The notes: generated from the letters alone by a model not told the origin. A DNA stretch of 64,000 nt from an uncultured archaeon (GCA_964347045.1 CAYFXC010000002.1:32001-96000), one strand, 5' to 3'. Positions 1 through 64,000 are shown, counted from the stretch's first letter. A program made the numbers and translations.

Positions 1-282
1 CCTAAATGTAGTGTCACCGCCTTGGATGTTGTACGGTTTCCAAGGTCAAAGGATTCGGATTCAAAAACATCGAATATCTCTGGAAAACCCATGGAATTTT
101 TTTACTCATGTCTTACTTGCCAACACACAACTAGCGAACCTGTCGTTACTCTACTTTGCACTGAATGTGGGTCACAATTTCAACCTGATGAAGCTGCTTA
201 TCGAAACATGGATCGACTTGTTCTGAACCTACCTATCGCTGAATCACTTATTCAAAAAGTCGAAGACCAAAATGCAGAGTAA
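1..282 (+). CDS. C-terminal part of a TackOD1-like multi-zinc-finger protein (5' truncated by window edge)
   Basis: Frame is open from base 1 (PKCSVTAL...). YSCLTCQHTTSEPVVTLLCTECGSQFQPDEA...LVLN aligns with YQCPQCNSSFKQPQMIFVCHSCHNITEPENA...YVLN of ORF 41870..43246. Confidence 0.7.
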   Translation, partial: PKCSVTALDVVRFPRSKDSDSKTSNISGKPMEFFYSCLTCQHTTSEPVVTLLCTECGSQFQPDEAAYRNMDRLVLNLPIAESLIQKVEDQNAE

Positions 283-295
283 TAATCAGGAACCG

Positions 296-847
296 TTAAA
301 TCCTATCCCAAGGTTTCCCAGATTTTTCAAACGATGCATAGATTTTCTTTGCTAAAGATTCAAAGACGTCATTAACGTTAAAATCATCCTTTGCACTACT
401 TTCTAAGAAGTCCATTTTTAATTGCTTTGCGGCAGATTCACCATCCTCTTCTGAAACGACACGTTGTTCATTCAAGTCGGATTTACAACCAACTAAGACC
501 AGGGGAATGCCTTCACACCGTTGATAGACTTGTTGCATCCAATGATCAATTCGATTAAAGGATTGTTGGTCAGTTACATCGTAGGCAATGATAGCTCCAG
601 CTGCTCCCTCAAAATATAGACCGCGGATGAAATCGAAGCGTTCTTGTCCACCAGTATCGTAAATTACGAGTTTAATGTTTGTATCATCATTGAGTGTGAT
701 TTGTTTGGTGAAAAAGTCAACACCTAATGTGAATAGGTAGCTTTCATCGAATTGTCCAGTTGTATAACGACGGGCAAGAGAAGTCTTTCCGACCCCAGCG
801 TCGCCAACCACTATGACTTTGTAGACAACTTCGGCGAGTTCTTCCAT
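296..847 (-). CDS. Rab-like small GTPase (Ras superfamily)
   Basis: G1 GDAGVGKT, LGVDF, G3 DTGGQERF, YFEGA, IAYDVT, G4 CKSD, G5 SSAK. No C-terminal prenylation cysteines. Confidence 0.95.
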   Translation of the reverse strand: MEELAEVVYKVIVVGDAGVGKTSLARRYTTGQFDESYLFTLGVDFFTKQITLNDDTNIKLVIYDTGGQERFDFIRGLYFEGAAGAIIAYDVTDQQSFNRIDHWMQQVYQRCEGIPLVLVGCKSDLNEQRVVSEEDGESAAKQLKMDFLESSAKDDFNVNDVFESLAKKIYASFEKSGKPWDRI

Positions 848-1076
848 TCAGTTTTTCACCCTCTGGGTTCCTAGATTACCACTTGCAGACGTGCCTTTAA
901 GTGCTTCGTGTTAATTTGTGGGTTAGGGGCGAAGTTTAGGGTATCTACAACGATATTAGAAGTTGAATAGCGGTAATTGAAAATATTTGAAATTTCTAGT
1001 GGCAAGCGAAAGTCCTTTTGGGGTGAATGATGCAGTAGAAGGGTTAACATCCGGCCAGTTTGCGTAGGTTTTGATT

Positions 1077-2387
1077 ATGCCCGAAAAGAAAAACCAATTC
1101 AATTTACCAGTTGAACAATTACCGCGAAAGTGGTACAATTTAGCAGCAGATTTACCTGAACCCATACCCCCTCCAACGGATCCCAAAGAGGGACCATCAC
1201 GATTAGAAATGCTTCCAAAATTCTTGCTAAAAACTGTCCTTGAACAAGAAGACTCCACTGAACGCTGGATTAACATCCCAGAAGGAATCCGAGAGCTATT
1301 TATACAAGCAGGACGACCACGTCCCCTAATGAGGGCGATTCGGCTAGAAAAAGCTCTGAAGCTGCCAACAAACATTCGCCTCTATTATAAACGTGAAGAT
1401 CTTTCGCCAACTGGTTCACATAAAGTCAATACCGCTTTGGCTCAAACCTACTATGCTGTGAAAGAGGGATATCCAGAAGTCACCACAGAAACTGGAGCAG
1501 GTCAATGGGGCTCTGCTCTCTCTTATGCCGCTTCATTGAACGAGCTTCGATGTCGAGTCTTTTGGGTACGAGCAGCCTATCGGTGGAAACCAGGGCGTAG
1601 AACGCTTATGAATTTGTATGGAGCAGATGTGTTCGCTTCACCAAGCAAAGAAACAGAATTTGGACATAAATTACTCAAAGAAAATCCCCAGCATGTTGGT
1701 AGTTTGGGAATTGCAATTAGTGAGGGCATAGAGGATGCATTGAACCGTGATGGTAGCATCTATTGTCTGGGTAGCGTACTCAGCCATGTGCTGCTTCATC
1801 AAACAGTTATTGGACTTGAAACTCTAGAGCAATTTAAGATTGCTGAAGATAATCCTACTCTTCTTGTCGGATGTTTTGGTGGCGGGAGTAATTTCGGTGG
1901 ATTTAGCCTACCATTCATTGGTGAAGTACTCCAAGGCAAACGAGAATGCAATTTCCTTGCAGCACAAAGTGAAGCCTCACCAAACCTGGTGAAAGGTAAG
2001 TACATCTACGACCATGGAGATCATGCGGGATTAACACCACTTTTGAAAATGTACTCACTGGGACACAACGCAGAGATGCCTGAAATTTGGGCAGAAGGTA
2101 TCCGATATTCTGCTGCAGCCCCCATGATGAGCGCGGTTCGAAAACTTGGTCTGCTTGAAGCCGTTGCATATCCGGTGGATGAGGTTTATGTCTACTCTCA
2201 AGCCCGACGATTTATTCAAACAGAGGGATTCATCCCAGCACCAGAATCATCCTATGGAGTATGTGCAGCTATTGATAAAGCCCTTGAGTTCAAAGAAAAA
2301 GGGGAAGACGCTGTTATTGCGTTTAATATCTCCGGACATGGCTTCCTTGATATGCAAGCTTTTGCAAAGCCACTAAAAATCGAATAA
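1077..2387 (+). CDS. trpB2: Tryptophan synthase beta chain, TrpB2 type
   Basis: Long N-terminus PRKWYNLAADLP, PLP lysine SHKVNTA, TETGAGQWG, GGGSNFGG, PAPESS, NISGHG. ATG at 1077; ORF track start 1071. Confidence 0.92.
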   Translation: MPEKKNQFNLPVEQLPRKWYNLAADLPEPIPPPTDPKEGPSRLEMLPKFLLKTVLEQEDSTERWINIPEGIRELFIQAGRPRPLMRAIRLEKALKLPTNIRLYYKREDLSPTGSHKVNTALAQTYYAVKEGYPEVTTETGAGQWGSALSYAASLNELRCRVFWVRAAYRWKPGRRTLMNLYGADVFASPSKETEFGHKLLKENPQHVGSLGIAISEGIEDALNRDGSIYCLGSVLSHVLLHQTVIGLETLEQFKIAEDNPTLLVGCFGGGSNFGGFSLPFIGEVLQGKRECNFLAAQSEASPNLVKGKYIYDHGDHAGLTPLLKMYSLGHNAEMPEIWAEGIRYSAAAPMMSAVRKLGLLEAVAYPVDEVYVYSQARRFIQTEGFIPAPESSYGVCAAIDKALEFKEKGEDAVIAFNISGHGFLDMQAFAKPLKIE

Positions 2388-2425
2388 CAACTATCGTACA
2401 GAGATTCTTGTAACAAGAATGAGTA

Positions 2426-2827
2426 TTAGGCAACTTTCTGTTCAAGTTCTTCTATTAATTGTTTGATTCGATTTCCGTAGGTCTCAATTTGCTCGCCCAT
2501 ATATTGTGAACGTCGAGGTAATTCTATGAGCTGATTTCCCATTTCCTTTAAGTCAAGATAATTCAATTCTTCAATTCGTTTTGCAAGGGGATGACTTCGT
2601 TTTCGGAGGGTCTCTTCCATATCGTCCATTCTTACCTGTACATCGAGCATAATTGCAGCAGCTTCTTTTGCTGCGGATTTCTGACCTGCGAATTCACCAT
2701 ATGGAAAGAAAAGACGCCACGCCACATTCCGGCTTTTTGGGCGGATAATATTATCTAATCTCTCAAGAATGTTATTTAGCAAGTCTATAATATGGCTTAA
2801 TTGTCTAAGGATTGGGTCGGTTCCCAA
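2426..2827 (-). CDS. Hypothetical helical protein
   Basis: 133 aa ORF co-oriented downstream of oppF; amphipathic helical pattern; no recognised motif. Confidence 0.6.
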   Translation of the reverse strand: MGTDPILRQLSHIIDLLNNILERLDNIIRPKSRNVAWRLFFPYGEFAGQKSAAKEAAAIMLDVQVRMDDMEETLRKRSHPLAKRIEELNYLDLKEMGNQLIELPRRSQYMGEQIETYGNRIKQLIEELEQKVA

Positions 2828-2860
2828 AGTGATTTCACAACCAACAAAAGATGTTGGCAG

Positions 2861-3913
2861 TTAGGATTTAGCCTTTTCCTTTAGTTGAGCCGCGGGATCG
2901 AATCCAAGACGCAGGGGAGGTCGTGGGAACCAGCAGGCAACCCAGTGACCTGGCTCAAGCTCTTCTAAGATAGGTTCAAACTTGCGGCATTTATCTTGGG
3001 CAAATTCACAACGTGGAGCAAATAGACAGCCAGGAGGTGTATTAATGGGGCTACCGGGTTCACCGGGAAGTACTTTGCGTTTTCGTTGACTAGTTGGATC
3101 CGGAGAAGGAACCGCGGAAATTAAAGCTTGGCTGTATGGATGAACGGACCCATGGATGACTTGTTCAATGGAACCTTTTTCCATAATTTTACCTAAATAC
3201 ATGATGGCAATTCGATCGCCAATATAACTGGCAACAGATAGGTCATGGGTCACGTAGACGTATGCAATATGAAATTCGCGTCGGATTTCTTCAAGAAGAT
3301 TGAGAATTTCTGAGCGAATGGACACATCAAGCATTGATACTGGTTCATCGGCAACGATAAATGCGGGATTAACGACGATTGCTCGAGCAATAGCAACACG
3401 TTGTCGTTGACCACCACTAAGTTCGTGAGGATACCGGAAGGTAAACTCTTCGGCAGGAACTAGTTGTACAGCTTCAAGGGCCCGGACAACACGAGCTTCT
3501 TCATCAGCTCCATCTTTGGCAATCTTATTTAGCCGAAGTGGCTCTGCAATTGTATCATAAAGGCTAAGTCGGGGGTTCAGTGAGGAATAGGGATCTTGAA
3601 AAATCGTTTGCATCCGTGCTCGGAGTCGGCGGAGTTCACGGCGGCTAATCTTGTTCAGATCTTTTCCATCAAATTCGACCATACCCTCTGTCGGCTTAAT
3701 CAGGCCAACGAGTAGTTTACCAGTTGTCGTTTTACCGCAACCAGATTCACCTGCAAGACAATAGAGCTCTTCGGGGTAGATGTCTAAATCGACGCCGTCG
3801 ACTGCTTTGAGAAATACTTCTCCACCAAGAAGTTGGGAGAAGAACCCCGCACTAACAGAGAACCATTTTCTTAGTCCACGACAACTTATAATGGGCTCTT
3901 TTCCTCTGCTCAT
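2861..3913 (-). CDS. oppF: Oligopeptide/dipeptide ABC transporter ATPase (OppF/DppF)
   Basis: GESGCGKTT, LSGGQRQR, ADEP, C-terminal GCLFAPRC...VACW domain. Confidence 0.93.
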   Translation of the reverse strand: MSRGKEPIISCRGLRKWFSVSAGFFSQLLGGEVFLKAVDGVDLDIYPEELYCLAGESGCGKTTTGKLLVGLIKPTEGMVEFDGKDLNKISRRELRRLRARMQTIFQDPYSSLNPRLSLYDTIAEPLRLNKIAKDGADEEARVVRALEAVQLVPAEEFTFRYPHELSGGQRQRVAIARAIVVNPAFIVADEPVSMLDVSIRSEILNLLEEIRREFHIAYVYVTHDLSVASYIGDRIAIMYLGKIMEKGSIEQVIHGSVHPYSQALISAVPSPDPTSQRKRKVLPGEPGSPINTPPGCLFAPRCEFAQDKCRKFEPILEELEPGHWVACWFPRPPLRLGFDPAAQLKEKAKS

Positions 3914-4917
3914 TATTTACCCTCCTCTTTGCCTGGCGACCATCTGTCATCTTTTATCCGACCACTCGCTAAAAAACAGGCTGCCTTATGCCCTGGGCTA
4001 ACATCTAATAGTGGAGGATCCTCGATTTTACAAAGTTCTTGGGCGTATGTGCATCGAGGATGAAATCGGCATCCCGGAGGGGGATCCAGCAGATTAGGAG
4101 GTGACCCGGGGATTGATGCAAGTGTTTGATCGCTCGATTTTTCGATCGATGGAATTGAAGCAATTAGCCCTTGTGCGTAGGGGTGCCAGGGATGCTGGAA
4201 AATTTCTAAAACAGCACCGGTTTCAACGATTTTACCAGCGTACATGATGAAGACGTTATTACACGTTTCAGCAACAACCGATAAGTCATGAGTAATTAAC
4301 ATGAGCGTGATTCCCAGATCAGCAACTAGTTTTTGCAGTAACTGCATGATTTGTGCCTGAACAGTGACATCAAGAGCCGTTGTCGGTTCGTCCGCAATAA
4401 GAAACTTCGGATCACACGCCAGTGCCATCACGATCATAGCTCGTTGTTTCATGCCACCACTAAACTCGAATGGATAATGGTCAACTCTATCAGGATCCAT
4501 TCCAACGAGTTTGAATAGATCTTTTGTCTTTTCTAGCGCTTCGCCCTTGGTCAAATCTGGATTGTGTTTAATCATTGCCTCGGTAATCTGGTCACTGACA
4601 CGAAGAATAGGATTAAGGGCATTCATCGCGCCTTGGAAGACCATGGCGATTTGTGTCCAGCGGAAGTCTCGCATCTCCTCGTCATTGAGAGTAGCGATAT
4701 CTACATCGTCAAGGAAGATGTGCCCGCTCATAATTTCTCCGGGTTCCGGTAACATGCGAAGGATAGCAAATGCAACTGTACTTTTACCGCATCCTGATTC
4801 ACCGACGAGGCCGACCGAGTCACCAGCCTCGATGCTAAATGTAACATCTTCAACCGCTTGACAGTTCCCGCGTCGCATACAATAGTACACTACGAGATTT
4901 TCAACTCTTAATGCCAT
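3913..4917 (-). CDS. oppD: Oligopeptide/dipeptide ABC transporter ATPase (OppD/DppD)
   Basis: GESGCGKST, FSGGMKQR, ADEPTTALDVT, GCRFHPRC. Confidence 0.93.
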   Translation of the reverse strand: MALRVENLVVYYCMRRGNCQAVEDVTFSIEAGDSVGLVGESGCGKSTVAFAILRMLPEPGEIMSGHIFLDDVDIATLNDEEMRDFRWTQIAMVFQGAMNALNPILRVSDQITEAMIKHNPDLTKGEALEKTKDLFKLVGMDPDRVDHYPFEFSGGMKQRAMIVMALACDPKFLIADEPTTALDVTVQAQIMQLLQKLVADLGITLMLITHDLSVVAETCNNVFIMYAGKIVETGAVLEIFQHPWHPYAQGLIASIPSIEKSSDQTLASIPGSPPNLLDPPPGCRFHPRCTYAQELCKIEDPPLLDVSPGHKAACFLASGRIKDDRWSPGKEEGK

Positions 4918-4928
4918 TTGAACCTCAC

Positions 4929-6440
4929 CTATAGTCTCCTTAGGCGTGGATTGAGTGCTTTATCAACAGCATACCCTATAAAGATAAAGCCCATTGATAA
5001 TAACGCAATACATAAGCCTGGTGGCATGAAAAACCACCAAGCTGGTGGAATCTGAGTCAGGGCAGCTTGATTGTAAGCGGCTTGTAACATCCGTCCCCAA
5101 GAAACAAGGTTTTGAGGTGTGAGTCCTAAGAAGCTTAATCCCGCTTCAGAAAGAATTGCACCTGAAACTCCTGTTGCAAGTTGTACGAAGACAATCGTGA
5201 GCACATTGGGAAACACGTGACGAAAGACTAGGTATACATCGCCTGCACCCGCTGCTTTTGCGGCTTCCACATAGGCTTTTTCTTTCTCAACAAGCACTTG
5301 GGAGCGAATCACTCGTGCAGGTCCAGGCCATGCGAACAAAGCGATCACAAAGACCGTTATCCCCAAACTTGGAGTCAAAATCGCGGACAGTATCATCATA
5401 ATAGGCAATGTGGGCATGATAATAAAGAAATCAGTTACCCGCATCGCCGCTTCATCGACAGCGCCACCAAAGTATCCTGCAGCTAAACCCAATAGTAAAC
5501 CTACTGCAACACCGATGAAGGTCGCAACAATACCTATGAATAATGAGACTTGGGCACCCCAGAATAACTGGGCCATGACATCTTGACCTCTATCGGTTGT
5601 GCCTAAAGAACCCCAAAAGTGGCTATAGCCCATTAGTTGAACATCATCAGCCCACAAAGAAACAGTTCCAACTCGATCTCTATTTGCTTCTGTTTCTATG
5701 AACTCCATAAAGATTCGAACCGTCACTTCTTCACCTGGCAGAAGGGCGCGGTTCATCACTTGGCTTGTAATGATATTCGTAAAAGTCTGCCAACTTCGAG
5801 GATAGGAAGGAAATACAGTAAAGGTGTATTGAGAAGGAGCGATTATTGATACATCAAGGTTTTCACTCATGATTCGAAAATAGATTCGCACCGAATTATC
5901 TGTTAGGTTTCCAGTTACATCGGCTTGTACCGTGAAATAGAGATAGGCTAACGCTGGAGGAAGGTGCTCCCATGTAAATGTTACATCAGCGTGGACACGT
6001 TCTCCAAAGAACGTTTCATTATTATCATTATCTGTGAGCTGCAAAACAAGTGATCGGTTGGTCCCCGTTGTACTTCCATACCAATCAGTGGAATCATAGT
6101 ACCATGAAGCTTGCGGAGATGAATCATTAATAACCCAAGAATTGTCAACATCAAAAAATGAATCTGGGATGAAGTTCTGAGCAGGAGGAATTTGAATATT
6201 GTTGCCCAAATCACCTGAGGAGGTCCAAGACATCCATTGAGGAGCCGCATAATCAGGTCCCACTCGTACCAACACACCAGGGTATAGAGGGAAGATAGTG
6301 GGCGCAAATATTGCCATCAAAAAAAACCAAATTACAAGGAATAGGCCAAAAATTCCTTGTTTAACTTCACTATATCGACTCCAAACACCTCTAGCACGTT
6401 CAAATATCGATAACCGGTGTTTAAACCGTGTACGGCTCAT
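4929..6440 (-). CDS. oppC: Peptide ABC transporter permease OppC with a large inserted extracellular domain
   Basis: LGTTDRGQD, YVEAAKAAGA (EAA loop), EAGLSFLGL, NPRLR. About 200 aa soluble insert after TM1. Confidence 0.9.
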   Translation of the reverse strand: MSRTRFKHRLSIFERARGVWSRYSEVKQGIFGLFLVIWFFLMAIFAPTIFPLYPGVLVRVGPDYAAPQWMSWTSSGDLGNNIQIPPAQNFIPDSFFDVDNSWVINDSSPQASWYYDSTDWYGSTTGTNRSLVLQLTDNDNNETFFGERVHADVTFTWEHLPPALAYLYFTVQADVTGNLTDNSVRIYFRIMSENLDVSIIAPSQYTFTVFPSYPRSWQTFTNIITSQVMNRALLPGEEVTVRIFMEFIETEANRDRVGTVSLWADDVQLMGYSHFWGSLGTTDRGQDVMAQLFWGAQVSLFIGIVATFIGVAVGLLLGLAAGYFGGAVDEAAMRVTDFFIIMPTLPIMMILSAILTPSLGITVFVIALFAWPGPARVIRSQVLVEKEKAYVEAAKAAGAGDVYLVFRHVFPNVLTIVFVQLATGVSGAILSEAGLSFLGLTPQNLVSWGRMLQAAYNQAALTQIPPAWWFFMPPGLCIALLSMGFIFIGYAVDKALNPRLRRL

Positions 6441-6612
6441 AATTGTTCACCTATGAAAATCCATATTCTCTTTGAAATGGTATTATACGGTAAAACAGAG
6501 TCCGACCTGCTTAAAAGTTATATTAAGTTGACGGTATATGCAGGAATTATAGTTGCCTTCATCGATGGCTTAAAAACATTGGAGGCTTCAAAATAAAAAT
6601 GCGGGACTGATT

Positions 6613-7116
6613 ATGATACGACGGACAAGAAGCCTCATTTTTTTATCTATCATTCTTGGATCCACTGTCATTTTAGGAATGTCCACATATTACCAAGCAG
6701 ATACCTATCGTGCTTTCAGTTTTAATATAGAAATCACTGAAATTCGCTTGGTTAAAAATGAAACAAGTGGACAGTACCACCGAATCGAAGTACGAATACG
6801 CATGGATAATCCTTCCCAAACAACTTCAATTTTCTTTAAATGGACAGACACGCGTATCTGGCTAAATGGTGACACACTTCGTTACGGTTGGGGCATCAAA
6901 GGACATCAGTTTTTTCTTCAACCCGGCGAATTCTACGAGCTTGGATGGCATTATGCAACCCCTGAAGATGATTGGGTGCAACTTCAGCAAGCAGAATCTA
7001 GTGGAAACTGGAATTGGAATCTTTATCAAGAACCCCTTGTTGAGGCAGGTTTTCTAGGAACCATAGAAGTTATTCGTTTGAATACATTTCAAGGCATTAC
7101 CATCGTTCCCCCCTAA
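6613..7116 (+). CDS. Membrane-anchored hypothetical protein, possibly LEA_2-like beta sandwich
   Basis: N-terminal TM followed by beta-strand pattern IEVRIRMDNPS...IWLNG. Confidence 0.55.
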   Translation: MIRRTRSLIFLSIILGSTVILGMSTYYQADTYRAFSFNIEITEIRLVKNETSGQYHRIEVRIRMDNPSQTTSIFFKWTDTRIWLNGDTLRYGWGIKGHQFFLQPGEFYELGWHYATPEDDWVQLQQAESSGNWNWNLYQEPLVEAGFLGTIEVIRLNTFQGITIVPP

Positions 7117-7385
7117 TTAGCTAAATAGCTTCTTCGAAGAGAAACTCGATCCATGCTAGGTTGGGGAAGATATCTTTCGGTTAGCCAGAGATATAGTAGA
7201 ATTACTACTGAAAAAAGAATAAGGAGAATTCCAATCCAAGCAATTAGGACTCCAATTACGGTGAAGAAAGAAAGAAGTGTTCCTATAATTACAATAATGA
7301 TGCCAATTAGGATAAACCACTTCAATGTTGGTTTTGTCTCCATTAACGCACGAAAACTCATTTGCCCAGACAATATCTTATACAC
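7113..7385 (-). CDS. Small 2-TM membrane protein
   Basis: Two hydrophobic helices; start codon uncertain. Confidence 0.55.
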   Translation of the reverse strand: MYKILSGQMSFRALMETKPTLKWFILIGIIIVIIGTLLSFFTVIGVLIAWIGILLILFSVVILLYLWLTERYLPQPSMDRVSLRRSYLAN

Positions 7386-7506
7386 CTTATTTAGCCTGTT
7401 AGGTGTTCTATTTCATTGAACACACTATATTCACTTCCTCTTTAGATAATTTTATTAGTCTTAGCATTTCAGGAGATTCAATAAAAGGTATCTGAAGTGG
7501 AAGAAA

Positions 7507-8529
7507 ATGGGTTTGCGGAATTATTTGATAAAGCGTGTCATTATCGCAATTATCCTTTTTATCGCAGTAGTGATTTTTAATTTCTTTCTATTCCGAATCC
7601 CCGTATTTGTCTTCGGAATTGACCCAGCCATGCTTTATATTCAACCAGGCATGGATCCAAGAGCAATTGAACACATTCGACGCATATACCAACTTCCTCC
7701 GGCTGACGCGACCTGGTTTGACTGGTTTCTCCATTTTATTGCATATATGCGAAATATGTTCACTCTACAATTCGGCACTAGCTTTTCTACAGGTGACCCT
7801 GTTGTTGAAGAGATTATGGAACGCCTTCCCAATACCCTCCTTCTCATGGGAACCGCGATGCTTTTTGCTGTGATATTAGGGGTTGTCACCGGAATTATTG
7901 CTGCGAGTCGACATGGCGGGGCATTGGATACAGGGCTCATTACCTTTAGTTTGACCATGTATAGTTTACCAGTCTTTTGGCTCGGTATGGTCTTTCTCCT
8001 GGCTTTCTCCGTGCTTCCACAAATTTACTTGGGATTTCCCCTTTTCCCGTTAGGACATACCACGAGTGCGCCTGGCTCAATTCCCAATGATCCAATTTCT
8101 TATGCCTTAGACTTGGCTTGGCACTTGGTATTACCTGCTTTGACTTTGACATTAGCGTTTTTCGGGGGATATATGCTACTTATGCGCAACACTCTCGTTG
8201 ATGTCCTAACGGAAGATTACATTCTGACAGCTCGGGCAAAGGGACTTGAAGAACGTACAGTCTTATATAAGCATGGAGTCCGCAACGCCTTTCTGCCACT
8301 CATCTCACTCATTGCCATCAACTTTGCGTTCATCATTAGTGGAGCAGTGCTAACTGAAACTGTTTTCATATGGCTAGGAATGGGTCGACTACTTTACGGA
8401 GCCCTCACTGCAAATGATTGGCCAACAGCCCAAGGGATCTTCTTTATGATAGCCGCCACCGTTATAATAGCAAACATTATTGCGGACATCCTTTATGGTG
8501 TCCTTGATCCCCGAATTAAATACGGATAA
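7507..8529 (+). CDS. oppB: Peptide ABC transporter permease OppB
   Basis: RLPNTLLL, SLPVFWLG, HLVLPALTL, DYILTARAKGL, DPRIKY. Confidence 0.93.
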   Translation: MGLRNYLIKRVIIAIILFIAVVIFNFFLFRIPVFVFGIDPAMLYIQPGMDPRAIEHIRRIYQLPPADATWFDWFLHFIAYMRNMFTLQFGTSFSTGDPVVEEIMERLPNTLLLMGTAMLFAVILGVVTGIIAASRHGGALDTGLITFSLTMYSLPVFWLGMVFLLAFSVLPQIYLGFPLFPLGHTTSAPGSIPNDPISYALDLAWHLVLPALTLTLAFFGGYMLLMRNTLVDVLTEDYILTARAKGLEERTVLYKHGVRNAFLPLISLIAINFAFIISGAVLTETVFIWLGMGRLLYGALTANDWPTAQGIFFMIAATVIIANIIADILYGVLDPRIKYG

Positions 8530-8985
8530 ATGACGCAAACCCAAAGTCACTGGGAGTTCAGAACTGTGTCCTACAAAAAAAGTCGCATAGTATTTACCGT
8601 ATATGGAATGGTGGGAGCAGTAATCATCACGACAACAATTCTCCATTCAACCTATACCAACATCTTCCCACAAATTACTCAACTAGCTATTGTTCTCCTC
8701 TTTATACCCGCCTTCTTCTTGGGGATAATTTGTATTGAATTCAAAGATGCAATTCTTGCAATGATAGCCACAATGATCATTTCAATTTTTACCCTATCCA
8801 TAACTCGAGCTGCACCCGTTTTTCTAGGTGTAGTCACCCAAGATGTAACGTTTTTTATCATTTCACAATTTGCATTGAGTGTGCCCCTCTTTTTCCCGCT
8901 TGTTCTAATTTTTACCCTAGGCACTACTGCAGGTTTAATTGTTAATGAATTTGTGATTGAGCCCCGAACCAAGGATTTAATTTAA
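8530..8985 (+). CDS. Hypothetical 4-TM membrane protein
   Basis: Starts immediately after the oppB stop; four hydrophobic segments. Confidence 0.7.
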   Translation: MTQTQSHWEFRTVSYKKSRIVFTVYGMVGAVIITTTILHSTYTNIFPQITQLAIVLLFIPAFFLGIICIEFKDAILAMIATMIISIFTLSITRAAPVFLGVVTQDVTFFIISQFALSVPLFFPLVLIFTLGTTAGLIVNEFVIEPRTKDLI

Positions 8986-9025
8986 TTTATATTACGCTAC
9001 TCTGAAAATTAGAAGAATAAGTGAT

Positions 9026-9337
9026 TTGGAAATGACTGAAAAACGGAAGGTGAAAGTGGTTTATCGGCGATGGACCATCCTAGTCCCGATTATCTTGTTG
9101 ATTAGTGGCACCATTCTTATGTTCAGTTTTTGGTCAATTAACACAATCATTGCTCTTTTTGGGGGAATGTTAATTTTCATAGGAGTGCTTTCCTTAGGAC
9201 TTCTTCTGGTTATGATGATATCCCTTGAAGTTAGCTCACGATCACTACAACGTCAACGTCCTGTACCACCACCTTTGAGTGAAGATCTAAAACACGCGGA
9301 AAATGAAAAAGAAACAGACGCCCAAACTGAAAAATAG
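9026..9337 (+). CDS. Small 2-TM membrane protein
   Basis: Two TM helices with a charged, Pro-rich tail. Confidence 0.6.
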   Translation: MEMTEKRKVKVVYRRWTILVPIILLISGTILMFSFWSINTIIALFGGMLIFIGVLSLGLLLVMMISLEVSSRSLQRQRPVPPPLSEDLKHAENEKETDAQTEK

Positions 9338-9427
9338 AACACTTAGATCCTTATGAAATAGGGTTTCAAGCCAATTCTCCTTATTCCGAGGGGGCCAACC
9401 CTAGGTGTACTCGCCCCAACCATAGTG

Positions 9428-9496
9428 TATATATAGCTCCTTAGAGGAAGAAGTCTGACCTTTAGCGGCAGTGCTGAATTGCAAGGCCGCAAGGGT
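9428..9496 (+). promoter_or_regulatory. TATA box and 5'-leader hairpin of oppA
   Basis: TATATATA at 9428-9435; stem ACCUUU-A-GCGGC/GCCGC-AAGGGU at 9458-9496. Confidence 0.5.
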
Positions 9497-9510
9497 AGTA
9501 AACGGAAGGA

Positions 9511-11451
9511 ATGAATTCCGAATTGACAAAATTAAGAAAAATTACTTTAGTGACAGCTATTGCACTAGTGGGTCTCTTTCTATCTCTTGCGTATATCACA
9601 CCCCAAAATGCTTCAGTCCGGGCTACCTGGACCTATGCTAGCGGGTATGATCCTCACGGTGGTTACGTTGATCGAATAACTTTCGTCGTCTATCCATCTG
9701 AGGATATTGCACAAGCACTGCTTGCTCTGCAAGCAAATCAGGTGTATTCATACGACGAACGAATTCCACACCAGTCAGTGGCTGAACTCGATGCGGATCC
9801 TGACATTGAGGTAACCTCTATTCAGGGCGCCATTTACCGACAATTTACCATGCAATGCCAACGATTCCCCACCAACATTACCGGGTATCGGTTTGCATTA
9901 AACCAAGCCCTTGATAAACCACTCGTGGTTGCGAACGCGCGGGGTGGGTTTGCTGAACCCATGGACAGCGCTATTCCCCTACCTTATGCATTCTGGGAAT
10001 ATGAATCCCAAATGACCTCGCACTTTTATGCCTCTGACATCGCAGGTGCTAACGCAACCCTCGATGCTGCGGACATCATCACCGATGCAACCTACGATGC
10101 CGCATTTCCAGCGGAGGCCGGTTGGCGGTTCTACGATGCCAACGGGAACGGTGTCTGGGATGCCGGTGTCGATAAGGCTGGTCATATTGCTGCGCCCGAT
10201 GGTTTGGCGATTGAATTGTGGGCTTCTGCTGGTTATGACCCAGCTATCCAAGCTGTTACCGTAATGGTTGACAACATGGAATCATGTGGTCTCCACGGTA
10301 CCGTGGTTGAAGTGGACTTCAACGCCTTAATTGCGGGCCTTATTACCGGTGAATACAGTCTTGGTTGTTTCAGCTGGAACATCACCCCTCCAGGTGAACC
10401 ATTCCTACTCTACGACTTCTTCCACACCTTAGGAAGCAGCAATGGCCTCTTTTACCGATTCAACAACTCTGAATATGACTACAACGCTACCCAGTTTACA
10501 TTAGCCCCAACACGGTTGGAGGCGCGGAACTGGGCTTGGAATTGTAGTGCAATTCTGATCCAAGAGATGCCGATGATTGTCTGTTACAACGACGAGTACA
10601 CCCATGCGTACCGCACGGATATTTGGGAAGGATACGTACCTCAGGTTGCTATTAACCGGATGGGAGGTCAACCTTACACCTATCATCAAATCCGTCTAAC
10701 GGAAGAGGCTGGTGGTCCCTTTGGTTGTTTCCCGACTGACTACGTCACCGTGCTCTCTGAGGGTATGGACTACACCAACTACATTCAAAGCGATTCAGGC
10801 TACACACTGACTGTTATGGGCCTCATTTACGAAGCCCTTTGGGCCGTCGATCCCTTGGATCCAGATCAAGGTCTTGGACCCGCTCTTGCATACAACTGGA
10901 CCATTGAAGATACTGTCGCTTCAGGCGACATTGAAGATGGAAAGCTATTTACATTCCATCTGTATGAAAATGTCACTTGGCACGATGGTACACCCTTCAC
11001 CTCTGAGGATGTTCAATACAGTTTCATGAATATCCAACCATGGTCCCCACCAAGAGCAGCCAATCTACTAGAGATTTACCGCGTTGATGCACCCGATGAC
11101 TATACGGTTGAAATTTATTCAAACAGCTCTGGTTACATCGAATTCACTCGAGCAACAGGAGCGATAATTCTGCCCAAGCACATCTGGGAACCATATGAAG
11201 CGGGTAACTTCACGTGGAGCCCTGAAACCCCCTTCGATATGTCGGGGACAGGACCCTTCAAGTGGGTAACCCGTGTAACTGGACAGTACATCATCTTGGA
11301 TCGCAATGAAAACTGGCACTTTGGTGTTGTACACCCTGACCGACCGCCGTGCCCAACTCCAACTAATCCATTGCTCATTATCGGTATCGCTGTTGTGGTG
11401 ATCGTCGTCATCATCATCGCAGGTGTCTACTTCTTCAGAATCAGAAAGTAA
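9511..11451 (+). CDS. oppA: Family 5 (Opp/Dpp) substrate-binding protein, permuted domain order, C-terminal TM anchor
   Basis: N-terminal signal/TM, FTFHLYENVTWHDGTPFTSEDV and GTGPF motifs, C-terminal hydrophobic helix followed by RIRK. Confidence 0.88.
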   Translation: MNSELTKLRKITLVTAIALVGLFLSLAYITPQNASVRATWTYASGYDPHGGYVDRITFVVYPSEDIAQALLALQANQVYSYDERIPHQSVAELDADPDIEVTSIQGAIYRQFTMQCQRFPTNITGYRFALNQALDKPLVVANARGGFAEPMDSAIPLPYAFWEYESQMTSHFYASDIAGANATLDAADIITDATYDAAFPAEAGWRFYDANGNGVWDAGVDKAGHIAAPDGLAIELWASAGYDPAIQAVTVMVDNMESCGLHGTVVEVDFNALIAGLITGEYSLGCFSWNITPPGEPFLLYDFFHTLGSSNGLFYRFNNSEYDYNATQFTLAPTRLEARNWAWNCSAILIQEMPMIVCYNDEYTHAYRTDIWEGYVPQVAINRMGGQPYTYHQIRLTEEAGGPFGCFPTDYVTVLSEGMDYTNYIQSDSGYTLTVMGLIYEALWAVDPLDPDQGLGPALAYNWTIEDTVASGDIEDGKLFTFHLYENVTWHDGTPFTSEDVQYSFMNIQPWSPPRAANLLEIYRVDAPDDYTVEIYSNSSGYIEFTRATGAIILPKHIWEPYEAGNFTWSPETPFDMSGTGPFKWVTRVTGQYIILDRNENWHFGVVHPDRPPCPTPTNPLLIIGIAVVVIVVIIIAGVYFFRIRK

Positions 11452-11461
11452 GCTAAACGAA

Positions 11462-11495
11462 TGTAGGGCTTCGGCCCTACAACCCCTATTTTTTT
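11462..11495 (+). terminator. Perfect hairpin with cUUCGg tetraloop plus T-tract after oppA
   Basis: TGTAGGGC-TTCG-GCCCTACA followed by ACCCCTATTTTTTT. Confidence 0.8.
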
Positions 11496-11499
11496 CAAG

Positions 11500-12372
11500 G
11501 TGAATTCGATGAGTGTTGAATTTGATAAACGGCGGTTTCTTACAATAACAGCTCAAGTTGCCATTGCGTGCCTTTATGGCGGAATACTGGCGTTTATTCT
11601 TCTCAGCACGACAGAGCTCTCCTATCTCTCTCTGGCAGCAGCCTATCCCTTTCCGTTAAATATTTACATGGTGTTAATTTACGCAGGAATCGGTTTAGGC
11701 ATCGTCTTTATTCTCAATCTGTTTTTCCGATTCTCCTCAATACGACCAGATCGCCTTTTTGTATCCGTGCTCCTTTCGCCACTTCTGTTTCTTGCCACGT
11801 TAATCGTTGGTCATATCATTCTGTTATTTTTTTTACAAGGTGTTGAAAATCTGTTTCTGTATACAATGGTTGCGTTCGCTTCAATTTATTTCTCTATGTT
11901 TGCCATTCTTTTCATTATACTTGACATGCTTCCAACGTGGGGTAAACAGATCATGGTTATCTGGTATGGTGGCAGCATCGGAGCTTTCCTGGGTGTGGCT
12001 ATTCCCACGCTTCCCCTCTTTGTTTTGTTTGTTGCATTAGCTGCCATTGATATCTTCTCGGCTCAAGCGGTTCAACCGGACTGGTATAAGCGTGTTGACG
12101 GAATGGACTTCTTGGGTACCATGCTTGGTGGGACATTCATGGGTGTTGGCGATATCGTCTCGTATTCTGCAATTGTCGCACATTCTTTGGTCTATTTCGG
12201 TCTAATCGTTGCCATTATTTCAACCCTCATGCTTTTTCTTGGAGTAGCTGTATTAGTCGCATTATTTCAAAGACGAATTGAAAAACCGATACCTGGACTC
12301 ATCGTTGTCATATTTGGAATCATCCCGTGGATTCCAGCAATCATCATTGGAATTCTTACTGGCACAGGCTAG
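11500..12372 (+). CDS. Presenilin/SPP-family (A22) intramembrane aspartyl protease
   Basis: About 8-9 TM helices; LAAIDIFS (YD-like Asp), MGVGDIVSYS (GxGD), PIPGL (PAL-like). Confidence 0.72.
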   Translation: MNSMSVEFDKRRFLTITAQVAIACLYGGILAFILLSTTELSYLSLAAAYPFPLNIYMVLIYAGIGLGIVFILNLFFRFSSIRPDRLFVSVLLSPLLFLATLIVGHIILLFFLQGVENLFLYTMVAFASIYFSMFAILFIILDMLPTWGKQIMVIWYGGSIGAFLGVAIPTLPLFVLFVALAAIDIFSAQAVQPDWYKRVDGMDFLGTMLGGTFMGVGDIVSYSAIVAHSLVYFGLIVAIISTLMLFLGVAVLVALFQRRIEKPIPGLIVVIFGIIPWIPAIIIGILTGTG

Positions 12373-12502
12373 TCTACGGTATCAAATGGGCTGAATAATT
12401 TTTGAGATATTGGTTTCAGTATTTTACATAAACCATTTTTCTTGTGAGCAGCATCAAGCTGACCTGAATCAGGCAAAGAGATTCTTATCGGGAAGATAAT
12501 GA

Positions 12503-13735
12503 TTATGCAAACGGCCAACGATTGAGAGCTTCATCAAGTTCTATATGTGATTTGGCATATTCTTCAAGGGATTGTCCAGCCATAGTGGCATCCACAGCCA
12601 TGCGCATCGCCATTGCACCAACTCTGGTTCCTCGGGGATGACCGTGGATGCCTCCACCCGCCTGAATAATAAAATCTACTCCGAATATATCAATGAGTGA
12701 AGGAACATGACGGGGATGTAGCCCACCAGAAGCGACGGGTAATGTGGGTTTCAAATTTGCAAGTGGTTCTTTGCATTTGCGAATATTGATTTCAACTTCT
12801 TCTCGGTCTTCAGACATCTTTCCAACTGCTGTCCCCACATGTAACTGGTCAATCCCAAGCAACCGTGAAGCTGTCACAATGACAGGCATAGCTATTCCAT
12901 GGTTGGGAAGTTTGGTGAATGCGGCATGCATAGCGCGATGTCCATGTAAAATCAAGTTAAACCCTTGTTTCCGGAGAGTTGCGACCGCCGAATAGCCACA
13001 GGTCAGAATATCGATCATGGCTACGCGACCTCCATGGTCTTCCACAAATTGAGCCCGCCGTAGCATTTCTTTTGTTTCTGCTGTAACATTAATCAAGTAA
13101 ACTTTTTTATCGCCCGTTTCGTCTTCAGCCCGATCTCGTTGATCTAAGGTGGTCACGACTCGTTCTTCGAAGGGATTAAACTTCTGACTGGCAAGATTTT
13201 CATCATCTTTGACTACATCACACCCCCCGGCCCACGCATCAAAAGCAACTTTAGCATGATCTTTGGTGCGTAATCCAAGTTTAGGTTTCACAATGGTTCC
13301 AATAAGCGGTCGTTTAACAACCTTAACTGTATCCCGGATACCTTTAATACCGTAGGCGGGCCCTGGAAAACTTTGAATCAATTTCTTTGGAAAATGAATA
13401 TCGAGCAATCGAAGGTATTGAATATCTCCCAAACCAAATACATTCCCAGCAACAGAACTCATGATATTTGGAAGGTTGCCCGGTTCAAAGAGTTCAATGG
13501 GATAGGCAACATGAGCAATATTATCGTTGAGTTTAAAGACAGACGCGGCGAGTTTTTTCATATATGGCTTCTCAGTAGTTAATTCCGTCCAAGTACCTAT
13601 TGAGCTTTCAGCCGCCACGCCCCCAGCAGCCCATTCCATGCTCTTACTGGGATCGCGCAGTTCAATTCGAAAAGTGCAAATAGTGTCACTGACCGCAGGT
13701 TTGTATTTGGGATTGTAAAAATCCTCATATTTCAT
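12503..13735 (-). CDS. rbcL: RuBisCO large subunit, form III-type
   Basis: AESSIGTW, AGNVFG, KPKLG, KDDE, HRAMH, HVGTAVGK, SGG, GGG. ATG at 13735 has a GGAGG RBS; ORF track start 13816 is probably too long. Confidence 0.93.
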   Translation of the reverse strand: MKYEDFYNPKYKPAVSDTICTFRIELRDPSKSMEWAAGGVAAESSIGTWTELTTEKPYMKKLAASVFKLNDNIAHVAYPIELFEPGNLPNIMSSVAGNVFGLGDIQYLRLLDIHFPKKLIQSFPGPAYGIKGIRDTVKVVKRPLIGTIVKPKLGLRTKDHAKVAFDAWAGGCDVVKDDENLASQKFNPFEERVVTTLDQRDRAEDETGDKKVYLINVTAETKEMLRRAQFVEDHGGRVAMIDILTCGYSAVATLRKQGFNLILHGHRAMHAAFTKLPNHGIAMPVIVTASRLLGIDQLHVGTAVGKMSEDREEVEINIRKCKEPLANLKPTLPVASGGLHPRHVPSLIDIFGVDFIIQAGGGIHGHPRGTRVGAMAMRMAVDATMAGQSLEEYAKSHIELDEALNRWPFA

Positions 13736-13820
13736 TTGACTACCTCCAAATGTTTGAAACAATGTATAAGGAATTGTAATTAGTTGACCTAAAATCATTC
13801 TCTTTGTCAAGTTCAAAAAA

Positions 13821-14729
13821 TCAACCTATTCCTACAGCCAAAACCGTGAGAATAATTCCGATAACACAAGCAATGATGGCGATGAGTGTTGGCACATCAA
13901 AGTGTTCTTGTAGACTTCGCCAACCAATTATTGCTGCAAATAGCGGGGTTAACGAAGAGAGTAGAGCAACAGATGTTGTATCCATCAATTGGAGCGCCAA
14001 AGCAAAAGCAAGATAGCCCAATGTGAGAGCAAAAAGCCCTCCAAGACTCAAATAGATGAGTTTCTGGCGGGTTAGCGATTCTGCACCTTTGATAACTCGT
14101 TGTCCTAGGACGAGTGGAGTTAGGATGGCTAGAGCAATAAGCAGTCGGACCATTGCCACTATTACGAGATTGGTTGTTTGCAGAACGGAAGAAAGGAACA
14201 AGATACTAATACTCCAACTAATCGCAGTAGCAATAGCGGCACTGATTCCAATCCACATTTTTCGACGCGTGATAACATTCTCAGATTGCGCAGAGATATT
14301 CAACTGCCGACTGAGTAATGCAACTCCAGCTACTGTTATCATCGCGGCGGGAAACATGAGTAGATGCAAAGGTTGTGCCAAAAAAAGAATCTGCCAAAGG
14401 AGTACAAAAAGTGGATACGTAGCCGTGATGGGCACTCCACGACTAACGCCGATATTTTGAATTGTTACAAAATAGAGGACATCTCCCACAACAAAAGCCA
14501 ACAAACTACTCCCAACAATCAAGAAAAGATCCAATGAAGTGAGAAATAGAATCTGTGAGTAGAAACCAAGAATCAAGGCACCCAATGATAGCATAAGAAG
14601 TGGAAGAAGAATTCGGATTAGATTGGCAGTGAGCGGTGACACATCTTTTGCGCCTGTCTTATAGAAGGCGGCGCTGACAGCCCAAGAAAATGCGGCAATA
14701 AGTGCAGCGACGACGCCAATAAGTAGCAT
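13821..14729 (-). CDS. DMT/EamA family transporter
   Basis: Ten TM helices in two repeats; IGVSRGVPITATYPLF. Confidence 0.88.
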   Translation of the reverse strand: MLLIGVVAALIAAFSWAVSAAFYKTGAKDVSPLTANLIRILLPLLMLSLGALILGFYSQILFLTSLDLFLIVGSSLLAFVVGDVLYFVTIQNIGVSRGVPITATYPLFVLLWQILFLAQPLHLLMFPAAMITVAGVALLSRQLNISAQSENVITRRKMWIGISAAIATAISWSISILFLSSVLQTTNLVIVAMVRLLIALAILTPLVLGQRVIKGAESLTRQKLIYLSLGGLFALTLGYLAFALALQLMDTTSVALLSSLTPLFAAIIGWRSLQEHFDVPTLIAIIACVIGIILTVLAVGIG

Positions 14730-14831
14730 ATAATTTCGGCTTCCATCCCTTCTTCCTCCCTTTTACCTTTATCCTCCAACACACAGAGTTTTTATCAATC
14801 TATGAACCATCACAAACAAGTAGGTGATTAA

Positions 14832-15254
14832 ATGACAACGTATACAGGTGAGTTTCAGTTAGACACCCAAGGTGAACCCGATATTATCGATGTTACTCCA
14901 CTAGTCGAACAGCACGTAAAAAAAAGCGGGATTAAAACTGGCCTAGTCACTGTCTTTTGTACAGGTTCTACTGCAGCTGTGACGACCATTGAATACGAGC
15001 CAGGACTGCTCAAAGATTTACCTGACTCAATGGAAAGGTTTGCACCCCGCAATGCTGTTTATGAACATCATCTTCGGTGGCAAGATGGAAATGGTCATAG
15101 TCATGTCAGGGCCGCAATCATTGGTCCAAGCCTAACGATTCCAATAATGAAAGGAAAAATACCCCTGGGTACATGGCAACAAATCGCCATTCTGGAATTA
15201 GATGTCCGCCCGCGTTCTCGGAATATAATCGTTCAAGCCGTTGGTGAGAAATAG
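14832..15254 (+). CDS. YjbQ/UPF0047 family protein (secondary thiamine-phosphate synthase activity)
   Basis: GSTAAVTTIEYEPGL, NGHSH, LGTWQQI. Confidence 0.9.
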   Translation: MTTYTGEFQLDTQGEPDIIDVTPLVEQHVKKSGIKTGLVTVFCTGSTAAVTTIEYEPGLLKDLPDSMERFAPRNAVYEHHLRWQDGNGHSHVRAAIIGPSLTIPIMKGKIPLGTWQQIAILELDVRPRSRNIIVQAVGEK

Positions 15255-15261
15255 GTTAATG

Positions 15262-16044
15262 CTATTTCTGTCCTTTTCCAAGATAAATGCCCTGAGGATC
15301 AAGTTCACGGAGTTTTTCTAATTGCTGAATGGTCGGCTCAGCTGTAGTAGGAACATCATCAGGGATTATTAAATCGAACATAACATTTCTTTTAACCCAG
15401 TCAACTGTCACACCGGGATGAACTGATTTCAATCGAATGCGTTTTGTTTTAGGGTCAAAATCCATCTGGCACATATCAGTAACCACCATTGAGGGGCCAC
15501 CACCAATCAACCCAAGTTTCTCTCTGCTTCCCGGACCAGAGAGGTGACCCGGGCTAGTAAGGTAGTCAAGTTTTTTCACGAATTTCCGAGCATCATGTCT
15601 AAACATAAGTATTACGCGACTAGCAGAACTTGCAATATCATTTCCACCACCACTCCCTGGTAAGCGAACCTTCGGAGCTTCAAAATCTCCGATATAAGAA
15701 GTATTGATGTTTCCATATTCGTCGATTTGTGCAGCGCCCAGAAAACCCACATCTACTCGACCTCGCATCATTAGGAAGCCCAACGTTTCAATGAGTCCTA
15801 TTGATGCGGCAGCACGATAACCCAATCGTGAATCTGCGACAGATAATGCGAGGTCTTTGTTTTGAGTGTCAACATTCCCCCCTTCATAGATGATTATTGC
15901 ATTTGGAGCATGTGTCACTTTTGCAAGCATAGCACCAAGAACCGGAAGACCAGTTCCTGCAAACACTCGTTCACCATCTTGCACCGCATGAGCACCACAA
16001 ATAGCCATCAACTCCGTTGAAGTATAATCAACCATACCAACCAC
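15262..16044 (-). CDS. Family I CoA-transferase beta subunit (GctB-like)
   Basis: FAGTGLP, IYEGG (catalytic Glu), GFLGAAQID.YGNIN, RLPGSGG. Confidence 0.9.
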   Translation of the reverse strand: MVGMVDYTSTELMAICGAHAVQDGERVFAGTGLPVLGAMLAKVTHAPNAIIIYEGGNVDTQNKDLALSVADSRLGYRAAASIGLIETLGFLMMRGRVDVGFLGAAQIDEYGNINTSYIGDFEAPKVRLPGSGGGNDIASSASRVILMFRHDARKFVKKLDYLTSPGHLSGPGSREKLGLIGGGPSMVVTDMCQMDFDPKTKRIRLKSVHPGVTVDWVKRNVMFDLIIPDDVPTTAEPTIQQLEKLRELDPQGIYLGKGQK

Positions 16045-16050
16045 ATCTCA

Positions 16051-16962
16051 TTAATAGCCATATCGCGGATCCGCACGAAGCTCTTTCAATCGTTGCGATC
16101 CAATTTTTTTCAGTAACCCTTCGTGACTTTCGACACTAAGAATCCATTCACCCAAGTATTCTTGCCAACCTTCCTCCGTTTTACATTGTTGAACGTAATA
16201 CTGTAAATGAGGCAAATCGTAGTCATACATGCCGAATACCTGCATGGGCCAACTAGCAAAAGGAAGTTCTACGACATAATCCACATAAAGACTAGGAATC
16301 ATGGTTTTGTCCGAATTTTGGCGAATCTCTTCATTCGAAATGATTTTCTCGACAAAGACAATAGACTTCTTTGCACAGCGAGCAATTTCGTTATCTTCAC
16401 CTTTAATCCCAAAAATCTGGACGTTCCCTGACTGGTCCGCCTTCTGTGCGCAGATTACCCCAAAATCTGCTTGAATAGACGGTAAGAGAGTAATTGGTAT
16501 ACCTGTAAAGGGACAATCAATCACCTTGGCTTTATTTTTCCTAAGGCTGGTTTTTTCCAACATATCCGTTCCAATCATATGCCGAATCGGCATGAATGGA
16601 ACATTTAAGGCCCCACCTAAAAACCGTAATGCCATCGCAAGGTTCGAATAATCTTCGAATTTCACTTTGCCTTCTTTTGATCGTCGTCGGAGATTTGGAG
16701 CAAGACCTAAAGCCTCAATGGCAAAAAAAGCGACTTCGAATTCGAAGCACACTTCAGAACCAACGAGAATGTCTAAATCATGTTCTGAACCACAAGTGTA
16801 AATCCGGAGATCACGCTTCTTTTGTCGGATAAGTTCCATGGCAAAAGCTTCAGGGGGCCGTTGGTATCCGAAGCCACCCCAGGCGATATGGGCACCGTCA
16901 TGGACTTTTTTAGTAACTTCTTCAAGACTGATTCGTTTGTCTTCGATTGCGGCCTCAGTCAA
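16051..16962 (-). CDS. Family I CoA-transferase alpha subunit (GctA-like)
   Basis: GGFGYQRPP, GALNVPFMP, CPFTG, AQKADQSGN. Confidence 0.9.
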   Translation of the reverse strand: MTEAAIEDKRISLEEVTKKVHDGAHIAWGGFGYQRPPEAFAMELIRQKKRDLRIYTCGSEHDLDILVGSEVCFEFEVAFFAIEALGLAPNLRRRSKEGKVKFEDYSNLAMALRFLGGALNVPFMPIRHMIGTDMLEKTSLRKNKAKVIDCPFTGIPITLLPSIQADFGVICAQKADQSGNVQIFGIKGEDNEIARCAKKSIVFVEKIISNEEIRQNSDKTMIPSLYVDYVVELPFASWPMQVFGMYDYDLPHLQYYVQQCKTEEGWQEYLGEWILSVESHEGLLKKIGSQRLKELRADPRYGY

Positions 16963-17044
16963 TGATGTTCACCATGATTTGATTTCACAAAGATTGCTTA
17001 AGGTCTTAAAGGCTTACATCCGTCTAATACCGCATTTTTTTAAA

Positions 17045-18514
17045 CTAGCTAATTTTTGCTTGAAGAACGTCATTAACGGTAAACACTTCAAGCACGTTAG
17101 TTTTTCCTGGAACTAATGCAGAGGCTCTGACTACTACAATTCGTTCCTCGGCTTTGACAATCCCATTTTTATGAAGTTGTGTTATCGCCAGTTGGAGTAG
17201 CGCATCCAGATTTTCACGTTGTTGAAGGAGTATGCTTTCGGTACCCCAAAGTAATTTCATCTGTCGCTGAACTCTAATATTAGGTGTACATGCAATAATT
17301 CGGACAGGTGGACGATATTTTGAGACCATGCGAGCGGAATACCCACCCATGGTGAAAACTAGAACTATTTGAACATCCAGATTTTTTGCATGAGAACGAA
17401 CTGAGCGACCCAGTTCTTCTGCAATCAAGTGTTTTCCTGAATCATAGTAGGTCGATTTCCGTTGGGGAAATGAGGGAATTACTTGTCTCCCGATTGTTTC
17501 CATAACCCTAACCGCGGCAACTGGATGACGGCCAACTGCTGTTTCAGCTGAAAGCATTACTGCATCGGCACCATCTAATATTGCATTTGCGACATCACTT
17601 GTTTCCGCACGGGTGGGGCGAGGATTTCGAACCATGGATTCAAGCATCTGGGTGGCAACTATGACTGGTTTTCCTACTTTGTTACATTTGTGGATCATAT
17701 CTTTTTGAAGAAGTGGTACTTGTTCGGGAGGTATTTCCACCCCAAGATCACCGCGTGCTACCATGATTCCATAACTAGCTTCAAGGATGGCACCAAAATT
17801 TTCAATAGCCATTATATGTTCGATTTTCGAGATGATTGGAGTGTCTTTGCCTTCACTGTGCAAGAATGCTTGAACTTTTTCGACTTCATTTTTCTGTTTG
17901 ACAGCAGATATTGCTACAAATTCGGGATCTAGTTCAGCGATGAACTTTAGATGATTAATATCTTGAGGTGTGGGCACCGTCATACCTAAATCAATACCCG
18001 GAACGTTCACACCTTTTTCACTGCTAATTTCTCCACCTGTAACGACTGTGCTGTGGATCTCCGAACCCCTAATTTGGTCAACCCTGAGTTCAACTAAACC
18101 GTCATTAACAAATATACTTTGACCTGGTTGAATTAGCTTCGGAAGCGTTACTAATGATATAGAAACTCGAGCCGCATCGCCTATAACTGACTGGGTAGTC
18201 AAGGTTATTTGATCACCATCAGTTAAATCAAAGGGCGTTTCAACTTTACCAATTCGTACTCTCGGACCTTCGAGATCCATAAGAATAGGATTATTTGGGA
18301 GGTGCTTGCGAATTCGTTCGAAGCGGATTCGATGTTTTTCCAATGTTCCATGGGAGAGATTCAACCGTATGACATCCATACCTGCCTTCGCCATGTTCAT
18401 TAATTTCTCTGTGCTTTCACTGGCCGGACCAATGGTACAGACAATTTTGGAGCGGGTGGGAATCTTTCCGTGCTTCACCTTTCCACCACACCTTAAGACA
18501 TTGTTGAACACCAT
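17045..18514 (-). CDS. pyk: Pyruvate kinase
   Basis: KIVCTIGPAS, RLNLSHG, ISKIE, MVARGDLGVE, ATQMLESM, MLSAETA. True start may be a little downstream. Confidence 0.96.
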   Translation of the reverse strand: MVFNNVLRCGGKVKHGKIPTRSKIVCTIGPASESTEKLMNMAKAGMDVIRLNLSHGTLEKHRIRFERIRKHLPNNPILMDLEGPRVRIGKVETPFDLTDGDQITLTTQSVIGDAARVSISLVTLPKLIQPGQSIFVNDGLVELRVDQIRGSEIHSTVVTGGEISSEKGVNVPGIDLGMTVPTPQDINHLKFIAELDPEFVAISAVKQKNEVEKVQAFLHSEGKDTPIISKIEHIMAIENFGAILEASYGIMVARGDLGVEIPPEQVPLLQKDMIHKCNKVGKPVIVATQMLESMVRNPRPTRAETSDVANAILDGADAVMLSAETAVGRHPVAAVRVMETIGRQVIPSFPQRKSTYYDSGKHLIAEELGRSVRSHAKNLDVQIVLVFTMGGYSARMVSKYRPPVRIIACTPNIRVQRQMKLLWGTESILLQQRENLDALLQLAITQLHKNGIVKAEERIVVVRASALVPGKTNVLEVFTVNDVLQAKIS

Positions 18515-18636
18515 TTCTGCAACCTAATTAGTGTTACTGCTCTACTGATTCTCAGAGATTGGATGATTTAGGAAAAACCATAGCACCTTCGTGATGTTTA
18601 TAACTCATCTCTTTACAGAGGAACAACTGAGCCAAA

Positions 18637-18921
18637 ATGTATGTGACGATTCGTTACCTCAGCGTCATCCGAGATATCACGGGAACTCGTGAAGAAATAA
18701 TCGAAGTTGATAAGGGGGTAACCGTTGAAGAAGTACTAAAAATTCTTTCTAAAAAATATGGCAAGGCTTTTCAACGAATGATTCGTTCCGGTCGCGACAT
18801 TCGAGGTTTACAAATCATTTATTTTGTTGATGGGAAAAACATCACGAATTTAGAAGGGTTTAAGACAACGGTTCATAACCAAAGCGAACTCGTTATCATT
18901 CCACCAGTTGCCGGTGGATAG
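18637..18921 (+). CDS. MoaD/ThiS/SAMP ubiquitin-like protein
   Basis: 94 aa, beta-grasp pattern, ends IIPPVAGG. Confidence 0.92.
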   Translation: MYVTIRYLSVIRDITGTREEIIEVDKGVTVEEVLKILSKKYGKAFQRMIRSGRDIRGLQIIYFVDGKNITNLEGFKTTVHNQSELVIIPPVAGG

Positions 18922-18926
18922 TTAGA

Positions 18927-19871
18927 TTACACGAGTTTTCCTGGATCGCTGTAATGTTGTGGATTAGGATGAACCTCATCGATTAGACTTGCCTCGAAAA
19001 CCTCATTTTCTGAAAGTGGTCGTTCTATGTAACCCATTTCTTGAAGCACGGGATTGAAAGCTAGTGTGGAGTTGATATATTCAGAAGGAAGGCTTGCACA
19101 ATACTTAGGTGAAATTTGAAAAACTTGTATAAGGAAATTAGTATCCACAATTGAAATTTCTCTCTCCGCAATAGAAGCAGCTTTAACAGGATCTTCTCGC
19201 ATGAGGTTACAAGCATCTTCGTGTATCTGTAAAAATCCCCGAATAAGGTCTGGCTGATTAACAATCATTTCTTTTTTAGCAATGATACCATAACTTGGAT
19301 TATAGGGCCATATTTCACTGGGAGGTAATATTAGCGGGGCATCTAAGTATTTGGCTGCGAGGACAGCTAATGGAGGTGTACCACACCCAGCATCGACTTT
19401 TTTATCCTCCATCGCTTCAAGAATAAAATCAGCCCAAACAAAATTTTCAATTATGATTGAATCTGAGAGCCCAGCATCGGTAACTAGTTTTCGAATAATA
19501 ACGTCATGAATTGAGCCTCGAGAGGGCGTGCCAATCTTCTTCCCTTGGAATTGATGTAAGGTTGCTTCAATCGATCCGATTTCTTGAATCGTCTGATATC
19601 CAGCAAGCCCAGTTAGCACAGTTCCTTCGACGTGGCCTCCACCGATACATTGGATATCCAATCCCTGCTCCATACCAATCATCGCAGGAGGCAGACCAAT
19701 ATATCCAATGTCTAAATGTCCTTTTTTAAAGGCCTGCACCATCGCAGGTCCCGTGGGAAAGAGCTGCCATTTAGCTTGAACCTGCATTTTGTCTTCGACC
19801 CAATGTCCGCCCATCAGAATGAAAGCCGTGTGATAAGCCGTCGACAAGTGACCAATTCGGAGGATTGTCAT
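18927..19871 (-). CDS. NMT1/SsuA/THI5-like periplasmic-binding-fold protein lacking a signal peptide
   Basis: FPTGPAMVQAF..G.LDIGYIGLPP, GKKIGTPSRGSIHD. No hydrophobic N-terminus and no adjacent permease. Confidence 0.8.
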   Translation of the reverse strand: MTILRIGHLSTAYHTAFILMGGHWVEDKMQVQAKWQLFPTGPAMVQAFKKGHLDIGYIGLPPAMIGMEQGLDIQCIGGGHVEGTVLTGLAGYQTIQEIGSIEATLHQFQGKKIGTPSRGSIHDVIIRKLVTDAGLSDSIIIENFVWADFILEAMEDKKVDAGCGTPPLAVLAAKYLDAPLILPPSEIWPYNPSYGIIAKKEMIVNQPDLIRGFLQIHEDACNLMREDPVKAASIAEREISIVDTNFLIQVFQISPKYCASLPSEYINSTLAFNPVLQEMGYIERPLSENEVFEASLIDEVHPNPQHYSDPGKLV

Positions 19872-19942
19872 TGCAGTGAAACTTCTGCGTCTTGTGCCAC
19901 TTAATTATTATCCACAAGTAAGTATCGTGATCAGTACCTCGT

Positions 19943-21085
19943 TTAAAACACCCAATATCCAAGGAGCGCAAACATCCATCGCGCAATGAGTGCAATTAGG
20001 AGGATGAGATAAGTTACTGCGATATCCCAGAAGGATGACCGTTTCCTTCGGAAAGGAAGCCAGAAATACGCAAATGCAAGGAAGATTACAAAGTAGCTCG
20101 AGGTTATTAATATCCAACCCAAGATTCCGATAGTTCGATAAAATCCTAGAATTACACCAAAGAGGACGATGCCATACAAGTGATGAGCAACATATGAGAT
20201 AAGTGCAATTTGGCCGTTCATTTCAAAAAATCGGCTTGCAGAATTCCACCATTGCCATACATCTACAGAGGTGATGACACATGCGACAGCAAGGAGAGTC
20301 ATACCGGTAGAAAGAAGAAAGAAACCAGTGGTTAAAGGATATTGAGTGACAGGATCACCAAGAAGGAAGAAAGGCAGAACTAATAAACACAGAAGACTGC
20401 CAACAACGAATCCGTCATTAACAAGGCGTCGAGGATTCGGAGATTTATCAACAAATGCTTCCCCTACTATTGTGCCAATTATTGGACAGGCTAGCCATGG
20501 AAAAAGCGGAGCTTTTCCAGTAGCGATGATAGCTGAAAGATGGTCCAGCCAGGTTTGAGGTGGTGCATAGTGAATATTCCCAACAGTTCCGACAATCAAG
20601 TCATAATTTAACCATAAACGAAGAAAAGGAGCAATTATTATTAGAATTATTGGCAGGAAGACGCGATAGCGTCTGGGGAGATAAATTGTAAGTTGGGCAA
20701 CAATTAGTGATAAGCCAATGAGCTGAAGTATACTCCAATCAAGCACCCAGATGGTTCCAAACATGACTACAGAGAATAGATAGCCCAATCCCATGATGAG
20801 AATTCCACGAGAGAGTGCCCATTGCCAAATTGATTTTGTTGAGGCTCCTTTTAATCGGAATCGATGGTTTACCAAGACAACGCTAATTCCTGCAACAACA
20901 TAGAATAGTGGTGCAGGGATTATGCCAAAGAAGAGAATTAACATTGCAACTAGGGAATGGAATCCGCCGCCAACAAAGGTTTGTCCAAAGTGGTTGATAA
21001 TCATGAAAACTAAAGCAATACCGCGGAGTAGATCGACTGAAACAATTCGCTCCTCTTGTTCCACAAAAGCCTGTGTTTCACCCAT
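19943..21085 (-). CDS. HGSNAT/DUF1624-like membrane acyltransferase
   Basis: RIVSVDLLRGIALVFMIINH, APLF, ILQLIG, PLFPW. Confidence 0.82.
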   Translation of the reverse strand: MGETQAFVEQEERIVSVDLLRGIALVFMIINHFGQTFVGGGFHSLVAMLILFFGIIPAPLFYVVAGISVVLVNHRFRLKGASTKSIWQWALSRGILIMGLGYLFSVVMFGTIWVLDWSILQLIGLSLIVAQLTIYLPRRYRVFLPIILIIIAPFLRLWLNYDLIVGTVGNIHYAPPQTWLDHLSAIIATGKAPLFPWLACPIIGTIVGEAFVDKSPNPRRLVNDGFVVGSLLCLLVLPFFLLGDPVTQYPLTTGFFLLSTGMTLLAVACVITSVDVWQWWNSASRFFEMNGQIALISYVAHHLYGIVLFGVILGFYRTIGILGWILITSSYFVIFLAFAYFWLPFRRKRSSFWDIAVTYLILLIALIARWMFALLGYWVF

Positions 21086-21306
21086 AAATACTCAACCAGA
21101 TTAATAGGGGAGATATATTTTCAGAGAAGTTAGCGTTAGCCGTTCCATATAAGCGATACTAGAAACCTCTCAAGAATTCGCGAATTAATTAAAAGTCCTT
21201 GCAATGTCTCCCAAAGCCATATAACTACATAAAATTAGAGTGATTAGCCAATGGGAGGACTCCCTTTTCAGAAAGACACCCTGGCTCTTCCAGAGGGGTT
21301 TCACTC

Positions 21307-22539
21307 TTGTCTGTTCCACCAGCGGTCTGCACTTTCGTGTATCGTTTCGAACGTCCCTGTCACAAACGGGGGGAACGTTGCACCCACCCCACCGTCCCAG
21401 GTAGTCCATATTGTCGTTGGCACCAGGTCCTCCCCGACAAAGATTTACGGGGTATTGACTTCAGTGATGCAAATGAAGAACACAAACACCTTTGCGAAGC
21501 CCACCTTGTTGATGCACGATTGGATGAAGCTGTACTTTTAGAAGTACTGCTACATGATGCCAACCTCCATGGGGCATCTCTAACCAAAGCCAACTTACAG
21601 GGTGCCAATCTTTCCCAAGCCAACCTTCTTGAAGCAGATTTTTGGGGAGCAAACCTCAAAGGTGCAATCCTTTGGGGTGCAAATCTACAAGGTGCCCAGC
21701 TAATACTCACGCAGTTACAATTTGCTGATCTAATCAGAGCCAATCTTGAAAATGCCATGTTCGATGGAGCAACCTGTGAGTTTACAGATTTCCGCGGAGC
21801 GGACCTTCAACTCGCCCATTTCGAAGGAGCCCACATCACAAACTGCTATTTTGCAGGAGAATTTGGGTCAGCCCGTCTTATGCTATGCACTTTAAAAAAT
21901 GCAGATTCCCTTGATCATTTAGTAGCCAAAATGAGTCGATATGCCCTACATTCAGACTTAGGTTCAGGAGATAAACTTCGAGCTTACACCATCAACGATT
22001 ACCATATCAAACCGCGCGATCCTCGTGATATAGCTCGAGACCATCGTGTACTGAAAATTTATTTCAAACAAGAAGGACGATTAGACAGGAGTAGCAAGCA
22101 CTACTTAGATGAAATGCGATCAATGCGAAAACACTATTGGAACATGGCTTCCAACCAGAAAGCCAATAATAACGACGTAGAAAAATCATCAACAATCAAA
22201 AAAGTACGTTGGGCGGTCCGGGGGATCAACAGTAAATTATTGGACACCCTATTTGGCTATGGTGAAGAACCATCCAAGCTCATTGCTTGGACGATGTTCA
22301 CTGTCTTTTTGACGGCAATTGTTCTTTTTCTATTTGATTCATTACAGGGCATCCCAATGTCAACTCTTGTGGCTGGATTTATCACAAGCCTCGCTACCGC
22401 CCTTGTATCCTTTGCGATTGCACCTCCAATACCTGTCTGGCAGGTCCCACAATTTTGGATCGCAAGTGTTACTGCATTTATTGGTAAGTTTTTTCTAGCC
22501 CTCTTTGTGTTCATTTTAGGGCGAAAAGTTGAACGCTAA
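21307..22539 (+). CDS. Pentapeptide-repeat protein with N-terminal Cys/His cluster and C-terminal membrane module
   Basis: A(N/D)LxG repeats across roughly residues 60-180; C..C..C...YCRWH at the N-terminus; GYGEEP followed by TM helices. Confidence 0.85.
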   Translation: MSVPPAVCTFVYRFERPCHKRGERCTHPTVPGSPYCRWHQVLPDKDLRGIDFSDANEEHKHLCEAHLVDARLDEAVLLEVLLHDANLHGASLTKANLQGANLSQANLLEADFWGANLKGAILWGANLQGAQLILTQLQFADLIRANLENAMFDGATCEFTDFRGADLQLAHFEGAHITNCYFAGEFGSARLMLCTLKNADSLDHLVAKMSRYALHSDLGSGDKLRAYTINDYHIKPRDPRDIARDHRVLKIYFKQEGRLDRSSKHYLDEMRSMRKHYWNMASNQKANNNDVEKSSTIKKVRWAVRGINSKLLDTLFGYGEEPSKLIAWTMFTVFLTAIVLFLFDSLQGIPMSTLVAGFITSLATALVSFAIAPPIPVWQVPQFWIASVTAFIGKFFLALFVFILGRKVER

Positions 22540-23645
22540 TGTTCAAGAGCCGGATAAATCTCTGTAGCTAGTATCCGTGAGACATCAAAATAGGTGAATG
22601 GCGCATTTCGTTTACTCGCACCATTGATAATTTCGAAACAAAAACTTCTTGCTCCAGCTTCAACATACGCCTGAATCTTCTTTCTAATTTCCTCTTGTGA
22701 TCCCGCTAAGGTAATAGATTTTATCGCGTCTTCAGGGATATCTGCGACAATGGGCAGCATTTTACTATAATCAAGCTTCGCAATATCATCGGCGTCATAA
22801 GTGAGTAAGCTAATCCGATCTGGATCAATACCCTGATTCCTGTAAATTGAAGTGTACTCGTCTTTCCAATATCCTAGATCTTTCAAAACCGATGGCTGCA
22901 AAAAGAGTTGTTCACGCAATCCGCCTAAATATTGTGAGACACGTTCTGGGTCATCATTCATAAAGACACGACCCCAAAATCCAGAGGAAAGAGTGCTAGG
23001 TTCTCGACCTACAACTTTCATATGCTGATGGATATCTTTCAAGCCTTCTCGATACGTTTTAGGTAATGCTGGAAAGGGAAACCAACCATCGCCGAGTTCA
23101 GCCGTGAGTTTTCGAGTACGCGGACCATTTCCAGCAATCCATATGGGTGGAGAGGGCTGAGTGAGTGGTTTAGGTTCAAGGACAGCTTTATCAAGCTGGA
23201 AAAACTGCCCTTGAAAACTAATTGATCCTGATTGGGTCCAGAGCAATTTCATGACTTCAATACATTCTTGCATTCGACTCACGGCATATTTTGAGTCAAA
23301 CCCATATACGGCTAGGTTCATCTTCTCCCCTGCACCCATTCCCAAAATGAATCGTCCACCTGATTGATGATCCAAAGAAACAACATTTTGAGCAAGAATT
23401 GCGGGGTGAAGGCGAATGGCATCTGTCACAGCAACTCCGAAGGACATCTCTGGCGCAAGTTCAATAAGAGCTCCTAACATCGTCCATGGTGAAAGAAACG
23501 CATCAATAGCAAAAGGAGGCATTCCCCGTAAATGATCAGGTACCCAACATGTGTTCCAATTATTCTGTTCAATCATTGTTGCGATTTTGACCTTCACCAA
23601 ATCCCAAGATTGAGAAAAAAAGAGCTGCTGACCAAATTCTATCAT
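22536..23645 (-). CDS. LLM-class flavin/F420-dependent oxidoreductase
   Basis: WVPDHL, LDHQSGGRFILGMGAGE, PPIWIAGNGP, GDGW. Confidence 0.9.
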   Translation of the reverse strand: MIEFGQQLFFSQSWDLVKVKIATMIEQNNWNTCWVPDHLRGMPPFAIDAFLSPWTMLGALIELAPEMSFGVAVTDAIRLHPAILAQNVVSLDHQSGGRFILGMGAGEKMNLAVYGFDSKYAVSRMQECIEVMKLLWTQSGSISFQGQFFQLDKAVLEPKPLTQPSPPIWIAGNGPRTRKLTAELGDGWFPFPALPKTYREGLKDIHQHMKVVGREPSTLSSGFWGRVFMNDDPERVSQYLGGLREQLFLQPSVLKDLGYWKDEYTSIYRNQGIDPDRISLLTYDADDIAKLDYSKMLPIVADIPEDAIKSITLAGSQEEIRKKIQAYVEAGARSFCFEIINGASKRNAPFTYFDVSRILATEIYPALEH

Positions 23646-23715
23646 TTACACCACACGTGCCAAATGGGATCTGGTCTATCTTTCATACATTTAGATTCTT
23701 ATATCTGACCACTTG

Positions 23716-23940
23716 CTAGCCAGTTTCCTTTCTTGAGGAGATAATAATTATTAGAAGTGAAACAATGACTAGCCCGATTACAACCCACCAAACCCAGCCC
23801 ATCCAAATTAAAACACCATCTACTTCAGTCCAGCCACCAAAAACAGCCATATATCCAGCCGTAGTGAGTACAATAACTATCATAAGACTGATACAAGCCA
23901 CATCAACCTTGCTGAGCCCCATCATCTTAAAACCCTCCAT
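23716..23940 (-). CDS. Small 2-TM membrane protein
   Basis: Two hydrophobic helices with a basic C-terminus. Confidence 0.55.
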   Translation of the reverse strand: MEGFKMMGLSKVDVACISLMIVIVLTTAGYMAVFGGWTEVDGVLIWMGWVWWVVIGLVIVSLLIIIISSRKETG

Positions 23941-24145
23941 TTGGAATTTTGATTAGAAAACTCTGTAAGTAGCCACAACCTCAATCAATTGAGATTAATT
24001 CGTCCAAAGTATTTTGAGAATACGACACTATAAGGTTGACGATTTTGATGAATTGGGTAACAAGCCGCACACTTAAATTACTCCAGCCGACAATGAAAAT
24101 GAAAACTTCCTGTAAATTTATCTTCTTTCTCAGTAGGTGAAATTT

Positions 24146-25204
24146 ATGATTAAAACCAAACTCACCGAAATGCTCGGTTGCAAACACCCAATTATCCAAG
24201 CAGCGATGGGTCCCTTTTATACCACTAAACTTTGTGCAGCCGTCTCCAACGCTGGTGCCTTCGGTATTGTTTCACACACGAATCTACGAAACATTGACCC
24301 CATCAAAGAAATGGAAAAAAATATTCTCGATGTGGTTGAAAATACTGATGGCTCGTTCGGCGTGAACATTCGAACAGCTCGCCTTCAAATCGACTATCCT
24401 GAACTCATCAAGCTCATCCCTCGTTTGCGCAAAGAGAACAAAAAAGTGAGAGAACAACTCCGCCTAGTTATCACCTCAGCGGGGGATCCCCGTCCTGGGG
24501 CACATCATTTCAAAGACGTCGACCCCGACCTATTAGTCTTCCACGTAATTCCCGCTAAATGGCTTGCGGTCAAAGCACTAAATCCCGATTGGTTCCAGAA
24601 AAAATTCCCGGGTACGAAGGGCGTTCTTGATGGGATAGTAGCCACTGGCTACGAAGGCGGAGGCCATAACTCGTATGAAAAAGTCGCGACCACTGTCCTC
24701 ACAGCTGAAATGGTTGAACTAGCAGGTGATTTACCCGTTGTGTCCTGTGGGGGCTGGTATGATGGGAAGGGTCTTGCTGGGGCACTAGCCATGGGTGCAG
24801 TAGGCATTCAAATGGGCACTCGATTCATTGCCACAAAAGAATGCGAATTTCATGATGAGTACAAGGCACTGATTCTTCCCGCAACCGATGAAGACACTGT
24901 GATGACTACTGGAGCTTTTGGACCAATTCGATTGCTCAAGAATGAATATTCAAAGAAGCACGGGGTTCCGGTTCCCGACCGAGATGCACGAATGGCTGAA
25001 GAAGCCTCGATGACTGCCGATGATCTCCTCGATGAAATGGAGCGCTACGAACTCGTCTACAAAGGCGATGTGCAGAAAGGACCCATTTTAGTTGGTCAGA
25101 CTATCGGGGGAATCGATGATATTCCAACGGTCAAGGAAGTTGTTGACAGCATTGTCAAAGAAGCTGAGATGCGATTAAAAGACGTTTCAAAGCTTGTCAA
25201 CTAA
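24146..25204 (+). CDS. Nitronate monooxygenase / FabK-like FMN enoyl reductase
   Basis: PIIQAAMG, AVSNAGAFG, GYEGGGH, GIQMGTRF. AGGTGA RBS precedes ATG 24146. Confidence 0.88.
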   Translation: MIKTKLTEMLGCKHPIIQAAMGPFYTTKLCAAVSNAGAFGIVSHTNLRNIDPIKEMEKNILDVVENTDGSFGVNIRTARLQIDYPELIKLIPRLRKENKKVREQLRLVITSAGDPRPGAHHFKDVDPDLLVFHVIPAKWLAVKALNPDWFQKKFPGTKGVLDGIVATGYEGGGHNSYEKVATTVLTAEMVELAGDLPVVSCGGWYDGKGLAGALAMGAVGIQMGTRFIATKECEFHDEYKALILPATDEDTVMTTGAFGPIRLLKNEYSKKHGVPVPDRDARMAEEASMTADDLLDEMERYELVYKGDVQKGPILVGQTIGGIDDIPTVKEVVDSIVKEAEMRLKDVSKLVN

Positions 25205-25220
25205 GAATTCATTATCGCAC

Positions 25221-25260
25221 CGGGGAGCGTGGTTTATGCTCCTCGTCTCAATTTCATTCT
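25221..25260 (+). terminator. Hairpin after the FabK-like gene
   Basis: CGGGGAGCGTG-GTT-TATGCTCCTCG followed by a pyrimidine-rich run. Confidence 0.55.
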
Positions 25261-25483
25261 CATAACACCTAGGGATTATTTTTTGACTTCGTTTTGATAG
25301 CGATGAATGATAACATAAATTATGAGCTCTGAGGACTCTGAGCTCTTTCACCGACGTATTTCACCCTTCATTAAGGATTTTTGAGTTTTAGATTCCCTAA
25401 CATTTTATGAAAATGCTAATCAAATCCAAATCACTTTTAGTTTGCAGAAGGATTAAGTTCCGTGAAGCTAAGAAATTCTCGGA

Positions 25484-26275
25484 GTGTTAAGATTGGCGTC
25501 TGAGACTATGGCAGCCACTGAAGTGGTGGTTGAAGAGGTCTTAGGAGTTACTATTACAACCATTGTTGATAATCAAGTGGCACATCCGGGATTGGGTAAT
25601 GTCCGTGGATTATCCATTCACGTTGATGTGCTTTTTCCAGGGCGTACTGAAGCTTTGCTCATGGATACTAGTGGCAGTGCCCAAGTCTTTCGTCATAATG
25701 TGCAAGCCTTAGGAATTGATTTTGCGAATCTCCGTGCAATAGTAATCACACATTTTCATCAAGATCATTTTGGAGCAATTCAACCCACGTTGGAAATGAT
25801 TCAACATAATGATCTTGTCACCTATCTCCCAGCTCACCATGATGACCTGGAAGTAACCTTGAGTATGAAAAACATCCGCCATGTGATTGCCGAAGAAGCC
25901 AATATGATTCGTTCAGGTGTATCCACGACTGGGACAATGGGCCCAAAGAAGCTCAAAGAACATGCTGTTGTAGTTAATGTAGAAAGTGTTGGTCTCGTGC
26001 TGCTAACGGGATGTGCGCATCCCAAAGTTGGACGGGCTTTCCAGGCAGCAAAAAAAGTATTTCCGGGTCGTCAGGTGCATGCAGTGATTGGTGGTTTTCA
26101 TCTGAAAACAGAAGAGGAAGGGGTCATTGTAGGTGAACTTTTCAAAAAAGAAGGTGTAAAATTAGTCTCACCATGTAATTGCACTAAAAAACCAGCGAAG
26201 GAAGCGATTCTAAGCATCGTTGGTGAAAGTGTCTATCGGGAAAATGGTTCAGGAACTACCTTCACAATTCAATAG
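25484..26275 (+). CDS. MBL-fold metallo-hydrolase (archaeal dihydropteroate-synthase-like clade)
   Basis: TIVDN, LMDTS, THFHQDHFG, LTGCAHP, IGGFHL. Confidence 0.85.
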   Translation: MLRLASETMAATEVVVEEVLGVTITTIVDNQVAHPGLGNVRGLSIHVDVLFPGRTEALLMDTSGSAQVFRHNVQALGIDFANLRAIVITHFHQDHFGAIQPTLEMIQHNDLVTYLPAHHDDLEVTLSMKNIRHVIAEEANMIRSGVSTTGTMGPKKLKEHAVVVNVESVGLVLLTGCAHPKVGRAFQAAKKVFPGRQVHAVIGGFHLKTEEEGVIVGELFKKEGVKLVSPCNCTKKPAKEAILSIVGESVYRENGSGTTFTIQ

Positions 26276-26281
26276 TATCTG

Positions 26282-26888
26282 CTAAAGTTGTTTCCCAAGT
26301 TCAATCCAAAACTGATTTGGATCAGTTGGAACATCAATTAAAACTGGTTTTTTCGATTTGAATGATTTTCTGAATGCTGGTTTGAGCTCCTTTGGCTCAG
26401 TTATCCGAATACCTATGCCTCCGCTATTTTCTGCAAATGCAGCAAAATCGGGCTTGAGAAATTCGGTGGCACATTTGGGGAATTTCTCAAGGACTTGTTC
26501 ATGAGAAATCATGGATAGTTCACTGTTGTTGTATACAACGACCACAACAGGGAGTTGATATTTGACTGCTGTTGTGAAGTCACCCATTAGCATGGCAAAT
26601 GCACCATCACCAGTCAAGCTCACTGTGTTTCGGTTTTGATAAGCAAAAGCCGCACCTAGTGCTCCCGCAATGGATAGACAGCCACTTAGTTCATCTGTAA
26701 GCTTAGCGTAGGCGGAGGCCATTAAAGATGCGGTTTCCTCGTGACGAACAGTGACAAATGTCACCGAACCATTAGTTCGGAGCGCTTCAACAACCCCGAG
26801 GATGCTGTGACCCGGAATTCCAAAAATTGTATTTCACCCCAGCTTTAGCCAGCTGATCAACCAGAACTTCGGAAGCTGTTTTCTCCAT
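26282..26888 (-). pseudogene. Pyruvate oxidase/acetolactate synthase-like TPP enzyme pseudogene
   Basis: MEKTASEVLVDQLAKAGVKY, then +1 frameshift near 26828, then IFGIPGHS...RHEETA. The N-domain joins directly to the C-terminal GDG...NN TPP motif, so the central part is missing. Confidence 0.85.
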
Positions 26889-26979
26889 AAAATCCCTCAG
26901 ACAAAAAGAATTTTAGAATACTTATGGCTTTTTGAGTCTAATTAATAAGTTGTAGATCCGCGTGATGCTTGGTTGAATT

Positions 26980-27903
26980 ATGAAGCCAGAACAACTCATA
27001 TTCACTACGGTGTTATTCCCTCGAAAAGAATCAGAAACCAATGCACTTCTTCTTGTGGAAAGCATTCGAACGTTTGCTGAATCTTTATCAAAAAATCCTA
27101 TATGGGTTTTAACCCCCGAATCCTCCCAAGATCTATCAAATTCAACAAAGACCCGGTTAGAAGACCTTGATGTTGAAATCATTCCATTCGCCATGGATGA
27201 ATCAAAGCTCCCATTCTTTTTTGCAGATACAATCCAAGCGATTGCCTTTGCTGAAGCATTAGCAGAAAGAGATACCTCATTACTCGCTTGGTTAGATTCG
27301 AACACTCTTGTCTTGAATGATCCCAAAGAATTTCTCTTGCCGGAAGATAAAAGTCTTGGATTTCGACCAGTGCACCACACATTAATTGGATCACGCTATA
27401 AGGATCCTCTTGATCCATTCTGGACAGAGATCTATGAATTTTATCAGGTTCCACAAGACCGCATCTTCCCAATGGTAACACATGTCGACACAACCCAAAT
27501 ACGTCCATACTTCAACGCGGGTATTCTCGTGACGCGCCCCACCAATCGACTATTTCGAATATGGCATGATACATTTTTCGAACTTTATAAGAAACCACCC
27601 TTTCAAAGATTTTATCAACAAAATAAACGATACAAAGTTTTTATCCATCAAGCAGCACTTTCCGGTGTGATTCTCTCGATGTTTCCAATGGGAGAACTTC
27701 ATGAACTTCCGAAGACCTATAATTACCCCCTCCACCTTTTTGAAGAGGACGTTTCAAATACCCGTCCAACCACGATTGAAGATCTCGTTACTGTTCGACA
27801 TGAAGGGTTTTATCGAGACCAAGACTGGCTTGATAAAATTCCTGCACAGGAATTCCTGAAGAAATGGATATCAAAAAAACTAGCAGCCAATTCATTCATG
27901 TAA
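26980..27903 (+). CDS. Hypothetical protein, GT-A/GT8-like glycosyltransferase fold
   Basis: LLVESIRTF, WLDSNTLV (DxD-like), YFNAG, HQAAL, YNYP. Confidence 0.55.
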   Translation: MKPEQLIFTTVLFPRKESETNALLLVESIRTFAESLSKNPIWVLTPESSQDLSNSTKTRLEDLDVEIIPFAMDESKLPFFFADTIQAIAFAEALAERDTSLLAWLDSNTLVLNDPKEFLLPEDKSLGFRPVHHTLIGSRYKDPLDPFWTEIYEFYQVPQDRIFPMVTHVDTTQIRPYFNAGILVTRPTNRLFRIWHDTFFELYKKPPFQRFYQQNKRYKVFIHQAALSGVILSMFPMGELHELPKTYNYPLHLFEEDVSNTRPTTIEDLVTVRHEGFYRDQDWLDKIPAQEFLKKWISKKLAANSFM

Positions 27904-28035
27904 TCAGTAGTATCCCCATGTAGGAGTAATAAGGTAAAGCGCCCTTTTGCCTTCATAGCGAATTACCCGGGAATCATGCATTTTTCTATGGTTGTTTACG
28001 CTCCCTTAGAAAGCATCAAGAAATGAATTCAGATG

Positions 28036-28578
28036 CTACTTTGATGGATTAAGTTCTGTTAAAACGAGGTTCACATCATCAACTAGTTCAGGTGGATCTT
28101 TGACGTTTTGAAAAGATGCAGCTATCGCATAAACCGCGTTGATTTGTGGACGAGAAAGGCCTTGACTTCTCAAATCTCGAACACGTTGAATCAAAGAATG
28201 AATAGCAGGGTAAATTTGAGTTGTTAAATAATCTTGAAAGACTTCACGTTTATTGACATCCACATAGTGGACTTCAACACCATATTTGTAACACGCACCC
28301 AAGATCCGCTCACGGATTTCTTCAGTGGCCACACCAATAGGAATCACAACAACGGGTGTACCTTCAGGCATAGCAACCTTATTTTGCACAGCCCGACCCA
28401 CGGCTTCATACACATCACCCGGGCTCCGAATCCATTTAGCTTCAGCAAGAAGTATTCGACTTCCAGACTTTGCCAACAAATCCACTACGCCCCCCGGAAT
28501 CGTAGCCTTTTGCTCAACGTCATACCCGCTAGCTTCTAGATGCCTTCGATATACTGATAATAGAAGATACTCTGACAT
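28036..28578 (-). CDS. PD-(D/E)xK nuclease-fold protein
   Basis: GYDVEQ...VVDLLAK...LLAEAKW...EAVGRA. RBS-like GAAGTGA precedes ATG 28578. Confidence 0.7.
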   Translation of the reverse strand: MSEYLLLSVYRRHLEASGYDVEQKATIPGGVVDLLAKSGSRILLAEAKWIRSPGDVYEAVGRAVQNKVAMPEGTPVVVIPIGVATEEIRERILGACYKYGVEVHYVDVNKREVFQDYLTTQIYPAIHSLIQRVRDLRSQGLSRPQINAVYAIAASFQNVKDPPELVDDVNLVLTELNPSK

Positions 28579-28782
28579 AATATCACTTCTATCATGTACA
28601 ATAGTTTCAAAGAACCTTTTGAGATTGTCGGCACTTGATCTCAACACCTAGAAGTTACCAATTTTACTTAGAAGCAAGAAAAGGTATAGAGGAAGGAGTG
28701 ACGCAGCCTTTCCTAATTCAAAAATTAAACGCCTAAATAGAAGGAGAGTACTTTCTGTAATAATTGACAGGATTTTTTCTCT

Positions 28783-29235
28783 TTGAGTAAATCAAAGAAG
28801 AGCAAAAAACAATCAAGGATTAGAGCGAATGCAAGATCTATAATAATCGTAGTGATCTTAATCACTATCTTCAGCGGTGTTTCATTTTATCTGGGAATGG
28901 CCACTCCCCGTACTTTTACCACACCTGTCAATCTTAGTGGTTTTACCTTATCATTGAACGATGACATCACCGTGATTTATGGTCCAGCCCATACTGGTAT
29001 CAGAATAACATTTCAGGTTACGTCCCAATCACATTCATGGACCCTTGACATTAGAGATATAAATGGAGCTCCAGTCGGTATGCTATCAGATTGGGGGACT
29101 GGAATCTTCTCAACTCCTTGGCTTTACGCTCCAGGCGGTTGTATCATTCTGATACATTCATCATCTAGCTCTCCAACTAGCATGAATTTAGATGGGATTC
29201 TAACAATTATATCGAGTCGATTCCCCTTTATCTAA
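28783..29235 (+). CDS. Membrane-anchored hypothetical protein
   Basis: Basic N-terminus, one TM, beta-rich C-domain. Confidence 0.6.
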   Translation: MSKSKKSKKQSRIRANARSIIIVVILITIFSGVSFYLGMATPRTFTTPVNLSGFTLSLNDDITVIYGPAHTGIRITFQVTSQSHSWTLDIRDINGAPVGMLSDWGTGIFSTPWLYAPGGCIILIHSSSSSPTSMNLDGILTIISSRFPFI

Positions 29236-29422
29236 TTACACGACGCAATTTTTTGTCAAGTCCAACATCAGGTATAGCTTTCCATATTCGAAAGCTGTGT
29301 GACCATATCGTCAACCAGCTTCGTCCATCAAAATCACTCAAAGATTGAGTATCAGAGCCTTCAATAGTAAATTGGTAGAATAAAAAAACAAAGATAGAAT
29401 TTCCATTTTAAGAGATGAAGCT

Positions 29423-31519
29423 ATGACAAAGAAATCGAGAAAGCAACCAAACCAGCTGATTGATGAAAAGAGCCCTTACCTTTTGCAACATGCCTACAAT
29501 CCTGTTAATTGGTATCCATGGGGCGAAAAAGCGTTTACGAAGGCAAAAAAGGAGAACAAGCCCATTTTTCTTTCTATTGGGTATAGTACATGCCACTGGT
29601 GCCATGTCATGGAACGTGAATCCTTTGAAAACCCTCGCATCGCGAAGCTGATGAATGATGTATTTGTGAATATCAAGGTTGACCGTGAAGAGCGCCCGGA
29701 TATAGATTCACTTTACATGTCGGTTGCTCAAATGATGACCGGAAGCGGTGGTTGGCCACTAACCATTATTATGCGTCCAGATAAGAATCCGTTTTTTGCA
29801 GCAACCTATATCCCACCGAAATCGCGGTTTGGTCGGATTGGGATGGATGAATTAATTCCGGAAATCCAACGATTATGGACTCATAATCGCAATCGATTAG
29901 ACACTATTTCGAAGAATATTCAAAATAGCCTTGAAGCATCGGCTACTGGGTCCTCTGGAGCGGAATTAAGTGAAGGCGTTTTAGAAATCGCATATGACAG
30001 ATTACGGGAACGATTTGATGAACAACATGGTGGTTTTGGATTTCGTCCCAAGTTCCCATCACCGCATAATCTTTTATTTTTGCTCCGTTACTGGAAGCGA
30101 ACGCGAAATCCTGAAGCACTTCGGATGGTTGAAAAAACCTTACAGTCATTGCGGTTGGGCGGCATCTTTGATCATATAGGATTTGGTTTTCATCGCTATT
30201 CAACGGATTCAAAGTGGCTCCTACCTCACTTTGAAAAAATGCTTTATGATCAAGCCATGTTAACATTGGCATATGTTGAAGCCTTCCAGGCAACACGAAA
30301 GGGTGAATATGCTCAAACTGCTCGAGAGATACTTACCTATGTACTCCGTGACATGACGAGTCCAGCAGGAGGTTTCTATTCAGCGGAGGATGCAGATAGT
30401 GAAGGAGAGGAAGGTAAATTCTATGTTTGGTCTGAACAAGAAGTTCGAAATGTGTTATCAAAGAAGGAAGCGAAAAAATTTCTTAGTGTGTTTAATTTTG
30501 AATCGCAAGGAAACTTTCTGGAAGAGGCAACAGGAAAGCGTATGGGCACAAATATACCACATCTAGCGCGATCCATCTCCAAAGAAGCCGTAGCAGAGAA
30601 ACTGACAATAAAAGCATTAACAAATCTATTAGAGGGTGCTCGACAAAAGCTCTTTACTGTTCGAGAAAAGCGGATTCATCCCCATAAAGATGACAAGATA
30701 CTTGTCGACTGGAATGGCCTAATGATTGCCGCGTTGGCCAAAGCAGGTAGAATTCTTGGAGAACCAAAATATACGAAAGCCGCAAAACATGCCGCTAATT
30801 TTGTTTTCCAAGAAATGTATAAGGATGGACGTCTTTTGCACCGATTTCGGGATGGAGAAGCAGTAATTCCAGCCTTTCTAGATGATTATGCATTCATGAT
30901 TTGGGGTTTACTTGAACTATACGAAACAACTCTTACACCTGAATATCTAGCAAAAGCCATTGCATTAAATGAAATATTACTCTCTCATTTTTGGGATGAT
31001 AAGAACGGTGGATTCTTCTTCACCGCTGACGACGCGGAAAGGTTGCTTGTTCGGAAAAAAGATGCATACGATGGTGCTATTCCCTCTGGAAATTCAGTGG
31101 CAATGCTGAATCTACTACGGTTGAGCCGAATTACGGCGGATGCCGATTTAGAATCCAAAGCGGCAAAAACCGGACAGGCGTTTTCCAGTAATGTTCTCGG
31201 GGCTCCAGTAGGATTCACCCAGATGATTAGTGCTGTTGATTTTGCGGTTGGTCCAACCTTTGAAATAGTCTTAATTGGAGATCGAACAGCCCCTGACACT
31301 CTTACTATGATTCAAGCAATTACTAATCGATTTATACCAAACAAAGTGCTACTGCTAGTTCCTGAAAAAGATGAAGAACAAATAACTCAGCTTGCCCCCT
31401 TTACTAGGGAGTATACACGAATTAATGGGAAGACAACAGTCTACGTGTGTAGTAATCATCAATGCCAACTACCAACCACTGAAATTAAAAAAATGCTAAA
31501 ACAACTGAAAGAAACTTAG
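29423..31519 (+). CDS. YyaL/SSP411 (DUF255) thioredoxin-domain protein
   Basis: [38 protein letters not shown]. Confidence 0.95.
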
Positions 31520-31533
31520 CGAGACTAGAATGT

Positions 31534-31854
31534 TTATGGCCTCTGCACTTTCATACAAAGGAAGGTTGGTTTGGTTGAAACTTTTTCATAGTCTTCAGGA
31601 TTGACTTTTTGAAACTCTCTTAGGGGTTGAGCTTCCAGGACTTTTTTGATTTGGAACCCAGCTTCAATTAAAGGTTCAAAGATCGATGGGAGAGAACGGT
31701 GGTAAAAAGGAACAATAACTGGTTCACCGAAACCAGTCCAAAGCCACTCGACCCGTTGTGTTTCAAAATAGTTCTTTCCTACTCGCATTAGTGAGGGATC
31801 ATATGGATGAACTGTGGAAAAAACAACTGTACCACCGGGTTTAAGGATGCGGTA
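31534..31854 (-). pseudogene. C-terminal fragment of a class I SAM-dependent methyltransferase
   Basis: Frame extends upstream of the called ATG as YRILKPGGTVVFSTVHP; the N-terminal GxG motif is absent; the fragment abuts the cbiQ fragment. Confidence 0.75.
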
Positions 31855-32430
31855 ATAGTTATAATTCCCTGGCTTTTTATCACGCCTGGTATTCCTCTAT
31901 TCATCTATTCGATTGGTCCTTGGATAATCTCGATTTCAATTGAAGGACTTCATCGAACGGCAATATTCACAATGAGAATTTGGACTTGTCTTGCCGCTCT
32001 AAGCTTGTTGACACTTTCTACACGCTTTTCTGTGCTCCTTCATGGAATGCAACGCCTTCAAGTGCCAAGTCTTTTCATAGCATTGACGGCATTAACTTAT
32101 CGTTACATCTTCTTATTTTCTGATGAAGCATACCGAATGGGTCTTGCTAGAGAAGCACGTACAGTAAAAAAAGAACGTATAGTCCGTCTTCGAACTTGGC
32201 GTACAATTTCGAGTATGATCGGTACCTTGTTTATTCGTGCATACGAACGGGGAGAAAAAGTCTACCAAACTATGTTAGCCCGAGGATTTTCGGGAAAATT
32301 CCATTTAGTAACACATTTGAAAATGGAATTGAAGGATTATGCATTTGCAATTAGCCTATTGTTAATTGCTGTTATGATATATTTTACACCACTCTTTGCA
32401 CCCTTTACAGTTGTTGGAGGTTGGTTTTGA
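31852..32430 (+). pseudogene. 5'-truncated ECF transporter T component (CbiQ/NikQ-like)
   Basis: IPWLFITPG, LTYRYIFL, EAR, LFIRAYERGEKVYQTMLARGF. N-terminal helices are missing. Confidence 0.78.
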
Positions 32431-33283
32431 AAATGGTTCATTGTGCAGTAGATTTGAAAAATATTCAGTATCAGTACCCAGACGGCCACCTTGCCCTAGA
32501 AGATATTAATTTTCAAGTAGGTTTACATGAACGCGCAGTCATACTCGGGGCGAATGGAGCAGGGAAATCAACATTGCCTTCAGTGATGTGTGGCATCATT
32601 GAAGCTAACTAAGGATCTATTAAAATTCTTGATCAAGAACTTACATCAAAAAACGTGCGTGAACTCAGAGCCTCAATTGGTCTTGTCTTTCAGGAGCCAG
32701 ACAACCAGCTCTTTATGCCCACTCTTTGGGAAGATGTTGCGTTTGGCCCTTTGAACATGGGGCTTTCTGAAGTAGAGGTAAATACACGTGTTGATGAAGC
32801 ACTACAAGTGGTAGGTCTTCCACACCTCAAAGAAAACCCCCCCCCCACCATCTAAGCGTGGGAGAAAAGATGCGAGCAGCCATTGCCACCGTCTTAGCAA
32901 TGCGTCCAAAGATCCTTGTCTTTGATGAACCAACCGCCCATTTGGATCCACGAAGTCGCGATGAATTTGTGAAATTCTTGTCCAAACTTCACTCTGAAGG
33001 CGATTTAACTATTATTACAGCGACTCATGATGTGAACATTGTGCCACGACTTGCAGAACGAGCATATGTACTAAGTGAGGGAAGATTTATTGGAGCAGGT
33101 TCTGTTTCCGAAATTTTCTCTAATTTATCAGTCTTAGACCAAGCCAACCTTGAACCACCTATTCTTGCACAGCTATTCCAAAAAACCCGTGAATATTCTG
33201 AAAGGATGAGCGAAGAACCGTTGCCAATGACTTTGACAGAGGCAGCGTCTCTTATTAGAAAATATTACAATTTGCTTCGTTAG
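32421..33283 (+). pseudogene. ECF transporter ATPase (CbiO-like) pseudogene
   Basis: GANGAGKST; in-frame TAA at 32610-32612; VFQEPDNQLF; frameshift in the C10 tract at 32837-32846; then LSVGEK and FDEPT. Confidence 0.88.
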
Positions 33284-33378
33284 TCTTCAACCACGAAAGA
33301 TCAAATAAAGCGATTAGTTCCTTTGAAGAAACCAAACGGTATAGAGGATGTAAATTAATTTCGAACACATTCGTAGTT

Positions 33379-33567
33379 TTAGCAGTCATTAGGAACATCA
33401 ATTGGGTTAACCACTAAAAAATGAAAACCGTGATCTTCAGGTTCTTTGATTAATGTCCTAATTGAAGCACCACAAATTGTACAGACTTCAACATAGTCAG
33501 GGAATTTTCTTTTGCATTGTGGGCAATAAATCAACTCTGTCACCCATAAGAAAGGCAGTAAGTTCAT
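33379..33567 (-). CDS. Small zinc-ribbon protein
   Basis: YCPQCK...CTICG. Confidence 0.5.
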   Translation of the reverse strand: MNLLPFLWVTELIYCPQCKRKFPDYVEVCTICGASIRTLIKEPEDHGFHFLVVNPIDVPNDC

Positions 33568-33672
33568 CCCTAAAAACTTCGGTGAACCGCTACGCTAAGA
33601 AAATTGCAAATTGATAAGTAAACCTACGAGAAATTTAGGAACTAGAGTTCAGTTATTACAAATATGGACGAT

Positions 33673-33960
33673 TTATGAAATACATTTCATGATAGTGATT
33701 TTCTTGCCAAACTCAGTAACTATGTCAGGAAGCACCTCTGCAACACCAATACCCGAGTCTTGGACACGTCCACTATGATTAGACACATAAAAACCATAGA
33801 CTCCGGTATCCAAGACTTTGGCGGCTCCTTTAGGGACATGATTTCCTTGAAAAAGACCGGTAAGTTGATCGCATTAACGATTTCTTTTAACTCCTTGGTA
33901 CTCTCGGAGCTCAAGTGATACTAATTGGGCGACCACTTGCTCGAACGGCCTTAGCCGGCG
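33673..33960 (-). pseudogene. Remnant of an FMN-dependent alpha-hydroxy-acid oxidase
   Basis: LKEIVNAINLPVFFKEIMS, then a 1-nt frameshift, then AAKVLDTGVYGFYVSNHSGRVQDSGIGVAEVLPDI (family motif SNHGGR). Truncated at both ends. Confidence 0.7.
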
Positions 33961-34101
33961 GCAACCGCAGTGAAGTTGTATCTTGATTATGTTAAAAGAC
34001 TTTTACATCGTGCCATGATAATGACAGGCTGTAACTCACTCAAAGATGTGAACAGATGAATCCTCTAAACAGAATAAATCAAGTCGTCGAAATAAGAATT
34101 G

Positions 34102-34899
34102 TTAAATTCCCAGATAATCGCCGTAGACAAATTGTCGTTGAAACCATGCGACAATGGCGTCCATTGTTACTTCAAAGGCGACAGGGTTGGAGAGGCTATG
34201 ATTGGCTCCGGGAACAATAACCAATTCTTTCGGATCTTTAGCGGCATTGAAGAACCGAGTTACACCAGCAAGATCAATTTCTTTGTCAACATCTCCAGTA
34301 ATGACCAAAAGTGGTTTAGGCGCCAGTTTCTGGATTTCATTTATAGGATTGATTTTTTTCGCATCTTGAATCATACGTTCAACTAGCCCATGACGCCATT
34401 TCGGGTCAGTAAGACCAATAACTTCATCTGGTGCTGTACGAAGAAGCTCTTCAATGCCTGCAGGAACCAAGGGCGATTTGGCAAAAGCTAGAGTATCATA
34501 GACGGGCGCTCGAAGAGCCAACGATGTGATTAACGGATTTCTTATTGTTTCTCTCACAGCAGCGGCTGCACCAAAACTTGCTGCAAAAATCCCAATAAAT
34601 TCGGGTGAAACAAATTCTGATTCGATGAAATGGGTGATTGCTGCTTTGGCATCATAAATTTCACCAGCGAGACTGAATCGTCCCTCACTAGACCGAAACC
34701 CTCGAAAATCGAAGGTGAGGACAACGAATCCTGCTTTGGCAAGCCGTGTAGCGATTCCACTTACTTGGTCAGAGGCGCCAGGGAACCCATGAAATTTACA
34801 GATACCTGCAAATACCCCTTCTTTATCTGGAAGGACAAAGTTTCCTCGAACTGCTTCACCTTCAGAAAAGAACTCTGTGGGAACAACACGAATCTTCAC
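34102..34899 (-). CDS. Alpha/beta hydrolase
   Basis: FHGFPG, FDFRGFRSSEG, nucleophile AASFG, GDVD, GANH. Confidence 0.88.
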   Translation of the reverse strand: MKIRVVPTEFFSEGEAVRGNFVLPDKEGVFAGICKFHGFPGASDQVSGIATRLAKAGFVVLTFDFRGFRSSEGRFSLAGEIYDAKAAITHFIESEFVSPEFIGIFAASFGAAAAVRETIRNPLITSLALRAPVYDTLAFAKSPLVPAGIEELLRTAPDEVIGLTDPKWRHGLVERMIQDAKKINPINEIQKLAPKPLLVITGDVDKEIDLAGVTRFFNAAKDPKELVIVPGANHSLSNPVAFEVTMDAIVAWFQRQFVYGDYLGI

Positions 34900-34972
34900 G
34901 TGCTAACACTCGTGGGTAAAATGTCTTTCAACCATAAACGGTTTGTGGATGATGAAAAATGAGAAAGAAACC

Positions 34973-35007
34973 AACCAGAAGTGAGATCTGGTTAAAAGAT
35001 TTTTAAG
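34973..35007 (+). promoter_or_regulatory. Inverted repeat adjacent to BRE/TATA upstream of korA
   Basis: AACCAGA-N7-TCTGGTT directly followed by AAAAGATTTTTAAG. Confidence 0.45.
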
Positions 35008-35062
35008 AATTGGCAAAGAGTTTTGAACCGAAAAAACTTGTTATCAAACTGGAGCGAACCAG

Positions 35063-36817
35063 ATGAGTCTGACAACTGAAGTATCAATTTTGATTGGTGG
35101 TGAAGCTGGTGCAGGAATCTCTGCGGCTGGAATTTCACTAGGAAAAGTCTTCATGCGTGGAGGATTACATGTTTTTGGAACCGTGGATTATCCTTCCCTG
35201 ATTCGTGGTGGTCACAACTTCTACATGGTCCGTGCTAGTACGGACCCCGTGTATAACCACTGGGATACGCATGATCTCATTATTGCTCTCGATGCAAATA
35301 CGATTCAGCGCCATTGGAAAGAGCTGAAACCTGGCGGAGGCATCATCTACGATGGAGATGAAATTCCTGCTGAAAGTCCTGATCTCCCAAAAACGATCCA
35401 GAATCTATATTCAATTCCCCTCAAAACGATTGTCAAGGAAGTTCAAGGTCGAAAGGTTGTTCGTAATACCGTTGCTTTGGGTGCCGCACTCGGAATTTTA
35501 GGCTATAACATTAACATCTTGGAAGAGATGCTTCGGGATTTCTTCATTAGCAAAGGGGAAAAAGTTGTCAACATGAATGTGAATGCGGCCCGTGCGGGAT
35601 TTAACTACGCCCAAAAGCATTTTACTCAGAAGCTAAAGCAAAAGCTTGTACCTACCAAAGAGATTCAGAAAGATCGAATTTTTATTACAGGAAATGAAGC
35701 AGTTGCACTGGGTGCCATTGCTGCAGGCTGCAAATTTTATGCAGCGTATCCCATGACGCCGGCTTCACCTGTACTTCATTTTCTTGTCGCCCAAGCAGAA
35801 CGCTTTGGGATAGTGGTTATTCAAGCGGAAAGTGAAATTGCGGCCATCAATATGGCTGTGGGTGCGTCATATACCGGTGTTCGGGCGATGACTGGTACTT
35901 CCGGTGGAGGATTTTGCTTAATGACTGAAACTCTAGGCATGGCTGGTATGACCGAAACACCATTAGTGATTATGCTCGGGCAACGAACCGGACCTAGCAC
36001 AGGTCTTCCCACATACACAGCTCAAGGCGACCTGCGATTTGCGGTTCACGCTTCGCATGGTGAATTTCCTCGAGTGGTTATTGCCCCGGGTGACGTTGAT
36101 GAGTGTTACGAGTTCACAATTGAGGCCTTCAATCTCGCCGATGAATTCCAAATCCCTGTTATCCTGTTAACTGACAAGCATCTCATTGAAAGCTCCACAT
36201 CCACTAAACCGTTCATAATTGACGGCGTGGAGATTAATCGTGGTAAGCTCCTTCCCCTGTCGCCGTATTCTGAAAAAGAACCCTATTTGCGACACAAGTT
36301 GACCTCAGATGGGATTTCCCCACGTCTGATACCCGGGACCCCGGGTGCGTTAATCCATACAGATTCCGCCGTACACAAAGAAAGTGGATTTCAGGGGGAT
36401 GATTGCGAAATTACCATAAGAATGGCAGATAAACGGTTTGACAAATTGCCGAAGCTTCTGAAACGACTCAAGAAGCAACCTCTTGTTAAAATCTATGGAC
36501 CCAAAAGTGCTGACATTACCCTTGTTGGCTGGGGATCTACCAAAGGAGTCGCTCTCGAAGTGCTTCGCATCCTTAGGAAAGAGAACATCAAAGCCAATTT
36601 TTTACAAGTCGTTTATCTTAGCCCCTTTCCAACGGAGGAGGTAAAATTGGCATTAAAGGGTCAGACCTCGATTTTGATTGAGGGAAACCAAACTGCCCAA
36701 CTTGGAAGCCTAATAAAAGAACATACCGGTATCGAAATACCACGGATGGTATTACGTTATGATGGCAGGGCATTTAATCCACTTCAACTCAGCCGACAAA
36801 TCAAGGAGGAACTCTAA
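35063..36817 (+). CDS. korA: 2-oxoacid:ferredoxin oxidoreductase alpha subunit (gamma-alpha fusion)
   Basis: GGEAGAG, YPSLIRGGHN, YPMTPAS, ESEIAA, TSGGGF, RTGPSTGLPT. Confidence 0.93.
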   Translation: MSLTTEVSILIGGEAGAGISAAGISLGKVFMRGGLHVFGTVDYPSLIRGGHNFYMVRASTDPVYNHWDTHDLIIALDANTIQRHWKELKPGGGIIYDGDEIPAESPDLPKTIQNLYSIPLKTIVKEVQGRKVVRNTVALGAALGILGYNINILEEMLRDFFISKGEKVVNMNVNAARAGFNYAQKHFTQKLKQKLVPTKEIQKDRIFITGNEAVALGAIAAGCKFYAAYPMTPASPVLHFLVAQAERFGIVVIQAESEIAAINMAVGASYTGVRAMTGTSGGGFCLMTETLGMAGMTETPLVIMLGQRTGPSTGLPTYTAQGDLRFAVHASHGEFPRVVIAPGDVDECYEFTIEAFNLADEFQIPVILLTDKHLIESSTSTKPFIIDGVEINRGKLLPLSPYSEKEPYLRHKLTSDGISPRLIPGTPGALIHTDSAVHKESGFQGDDCEITIRMADKRFDKLPKLLKRLKKQPLVKIYGPKSADITLVGWGSTKGVALEVLRILRKENIKANFLQVVYLSPFPTEEVKLALKGQTSILIEGNQTAQLGSLIKEHTGIEIPRMVLRYDGRAFNPLQLSRQIKEEL

Positions 36818-36840
36818 AACAAGGATGGATGTGAGGACAT

Positions 36841-37206
36841 TTGGCACGATTTCGATGCATGGTCTGTAATTGGGTGTATGATGAGAATGAACAAGGTATG
36901 AGGTTTGTTGATGTGGATGCCAAGACTTTCCATTGTCCTGTCTGTGGCGCACCGAAATCTGCGTTCGTTCCTGAAGGTATTACAAAGGGTGCTGAAGACA
37001 TCGGAACAACTGTTGCGGATAAAATCGTAAAGCAATTGGAAGCTTTAGGCATAAAATACATTTATGGCAGTCTTGGTGATTCAAACCTCCCGTTGATTGA
37101 TGACTTTCGACGCAGTAAACAAATCCGATTCATTCTAGCCCGACACGAAGAAACCGCTGCATTCATGGCAGCAGCAACAAAACGATTAGAAAGGAATGAA
37201 AAATGA
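36841..37206 (+). CDS. Rubredoxin domain fused to a truncated TPP-enzyme N-terminus
   Basis: CMVCNWVYD...CPVCGAPKSAF, then TVADKIVKQL...GDSNLP...RHEETAAFMA, then an abrupt end. Confidence 0.8.
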   Translation: MARFRCMVCNWVYDENEQGMRFVDVDAKTFHCPVCGAPKSAFVPEGITKGAEDIGTTVADKIVKQLEALGIKYIYGSLGDSNLPLIDDFRRSKQIRFILARHEETAAFMAAATKRLERNEK

Positions 37207-38069
37207 TGGAGAAACCAACTCGAGAAAACATCAAAACTCAAGAACCCAATACTTGGTGCCCAGGCTGTGGCAATTTTGGCATCTTAAGAGCTCTGCATAC
37301 CGCCATTGTTGATCTAGGCATTCCACGCGAACAAGTTATACTTGTCACGGGAATTGGCTGCCACGGAAAAATCTCCAACTACATCAACATCAACGGATTC
37401 CATGGCATCCACGGACGTGTTCTACCAGTTATGGCTGGAATAAAGATGGCAAACCATGACCTTACCATTATTGGTCACGCTGGTGATGGTGACCAATATG
37501 ACGAAGGACTTGGACACTTCCCACATGCAGCACGTCGCAACATCGATGTTAAATTATTCACTCATAATAACAAAGTCTTTGGACTCACCACGGGACAAAT
37601 TTCACCCACAAGTATCAAAGGTTTTATTAGCAAAACCACACCGCATGGAGCCTTTCCCCCGCGCATCGAACCGCTGAAAATCGCTTTAGCCAGTAATGCT
37701 ACCTTCGTTGCCCGTGGTTGGGTTGGCGATGTTGGACACCTCAAAGAACTCATGAAAGCTGCTATCCAACACAAGGGGTTTGCCCTCGTCGATATGCTTC
37801 AGGTTTGTGTTGTTTGGAATCTAGTCCAAGATTACAAGTTTTATCGTGAACGTGTCTACAAACTCGAGGAACAAGGCCATGACCCTTCAGACTATTTTTC
37901 CGCAATGAAACGAGCCGAAGAATGGGGCGACAAGATTCCTATCGGCATCTTCTATCAAGCAGACCGACCAGTCTATCGGAGTTCCTTTCCCCAACTTACA
38001 AAAACTCCGCTTGTAAAGCAGCCCCTCAAAGTAAAAGGTTTCACTGACTTTCTCCAAGAGTTCACCTAA
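37203..38069 (+). CDS. korB: 2-oxoacid:ferredoxin oxidoreductase beta subunit
   Basis: WCPGCG, GIGC, HGR, GDGD, NNKVFGLTTGQ. Confidence 0.93.
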   Translation: MMEKPTRENIKTQEPNTWCPGCGNFGILRALHTAIVDLGIPREQVILVTGIGCHGKISNYININGFHGIHGRVLPVMAGIKMANHDLTIIGHAGDGDQYDEGLGHFPHAARRNIDVKLFTHNNKVFGLTTGQISPTSIKGFISKTTPHGAFPPRIEPLKIALASNATFVARGWVGDVGHLKELMKAAIQHKGFALVDMLQVCVVWNLVQDYKFYRERVYKLEEQGHDPSDYFSAMKRAEEWGDKIPIGIFYQADRPVYRSSFPQLTKTPLVKQPLKVKGFTDFLQEFT

Positions 38070-38271
38070 ATCTGACGGGCTTTGAACTAGTTTTACAGAG
38101 CTTTAAAGACAATTTTGTTGCAGAAACCCATTGCTTAGATTTGAGCTCTATGTGTTTTGTGTCCCTATCATCGAAGAAAGTGATATCGACTCACGGACCA
38201 ACTAATTGTAGCACTGCATATTGTTCTGGAGTATCAGCCATGAAAAGAAAAATAGAGCCTACTAGCATGAG

Positions 38272-38712
38272 CTAGACAGGCTTGATGAAGTAAGCTAGGT
38301 TCCCGTTTTCTAGTTCTTGAGGTTCAACTTTGACTTTCATTCCCACTTTGGGTTTGCTTTTTAGTCCCTTCATATGTGCAGCGAGGCGGAGTTCGTCTTC
38401 GAACTCAATCACGCCAACTACGTAGGGAACATTGGTTTGTTTGGCGATGCCATCTGGAGCAAAGTGGACAATCGACCAAGTGTAGAGGGTGCCTTCAGGG
38501 TTCACTTCAAACCACTCAAGATCAGCTCCGCCGCATGGACAAGTAAACCTGGGTGGCATAAATTTTTTTCCGCAACTTTTGCATTTGGTTGCTAAGAACT
38601 TACCCTCTTCAAGGCCTCCGATGAATTTTCGGAATTCAGCTGTCATCCGCTGTCGGTTCTTCACATCTGATGAAAGCTCAACAACGAAACCAATTTCACG
38701 TTCACTCATCAC
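38272..38712 (-). CDS. DUF35 Zn-ribbon/OB-fold thiolase partner
   Basis: CKSCG..FMPPR..CPCG, GTLYTWS, PYVVG; downstream of the thiolase. Confidence 0.92.
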   Translation of the reverse strand: MMSEREIGFVVELSSDVKNRQRMTAEFRKFIGGLEEGKFLATKCKSCGKKFMPPRFTCPCGGADLEWFEVNPEGTLYTWSIVHFAPDGIAKQTNVPYVVGVIEFEDELRLAAHMKGLKSKPKVGMKVKVEPQELENGNLAYFIKPV

Positions 38713-38720
38713 AGTTCACC

Positions 38721-39932
38721 TTAGCGTTCCAAAATAAACACGTTCACAAATTGCCCGTGTTGACCCACATTATGGGTGAGGGCGACTTCAACGTCGGGGA
38801 CTTGGCGTGGCTTCTCAGCTGTGCCAAATGCTTGTTTGTAAGCATCGACGACTTGACCGATACCAGTCGCACCTAGCGGATGACCTTTTGATTTAAGACC
38901 TCCATCCACATTGGTTGGCACACCTGGTCCATCAATATATGCTCCACGTTCTGCAGACCATTCACCGCCTTTTCCGCGTTCACAAAAACCGAGGTCTTCG
39001 TAAGCCATGATTTCAGCAATACTAAAGCAATCATGGACATAGGCAACATCGATATCCTTAACGGTTTTTCCGCTTTGTTTGTAAGCCATCGCGCCAGCAC
39101 GAACATTACCCGCGATATTGGTCAGATTTGGTCGATCTGTAATTCGGAATGTGTCGGATGATGTGCCGATACCGGTAATCCAGAGGGGTTCACTGGACAT
39201 TTTTTTGGCTTTTTCTTCATTAGCCATGATGACGGTTGCTGCCCCATCGCTGATGAGACAACAGTCATACAATCGTAAGGGCATTGCAATGGGAATTGAC
39301 TCACTAGCATCTTCAATTGTGATTTGGCGACGTAGTTGGGCGTTCTTATTATAGTAGCCATAATAATGGCTTTTAACGGGAACCGATGACAGTTGTTCTC
39401 GGGTAAGATCATCAACAGCCATCTTTCGAGCTGCATAAAGTGAATAAAATGTGGGAAAACTAATCCCGTAGATATACTCCCAGCGGTGGTCACCCGCTAC
39501 TGACATGAGTTCTGTTGCGTAGGCTGAACTTAGCCAAGTCATGGTTTCCACGCCGATGGCGGCCACGACATCGAATTGCCCAGATGCAATTTGAGCCCAG
39601 GCACTGCGGATAGCGGTGGAGCCGGTAGCGCATGCTGTTTCTACGCGCATTGTTGGCTTACCAATTATTCCGACTTCGTCTGCTACGAGGGCTGCTCCGG
39701 CGCCTTGACCGGCAAAGGCTTCGGCGGCGATGCCAACGACACTTGCTTCGACATCATCGTTTGTAATACCAGCGTGTTCGAGGGCAGGGAAGTAGGATTC
39801 GTGGGCAAGTTCCCGGAAGGTGACTGCAGGGTAAGTAGCTTTTTCGCCTTCTATGTCCTCATTGATGACCTTGCCGCGTTTGCCAAATTTGCTATGGCCG
39901 ATGCCTACAATGGCGACTTTTGGAATTACCAC
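38721..39932 (-). CDS. Archaeal (SCP2-type) thiolase / acetyl-CoA acetyltransferase
   Basis: RVETACATG, DCCLISDGA, VHDCF, GGLKSKGHPLGATG, HNVG. Confidence 0.93.
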   Translation of the reverse strand: MVIPKVAIVGIGHSKFGKRGKVINEDIEGEKATYPAVTFRELAHESYFPALEHAGITNDDVEASVVGIAAEAFAGQGAGAALVADEVGIIGKPTMRVETACATGSTAIRSAWAQIASGQFDVVAAIGVETMTWLSSAYATELMSVAGDHRWEYIYGISFPTFYSLYAARKMAVDDLTREQLSSVPVKSHYYGYYNKNAQLRRQITIEDASESIPIAMPLRLYDCCLISDGAATVIMANEEKAKKMSSEPLWITGIGTSSDTFRITDRPNLTNIAGNVRAGAMAYKQSGKTVKDIDVAYVHDCFSIAEIMAYEDLGFCERGKGGEWSAERGAYIDGPGVPTNVDGGLKSKGHPLGATGIGQVVDAYKQAFGTAEKPRQVPDVEVALTHNVGQHGQFVNVFILER

Positions 39933-40035
39933 TTGTTTTTCACCTTTTTTGGGGTTCTAAGTTTGTGTTTCTATCACGAGTTTCGCTAATAGAATCTTTT
40001 CGTTTGTTCTAGAAGTTAGACTCGTTGAAGGAGTG

Positions 40036-40863
40036 TTATTTCCCTTTGAATTTGGGTTTGCTTTTTTGGAAAATGGCTGATACGCCAATTCCAAAGTCTT
40101 CGGTTTGCGTGGTTTCAAGAAGGGCTTCCAGCTCTTCTTTGTTGCCTTCCTCCAGCGTTACATCATAAGACATATTGAGTGTCTTCTTCGCGAGTCGGAC
40201 GGCAACAGGAGCAGCATCAGCGATTTGTTGGGCCATAAATAATGCCTCTGAATGTAATTCATCAGAGGGCACAACTTTGTTAACAAGACCAATTTCGTAC
40301 GCTTCGTCTGCAGGGATTTGTCGACCCGTCAGGATGATTTCCTTTGCTCGACCCATTCCCACGAGCCTTGGTAGTCGTTGTGTTCCACCCCAGCCAGGGA
40401 TTAATCCAACGTTCACTACCTCAGTAACCCAGCATTTCGCATCCTTCGCGGCCACGCGGAGGTCTGCAGCCATCGCCATTTCAAGGCCCCCACCGATTAC
40501 TAATGCATTAAGCTCAGCGATTACAGGCTTGGGGAATGTTTCGATACGGCGGAAAAGAGCTTGACCATCTACTAAGAATTTTCGTCCAGCTTCGGGATCT
40601 GATGCCAAAGATGCAGCAGCTTTTAGGTCGGCTCCAGAAGAGAAGACTTTCTCGGAGGCGGACCGGATTACGACGGCCCGGACTTTGTCATCTTTTTCGA
40701 TTTTGTCAAGAAGTTCAGTGAATTCTTTGACCATTTGAGGGTTGATGCCGTTTAAGGCATCGGGTCTGTTGAGGGTAATAACGCCGATGTTTTCTTCATC
40801 TGCAAGAAAATGTCCTTCAATTTTGTACTTGAGAGTTTCCATTTCATGTTCCTCCATTTTCAA
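40036..40863 (-). CDS. Enoyl-CoA hydratase
   Basis: LNRPDALN, FSSGADL, GGGLE, GLIPGWGGTQRL. Confidence 0.93.
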   Translation of the reverse strand: MKMEEHEMETLKYKIEGHFLADEENIGVITLNRPDALNGINPQMVKEFTELLDKIEKDDKVRAVVIRSASEKVFSSGADLKAAASLASDPEAGRKFLVDGQALFRRIETFPKPVIAELNALVIGGGLEMAMAADLRVAAKDAKCWVTEVVNVGLIPGWGGTQRLPRLVGMGRAKEIILTGRQIPADEAYEIGLVNKVVPSDELHSEALFMAQQIADAAPVAVRLAKKTLNMSYDVTLEEGNKEELEALLETTQTEDFGIGVSAIFQKSKPKFKGK

Positions 40864-40868
40864 GATTC

Positions 40869-41723
40869 TTATTCGGTGTATTCGAAGAACCCTTTGCCAG
40901 ATTTCATACCGAGTTCACCTTTTTCCACTTTTTCCAACAACAACTTTGGTGTAGCATAGCAATCACCAAGCCCTTCATGAAGAGTACTAGCAGTGGCTAC
41001 GGCTATATCTAACCCGACAAAATCAGCCAAAGTAAGGGGTCCAACTGGATGATTGGCTCCAAGCGTCATAGCAGTGTCAATATCCCTACCCGTGGCTAGC
41101 CCATCTTGAAGAATCTTGATTGCTTCACCCATTAGAGCGCCGAGAATCCGGTTGACAATAAATCCTGGTGAATCTTTCACCTTGACAGGTGTTTTATCAA
41201 GCTTCTTAGAAAATTCTATGGCTGTTTCAATGGTCTCCTTGGATGATTTTTCACCCAGCACAATCTCTACAAGTTTCATTGTGTAGACGGGATTGAAGAA
41301 GTGAGTTCCAATTACTTTGTCTGGGCGATTAGTTGCTGTGGCTATTTCGGTGACACTAAGTGAAGAAGTATTTGTGGCTAAGATGGTTTCAGCTTTTGTG
41401 TATTCATCAAGTTTACCAAAGAGTTCTTTCTTGACTTCCATATCTTCAAAGATAGCTTCTACGACCATGTCAACGTCTTCGACAGCTTCTTTAAGGTCGG
41501 CGACGCCATGAATTCCATCGATGATAGCTTTGGCAGCTTTGAGATCTAGTTTCTTGCGTTCGACTCCCGTTTTGACCATGTCTTTGATTTTGCTTTTCCC
41601 TTTATCGATGAATTCTTGTTTGAGGTCGTTGAGGTTGACTTCGATGCCAAACCGGGCAGCTTGATATGCGATACCTGTGCCCATGGCACCCGCGCCGATG
41701 ACGGCGATCCGTTTGATTTCCAT
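40869..41723 (-). CDS. 3-hydroxyacyl-CoA dehydrogenase
   Basis: GAGAMG, EAIFED, TNTSSL, HFFNP, PGFIVNR, DFVGLD. Confidence 0.95.
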   Translation of the reverse strand: MEIKRIAVIGAGAMGTGIAYQAARFGIEVNLNDLKQEFIDKGKSKIKDMVKTGVERKKLDLKAAKAIIDGIHGVADLKEAVEDVDMVVEAIFEDMEVKKELFGKLDEYTKAETILATNTSSLSVTEIATATNRPDKVIGTHFFNPVYTMKLVEIVLGEKSSKETIETAIEFSKKLDKTPVKVKDSPGFIVNRILGALMGEAIKILQDGLATGRDIDTAMTLGANHPVGPLTLADFVGLDIAVATASTLHEGLGDCYATPKLLLEKVEKGELGMKSGKGFFEYTE

Positions 41724-41869
41724 TTTTTTCACTTCAATAGTATTTGGCAATGAAAACCATGTTAAATTGTCTAAGCTGAACTGGGTTGTCCTATTTTAAT
41801 ACAACTAAAAGTCAAAATTTAAGAACAGAAAAACGATTGAATGGTGAATAGTGGAGTAAATTAGAGGAG

Positions 41870-43246
41870 TTACTGGGTACGGATTCGACGGAGTTGATGT
41901 TTTAGCTTTATGAATTGGCGGTCAAACTCAGCTTCAGTGATAACACCCGAGCTGAGGGCAGACTCTAATTGTCGAAGTTCTTCGACCAGTTGAGCTTCTT
42001 CGCTAGTGACGATTCGTTCCAAGGATTGAGAAGAAGAGGAAGAGGGGTGTGCGGCTTCAATAGAGACTGGGACAGCTGTTTGCAACACTGAAGTTTTTTC
42101 GAGTTCTTCCGATGTTATCAGTTCTTGAGTAGTCTGAGAAGTGAAGGGGGACATCGGTCTTTCTGAGGGGGGTGTTTCTCTTACCTCTTTCTTCTTTAAC
42201 AGGATTTTAGCAGGTTTTTTCGTTTTCATAATGGTCTTTGCAAGGAGGAATTCAAGCTCCGAGATAAGCCCTGGATTTAGCACATATTTTTTAAGAACCG
42301 TTATTCCTGCGTTTTCAGGCTCGGTGATATTGTGGCAAGAATGGCACACAAAGATCATCTGGGGTTGTTTGAACGAGGAGTTGCATTGAGGACATTGGTA
42401 TCCGCGGAAAACACGGAATTCGTGTTCATCTCTACTGCGTATTCCACATCGGTTACAATAGATTTCTTGTTCGTCTGTAATTCGTACGCTAATGGTTCCA
42501 CAGGTGAGATGTTCGAAGAGTTCGACAGGTTGGGCAGGCGTTTGACAGCCAGGGCAAAGAAGGTGGGGATGAAGATGAAGAGACTTGCATTTTGGACAGG
42601 CCAGTGAGCTATCTGTGGGTTCAGTGAGAAGAATTCCATAATCGGCGAGACGTTCAAGTAACTGCATTGCCTCCTCATCGTCGAGTCCAGTAATGGATGA
42701 AGCTAGTGGGTAGGAATACCCAATTTTGGTTGTAGCGAGTTCTGAAGTCAATTCAGCTTGTTGCCGTGTTAAAAGTGCTAAAAGTAAGGTTCGAGCTTCC
42801 TCTTCTTGGAGAATTGCCAACTCTGATAAGTCAGTAGGAGCCTTGCGTGTCGCGAATTCTTCGAGTTCCTTGGTGATTACTTCGAGCAGTTCTTTTCGAA
42901 ATTCACTGGTGACGGCTTTGAATCCGTTTGGCTCACGGTACATATTAGCTAAGACCGGATCGATTTTGACTTCGATACTTTTGAAAAATTGATCGTACCG
43001 GGCGTCAGGATCTCTTGCTCCGACTGCGAGAACTTTCATCAATACACGACCCCGCTGGATAAGAAGCTTGAAGTTTCCCATGGCAATTGAACTGAGATTA
43101 CCGCCGGAGGTTTCATGCGCGAAGTCGTGACTTGCAGCGATGAATCCGGAAAAAAGGTCGGGATTAAAGGAGAATCCCGGAACGGTGATATGAGACAGGA
43201 GCAGTCCACTATTTGCATCGATGAGCCAGATGCCATAAAGTACCAT
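41870..43246 (-). CDS. Longin-like domain + winged helix + TackOD1-like multi-Zn-finger + SHOCT-like tail
   Basis: N-terminal IWLIDANSGLLL...DLFSGFIAA..FAHE; YSYP...LLERLADYGIL; five CxxC pairs plus HLTC; C-terminal GVITEAEF. Confidence 0.72.
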   Translation of the reverse strand: MVLYGIWLIDANSGLLLSHITVPGFSFNPDLFSGFIAASHDFAHETSGGNLSSIAMGNFKLLIQRGRVLMKVLAVGARDPDARYDQFFKSIEVKIDPVLANMYREPNGFKAVTSEFRKELLEVITKELEEFATRKAPTDLSELAILQEEEARTLLLALLTRQQAELTSELATTKIGYSYPLASSITGLDDEEAMQLLERLADYGILLTEPTDSSLACPKCKSLHLHPHLLCPGCQTPAQPVELFEHLTCGTISVRITDEQEIYCNRCGIRSRDEHEFRVFRGYQCPQCNSSFKQPQMIFVCHSCHNITEPENAGITVLKKYVLNPGLISELEFLLAKTIMKTKKPAKILLKKKEVRETPPSERPMSPFTSQTTQELITSEELEKTSVLQTAVPVSIEAAHPSSSSSQSLERIVTSEEAQLVEELRQLESALSSGVITEAEFDRQFIKLKHQLRRIRTQ

Positions 43247-43436
43247 TTAGGCTCACACCTCGCACTTGAAAGTAACCCTGGAATTCAGCGCGTCTTTCAA
43301 CTCCCACAGATATCCAAAGGGTGCATAAAGCCGCATTCTATGCATTCTTCGGCAATTCAGCTTGTGTCGAATATGGCATTTAATACTGTTCCTTGAGGAA
43401 AAAATTCTGCGAAAAATTAGAGTTTCACGAAATTCA

Positions 43437-44249
43437 CTAAACTTGGCATTGTCGACAAAAGTTCGCTAAACGTACACCTGATTTTACAGAAGAAAGGGTT
43501 GTTTTACAAACGGGACAGGAATCTCCTCCCTTTCCGTGGACTTGAAGAAAATCGCGGACTTCAAATTGGAGCGTGTCACCAACTCGATCTGCAATTGTTG
43601 TTATAGCTTGTCGTAGCACAGATTGGGTGGCTGAATACAAGGTTTGGATTTCGGTTTCGGTTAGAGTTGAACGCTTTCGAAACGGCAGAATTTTCGCTGC
43701 AAAAAGAATTTCGTCTGCATACGCATTCCCTAGCCCCGCAACGAATCGTTGATTCACCAATATGTGTTTTATGACTGCATTGAACTTCCGAATTCGCTGC
43801 TGAAACACATCAAAGGTTAGAGTAGGATCAAGCGCATCCGGTCCTTGTTCATCAAAGTTGGGGATAAGAGACGTAGACTCATCTTTTAGGAGCAGATAGA
43901 GTTTCCCCATGCTTTTCGGGTCAATATATCGTAAATCCCATCCATTATCTAGCTGAAACCGGAATCCCATTTTTTTCTGCTTGGAAGTCGATGGCGATTG
44001 TAATTTGAGTCGTCCAGCAAGCATGAAATTGATATACAAATGTGCTTCAGGCGCAAATTGGATAATAAGAAATTTACCAAACCTGTTAAAACCCTTGATC
44101 GTGCTATTTTGCAGCTCTTTAATGAAAGTTTCAGCTGTTGGGCGACGTAGTAAGAGTGGACTGTGAATTTCAACTTCTTTGATTATTCTTCCAACCAATG
44201 TTCGGTTGAGGATATCTTTAGCTACTTCAAGATCCGGTAGTTCTGGCAC
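43437..44249 (-). CDS. Fpg/Nei family DNA glycosylase/AP lyase
   Basis: N-terminal PELPD, GKFL, GPDAL, H2TH motif GLGNAYADEILF, C-terminal CPVC...CRQCQ. Confidence 0.92.
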   Translation of the reverse strand: MPELPDLEVAKDILNRTLVGRIIKEVEIHSPLLLRRPTAETFIKELQNSTIKGFNRFGKFLIIQFAPEAHLYINFMLAGRLKLQSPSTSKQKKMGFRFQLDNGWDLRYIDPKSMGKLYLLLKDESTSLIPNFDEQGPDALDPTLTFDVFQQRIRKFNAVIKHILVNQRFVAGLGNAYADEILFAAKILPFRKRSTLTETEIQTLYSATQSVLRQAITTIADRVGDTLQFEVRDFLQVHGKGGDSCPVCKTTLSSVKSGVRLANFCRQCQV

Positions 44250-44288
44250 AATGTTCCGCTCACAGACTTTTCCTGCACATTATTAGGT

Positions 44289-45119
44289 TTATGTGACTTT
44301 TGTTTCTGGCTCGGATTCGGCTATGATTTGGGGGGGACCGCCTCCCCTTTTCAGGAGCCAGTAGGCTAGGAAAAGGATGAACAGTGCTAGGACAGCAAAA
44401 AGGCTTTCGACCACGATTGTCGCGATGAAAGGATCTAATATTGGATAGAGGATGAATTGGAGAATTATTAGAGGAATAAAGTCGAACAAGAAGTGTGCGA
44501 GAATGGCTACTAAGGCGAAAATAAACCGGTGGTGCCACACGGCCAAAGCAACAAGGATAGTAGCAGAAACATGAAAGACAATGGCAATATTTCGTTCAAT
44601 TGCTCCAAGTATGAAGTTGAAAATTAGTATTGACTCAGAAGGTAGAGGAACAATTGTTATCAGCCATTCATAGAGAAACCCATAGGTGAGCACAGTAAGG
44701 ACATAGACTAAGAGCGCTTCGCACAATCCCCAGCCCAAACCAAAACAAAGAGCATGTTTTAACGTTTTGATGAATGCAGGGTATTTGTTGAGGAATCCGT
44801 ATTTGATCCCTTCTTCGAAAAGCCCTGCCATCAGCGAACCTAGGAAAATTAGAATGGCGACATAAATTGCATAAAATGGTGGAGCGATGGTTAGCCCCCA
44901 CAAATCGAGAACAAGAAGAATTGGAGTCCGAGCCAATAATGCCAAGAGCCAGAAAATTCCACCAAGGAGGGCCGACAACCACATACTCCCTTTAAACCGA
45001 GCAATGTAAAGAAAAATCAGAAATGCGGGTAAAATTGCAATTAAACTGCCAGCAACTGCTGTTAGGATCAGGAAAAGGCTCATATCAACTCCCCGTTTAG
45101 AACTATCTTTAGCTTCCAT
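44289..45119 (-). CDS. YhfC family intramembrane (glutamic) protease
   Basis: AGLFEEGIK, GLGWGLCEA, ER..A..FH, LAHFLFD. Confidence 0.85.
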   Translation of the reverse strand: MEAKDSSKRGVDMSLFLILTAVAGSLIAILPAFLIFLYIARFKGSMWLSALLGGIFWLLALLARTPILLVLDLWGLTIAPPFYAIYVAILIFLGSLMAGLFEEGIKYGFLNKYPAFIKTLKHALCFGLGWGLCEALLVYVLTVLTYGFLYEWLITIVPLPSESILIFNFILGAIERNIAIVFHVSATILVALAVWHHRFIFALVAILAHFLFDFIPLIILQFILYPILDPFIATIVVESLFAVLALFILFLAYWLLKRGGGPPQIIAESEPETKVT

Positions 45120-45223
45120 AAATAGCTCTAGTTATATTCGACGTTTCATCCTTTTACTACTCTAAAAAGTGGTGAAATCCTTAAAGGAAAGATGATACTC
45201 AAAACATTGACAGGTGCATTTCT

Positions 45224-46480
45224 ATGGTAGATTACAAAGTTCGAGATCTTGCCCTCGCTGAACAAGGTCGTAAAAAAATCGATTGGGCAGAATCTCAGAT
45301 GCCCGTTTTAATGGGAATACGCAAAAAATTCGCAAAAACCAAACCACTCGAAAATTTGCGGATTTCCGGTTGTCTACATGTGACCAAAGAAACCGCAGTT
45401 TTAATTGAAACCTTTGTTGCTGCGGGTGCAGAGGTTTCGTGGAGTGGCTGTAATCCTTTATCCACTCAAGATGACGTAGCAGCAGCTCTAGTGGCAAATA
45501 ATGTGTCCGTGTTCGCTTGGCATAACCTGAACACGGAAGAATACTATTGGTGTATTGATCAAACCCTCAAAATTAACCCCCAACTTACCCTAGATGATGG
45601 TGCAGATCTCATTTTCAGAGTTCATACCAAGAAACCAGATCTTGCTAAGAAGGTGCTTGGCGCCTCAGAGGAGACCACAACGGGCGTCCACCGTCTTCGC
45701 GCGATGGCTGCCGATGGAAAACTCTTGTACCCGGTCATTGCTGCAAATGATTCTGTGACCAAGCGGGAGATGGATAACATCTTTGGTACCGGTCAATCCG
45801 CCCTAGATGGAGTGTTACGAGCAACGAACATCCTGTTTGCCGGAAGCACCATAGTTATTGGTGGATTTGGACACTGCGGTCGAGGACTTGCCCAACGCGC
45901 ACGGGGTATGGGCGCAGATGTCATTGTCACCGAAGTTGATTACCTCCAAGCACTGAAAGCCCGGATGGAAGGGTATCGCGTCATGCCCATGATTGACGCA
46001 GCACCCCTCGGCGACGTTTTTATCACTTCAACCGGAATGCGCGATGTTATTACCAAGGAGCATTTTGAAGTCATGAAAGATCGGGCGATTCTAGCCAACG
46101 CCGGTCACTTTAACGTCGAAGTTAACACCGAAGAATTAGCAAAAATGGCGAAGAAAGATCGGGTGATTCGGGAAAATAACCGTGAATACACGTTGAAAGA
46201 TGGCCGTCGCATTTACTTACTTGGCGAAGGACGCCTTGTGAACTTAGCTGCAGCAGAAGGGCATCCTTCTTCGGTTATGGATTTATCCTTTTCCAACCAA
46301 TTTTATGCTATGCTCTACTTGAAAGATCACCACAAAGAGCTCTCCAATGAAGTATATGTGCTTCCACGAGAAATCGATGAGACAATCGCGCGATTAAAAC
46401 TGGAATCTATGGGCATTAGCATTGACCAACTCACGCCCAAGCAACAACGGTACCATCAAGACTATGCAGAAGGAACCTAA
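45224..46480 (+). CDS. ahcY: Adenosylhomocysteinase (SAH/SIH hydrolase)
   Basis: GCLHVTKET, CNPLSTQD, DDGAD, EETTTG, GRLVNL, GHP. Confidence 0.95.
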   Translation: MVDYKVRDLALAEQGRKKIDWAESQMPVLMGIRKKFAKTKPLENLRISGCLHVTKETAVLIETFVAAGAEVSWSGCNPLSTQDDVAAALVANNVSVFAWHNLNTEEYYWCIDQTLKINPQLTLDDGADLIFRVHTKKPDLAKKVLGASEETTTGVHRLRAMAADGKLLYPVIAANDSVTKREMDNIFGTGQSALDGVLRATNILFAGSTIVIGGFGHCGRGLAQRARGMGADVIVTEVDYLQALKARMEGYRVMPMIDAAPLGDVFITSTGMRDVITKEHFEVMKDRAILANAGHFNVEVNTEELAKMAKKDRVIRENNREYTLKDGRRIYLLGEGRLVNLAAAEGHPSSVMDLSFSNQFYAMLYLKDHHKELSNEVYVLPREIDETIARLKLESMGISIDQLTPKQQRYHQDYAEGT

Positions 46481-46566
46481 CTATCAAAATTCTGCCCAAT
46501 ACTAGGACTTTTCAATCAGTGCTAGGGTAGTTTATTCCTTCAATAAAGATTGAAGGTGACTTCGGT

Positions 46567-47343
46567 TTGTCAGAAGTAAAACCATTCATACTCGGAAAGC
46601 TTACATGGCAGGAAGCCAAAACGCTCTTCCAAGAAACAGAAATTGCGATCATCCCGGTGGGCTCGCAAGAGCAACATGGTCCTGCCCTCCCGCTTGACAA
46701 TGATTCTTTCCAAGCCCAAGAGTTTGCCTATCTTGTGGCCGATCGGTTATGGCCTAAAATTAAAACGGCAGTGACCCCTCTTATCTCCTATGGCGTTTCT
46801 CCGCACCATATGCCATTTTCTGGGACAATTACTCTCCGTTCTGAAACCTTTATTGATCTTATGGTGGATGTGGGTAAAAGTTTGGCAAAACACGGTGCCA
46901 AGAAAATCGTTGTGATGAACAGTCATGGCGGAAACACCGCAGCCCTCTCTATTGCCCTACGAAGACTCCATGACGAAGAAGGGCTTTGGTGTGTCGTGAT
47001 GGAGTGGTGGAAACTTACCGCAGACTTAGTAAAGAAAACCTTTGATCCACCCCATTTCCATGCCGATGAAATGGAAACCTCTGTCGCCTGGGCGCTGGGT
47101 CAACGTGTTCTCGACGAAAAACGTGTGGATGAACCTGGTCGTGAACCGGTTCCTGGTTTCACAAAGCCTACCATGTTTCCCTCTCCACCAAACATCATGC
47201 CAATCTGGGACACAACTGATTTTAGCGATTCTGGAACCATTGGGTATGCAACTCGTGCCAATCCCAAGAAAGGTCAGATAGTCGTAGATGAAGCTGTGAA
47301 GCGTATGGTGTCTTTTATTGAGAAGGTTGCTTCGCTTAATTAA
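46567..47343 (+). CDS. Creatininase family amidohydrolase
   Basis: PVGSQEQHGPALPL.ND, YGVSPHH, NSHGGN, HADEMETS. Confidence 0.92.
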   Translation: MSEVKPFILGKLTWQEAKTLFQETEIAIIPVGSQEQHGPALPLDNDSFQAQEFAYLVADRLWPKIKTAVTPLISYGVSPHHMPFSGTITLRSETFIDLMVDVGKSLAKHGAKKIVVMNSHGGNTAALSIALRRLHDEEGLWCVVMEWWKLTADLVKKTFDPPHFHADEMETSVAWALGQRVLDEKRVDEPGREPVPGFTKPTMFPSPPNIMPIWDTTDFSDSGTIGYATRANPKKGQIVVDEAVKRMVSFIEKVASLN

Positions 47344-47353
47344 CAACAAAGTA

Positions 47354-47872
47354 TTAGATGACTTCCTTGGGTTCAGCAGGTGTACCGGGTTCTTTGCTTC
47401 GAACCCCATAGATACCAGCGATTAGCCCGAGGATTGGAGCCATTAACCCTGTAATTAAGGAAATGAAACTGAATGTGTAGATGAACGTAAAGCCCATACC
47501 CACAAAACTCACTAACAATCCGATAATCGAAATTACCAATATCAAAGCTGAGCCAATTCGTCGATTAATAAAGTAGACAAGTGCAGCACCGATTAACAAG
47601 ATAATGCAAAATGCAATATACCATCCGACTAATCCAGAGACTAGTTGCTGCATGATGATGTTAAAGAATGAAAATGGGTCAAATGGGTTCACAGGGACAC
47701 TTGATTGGGAGAGAATTTGGAGTAGTTGATAGATTTGAAAAACGTTGAAAAGGCAAGCAAGAAGCACTAGTGCAGGTTCACGCAAAGGGCGATCAGGGTC
47801 TCCTTCGACCAATTCGCTGACTGGTGTTATTTTTTCCGAAAACAAACGTTCCACCTCCAAATTCGCCAACAA
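47354..47872 (-). CDS. Hypothetical 4-TM membrane protein
   Basis: Four hydrophobic segments; start uncertain. Confidence 0.6.
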   Translation of the reverse strand: MLANLEVERLFSEKITPVSELVEGDPDRPLREPALVLLACLFNVFQIYQLLQILSQSSVPVNPFDPFSFFNIIMQQLVSGLVGWYIAFCIILLIGAALVYFINRRIGSALILVISIIGLLVSFVGMGFTFIYTFSFISLITGLMAPILGLIAGIYGVRSKEPGTPAEPKEVI

Positions 47873-47921
47873 GACAGGGTCTCTCGAAAATGAAAAGTAA
47901 CCCTGACCTTAAAGCTTTTAT

Positions 47922-50756
47922 GTGCGAATTCAGTTGAACTCAACGAGTAGGGATTTCGGTTTGTATCGTTACGCAGTACGTCGAACGACCCGGAACAAAA
48001 AACTCTTGCTTGCCATCCTAGTGGGTGTTACGATAGCCACATCCCTCTTTGCGGCTTCCAATATTGGAGCTAACTCCATAGTGGGTGCCATGCTTGATGA
48101 CATATTAGACTCCGTTGTCGTGGATATGTATTGGCGAACCCACAGCTGGGGGGATATTCCTACTAGCTCTGATTTCTTCCAGTTACGACAAGATATTGAA
48201 AACTTTGAAGATGTGGATTATTCCGAAACCATGATTCGCCATCAAAACGATACATCCCCAGATGAGCAATTTCTTCTAACGTGTGGGATACAGAATAATT
48301 CCTCAATCTATGAAGGAGTGTCTTTGGTCGCAGGAAATCTAACGCTTGGAGCCAATGAAACACTCATCGCCACAAGTTCAGCACTAATTGGAGACTTTCC
48401 CATCGGAAGTAACTATTCAATGATCATTCGCATCTGGACAGAAACGGGTCCTATTGATTATAATCTTACCCTCACGGTTGTCGGACATGTAGAACTCACT
48501 GAACGATCTCGACAAACGCTATTGTTGGGTTTTTATTCATTCTTTTGGGGGTATGAATACGAAACTTGGCTTCAACAGCATGTGTCGTTTTTCATTACGG
48601 ATGTTGAGTCCACGTTCCTTCCCATCTATGAATGGGCACAAACTCAATCCGATGCCCGAGAAGTTTGGCTTGAAGCGTATACGCTCATCCATCTTGATCG
48701 AGCAACTCTCATTAATCCCTATAATATTCAACTTTCCATGCAAAACGTTCAGATGCTAGGTTACCAAATTCAAAACGCCCTCTCCTATCAGTATGATGGA
48801 TACCTAGATAACCCACTCGCTTTTGCCCTTCAAGTGTTTACCTCATTATCAGAAGGTTTTCGGATGATCTTTCTTCAGGTCTCCATTCCTGTATTCTTCA
48901 TAGCGCTGTATATGGGTATCTCGTTAAATGATGTGTCCTATTCTATCCGTCGCCGTGAAGTGGGACTCTTGCTCACAAAGGGTGTAACCCGTAGCGTCAT
49001 TACGAGCTTGTTTATCTGGGAAGCCTTACTCATTGGAATCGTCGCAAGTATTGTTGGCATTTTCATTGCTATATGGATCCTTCCATTTTTCATTCCCTTC
49101 ATAACGTGGGCCGCTATCTTCACAACCGGAATTGGTTTAGACACAGTCTTCCTCACAATTATGTTTGGTGTTATTCTTGCAGTAATCGCTTCCTATCTAC
49201 CTGCCCGCAAAGCCTCAAAAATCCCAACAACTGAAGCAATCCGTGAATATACGCTAGCTGGAGAACCAATAGGATATCCACGTATGTTGGCTTGGACCGC
49301 CTTAATCCTTGGATGTTACAAATTAGTAATCTGGTTACTGGGAATAAATGTCTCAGAATTGGCAATGAATTTGATATTTACCAATCCCATTTTGGGTTCA
49401 TTGGTAATGTATTGGGTTGTCTTTGACACGATTATTACGTTTTGGGCACCCTTGTTGTTCCTTTGGGGCTTTACTACCATCATTGTAAAGGGCTGGAAAG
49501 GATTCTACCATTATTCGGAACGGTTCATTGGTCGAATTATGGGTGATCTTGGAGGTCTAGCATCACATAATATTTCACGGCGACCAGGGCGAACTGTAGC
49601 CATTATTTTCATCACCGCTTTATTGGTTGGCTATAGTGTTCAGACCATTGGAGTCCTTGCAACCAGTAATGACCTGGCAGTGCGGGGAGCATATACATCA
49701 GTGGGTGCCGACATCAAGGTTCTTGTTAGTTATCCGGAAAATGTAACCGACCTAGTACCCACCATTCGTGATATTGAAGGGGTCAGAGACGCCGCGGGAG
49801 AATATACATTCACTATGGATACAGTATCAGAACGTGGGCTTGCAGTTCGAGCCATTAATGTTACTGAATGGCTCGGAGTTGCTTATTATGAACCTGGATG
49901 GATATTAGGAGTGCCAGCGCCAATTGCGTTCGAGTCAATAAGATCGAGTAATGAAACGATCATTCTTCAAAAACTTCTGGCAAACCAGCTAGGTCTTGGA
50001 CTTGGGAGTAGTATATCCGTTCAATTCTCGTATATGAGCGCTTTTCATCCACTTACGATTGTTGGTTTCATGGGTCCCGAACCCGAACAATCTCAAATTT
50101 TCGGAATGGGCGGTATGTGGGTAGCTGAAGAAACGTGGTCTTATGCATCTGTTGCCCTGATGGATAGTTATTCCTCAGAAATATCCCCCGATCCCACCGG
50201 GTATGTGTTAGTTTCCCTCTTATCTTCCAGTTATAACGCGGAAGTGATTCAAGCGCTTGAGGAAATGAACGATGTTCTTAATGTGGAATCAGCGATTACT
50301 CTAATTGAAGAGTATAGTACCGATGTACTGCGAAACGCACAAACCAATATGATGCAACTTGGTGTAGCTTTTGCGATCATCCTTGCCTCTGTGGGCACAC
50401 TCGTCATCATTTATTTGACCCTTCGCGAACGTCGTACAACCACAGCCTTGATGAGCGCACGAGGAATGACTTATTCACAAACCGTCAACATACTCTCTGC
50501 TGAAATCCTCACGATAATGATATTTGCTATCGTTCTCGGATTTTCCGTTGGACTCATCATCTATTATGGACTGGTTAGTGGTGGAGTGGCAACATTTGTA
50601 CCAATGTTATTGACCCCGCGATTCTTACCACCCGGATTCAGCATCATGTTTGCGTTATTAACAGGAACCATCATTGGTCTGCTGATCTTGACCACACTAA
50701 TTCCAATTCTAGTCGAGGCACGTACGGCCCGATATGATCTCTCCGTTTTGAGGTGA
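47922..50756 (+). CDS. FtsX/MacB-like ABC permease (duplicated module)
   Basis: RRREVGLLLTKG and ERRTTTALMSARG repeats, YLPARKAS, two large extracellular domains. Start may be TTG 47961. Confidence 0.85.
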   Translation: MRIQLNSTSRDFGLYRYAVRRTTRNKKLLLAILVGVTIATSLFAASNIGANSIVGAMLDDILDSVVVDMYWRTHSWGDIPTSSDFFQLRQDIENFEDVDYSETMIRHQNDTSPDEQFLLTCGIQNNSSIYEGVSLVAGNLTLGANETLIATSSALIGDFPIGSNYSMIIRIWTETGPIDYNLTLTVVGHVELTERSRQTLLLGFYSFFWGYEYETWLQQHVSFFITDVESTFLPIYEWAQTQSDAREVWLEAYTLIHLDRATLINPYNIQLSMQNVQMLGYQIQNALSYQYDGYLDNPLAFALQVFTSLSEGFRMIFLQVSIPVFFIALYMGISLNDVSYSIRRREVGLLLTKGVTRSVITSLFIWEALLIGIVASIVGIFIAIWILPFFIPFITWAAIFTTGIGLDTVFLTIMFGVILAVIASYLPARKASKIPTTEAIREYTLAGEPIGYPRMLAWTALILGCYKLVIWLLGINVSELAMNLIFTNPILGSLVMYWVVFDTIITFWAPLLFLWGFTTIIVKGWKGFYHYSERFIGRIMGDLGGLASHNISRRPGRTVAIIFITALLVGYSVQTIGVLATSNDLAVRGAYTSVGADIKVLVSYPENVTDLVPTIRDIEGVRDAAGEYTFTMDTVSERGLAVRAINVTEWLGVAYYEPGWILGVPAPIAFESIRSSNETIILQKLLANQLGLGLGSSISVQFSYMSAFHPLTIVGFMGPEPEQSQIFGMGGMWVAEETWSYASVALMDSYSSEISPDPTGYVLVSLLSSSYNAEVIQALEEMNDVLNVESAITLIEEYSTDVLRNAQTNMMQLGVAFAIILASVGTLVIIYLTLRERRTTTALMSARGMTYSQTVNILSAEILTIMIFAIVLGFSVGLIIYYGLVSGGVATFVPMLLTPRFLPPGFSIMFALLTGTIIGLLILTTLIPILVEARTARYDLSVLR

Positions 50757-51655
50757 AAATAAAAATGGCATATATTGAAGTCAAAGATTTAGTTCGTGTC
50801 TACCGAATGGGAACCGTCGAGGTCCGTGCCCTACGAGGTCTTAATATGACTGTTCGTAAAGGGGAACTCGTATCGGTGATGGGGCCTTCCGGTTCAGGTA
50901 AAACCACATTGCTTAATATTTTGGGTGGACTCGATCGGTCCACGGCGGGTGAAGCCAAGGTTGGTGATGTGGATGTCACGTTTCTGAACCGAAAACAACT
51001 AGTAATGTATCGCCGACGTGTCGTGGGGCATATATTTCAGACATTGAACCTTGTTCCCACTCTAACTGCGGCAGAAAATGTGGCGTTACCGATGATTGTC
51101 AACCAAGTTCCACGAAGTGAACGACGAGACCGAGTGGACGAATTGCTGGAAATTGTTCAGCTCTCTGATAGGGCCAAGCATAAACCGGATGAATTGAGTG
51201 GTGGTGAACAGCAACGTGTGGCAATTGCGGCTTCGCTAGCCAATGATCCACCAATTCTTCTTGCAGATGAACCAACCGGCGAACTTGATTCAGAAACCTC
51301 TCAAGTCATCGTGGATTTTCTTGCAAAAATCAACCATAAATACAAAAAGACCATCATTCTCGTTACGCATAATCCAATTGTTGCAGCGGCTTCTGAACGC
51401 ATCCTGCGCATTGAAGATGGAGTTATTAAAGCAGCCTATACCCCTGCGGAACTTGAAGCCGGCGCTGAAGGTCGATCTGTGAGTTATGTTGACCAAATGC
51501 AACAGCGAATAAAGAAACTCCAGGCAGAACTCAAAGAGTTGGATACGAAGTTTAAGAAAGGAACCGTTACTGGCGACGAATATGTAGATGAACGGTTACG
51601 TCTAAAAGCAGCTATTCAGGGTCTTAAGGATGAAGTTCACCGACACGGTGGTTAG
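50753..51655 (+). CDS. LolD/MacB-type ABC ATPase with coiled-coil/SHOCT-like C-terminal extension
   Basis: [26 protein letters not shown], plus about 70 aa extra tail. Confidence 0.92.
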
Positions 51656-51760
51656 ACGTTTAACCGACACATAATTCAATGAAAACGGAAGTATTAATTG
51701 CACTTTTCCCTCCTTTGATGCATAGCAAGAGAGTCTATCCAAACAGGAGTTGGTAAAACC

Positions 51761-52279
51761 GTGCCATTCCGAGATTACATCGCAGCCCCCCATAAACTTG
51801 TATACATCGAAGGGAAGGACCGACATAAAATCCCCTGCATCTTTTGTGCCATTATCGAAGGGAATCCAAAGGTTAAAACCAAAATCGTTTACCGTGATCA
51901 AGAGTTCATGGTCCTACTCAACATGTTTCCGTTCAACCCAGGTCATGTAATGGTCGTTCCAATCCGACACGTCGTAAAGCTCTCTGAGCTAAATAAAGAG
52001 GAACAAACTGCTTTCTTTGGGATGGGCACAAAGACAGTGCACCTAGTAGAAGCTGCCTTTAATCCAACTGGTGTGAATATGGGGTTAAATATTGGATCTG
52101 CAGCCGGGGCAAGCATCAACCACCTTCATTTACATATTGTCCCCCGATACCCCCGAGAATTGGGCTTTATGGAAACAACCGCAGATACGCGAACTCTTGT
52201 TATGGATGCAGAAACCACCTATCAACGTCTCCTACCACATGTGGATATTCTCAAACAGGAGACAACAAAGAAATCCTGA
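51761..52279 (+). CDS. HIT family nucleotide hydrolase
   Basis: CIFC, LNMFPFNPGH, HLHLHIVPR. Confidence 0.93.
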   Translation: MPFRDYIAAPHKLVYIEGKDRHKIPCIFCAIIEGNPKVKTKIVYRDQEFMVLLNMFPFNPGHVMVVPIRHVVKLSELNKEEQTAFFGMGTKTVHLVEAAFNPTGVNMGLNIGSAAGASINHLHLHIVPRYPRELGFMETTADTRTLVMDAETTYQRLLPHVDILKQETTKKS

Positions 52280-52289
52280 GAGAAAAAAA

Positions 52290-52835
52290 ATGAGTAACAA
52301 ACAACAAGATTCCGTCCACCAAGGCCTAGTGCAAGTCTATACGGGTACGGGTAAAGGTAAAACCACAGCAGCTCTGGGATTAGGACTTCGTGCAGCTGGA
52401 CACGGCTTTGAGGTGTACATGATTCAGTTCATGAAAGGACAAATAAATTATGGAGAGTTGGAAGCGGTCAAACGGATTCCTAACTTCACGATTCGACAGT
52501 TTGGGCGCCCCGATTTTATCGATAAGTCCAACCCAGATCCTGAAGACATCAAATATGCCCAAGATGCTCTTGATCATGCTCGCAAGATTATCGAAGTAGG
52601 GAGTGTTGATTTTTTAATTCTCGATGAAGTAAATGTGGCAATTGACTTCGGGTTAATCACTGACAGGGAAGTTATTGCATTAATCAAATCTCGTCCGTCC
52701 CAAATGGAACTGATTTTAACAGGAAGATATGCATCTTCAGCTATTATCGAAATCGCTGATCTTGTGAGTGAAATAAAAGAAATCAAACATCCATATCAAA
52801 AAGGAATTGCCGCACGGAAGGGCGTTGAAAAATAG
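52290..52835 (+). CDS. cobO: Cob(I)yrinic acid a,c-diamide adenosyltransferase (CobO/BtuR)
   Basis: VYTGTGKGKTTAA, QFMKG, ILDE, LTGR, HPYQKG. The ORF-track extension from 52092 overlaps the HIT gene. Confidence 0.93.
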   Translation: MSNKQQDSVHQGLVQVYTGTGKGKTTAALGLGLRAAGHGFEVYMIQFMKGQINYGELEAVKRIPNFTIRQFGRPDFIDKSNPDPEDIKYAQDALDHARKIIEVGSVDFLILDEVNVAIDFGLITDREVIALIKSRPSQMELILTGRYASSAIIEIADLVSEIKEIKHPYQKGIAARKGVEK

Positions 52836-52856
52836 TAGATAAGAGAGTGAAATTGG

Positions 52857-54530
52857 TTGCCAAAGAAACGGCGTGTTAAGAAAGCCCTTAATGATTGGAA
52901 AATCAATGTGCTCACGCCGTATATGAAAACTACACCAGAACGTGTGGATAAGTTCATGACCACCTCCAGTAAACCTGTGAAACGCCTCTACACGCCTGAT
53001 GATGTACCAGGACTTGATTATCAACATGATCTTGGTTTTCCTGGGCAGCCTCCATATGCACGTGGCGTATATCCTACAATGTATCGCGGACGCTTATGGA
53101 CTATGCGCATGTATTCAGGATTTGGCAGCGCGGAACAGACCAATGAACGCTACCGCTACCTCCTTGAACAGGGACAAACAGGGTTGAGTGTAGCCTTTGA
53201 TTTGCCCACACAAATCGGATATGATTCGGATCATCCACTGGCAGCTGGTGAAGTGGGTAAATGTGGCGTATCTATTCCATCGGTTGAGGATATGGGAATC
53301 CTCTTCCAAGATATTCCGCTCGACAAAGTAAGTACAAGTATGACCATTAACGCTCCTGCAGCAATTTTACTCGCAATGTACGTTGTGATAGCAAAACGAC
53401 AAGGTGTCAATTCTAAGGTGCTAAGGGGCACCATCCAAAATGATATTCTTAAGGAATACGTAGCCCGCGGTACCTACATCTATCCTCCAGAAGCCTCAAT
53501 GCGTTTGATTACTGACACTTTTGCATATTGTCGTGAGGAACTTCCTCGCTGGAATACCATTAGTATTAGTGGATACCATATTCGAGAAGCAGGAAGTACC
53601 GCTACTCAAGAGGTAGCCTTTACTTTTGCAAATGGTATCGCATATATAAAGGCCGCCATCGAGGCAGGGTTGCGAGTGGATGAGTTTGCTCCCCGACTCT
53701 CCTTCTTTTTTGGAGCACACAACGACCTTTTCGAAGAAGTCGCAAAATTCCGAGCAGCACGTCGCTTGTGGTATAGGATAATGCGGGATCGATTTAATGC
53801 TGAGGATTCTCGTTCGTGGCTACTCCGGTTTCACACACAAACTGCCGGATGTAGTTTGACAGCCCAACAGCCTGAAAATAATATTGTACGAGTCACTATG
53901 CAAGCTCTCGCCGCGGTGCTTGGGGGTACACAATCACTTCATACTAACTCTATGGATGAGGCGTTAGCGCTCCCAACAGAAAAAGCTGCAACCATTGCAT
54001 TGCGTACACAACAAATCCTTGCCCAAGAAAGTGGTGTGGCGAATACGATTGATCCCTTTGCAGGTTCATTCTACCTTGAAAAGTTAACCGACGATATTGA
54101 AGAGGGAGTTGTAAAGTATCTTGAACGCATTGATAAAATGGGGGGTGTTCTACGGGCGATTGAAACAGGGTATATTCAACGTGAAATTCATGATAGTGCA
54201 TATCGGTATCAGCGGGAAATCGAAACCGGTGAGCGAATTGTTGTGGGCGTAAACCAATTCGTTATCCCTGAAGAACAACAAACTATCGATTATCTTCGGG
54301 TTGATCCAGCTGTAGAGAAAAGCCAACAAAAAAAGCTTGCATCCTTTCGAAGAAATCGGGATGGAAAAGCAGTGGAAATAGCCCTCAACATGCTTCAGAT
54401 AACAGCAGAAAGAAAAGAAAATCTTCTATACCCAATCCTTGCTGCAGTTGAGGCGCAAGCAACGCTTGGTGAAATTTGTGATGCACTTCGATTAGTCTTT
54501 GGTGAATATAAGGCACCACAAATCTTCTAG
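52857..54530 (+). CDS. Methylmalonyl-CoA mutase large (substrate-binding) subunit
   Basis: [52 protein letters not shown]. No B12-binding domain. Confidence 0.95.
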
Positions 54531-55771
54531 AATTCTTTTTGCATTTCTACTTTTGAAGGAACTGTCAAATAAACTACAAGAATCAATGTTAAACCTATAA
54601 CGGCAGCAACCCAGTAAACCCCCGGAAGTGTCCATATTGCTAGAACCACTGCCATGATAAGCGGACCCAGTGTTTGTCCCAACCGAAGAACAAGTCCATT
54701 TAGAGACATAACAGCCGCACGATTTTCCATGGGCGCTAGATTTACGAGTAAATTTTGGGTTGTAGGAATTGCTAAACCTAAGCCAACTCCAAAACAGCCA
54801 ACTGGAATGAGAAGTATCAGGAGAGTTGGAGCAAATGGTATTAGGAATAAGCCAAAGGCCACAAAGGGGAATGCAGTAATCAATATACTCTTCATAGAAA
54901 ATCGTCGTATCAAATAACCCACCAAGAACGACATAATCGCAGCACAAACTGAGATAAAGGAAACGACAAGCCCTGCAATGAAGGAATTTACCAAGAAGGC
55001 AGCAATTACAAGAAAGGGCAGAAACGTTATAATCGCTCCATAAAGCATGATGAAAATAGATGTACTTACAATAAACAGACCTACAACCTGTTTATTTTGA
55101 AGAGTAACTCGAATCTGTCCAAAATATTTTCCTAAAGTGAGGATATGCCCAGGTTTAGGTACTGTTAGCCAAAAGAGCACAGCAAGCCCAACGGGGATGG
55201 CGAGCAAAGGAAGAACGAAAGGATAAAACCAAGCAAAAAGTGCCAAAAACCCACCAATAGTAGGGTAGATTGCAGTAGAAATACTTTGCACACTGGCATT
55301 ATAGCCCATCACTTGTGTGCGTTGTGTACGATGATACAAATCACCAATAATTGTCACATTGAGTGAACCTAGTGAAGCAGCTCCAACTCCCTGAAGGAAA
55401 CGAAGAATCAGTAACATAATGAATGGCGAAATTCCAAACATTAGACCCAAAGGTTCAGAAAATGCACAAGCAAAACCTGCAAACCCAAACATTAGCAATG
55501 ATGGTACAAGTATACGTTTACGCCCAAACCGATCAGCAGCGACTCCAAGAAAAGGGGTGAAAATGACACCAGGAATGGTAAAAAAAATGACGACTAGGCT
55601 AATCATCCCTGGTGGGATCCCCAGCATGATACTCATCAACGGAAAGGCAGGAGTTATGCTCGCAACACCCATTACAGCAATGAGAGTAGTTCCGAAGATA
55701 ACAAGCAGGTTCGAATTGACTGATGGCTTTTGCGCTTCGTTATCTTCTATGGATACAACTGTGGGTTTCAT
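54527..55771 (-). CDS. MFS transporter
   Basis: Twelve TM helices; [11 protein letters not shown]; LRFLQGVG. Confidence 0.92.
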
Positions 55772-55873
55772 AGTTCGGTTCAGCTCCTGACCTTTGATAA
55801 AAAAGTTTGTAGATTACCAGTTTATGCAAACAGAAGTCTTTTCAAGGTTCCAAGGCGAAGAAGAAGCGGAGAT

Positions 55874-56281
55874 GTGTTTAATTTGCGCATAACCCATATT
55901 GGAATAGCCGTCAAAGATGCTGATGCAGCCATTAAACTATATCGTGAGATTTTAGGCTTAGAGCCATCAAGCGTTGAAACTGTAGAAAACCAAAATGTAA
56001 AAACGATCCATATTCCGATTGGAGATTCCAGCATCGAACTGTTAGAATCGACAAGTCCTGATGGCGTAGTCGCGAAATTCATCGAAAAACGCGGAGAAGG
56101 AATCCACCACATCGCCATCGAAGTGGATGATATCGAAGGTACTCTGACCAAGATGAAAACGGCAGGATTTCAGTTGATTGATGAATCGCCACGAATAGGT
56201 GCCGGAAACATGATGATTGCGTTTGTTCATCCCCGTAGTACTAACGGCGTGCTCTTAGAACTCTGTCAACCAAAAAAATAG
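55874..56281 (+). CDS. mce: Methylmalonyl-CoA epimerase
   Basis: HIGIAV, IELLE, GEGIHHIA, AFVHPRSTNGVLLELCQ. Start GTG 55874 or TTG 55883. Confidence 0.93.
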   Translation: MFNLRITHIGIAVKDADAAIKLYREILGLEPSSVETVENQNVKTIHIPIGDSSIELLESTSPDGVVAKFIEKRGEGIHHIAIEVDDIEGTLTKMKTAGFQLIDESPRIGAGNMMIAFVHPRSTNGVLLELCQPKK

Positions 56282-56297
56282 ATTGTGCGTGAATTAA

Positions 56298-57134
56298 ATG
56301 GCTAAACCGCCAATCCCATTAGAGCCCCGAAAAGACTCCTTTCAACATGCATTCAAAAACATGGCAAATTTAGTCTTTAAACGATTGCTCCATTTTCCAT
56401 CACTTCCATCAACCAACACATACTTGAAAGGATTAGCCAAGAGGGGCGAACCTGAAGGATTAATTGTGCTGGCAGACACACAGACCAAAGGAATTGGACG
56501 ATTGGAGCGAAGTTGGTATTCGCCCCCAGGAGGACTTTATTTCTCGTTGCTTGTCCGCCCTATGACTATTACTGCAAACAATACTCCACTCATAACTCTA
56601 ACAACAGGTATAGCAATCGCAAAAGTACTTCAAAGTGCCTTAGGCTTACATCCTTCTTTGAAATGGCCCAATGATGTGCTATTAGATAGGCGAAAAGTAG
56701 CAGGGATTCTGGTTGAATCAGCGTTCATAGACAACGCTATTGAATATTCAGTAATTGGCATCGGAATCAATGTCAACACAACTCGTATGGATTTTCCTGA
56801 ATCCATACAAAACACTCTAACGACGCTTCAAGATAAGCTCAAACGAGTGGTGAATTTACCACGATTATTTGGATATTTTGTTGGTCAACTTGAATTTTGG
56901 TATCTGAAGCTCCTTGACAAAGGTTTCAAGGCTATCGAGCCACACTATCGAGGGTTATGTATGACTCTGGGTAAACGCGTCATCATTGATTTGGGTGATG
57001 TTAAATTAACCGGTCAAGCGAAGGGGTTAGAACCAGATGGCAGTTTAATTATCCAGACACCAGAGGGAATGAAAATAATTCGCAGTGGTGACATGATTTC
57101 CTCAAAACCTAATAACACCGTTGAACAATCTTAA
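56298..57134 (+). CDS. birA: Biotin-protein ligase (no HTH)
   Basis: STN, QTKGIGR..RSW, KWPND, KVAGIL, GIGINVN. Confidence 0.94.
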   Translation: MAKPPIPLEPRKDSFQHAFKNMANLVFKRLLHFPSLPSTNTYLKGLAKRGEPEGLIVLADTQTKGIGRLERSWYSPPGGLYFSLLVRPMTITANNTPLITLTTGIAIAKVLQSALGLHPSLKWPNDVLLDRRKVAGILVESAFIDNAIEYSVIGIGINVNTTRMDFPESIQNTLTTLQDKLKRVVNLPRLFGYFVGQLEFWYLKLLDKGFKAIEPHYRGLCMTLGKRVIIDLGDVKLTGQAKGLEPDGSLIIQTPEGMKIIRSGDMISSKPNNTVEQS

Positions 57135-57177
57135 CAAGCCTTTTAGGCAAAAAACCCTCAAAACCAACTAGTGAACG

Positions 57178-57573
57178 ATGATGACCAACCTAGGATTCCC
57201 CTTAGAATTCTCTATACTGGCCGCACAATTTGATTTTGTGGATGCACTGCTAAACCTGATTTTCGGTGCCTTTGGTTTGATTTTCGTACTCTTCATTGCC
57301 ATCTTTGTAGGTATCTTCATTTTTGCTTTTTATATGATCTGTAAGAGTATGCGATCCGCTTCAAAGGCAATGGAGGTAGAGGAACGTGTTTTCACACCTA
57401 TAGGCCCAGAACATGACCGTCAACTAATCAGAGAAAGCCTTCCGCCTCAATGCCCCGAATGCGATGCGCCTCTCAAGTATAATGAAGTTCGATGGACAGG
57501 CCCCAGACAAGCTGAATGTCCTTATTGTGGAACGGCTGTAGAACTAGAAGAAACCATAGTAGGGGATTCCTAA
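57178..57573 (+). CDS. Membrane-anchored zinc-ribbon protein
   Basis: TM segment followed by CPECDAP...CPYCG. Confidence 0.7.
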   Translation: MMTNLGFPLEFSILAAQFDFVDALLNLIFGAFGLIFVLFIAIFVGIFIFAFYMICKSMRSASKAMEVEERVFTPIGPEHDRQLIRESLPPQCPECDAPLKYNEVRWTGPRQAECPYCGTAVELEETIVGDS

Positions 57574-57585
57574 AAGAAAGAGTTC

Positions 57586-57612
57586 AGGTGACCAGCTGGT
57601 GGCTAGTCACCT
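57586..57612 (-). terminator. Hairpin between convergent genes
   Basis: Minus strand AGGUGACUAGC-CACCA-GCUGGUCACCU followed by a U-rich run. Confidence 0.65.
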
Positions 57613-57649
57613 TTCAATCTTTTTAGTCGAACTAAGTAGGGATCCATGC

Positions 57650-58027
57650 TTAACTGGTTTTCCAGAGTAGGTGAATGTTGCAGTATTCACGAGCCATGTC
57701 GGGTTTACCCTTCATAGGGAAATCCGCTTCAGGTTTTTGTCCAGGTTCAAGGAATTGACGCATAATTGTGCCATCCTTGACCACTTGAATCCATTCAATC
57801 CAATGCTCATTCACCATCGGGTGGGGCGTGGAACCGACGACGACATGCAGTCCATCTTCGGTCTCTTCCACGACCGGTACGTGCTTTTCGGTTTTAAAGT
57901 CAGCCGTCTGCTCTTCCATCAGTTTCATAGACTGACCATGGCAGACTAAAGTCCCTGACCCAGAATTCAATACTTCGACAATATTTCCACAGGTTCCACA
58001 TTTGTAAATTTGAAGCAATTCAGTCAT
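57650..58027 (-). CDS. dfx: Desulfoferrodoxin (superoxide reductase)
   Basis: YKCGTCGNIVEV, EKHVP, HPM...HWIEWI, YCNIH. Confidence 0.95.
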   Translation of the reverse strand: MTELLQIYKCGTCGNIVEVLNSGSGTLVCHGQSMKLMEEQTADFKTEKHVPVVEETEDGLHVVVGSTPHPMVNEHWIEWIQVVKDGTIMRQFLEPGQKPEADFPMKGKPDMAREYCNIHLLWKTS

Positions 58028-58069
58028 TTCATAATCACCAACTACTTTGAAACTATAAGGGGATGATGG

Positions 58070-58345
58070 CTACCCGGCCCCTCCCTTGGCTTCTTGGTCC
58101 TTCTGCTTTTTAACCATTTCTTGAACATCATTGTAAATCTGTTCGCCCACGCATTCTTTCGCGTATTCACAATATTGAACGCAGGACATTGTATCATTGT
58201 AGATTGTAAAACCGCAGTTATCACAATCCATCTTCACATCACTTGAAAAAAGTTCAATTTCCTCCCCACATTTAGGGCAAGTTTTAAAGATGATTGTAGG
58301 CCGTTTTAGTGGTGCGGCACCAGGGCAGTCATCAATAATTTTCAT
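58070..58345 (-). CDS. Small 8-Cys uncharacterised protein
   Basis: CPG...CPKCG.EIELFS...CDNCG...SCVQYCEYAKECVG. Confidence 0.8.
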   Translation of the reverse strand: MKIIDDCPGAAPLKRPTIIFKTCPKCGEEIELFSSDVKMDCDNCGFTIYNDTMSCVQYCEYAKECVGEQIYNDVQEMVKKQKDQEAKGGAG

Positions 58346-58396
58346 GGTTATCGGAATTGCGTTAACACTGTTGACCTTAAAATCGGTTCCCTTTTT

Positions 58397-58699
58397 CTAA
58401 TCTTCTGCCTTTTTGGTTTTAGTAGTCTCGTCGAGTTTCTCAGATGGCTCCCGATCCGTTTCGGGTTTTTCAGTAGCATCTGGAGCGTATCCAGCCACCT
58501 TCTCGATGGCAGCAATAAGTTGATCCTTAAGTTGTAAAGAAATTCGTACACCTCTTTTGGTAGGTCGCCAGCTGGCTTCTCCAGCTTGATAGTAAATCCG
58601 AATATCAATGCCGAGAAATCCCTGCCATTCTGAAAGGGACACCCAGATTTTTTCTGTTTCACTTCGAGGTAAAGCAACGGGTTCACCTACAGTTGTCAT
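58397..58699 (-). CDS. PC4/Sub1 (p15) family ssDNA-binding protein
   Basis: VSLSEWQG...IDIRIYY...WRPTKRGV. Confidence 0.88.
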   Translation of the reverse strand: MTTVGEPVALPRSETEKIWVSLSEWQGFLGIDIRIYYQAGEASWRPTKRGVRISLQLKDQLIAAIEKVAGYAPDATEKPETDREPSEKLDETTKTKKAED

Positions 58700-58772
58700 A
58701 ATAAAATCACCTTACTTCTCAATGAGAAAAAGCACCCTAAAAAGAATCGCATTCAGAGAAAAACAAGGGAGC

Positions 58773-58810
58773 GGCGGATTCGGCACTCGTTTCGATTAGC
58801 CTATCCCGCC
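58773..58810 (-). terminator. Stem-loop after rubredoxin
   Basis: GGCGG...GGC...GCC...CCGCC stem followed by CUUGUUUUUCUC. Confidence 0.55.
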
Positions 58811-58826
58811 AAGTTGATTCAACAAT

Positions 58827-58991
58827 CTAGTCGGTCGGTTCAAACATATCCTTTCCAACACCGCAAACAGGACACACCCAATCTTCAGGAATGTCCTCAA
58901 AAGCAGTGCCTGGAGCGATACCTCCGTCGGGGTCACCGACTGTAGGATCATATATGTAACCGCACGCTGTACAAACGTACTTCTGTGCCAT
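58827..58991 (-). CDS. Rubredoxin (54 aa; not in the ORF track)
   Basis: Hand-translated [54 protein letters not shown]; GGTGA RBS. Confidence 0.96.
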
Positions 58992-59060
58992 GGTAGGTCA
59001 CCTGGTTTTGTTGGCAGATTAGGTGGTTATTATTGTTTGGGTATTATGATTTTGTTATAT

Positions 59061-59645
59061 CTAGTAAGTCTCACAAAGAACTTCAAAGAAAGGTGTAGGA
59101 TGGAAGCATGAGGGGCACTGATCTGGTGGTTGTTTGCCTTCATGGATGTATCCACACTCACGACATACCCACTTTGTGGGTTGATTTTTCTTGAAGACCG
59201 TTTTGGCTTCAACTTCCTTGAGGAGAGCAGAATAACGTGTGGCGTGGTGGACTTCTGCCTGAGCGATTGCACGGACTTGTTTTGCTATAGCGTGGAAGCC
59301 TTCTTCGTCGGCAATATCAGCGATTTCAGGGTACATTTTAGTATGTTCGTAAGTTTCGCCTTCAATTGCAGCTTTGAGGTTGTCAAGTGTATTACCAACT
59401 TTCAATGGGGCCAGTGCATCGACTTTGATTTCAGGCATAGGTTTGCCAGTGTGTTTCATAACATCTTGTGCTGCACGCCAGAAGTTTTTGGCATGAACGC
59501 GTTCATTATCGGCGGTTACATTGAAGATTTCAGCGATTTGCTCGTAGCCTTCTTTCATAGCGATTTTCGCGTAGATATTATAGCGGTTTCGAGCTTGACT
59601 TTCACCGATAAAGGCTTGGACAAGTCCAATTAGTGTCTTAGACAT
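59061..59645 (-). CDS. rbr: Rubrerythrin
   Basis: GESQARNRY, ERVHA, GETYE..MY, EVHH, CRECG...CPSC. Confidence 0.95.
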   Translation of the reverse strand: MSKTLIGLVQAFIGESQARNRYNIYAKIAMKEGYEQIAEIFNVTADNERVHAKNFWRAAQDVMKHTGKPMPEIKVDALAPLKVGNTLDNLKAAIEGETYEHTKMYPEIADIADEEGFHAIAKQVRAIAQAEVHHATRYSALLKEVEAKTVFKKNQPTKWVCRECGYIHEGKQPPDQCPSCFHPTPFFEVLCETY

Positions 59646-59793
59646 GGCTGTTTGTCCTCGTGCGACTATCAGTGCTATTCGGGATAAGAATCTTTGTGAT
59701 TAATGACCTCAGAATATTTAGCTAACCAATTGGGTTTAAGAGGAGTGGTAGTAGTAGAGGAACCATTCTAGAGATATACGGAGAGTAACCAGA

Positions 59794-61353
59794 ATGCCTT
59801 CAGAAATAATGAATCGAAAGATGAAGGAACTCCACAAACGCCTAAAAAAAGCCCAACTCGGTGGCGGTAAGGAGCGTATCGATAAACAGCATAAAGCTGG
59901 AAAAATGACAGCACGCGAAAGGATTGACAGGTTGCTGGACACGGGAAGTTTCATGGAATTCGATGCTCTCGTGGAACATCGGTGCACCGAATTCAAGATG
60001 GACAAACAAAAGATCCCCGGTGATGGCGTTGTAACCGGCTATGGAACCATTGATGGGCGCTTAGTATTTGTGTTTAGCCAAGATTTTACGGTGTTTGGCG
60101 GCGCGTTAGGAGAAATGTTTGGTGAAAAAGTCACCAAAATTATGGATCTAGCCCTAGAAGCAGGAGCCCCCGTAATTGGTTTGAATGACTCGGGTGGGGC
60201 ACGTATCCAAGAAGGTGTTGCGAGTCTCGGCGCCTATGGAGAAATCTTCTATCGCAATGTAATTGCTTCTGGTGTGATTCCACAAATTAGTGCAATTATG
60301 GGTCCTTGTGCCGGTGGCGCTGTTTATAGTCCCGCCGTTACCGATTTTACTCTCATGGTCAAAAACACGAGCCGAATGTTTATCACTGGACCAAACGTCA
60401 TCAAGGCAGTAACGGGAGAAGTTATTTCCTTTGAAGAACTTGGCGGCGCAATGGCTCATAACATTAAAAGTGGCGTTGCCCAATTCGCAGCAGAAAATGA
60501 AGAGCATTGTCTTCAACTTATTCGAGACCTATTATCGTATCTTCCATCGAACAATGTTGAGGACCCTCCACTTCTAGAAGCTACTGATGATCCACAACGA
60601 ACAGACCCCCGGTTGAACGAACTCCTCCCAGATGACACCACAACTCCTTACGATATGAAACAAGCCATTCTGAGTGTAGCAGACAATCATCAGTTCCTTG
60701 AAGTTCACGAACACTTTGCCCAGAATATAGTGGTGGGATTCATTCGATTGAATGGACATCCTGTGGGCGTCGTTGCCAACCAACCAAACTACCTAGCAGG
60801 AACACTAGATATTGATGCCTCTGATAAGTGTGCACGGTTTGTCAGGTTCTGCGATGCATTCAATATACCAGTGTTGACTTTCATGGACGTACCAGGATTT
60901 CTTCCTGGCGTTGATCAAGAACATCGAGGCATAATTCGACATGGAGCCAAGATTCTTTTTGCATATGCCGAAGCGACTGTTCCTAAAGTCACCGTGATTA
61001 CACGAAAAGCCATTGGGGGAGCCTATGTAGTATTGGGATCGAAACACTTGCGTGCCGATGTAGTCTATGCTTGGCCTACCACTGAAATGGCCGTAATGGG
61101 ACCTGAAGGAGCCGCAAATATCATTTTCCGACGAGAAATCGAAAAATCAAAGGATCCAGATGCAACACGGGCAAAACGGATAGCCGAATACCGAGAACGT
61201 TTCGCGAATCCATATTCAGGAGCAGTTCGCGGATTCATTGACGAGGTTATTGAACCTGCAGTCACTCGATCACGAATAATTGCTGCCTTCGAAATGTTAC
61301 GAACCAAACGTCAAGCCCTACCAAAGAAAAAGCATGGCAACTGTCCCCTCTAA
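59794..61353 (+). CDS. Acyl-CoA carboxyltransferase (PccB/MmdA/transcarboxylase 12S-like)
   Basis: [42 protein letters not shown]. Confidence 0.95.
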
Positions 61354-61456
61354 TCTAATAATAAATAGGACGATTGGCTGGACAGACAGAAAACTAAAAA
61401 CTAAGAGAGATTATTACCACCTATCTTCCTCTGACATATTGCGAGGTGTAACCATC

Positions 61457-62968
61457 GTGGTGCCCTTGGCCTTGAAACCAATAAAATTCACTGACACAAC
61501 TTTTCGTGATGCCCACCAATCCCTTCTAGCAACCCGAATGCGAACTGAAGATATGTTACCCATCGCCGAAAAGATGGATCAAGTGGGCTTTAATTCCATG
61601 GAAATATGGGGCGGAGCCACCTTTGATGCACCTCTCCGATTTCTTAAGGAGAATCCGTGGGAACGCCTCCGACAACTTCGAGCGGCCATCAAGAAAACAA
61701 AACTTCAGATGCTTCTACGCGGACAAAATATCGTTGGATACCGTCATTATCCCGACGATACCGTTCGCAAATTTGTTGAACTGGCAGCTAAGAACGGAAT
61801 TGATATTTTCCGTGTTTTCGACGCGTTGAATGATCCCCGGAATATGAAAACAGCATTAAAAGCTATACACAAAGCCGGCGCACATGCACAGCTAAGTTTC
61901 AGTTATACCATTAGCCCGGTTCATAATGTTGAGGCATTTGTACACCAGGCCAAGAATTTAGAGGCGATGGGCGCTGATTCAATATGTATTAAGGATATGG
62001 CGGGGCTTCTGAATCCCTTCATCGCCAGCGAACTTGTTACACGTCTCAAAGAAGAGATATCTGTCCCGATTCAGTTACACTCACATTATACTTCAGGAAT
62101 GGCAAGCATGGCTTACCTTGAAGCTATCAAAGCAGGCGTGGATATTATAGATACAGCAATTTCATCTCTTGCGCAATCTACATCACAACCGCCCCTAGAA
62201 ACCATGGTAGCTATACTCGAAGGAACACCTTGGGATCCAAAACTCGACCTTGAACTATTGTCTGAGATTGCCACCTATATTCTCAATGTCCGTGAACGAT
62301 ATGAAACCTATGAGTGTGGCATGGTTGGAGTGGATACAAACGTTTTGCAATTCCAAGTTCCCGGAGGGATGATGTCCAACCTCGTAAACCAACTTCGCGA
62401 GCAAAACGCATTAGACAAAATGCAAGCAGTTCTTGATGAAGTACCCAGAGTAAGGAAAGAATTAGGATATCCGCCCTTGGTAACTCCTTCTAGTCAAATC
62501 GTTGGAACGCAAGCCACACTCAATGTACTCCTAGGTGAACGTTACAAAACCATCCCAGAGGAAGTGAAGCAATACGTTCGTGGATACTATGGTCGACCAC
62601 CGGCACCTATTGATCCAAAGATTCAGAAGCTAGTAATTGGAGATGAAAAACCGATTACCGGTCGCCCTGCAGATCTGTTGGAACCTGCCATCCCCAAAGC
62701 ACGACGTGAACTCAAAGGCATCACTTCTGAAATAGAAGATATTATCGCCTATATCTTGTTTCCACAACCTGCCCTCGAATTCTTTGAATATCGGAAAGAA
62801 CAGAAAGCCCTTAGTAAGCTCACTCCAGACATTCTCGCGGCAATTACGGCAGCTTTACTTGAAACTCAGCCTACTCCACCTGAGATGCCTACAATTCGAC
62901 GACCTAAAACGAATGGATCAAATCCGTGGGTTCTTGCGGGTCGTCGAGAAGCAATGGGATATGAATAA
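61457..62968 (+). CDS. Pyruvate/oxaloacetate carboxyltransferase (OadA/transcarboxylase 5S-like) with fused epsilon/delta-like tail and no biotinyl domain
   Basis: RDAHQSLLATRM, GGATFD, LLRGQN, IKDMAG, HSH, PPLVTPSSQIVG. GAGGTG RBS precedes GTG 61457. Confidence 0.92.
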   Translation: MVPLALKPIKFTDTTFRDAHQSLLATRMRTEDMLPIAEKMDQVGFNSMEIWGGATFDAPLRFLKENPWERLRQLRAAIKKTKLQMLLRGQNIVGYRHYPDDTVRKFVELAAKNGIDIFRVFDALNDPRNMKTALKAIHKAGAHAQLSFSYTISPVHNVEAFVHQAKNLEAMGADSICIKDMAGLLNPFIASELVTRLKEEISVPIQLHSHYTSGMASMAYLEAIKAGVDIIDTAISSLAQSTSQPPLETMVAILEGTPWDPKLDLELLSEIATYILNVRERYETYECGMVGVDTNVLQFQVPGGMMSNLVNQLREQNALDKMQAVLDEVPRVRKELGYPPLVTPSSQIVGTQATLNVLLGERYKTIPEEVKQYVRGYYGRPPAPIDPKIQKLVIGDEKPITGRPADLLEPAIPKARRELKGITSEIEDIIAYILFPQPALEFFEYRKEQKALSKLTPDILAAITAALLETQPTPPEMPTIRRPKTNGSNPWVLAGRREAMGYE

Positions 62969-62991
62969 CAAGATGTTATGGAGGGTATAGA

Positions 62992-63573
62992 GTGCTTCGT
63001 AAATACAAGCTCACAATCAACAATACGACTATCAACGTCGACGTGGAAAGTCCCAAGGAGGGCAGTCTCATGATTACCATTGGGGAAGCTACATTTTCAG
63101 TGAACCTTACAGATTGTGATCACAGCTCTGGTATCTACAAAGTGAATGTAGGTAATTCCCAATACACAATCATTCTTAAACCCAATCCTGAGACAGCGGA
63201 TTACATGCTTAAGGTTCATAAAGATACATATACTGCAGACATCACGCCGCTCACAGGTACTACAGCTCGGAGTTATCAACCCTCAATCATAGCAGCTCCT
63301 CCAGAATCTAACAACGCATCTTTACCTCAAACTAGTCTTATTGCTCAAGAAATCACTGAGCCAGGTACAGTCACTGCTCCATTGCCTGGTCGTGTTCTTG
63401 AAGTGCGCGTAAAGGAAGGCGATGAAATTAAACGCGGTGATGTACTTCTCGTTTTAGAAGCAATGAAGATGGCAAATGAAATTCGTGCGCCACAAAGTGG
63501 AACAATTAGTACTGTTCATATTCAAGCTGGAGCAACGGTGGAAAAGGGACAGCCTATGATTAGCATCAAATAG
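62992..63573 (+). CDS. Biotin carboxyl carrier protein
   Basis: TAPLPG, LEAMKMANEI. Confidence 0.95.
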   Translation: MLRKYKLTINNTTINVDVESPKEGSLMITIGEATFSVNLTDCDHSSGIYKVNVGNSQYTIILKPNPETADYMLKVHKDTYTADITPLTGTTARSYQPSIIAAPPESNNASLPQTSLIAQEITEPGTVTAPLPGRVLEVRVKEGDEIKRGDVLLVLEAMKMANEIRAPQSGTISTVHIQAGATVEKGQPMISIK

Positions 63574-63662
63574 TGTGTTGCGATTTCATCAAACCAATAA
63601 AATCAGTTACCAGGCGTGAAGAAGAATTTTATAGCAATTTCTGGTCACCTTGTGATTGGGTT

Positions 63663-63806
63663 ATGATTGACATGGCCTGCCCAATGTTTGATGCTCAAAA
63701 TAACATGTGCCAGCAACTAAATCGAAACTTCCCAGAAGGAGCCCGAACTCCATGCGAGTTCGTTAATGATCCAAATCAGTGTCCTATCTGCATGATGTCT
63801 TCCTAG
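63663..63806 (+). CDS. Small Cys-rich hypothetical protein
   Basis: 47 aa with 5 Cys; TTTTATAG TATA-like element upstream. Confidence 0.45.
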   Translation: MIDMACPMFDAQNNMCQQLNRNFPEGARTPCEFVNDPNQCPICMMSS

Positions 63807-64000
63807 CTGTAGATTAGGATCAGACTTCTTTTCTTTTCTGTACACTTCATATCGAAGTGATAGCCCATTTGGGTAAAGCAACTTTGTTGCTTAGCAAAAC
63901 CGTTAAAACAAAAGCACCCTAACAGAACAAGAAAAAAGGAGACATTCTACTCCTCAATTTGATATCATGGGATGGCGACGCCTAATGGTTACAAAAGAGA

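Follow-up and report, generated by a model that had tools for sequence, protein, structure and literature searches.

Do three linked genes of an uncultured archaeon, encoding two carboxyltransferases and a biotin carrier, constitute a transcarboxylase that exchanges carboxyl groups between acyl-CoA and keto-acid pools without ATP, and if so, how closely does it follow the enzyme of Propionibacterium? It is on these very genes that one proposal about the Asgard ancestor stands, namely that it already had propionate/succinate metabolism; among prokaryotes, Asgard archaea are the nearest kin of eukaryotes. Within the window (the whole stretch of 64,000 nucleotides that was analysed), the region 59794–63573 carries, just as an earlier note on this DNA had described, three co-oriented genes with strong family matches: an acyl-CoA carboxyltransferase, a keto-acid carboxyltransferase lacking a biotinyl domain and a biotin carrier. 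The host, which that note took for a probable Asgard archaeon, is indeed one, of the Hermodarchaeota type, with the 5S protein being 89% identical to that of its nearest named relative, the MAG 'H03M_Hermod_104'. The three genes probably encode an ATP-independent biotin transcarboxylase acting on methylmalonyl-CoA and pyruvate (EC 2.1.3.1-type). The note knew of no characterised archaeal transcarboxylase, but this reading of these Asgard genes had already been published (Imachi et al. 2020, PMC7015854) and the same genes had been annotated in Hermodarchaeota genomes (Zhang et al. 2021, PMC8163825). The finding does not amount to a novel enzyme kind, and its core reading is in print already; what is added here is a helix-less BT barrel, a predicted insertion of a 5S helix into that barrel and the observation that searches of the 5S-bearing Asgard families sampled found no canonical malate dehydrogenase. 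The features of the locus are as follows:

52092–52835, + strand: ATP:corrinoid adenosyltransferase, CobO/BtuR type (PF02572, 216 bits)
52857–54530, + strand: acyl-CoA mutase large subunit with a methylmalonyl-CoA mutase signature (pairwise alignment, motifs, PDB 1req 502 bits)
55886–56281, + strand: methylmalonyl-CoA epimerase (TIGR03081, 152.5 bits, above the 114.95 cut-off, at C2:87886-88269)
56298–57134, + strand: biotin-protein ligase, BirA type, no HTH domain (PF03099 and PF02237)
59794–61353, + strand: 12S-like acyl-CoA carboxyltransferase of the PCC-beta/MmdA family, 519 aa (PF01039, TIGR01117, PDB matches)
61457–62968, + strand: 5S-like pyruvate/oxaloacetate carboxyltransferase without biotinyl domain, 503 aa (PF00682, PF02436, NF006761)
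62798–62869, + strand: 5S tail residues 448–471, including the Ala-rich helix PDILAAITAALLETQ (predicted-complex interface; A461 and A462; tail comparison)
62927–62944, + strand: 5S terminal motif W491..A494.R496 (PWvLAGR; alignment A1)
62992–63255, + strand: N-terminal eight-stranded beta-barrel of the biotin carrier, residues 1–88, predicted to be BT-domain-like without the central helix (model and fold matches)
63256–63573, + strand: disordered linker (89–120) and biotinyl domain (121–193) of the carrier (PF00364, model, 2d5d_A)
63672–63806, + strand: Cys-rich mini-ORF of ~44 aa (MACPMFDA...CPICMMSS), kept in 10 loci of family f1
63967–64000, + strand: start of a second mutase large subunit, Phe/Gln isobutyryl-CoA-mutase-type (RMFSGFG and ILKEYQAQK motifs), continuing past the window (L001:5967-7661)

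The 12S-like protein matches Carboxyl_trans (PF01039) at 673 bits (E 3e-202) and the MmdA/12S family model TIGR01117 at 877.3 bits, under its equivalog cut-off of 998.8; its best solved relatives include PDB 1vrg at 726 bits as against 592 bits for 1on3 (P. shermanii 12S). In the 5S-like gene, profile search recovers the HMGL-like and PYC_OADA domains and no biotinyl domain. Its longest ORF begins with TTG at 61280, with the profile matching only from residue 66 and close homologues all being 503 aa long, so that the gene likely starts at GTG 61457 (alternatively ATG 61334) and runs to the stop at 62968. The protein scores 769 bits against NF006761, over profile positions 2–450 only, its match to the PycB model ending at position 450 of 591, and 551.5 bits against the transcarboxylase 5S equivalog NF008984, below the cut-off of 827; among solved structures it finds PDB 5ks8 at 541, 2nx9 at 510 and 1rqb at 463 bits. 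Judged by sequence, then, the 12S-like subunit is closer to PCC-beta, and the 5S-like subunit to PycB/OadA, than either is to its Propionibacterium counterpart. The metal-site residues D18, K179, H208 and H210 of the latter subunit are invariant in alignment A1; going by the alignment offset and the literature on OadA, they would correspond to its Asp17, Lys178, His207 and His209. In the 5S tree the nearest non-Asgard relatives are Chloroflexi sequences and deep branching is weak; this phylogeny was set aside as a means of assigning function, with transcarboxylase-like, biotin carboxylase-linked and OadB-linked architectures interleaving across weak deep nodes. The carrier is a stand-alone protein of 193 aa with a Biotin_lipoyl domain (PF00364, 73.6 bits) and an EAMKM motif, the codon of the biotinyl-Lys159 lying at 63466–63468; the public gene call of 167 aa is short by 26 conserved N-terminal residues. 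Of the Propionibacterium-type 12S-5S-1.3S set suggested in the earlier note, the composition matches, while the sequences lie nearer PCC-beta and PycB/OadA and the carrier is not of the 1.3S type.

Biotin carboxylase and membrane partners

The earlier note had seen no ATP-grasp biotin carboxylase (BC) or OadB in the window and had made its reading depend on their absence from the whole genome as well. Neither was found: PF02785, PF00289 and PF03977 have 0 matches in the entire 2.58-Mb source genome (89% complete), window included, and Asgard BC and OadB probes likewise had 0 matches there by tblastn. The searches turned up a single biotinyl protein in the genome, along with a single 12S and a single 5S, and the two carboxyltransferases with their one carrier look like the organism's only biotin enzyme. 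Among 151 Asgard genomes surveyed and grouped in families, PYC_OADA is present in 16/18 of f1, 25/26 of f6, 3/3 of f12 and 1/1 of f17. Biotin_carb_C and OAD_beta, in turn, each occur in 0/18 f1, 0/26 f6 and 0/3 f12 genomes, so that in the three main 5S-bearing families none of the 47 sampled genomes yields a match, the closed single-contig genomes G012 and G023 included; in control genomes the BC and OadB profiles proved sensitive. This lack of BC and OadB/MmdB in the source genome and its 47 relatives supports an ATP-independent transcarboxylase, and a partner-free composition that holds genome-wide, closed genomes included, makes the published annotation firmer. The comparison across Asgard genomes that the note had proposed shows the cluster to be syntenic as well: 12S, 5S and carrier are kept together with BirA, epimerase and mutase across the 5S-bearing families, the BirA gene adjoining the cluster in f1, f6, f12 and f17.

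Several candidates for a hidden partner were considered and rejected. Two weak PF02786 matches correspond to the succinyl-CoA synthetase beta subunit and a generic RimK/CPS-like ATP-grasp protein. The operon does not run on into OadB or BC past the window edge, the next genes being those for the mutase, a B12-binding subunit, MeaB and EtfBA. The genes that separate 12S from 5S in genomes of f6 and f12 were rejected as extra subunits, as they encode unrelated proteins (P-type ATPase, GNAT) or belong to no family. A 77-aa ORF, considered as a gamma/delta-type anchor subunit, has no Pfam or NCBIfam match, and only its last ~44 residues are kept, solely within f1; these form the Cys-rich mini-ORF, upstream of whose Met the relatives have stop codons, and which in the 10 f1 loci always sits between carrier and mutase, making it an operon member in f1 only. 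Counting against the transcarboxylase reading, the absence of BC and OadB rests largely on the relatives, with the source genome being 89% complete.

The carrier barrel and the 5S tail

In the model of the carrier the biotinyl domain has a pLDDT of 93–96 (Z 14.7 against 2d5d_A), the linker falls below 50 and the N-terminal barrel reaches 88. The top 32 Foldseek matches of this barrel are all PCC/MCC/ACC alpha subunits (7ybu_A: TM 0.77, rmsd 2.7, 86 columns), and its best match by VIA is 5csa_B (Z 7.9, rmsd 2.3, 80 aligned). Both 5csa_B and 3u9s_A align over the two carrier domains, placing the barrel directly before the BCCP, as in the BT domain position. The central helix of the BT domain is absent from residues 1–88 in the models, and against the BT family PF21385 the barrel scores 16.2 bits, under the cut-off of 27. 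On these models, the N-terminal domain has the barrel of a BT domain, as PCC/ACC alpha subunits do, but no helix. A word-index search with this domain returned its own gene as sole match; a profile search gave about 50 true family clusters, with no proteins of PCC-alpha length, along with many long repetitive proteins that are regarded as spurious.

A helix for this barrel appears to come from the other chain. The predicted complex of the 5S tail with the barrel has a median score of 0.81, as against 0.02 for the best of 3 controls; this mark is reached by 58/80 solved complexes and by 2/110 mismatched pairs. At least 80% of contacts are common among the runs, and the partner pLDDT is at least 82. 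The Ala-rich helix of the 5S tail, in which A461 and A462 are invariant (alignment A1), is thus predicted to fill the barrel and so to tie the carrier to 5S. The 5S tail and the long carrier occur together in 18/18 loci and in 0/71 fused or short forms. The helix-in-barrel model may, on the other hand, score well through likeness to BT domains solved in cis. Further along the tail, every Asgard, Chloroflexi and Methanofastidiosia sequence of A1 keeps W491..A494.R496, with variants of the terminal motif being seen on comparing tails; this W..AGR motif is a candidate 12S-docking element. The tail was also considered as an ACC_epsilon or OAD_gamma member and matches neither Pfam family at E <= 10, which leaves only an architectural analogy to AccE5. 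The subunit assembly thus predicted appears to differ from that of the Propionibacterium enzyme, and the predicted split BT-domain tether provides a concrete, testable assembly model; to our knowledge, no transcarboxylase of the Asgard type has ever been purified.

A similar 5S-tail/BT-carrier module is found in Bathyarchaeia, Chloroflexi and Acidobacteria, and in Bathyarchaeia and one Chloroflexia locus it adjoins a BC gene; therefore, the module itself is not transcarboxylase-specific. A bolder proposal, which we would place a little short of an even chance, is that the Asgard enzymes form a distinct structural class of transcarboxylase, wherein the BC-CT interaction domain is split, with the barrel on the carrier and an epsilon-like helix, linker and W..AGR tail fused to 5S, and that they are possibly all that connects oxaloacetate with the acyl-CoA pool in lineages without BC, malate dehydrogenase, PEP carboxylase and GTP-PEPCK. 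Were this true, the enzymes would work in anaplerosis or in the fermentation of aspartate/glutamate, and not in a closed Wood-Werkman cycle.

Metabolic setting and competing readings

The upstream mutase has the Tyr of RMYSGFG and the Arg of ILKEYVARG and is 64% identical to its downstream paralogue, whose Phe/Gln signature is of the isobutyryl type and not the methylmalonyl type; behind that paralogue come the sole B12-binding small subunit, MeaB and EtfBA. By its annotated function, the CobO/BtuR-type protein would load the B12 cofactor for the mutases. With epimerase, Tyr/Arg mutase, CobO and BirA all lying within 8 kb, the case for methylmalonyl-CoA is stronger. The source genome also encodes SCS alpha/beta, TfrAB-type and SdhAB-type fumarate reductases, class I fumarase and ACD.

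The gene content, partner absence, BT-like fold and tail–barrel co-occurrence observed in silico might be read together as the following scheme, whose substrates, reversibility, in vivo direction and 12S docking mode we infer. The neighbouring BirA would biotinylate the single carrier, presumably common to both carboxyltransferases, which would be loaded with a carboxyl group at one and release it at its counterpart: (S)-methylmalonyl-CoA + pyruvate <-> propionyl-CoA + oxaloacetate. The acyl-CoA half of the exchange would fall to the 12S-like subunit, the keto-acid half to the 5S-like one. The carrier would act as a BT-barrel-plus-BCCP unit, like the C-terminal part of PCC alpha minus its biotin carboxylase, with the 5S tail helix in the barrel. 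Succinyl-CoA and succinate would be joined to this reaction via the epimerase, the Tyr/Arg mutase with CobO and succinyl-CoA synthetase, and propionyl-CoA could yield propionate and ATP by ADP-forming acyl-CoA synthetase. We lean, modestly, toward the propionyl-CoA-forming direction.

No LDH/MDH-type (canonical) malate dehydrogenase was found in any 5S-bearing Asgard family sampled, nor an Ldh_2 type enzyme in the source genome; PEP carboxylase and GTP-PEPCK were searched for and not found, and a PEPCK_ATP-like ORF of 643 aa scores 50.8 bits against a cut-off of 369. Since the LDH/MDH-type enzyme was not found in the 5S-bearing families, a complete, textbook Wood-Werkman cycle, the setting in which the earlier note placed the Propionibacterium enzyme, is doubtful here, and the pathway drawn around the transcarboxylase needs revising.

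The enzyme might instead be a transcarboxylase or decarboxylating carboxyltransferase working on another acyl-CoA, either (2-methylalkyl)malonyl-CoA from alkylsuccinates or a short-chain carboxy-acyl-CoA tied to the isobutyryl-type mutase. A Hermodarchaeota mutase and 'methylmalonyl-CoA carboxyltransferase' have been placed in alkylsuccinate processing, within a hydrocarbon degradation proposed for this group (Zhang et al. 2021, PMC8163825), the source genome has a PFL-like glycyl-radical enzyme, and the mutase directly downstream bears the Phe/Gln signature. However, the glycyl-radical gene of the source has an in-frame TGA and is patchy, being present in 9/19 genomes of its family, whereas the cluster is near-universal there and extends to the Thorarchaeota-type f6 and also to f12; the epimerase and Tyr/Arg mutase share the locus, too. 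Such a substrate is unlikely.

Very unlikely is an unrecognised partner, whether a divergent ATP-dependent carboxylase (e.g., the contig C12 ATP-grasp) or a membrane subunit of a decarboxylase with no relation to OadB, that would make the cluster a carboxylase or an ion pump. A generic 411-aa ATP-grasp protein does exist, related 5S/carrier modules are accompanied by BC in Bathyarchaeia and, at one Anaerolineae locus, by OadB, and the source genome is incomplete; but the ATP-grasp protein lacks Biotin_carb_N and Biotin_carb_C and is unlinked to the cluster, the BC and OadB profiles that are sensitive in controls find neither in two closed relatives, and no membrane gene is conserved beside the cluster. 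Least likely is that the cluster is a relic, or that its products work independently with no productive transfer between them, e.g., in a soluble, energetically uncoupled decarboxylation of methylmalonyl-CoA or oxaloacetate. In its favour, the searches found no malate dehydrogenase, PEP carboxylase or GTP-PEPCK that could consume oxaloacetate, and net decarboxylation with malic enzyme is conceivable; but the three ORFs are intact with catalytic and biotinylation residues conserved, the cluster is syntenic across divergent families with purifying selection evident, and known biotin decarboxylases require a beta subunit to decarboxylate carboxybiotin.

Relation to known systems

The transcarboxylase reading invites comparison first with the enzyme of Propionibacterium freudenreichii subsp. 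shermanii (EC 2.1.3.1; 12S, 5S, 1.3S). The same three functional parts recur, namely a crotonase-fold carboxyltransferase, a TIM-barrel keto-acid carboxyltransferase without biotinyl domain and a separate carrier, likewise with no biotin carboxylase or membrane subunit and with genes linked to mutase and epimerase. Yet the proteins are not close orthologues (12S, 592 vs. 726 bits for PCC-beta; 5S, 463 vs. 541 for PycB). The 1.3S is a protein of ~123 aa with a short N-terminal peptide tethering 12S and 5S, whereas the carrier of this locus has 193 aa with an 88-residue BT-like barrel, and its 5S, unlike that of P. shermanii, has the conserved helix and W..AGR tail. Among syntrophic or fermentative bacteria and other archaea, transcarboxylase-type loci of Peptococcaceae (mmc-like, L063), Anaerolineaceae (L049) and Archaeoglobaceae (L121) similarly unite 12S, 5S, carrier, mutase and epimerase without BC or OadB; in the Peptococcaceae, Archaeoglobaceae and Bacillota versions, however, the 5S is short (452–488 aa), as is the carrier, which lacks the BT barrel.

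With OadABG, MmdABCDE and PycAB the catalytic domains are homologous (OadA 2nx9, 510 bits; PycB 5ks8, 541; mmdA profile, 877), but in contrast to these systems OadB/MmdB and BC are each found in 0/47 related genomes and the keto-acid carboxyltransferase has no biotinyl domain. Propionyl-CoA carboxylase (PDB 7ybu, 6ybp, 3n6r; alpha BC-BT-BCCP, beta CT) offers the closest likeness for the 12S-like subunit in its beta chain and for the carrier fold in the BT-plus-BCCP part of its alpha chain; unlike it, the Asgard set has no BC domain anywhere, and the barrel, without a central helix of its own, has the 5S subunit as predicted helix donor. The AccE5 epsilon subunit of the mycobacterial hybrid acyl-CoA carboxylase continues through a flexible linker to a C-terminal element for binding the CT hexamer (PMC13612425), and its layout of helix, linker and conserved C-terminal motif resembles, by analogy, that of the 5S tail. 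Unlike AccE5, the Asgard module is fused to a keto-acid carboxyltransferase, the barrel is single-chain and eight-stranded, and the terminal motif is a putative 12S binder. This analogy may be seen as linking the architecture of a transcarboxylase to that of the acyl-CoA carboxylases with epsilon subunits.

The cluster and its missing partners

All three genes that the earlier note had joined into a transcarboxylase are recovered by domain profile matches, and each occurs in a single copy in the genome (tblastn), which spans 2.58 Mb in 83 contigs (completeness 88.9%, contamination 3.8%) and in which the window corresponds to C2:32001-96000. The note had called the organism a probable Asgard archaeon, and rightly so: the nearest named genome is a Hermodarchaeota MAG (89% identity), with further top homologues labelled Promethearchaeota, Thorarchaeota or Hodarchaeota.

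Genes of the cluster and its neighbourhood (window coordinates unless marked)
52092-52835, forward strand, upstream: CobO
52857-54530, forward strand, upstream: mutase large subunit, Tyr/Arg type
55886-56281, forward strand, upstream: methylmalonyl-CoA epimerase (TIGR03081, 152 bits)
56298-57134, forward strand, upstream: BirA
59794-61353, forward strand: 12S-like gene, Carboxyl_trans protein (PF01039, 673 bits)
start most likely GTG 61457, forward strand: 5S-like gene, HMGL-like and PYC_OADA domains
62992-63573, forward strand: biotin carrier, 193 aa, C-terminal biotinyl domain with EAMKM
about L001:5967-7661 (contig C2:95967-97658; from window 63967), 3' of the carrier: second mutase large subunit, Phe/Gln type

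The 5S-like ORF lacks a biotinyl domain, as its match to the PycB model ends at position 450 of 591 in the profile search, and its start is most likely the GTG at 61457 because every close homologue has 503 aa. For the carrier, a start at GTG 62992 follows from the conservation of residues 1-26 across families; thus, the public call of 167 aa is too short, omitting conserved residues (window 62992-63069) that make the first strands of the barrel described below. By sequence, PycB and OadA are the nearest relatives of the 5S, and PCC-beta is that of the 12S, with the Propionibacterium 5S and 12S scoring lower in each case, and neither subunit reaches its NCBIfam equivalog cut-off. Hence, it is composition and context, rather than best hits, that must indicate the function.

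In this regard, the partners that the earlier note regarded as incompatible with a transcarboxylase, namely a biotin carboxylase or a Na+-pump beta subunit, were found neither in this genome nor in the sampled genomes of the Asgard families f1 (to which it belongs), f6 and f12. Searches with PF02785, PF00289 and PF03977 gave zero matches in the genome while the identical searches were positive in control genomes, and tblastn with Asgard biotin carboxylase and OadB probes likewise returned nothing. Two PF02786 matches were considered as biotin carboxylases and rejected, one being the succinyl-CoA synthetase beta subunit and the other a generic ATP-grasp protein. Across 151 Asgard genomes, PYC_OADA is limited to four families (f1, 16/18; f6, 25/26; f12, 3/3; f17, 1/1), and Biotin_carb_C is present in 39 genomes of other families and in none from f1 (0/18), f6 (0/26) or f12 (0/3); these counts come from related genomes and are not independent, though the pattern nevertheless spans three divergent families. 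OAD_beta is absent throughout the f1, f6 and f12 genomes sampled, two of the f12 genomes being single closed contigs. The sole exception is the f17 genome (G025, 9% contamination), in which both biotin carboxylase and OadB are present. The earlier interpretation is thus supported, and we consider it probable that the cluster transfers carboxyl groups between methylmalonyl-CoA/propionyl-CoA and pyruvate/oxaloacetate independently of ATP.

Mutases, pathway context and the oxaloacetate side

The cluster is flanked by the two mutase large subunits, which are 64% identical to each other. The upstream copy has Tyr/Arg at its specificity positions ([16 protein letters not shown]), as is characteristic of methylmalonyl-CoA mutase, and the carrier-adjacent copy has Phe/Gln (RMFSGFG, ILKEYQAQK), as in the isobutyryl-CoA mutase type. 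The interval between BirA and the 12S gene holds rubrerythrin and desulfoferrodoxin genes on the opposite strand. On the other side, the operon extends beyond the window edge, with the carrier followed by a mini-ORF, the second mutase large subunit, a B12-binding small subunit (the sole one found), MeaB, a 295-aa gene, EtfB and ferredoxin-EtfA. As the single B12-binding subunit and the single MeaB both follow the downstream copy, one small subunit may be common to both mutases. The mini-ORF (window 63672-63806) is conserved between carrier and downstream mutase in 10 f1 genomes, codes for about 44 aa with five cysteines (a 77-aa version being an over-extended call) and matched no family. Elsewhere, the window codes for a RuBisCO large-subunit-like protein, a family I CoA-transferase A/B pair and a pyruvate kinase (12503-13816, 15262-16962 and 17045-18514, all on the reverse strand), of which the CoA transferase might act in the activation of succinate or propionate.

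The enzyme is well connected on the succinyl-CoA/propionyl-CoA side: the genome codes for succinyl-CoA synthetase alpha/beta, an ADP-forming acyl-CoA synthetase, a family I CoA-transferase pair and a malic-enzyme-like protein, and the pathway gene search found no AcetylCoA_hydrolase-type CoA transferase. A TfrAB-type soluble fumarate reductase (thiol:fumarate reductase-like, with an HdrB-type CCG domain) adjoins a two-subunit class I fumarase (L039:7568-12362, i.e., G000:C1:93568-98362), and a second enzyme of the fumarate reductase type, SdhAB-like, lies on contig C4. The gene content lends no support to a closed Wood-Werkman cycle. LDH/MDH-type malate dehydrogenase is consistently absent from the families with the 5S gene (f1, 0/18; f6, 0/26; f12, 0/3; f17, 0/1 in the sample of 151) and present in 27 Asgard genomes of other families, which argues against the textbook cycle. 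An Ldh_2-type dehydrogenase was not found in the genome, GTP-PEPCK and archaeal PEP carboxylase are absent from f1, and the only PEPCK candidate in that family is a distant PEPCK-like ORF. Aspartate or a malic-enzyme-type decarboxylation might be the source or fate of oxaloacetate. The genome also carries a PFL-like glycyl-radical enzyme gene (G000:C27:522-2507, reverse strand, 706 bits) with one in-frame TGA, which may reflect a sequencing error, a pseudogene or a recoded codon; within f1, only 9/19 genomes have a homologue.

Recurrence within and beyond Asgard archaea

Synteny, which the earlier note proposed to test, is seen across Asgard genomes, as clusters of 12S, 5S and carrier genes turn up in f1, f6 (Thorarchaeota-type, including the named Thorarchaeota contig of locus L047) and f12, with BirA and mutase genes nearby in all three and the epimerase nearby in f1 and f12. 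The two closed f12 genomes have a small ORF directly upstream of the 5S gene (L022:11308-11601, reverse strand, 97 aa; L023:8847-9101, forward strand, 84 aa); these matched no family and are a possible extra small subunit.

A set of 80 named loci sorts clearly by architecture. Outside Asgard, transcarboxylase-like clusters were seen in Anaerolineaceae, Acidobacteria, a Peptococcaceae mmc-like locus, Archaeoglobaceae and Bacillota; PycA-PycB pairs in Pseudomonas, Nitrospira and Methanosarcina; OadB-linked sets in Clostridia and one Anaerolineae chromosome; and a transcarboxylase-like layout with a biotin carboxylase gene in Bathyarchaeia and one Chloroflexia locus. The hybrid layouts (L064, on Anaerolineae chromosome OY776562.1, and L048, L051 and L071) include the orders 12S-5S-carrier-OadB in the single Anaerolineae cluster, 12S-BC-carrier-5S in the Chloroflexia locus and BC-carrier-epimerase-BirA-12S-5S-long carrier-mutase in Bathyarchaeia. 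In light of these hybrids, the module of 5S and barrel-bearing carrier seems to have been joined with differing partners. For the 5S phylogeny, also raised in the earlier note, a quick maximum-likelihood tree of 92 sequences places three Asgard clades (support 100 each) near a Chloroflexi/Acidobacteria transcarboxylase-like group; support for its deep nodes is weak, and loci of different architecture are intermingled.

Barrel, helix and the classical enzyme

The carrier is modelled as an all-beta N-domain of eight strands (residues 1-88; pLDDT 88 when modelled alone), followed by a disordered linker (89-120) and then a biotinyl domain predicted with confidence. Alpha subunits of PCC, MCC or ACC make up all of the top 32 Foldseek matches of the N-domain (human PCC 7ybu_A, E 4.4e-4, TM 0.77, rmsd 2.7 over 86 columns; Methylobacterium extorquens PCC and yeast ACC, rmsd 1.9). 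A Foldseek-independent search places the yeast ACC BT-BCCP fragment 5csa_B first (Z 7.9, rmsd 2.3, 80 aligned), a Z that is by itself middling, with generic barrels at 5.3 or below. As two aligners agree and the domain lies in the same position, immediately before the BCCP domain, its assignment as a BT-type barrel, the barrel through which biotin carboxylase and carboxyltransferase interact in acyl-CoA carboxylase alpha subunits, is solid for the model at the level of fold; by sequence, it scores 16.2 against the 27 bits of PF21385. The canonical BT barrel encloses a helix, whereas the carrier barrel has no central helix.

A candidate for this helix lies in the C-terminal tail of the 5S, which is absent from PycB, OadA and short 5S forms. 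In this tail, an Ala-rich helix leads through a variable linker to a W..(A/S)GR motif, and A461, A462, W491, A494 and R496 are invariant from Asgard to Chloroflexi. In a comparison of 92 loci, a long BT-type carrier goes with a 5S that is unfused and no shorter than 501 aa in 18/18 cases, and occurs in none of the 39 loci with fused forms or the 32 with short forms. Modelled together, full-length 5S and the carrier N-domain pass with a median score of 0.81 (best control, 0.02) a mark that is reached by 58/80 solved complexes and 2/110 mismatched pairs; the runs have at least 80% of contacts in common, with partner pLDDT of at least 82. In the modelled interface, 5S residues 448-471 contact every other residue, those pointing inward, on all eight carrier strands, which puts the helix inside the barrel. 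These models support binding of the tail helix to the carrier barrel, though the pass may partly mirror likeness to BT domains, as these were solved in cis.

With this cluster, an Asgard system that had been annotated before gains one more member. In Imachi et al. 2020, these very genes were the basis for scoring 'propionate' metabolism across Asgard genomes (PMC7015854), and Zhang et al. 2021 reported methylmalonyl-CoA mutase and 'methylmalonyl-CoA carboxyltransferase' in all Hermodarchaeota genomes, placing them in alkylsuccinate processing (PMC8163825). The earlier remark that no characterised archaeal transcarboxylase is known still stands, as the literature searched yielded no purification or assay. 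What is new here is the subunit architecture. A parallel might be struck with carboxylases without the BT helix, which require a helical epsilon subunit (PMC3199775), and with the mycobacterial hybrid carboxylase, wherein an AccE5 helix enters the barrel and continues through a linker to a C-terminal element that binds the carboxyltransferase hexamer (PMC13612425); by analogy with AccE5, the 5S tail may attach to the 12S through its W..AGR end. Thus, with a fold-level BT-barrel carrier, a co-varying 5S tail and a predicted helix-in-barrel tether, the Asgard system appears to be a structural variation on the classical enzyme.
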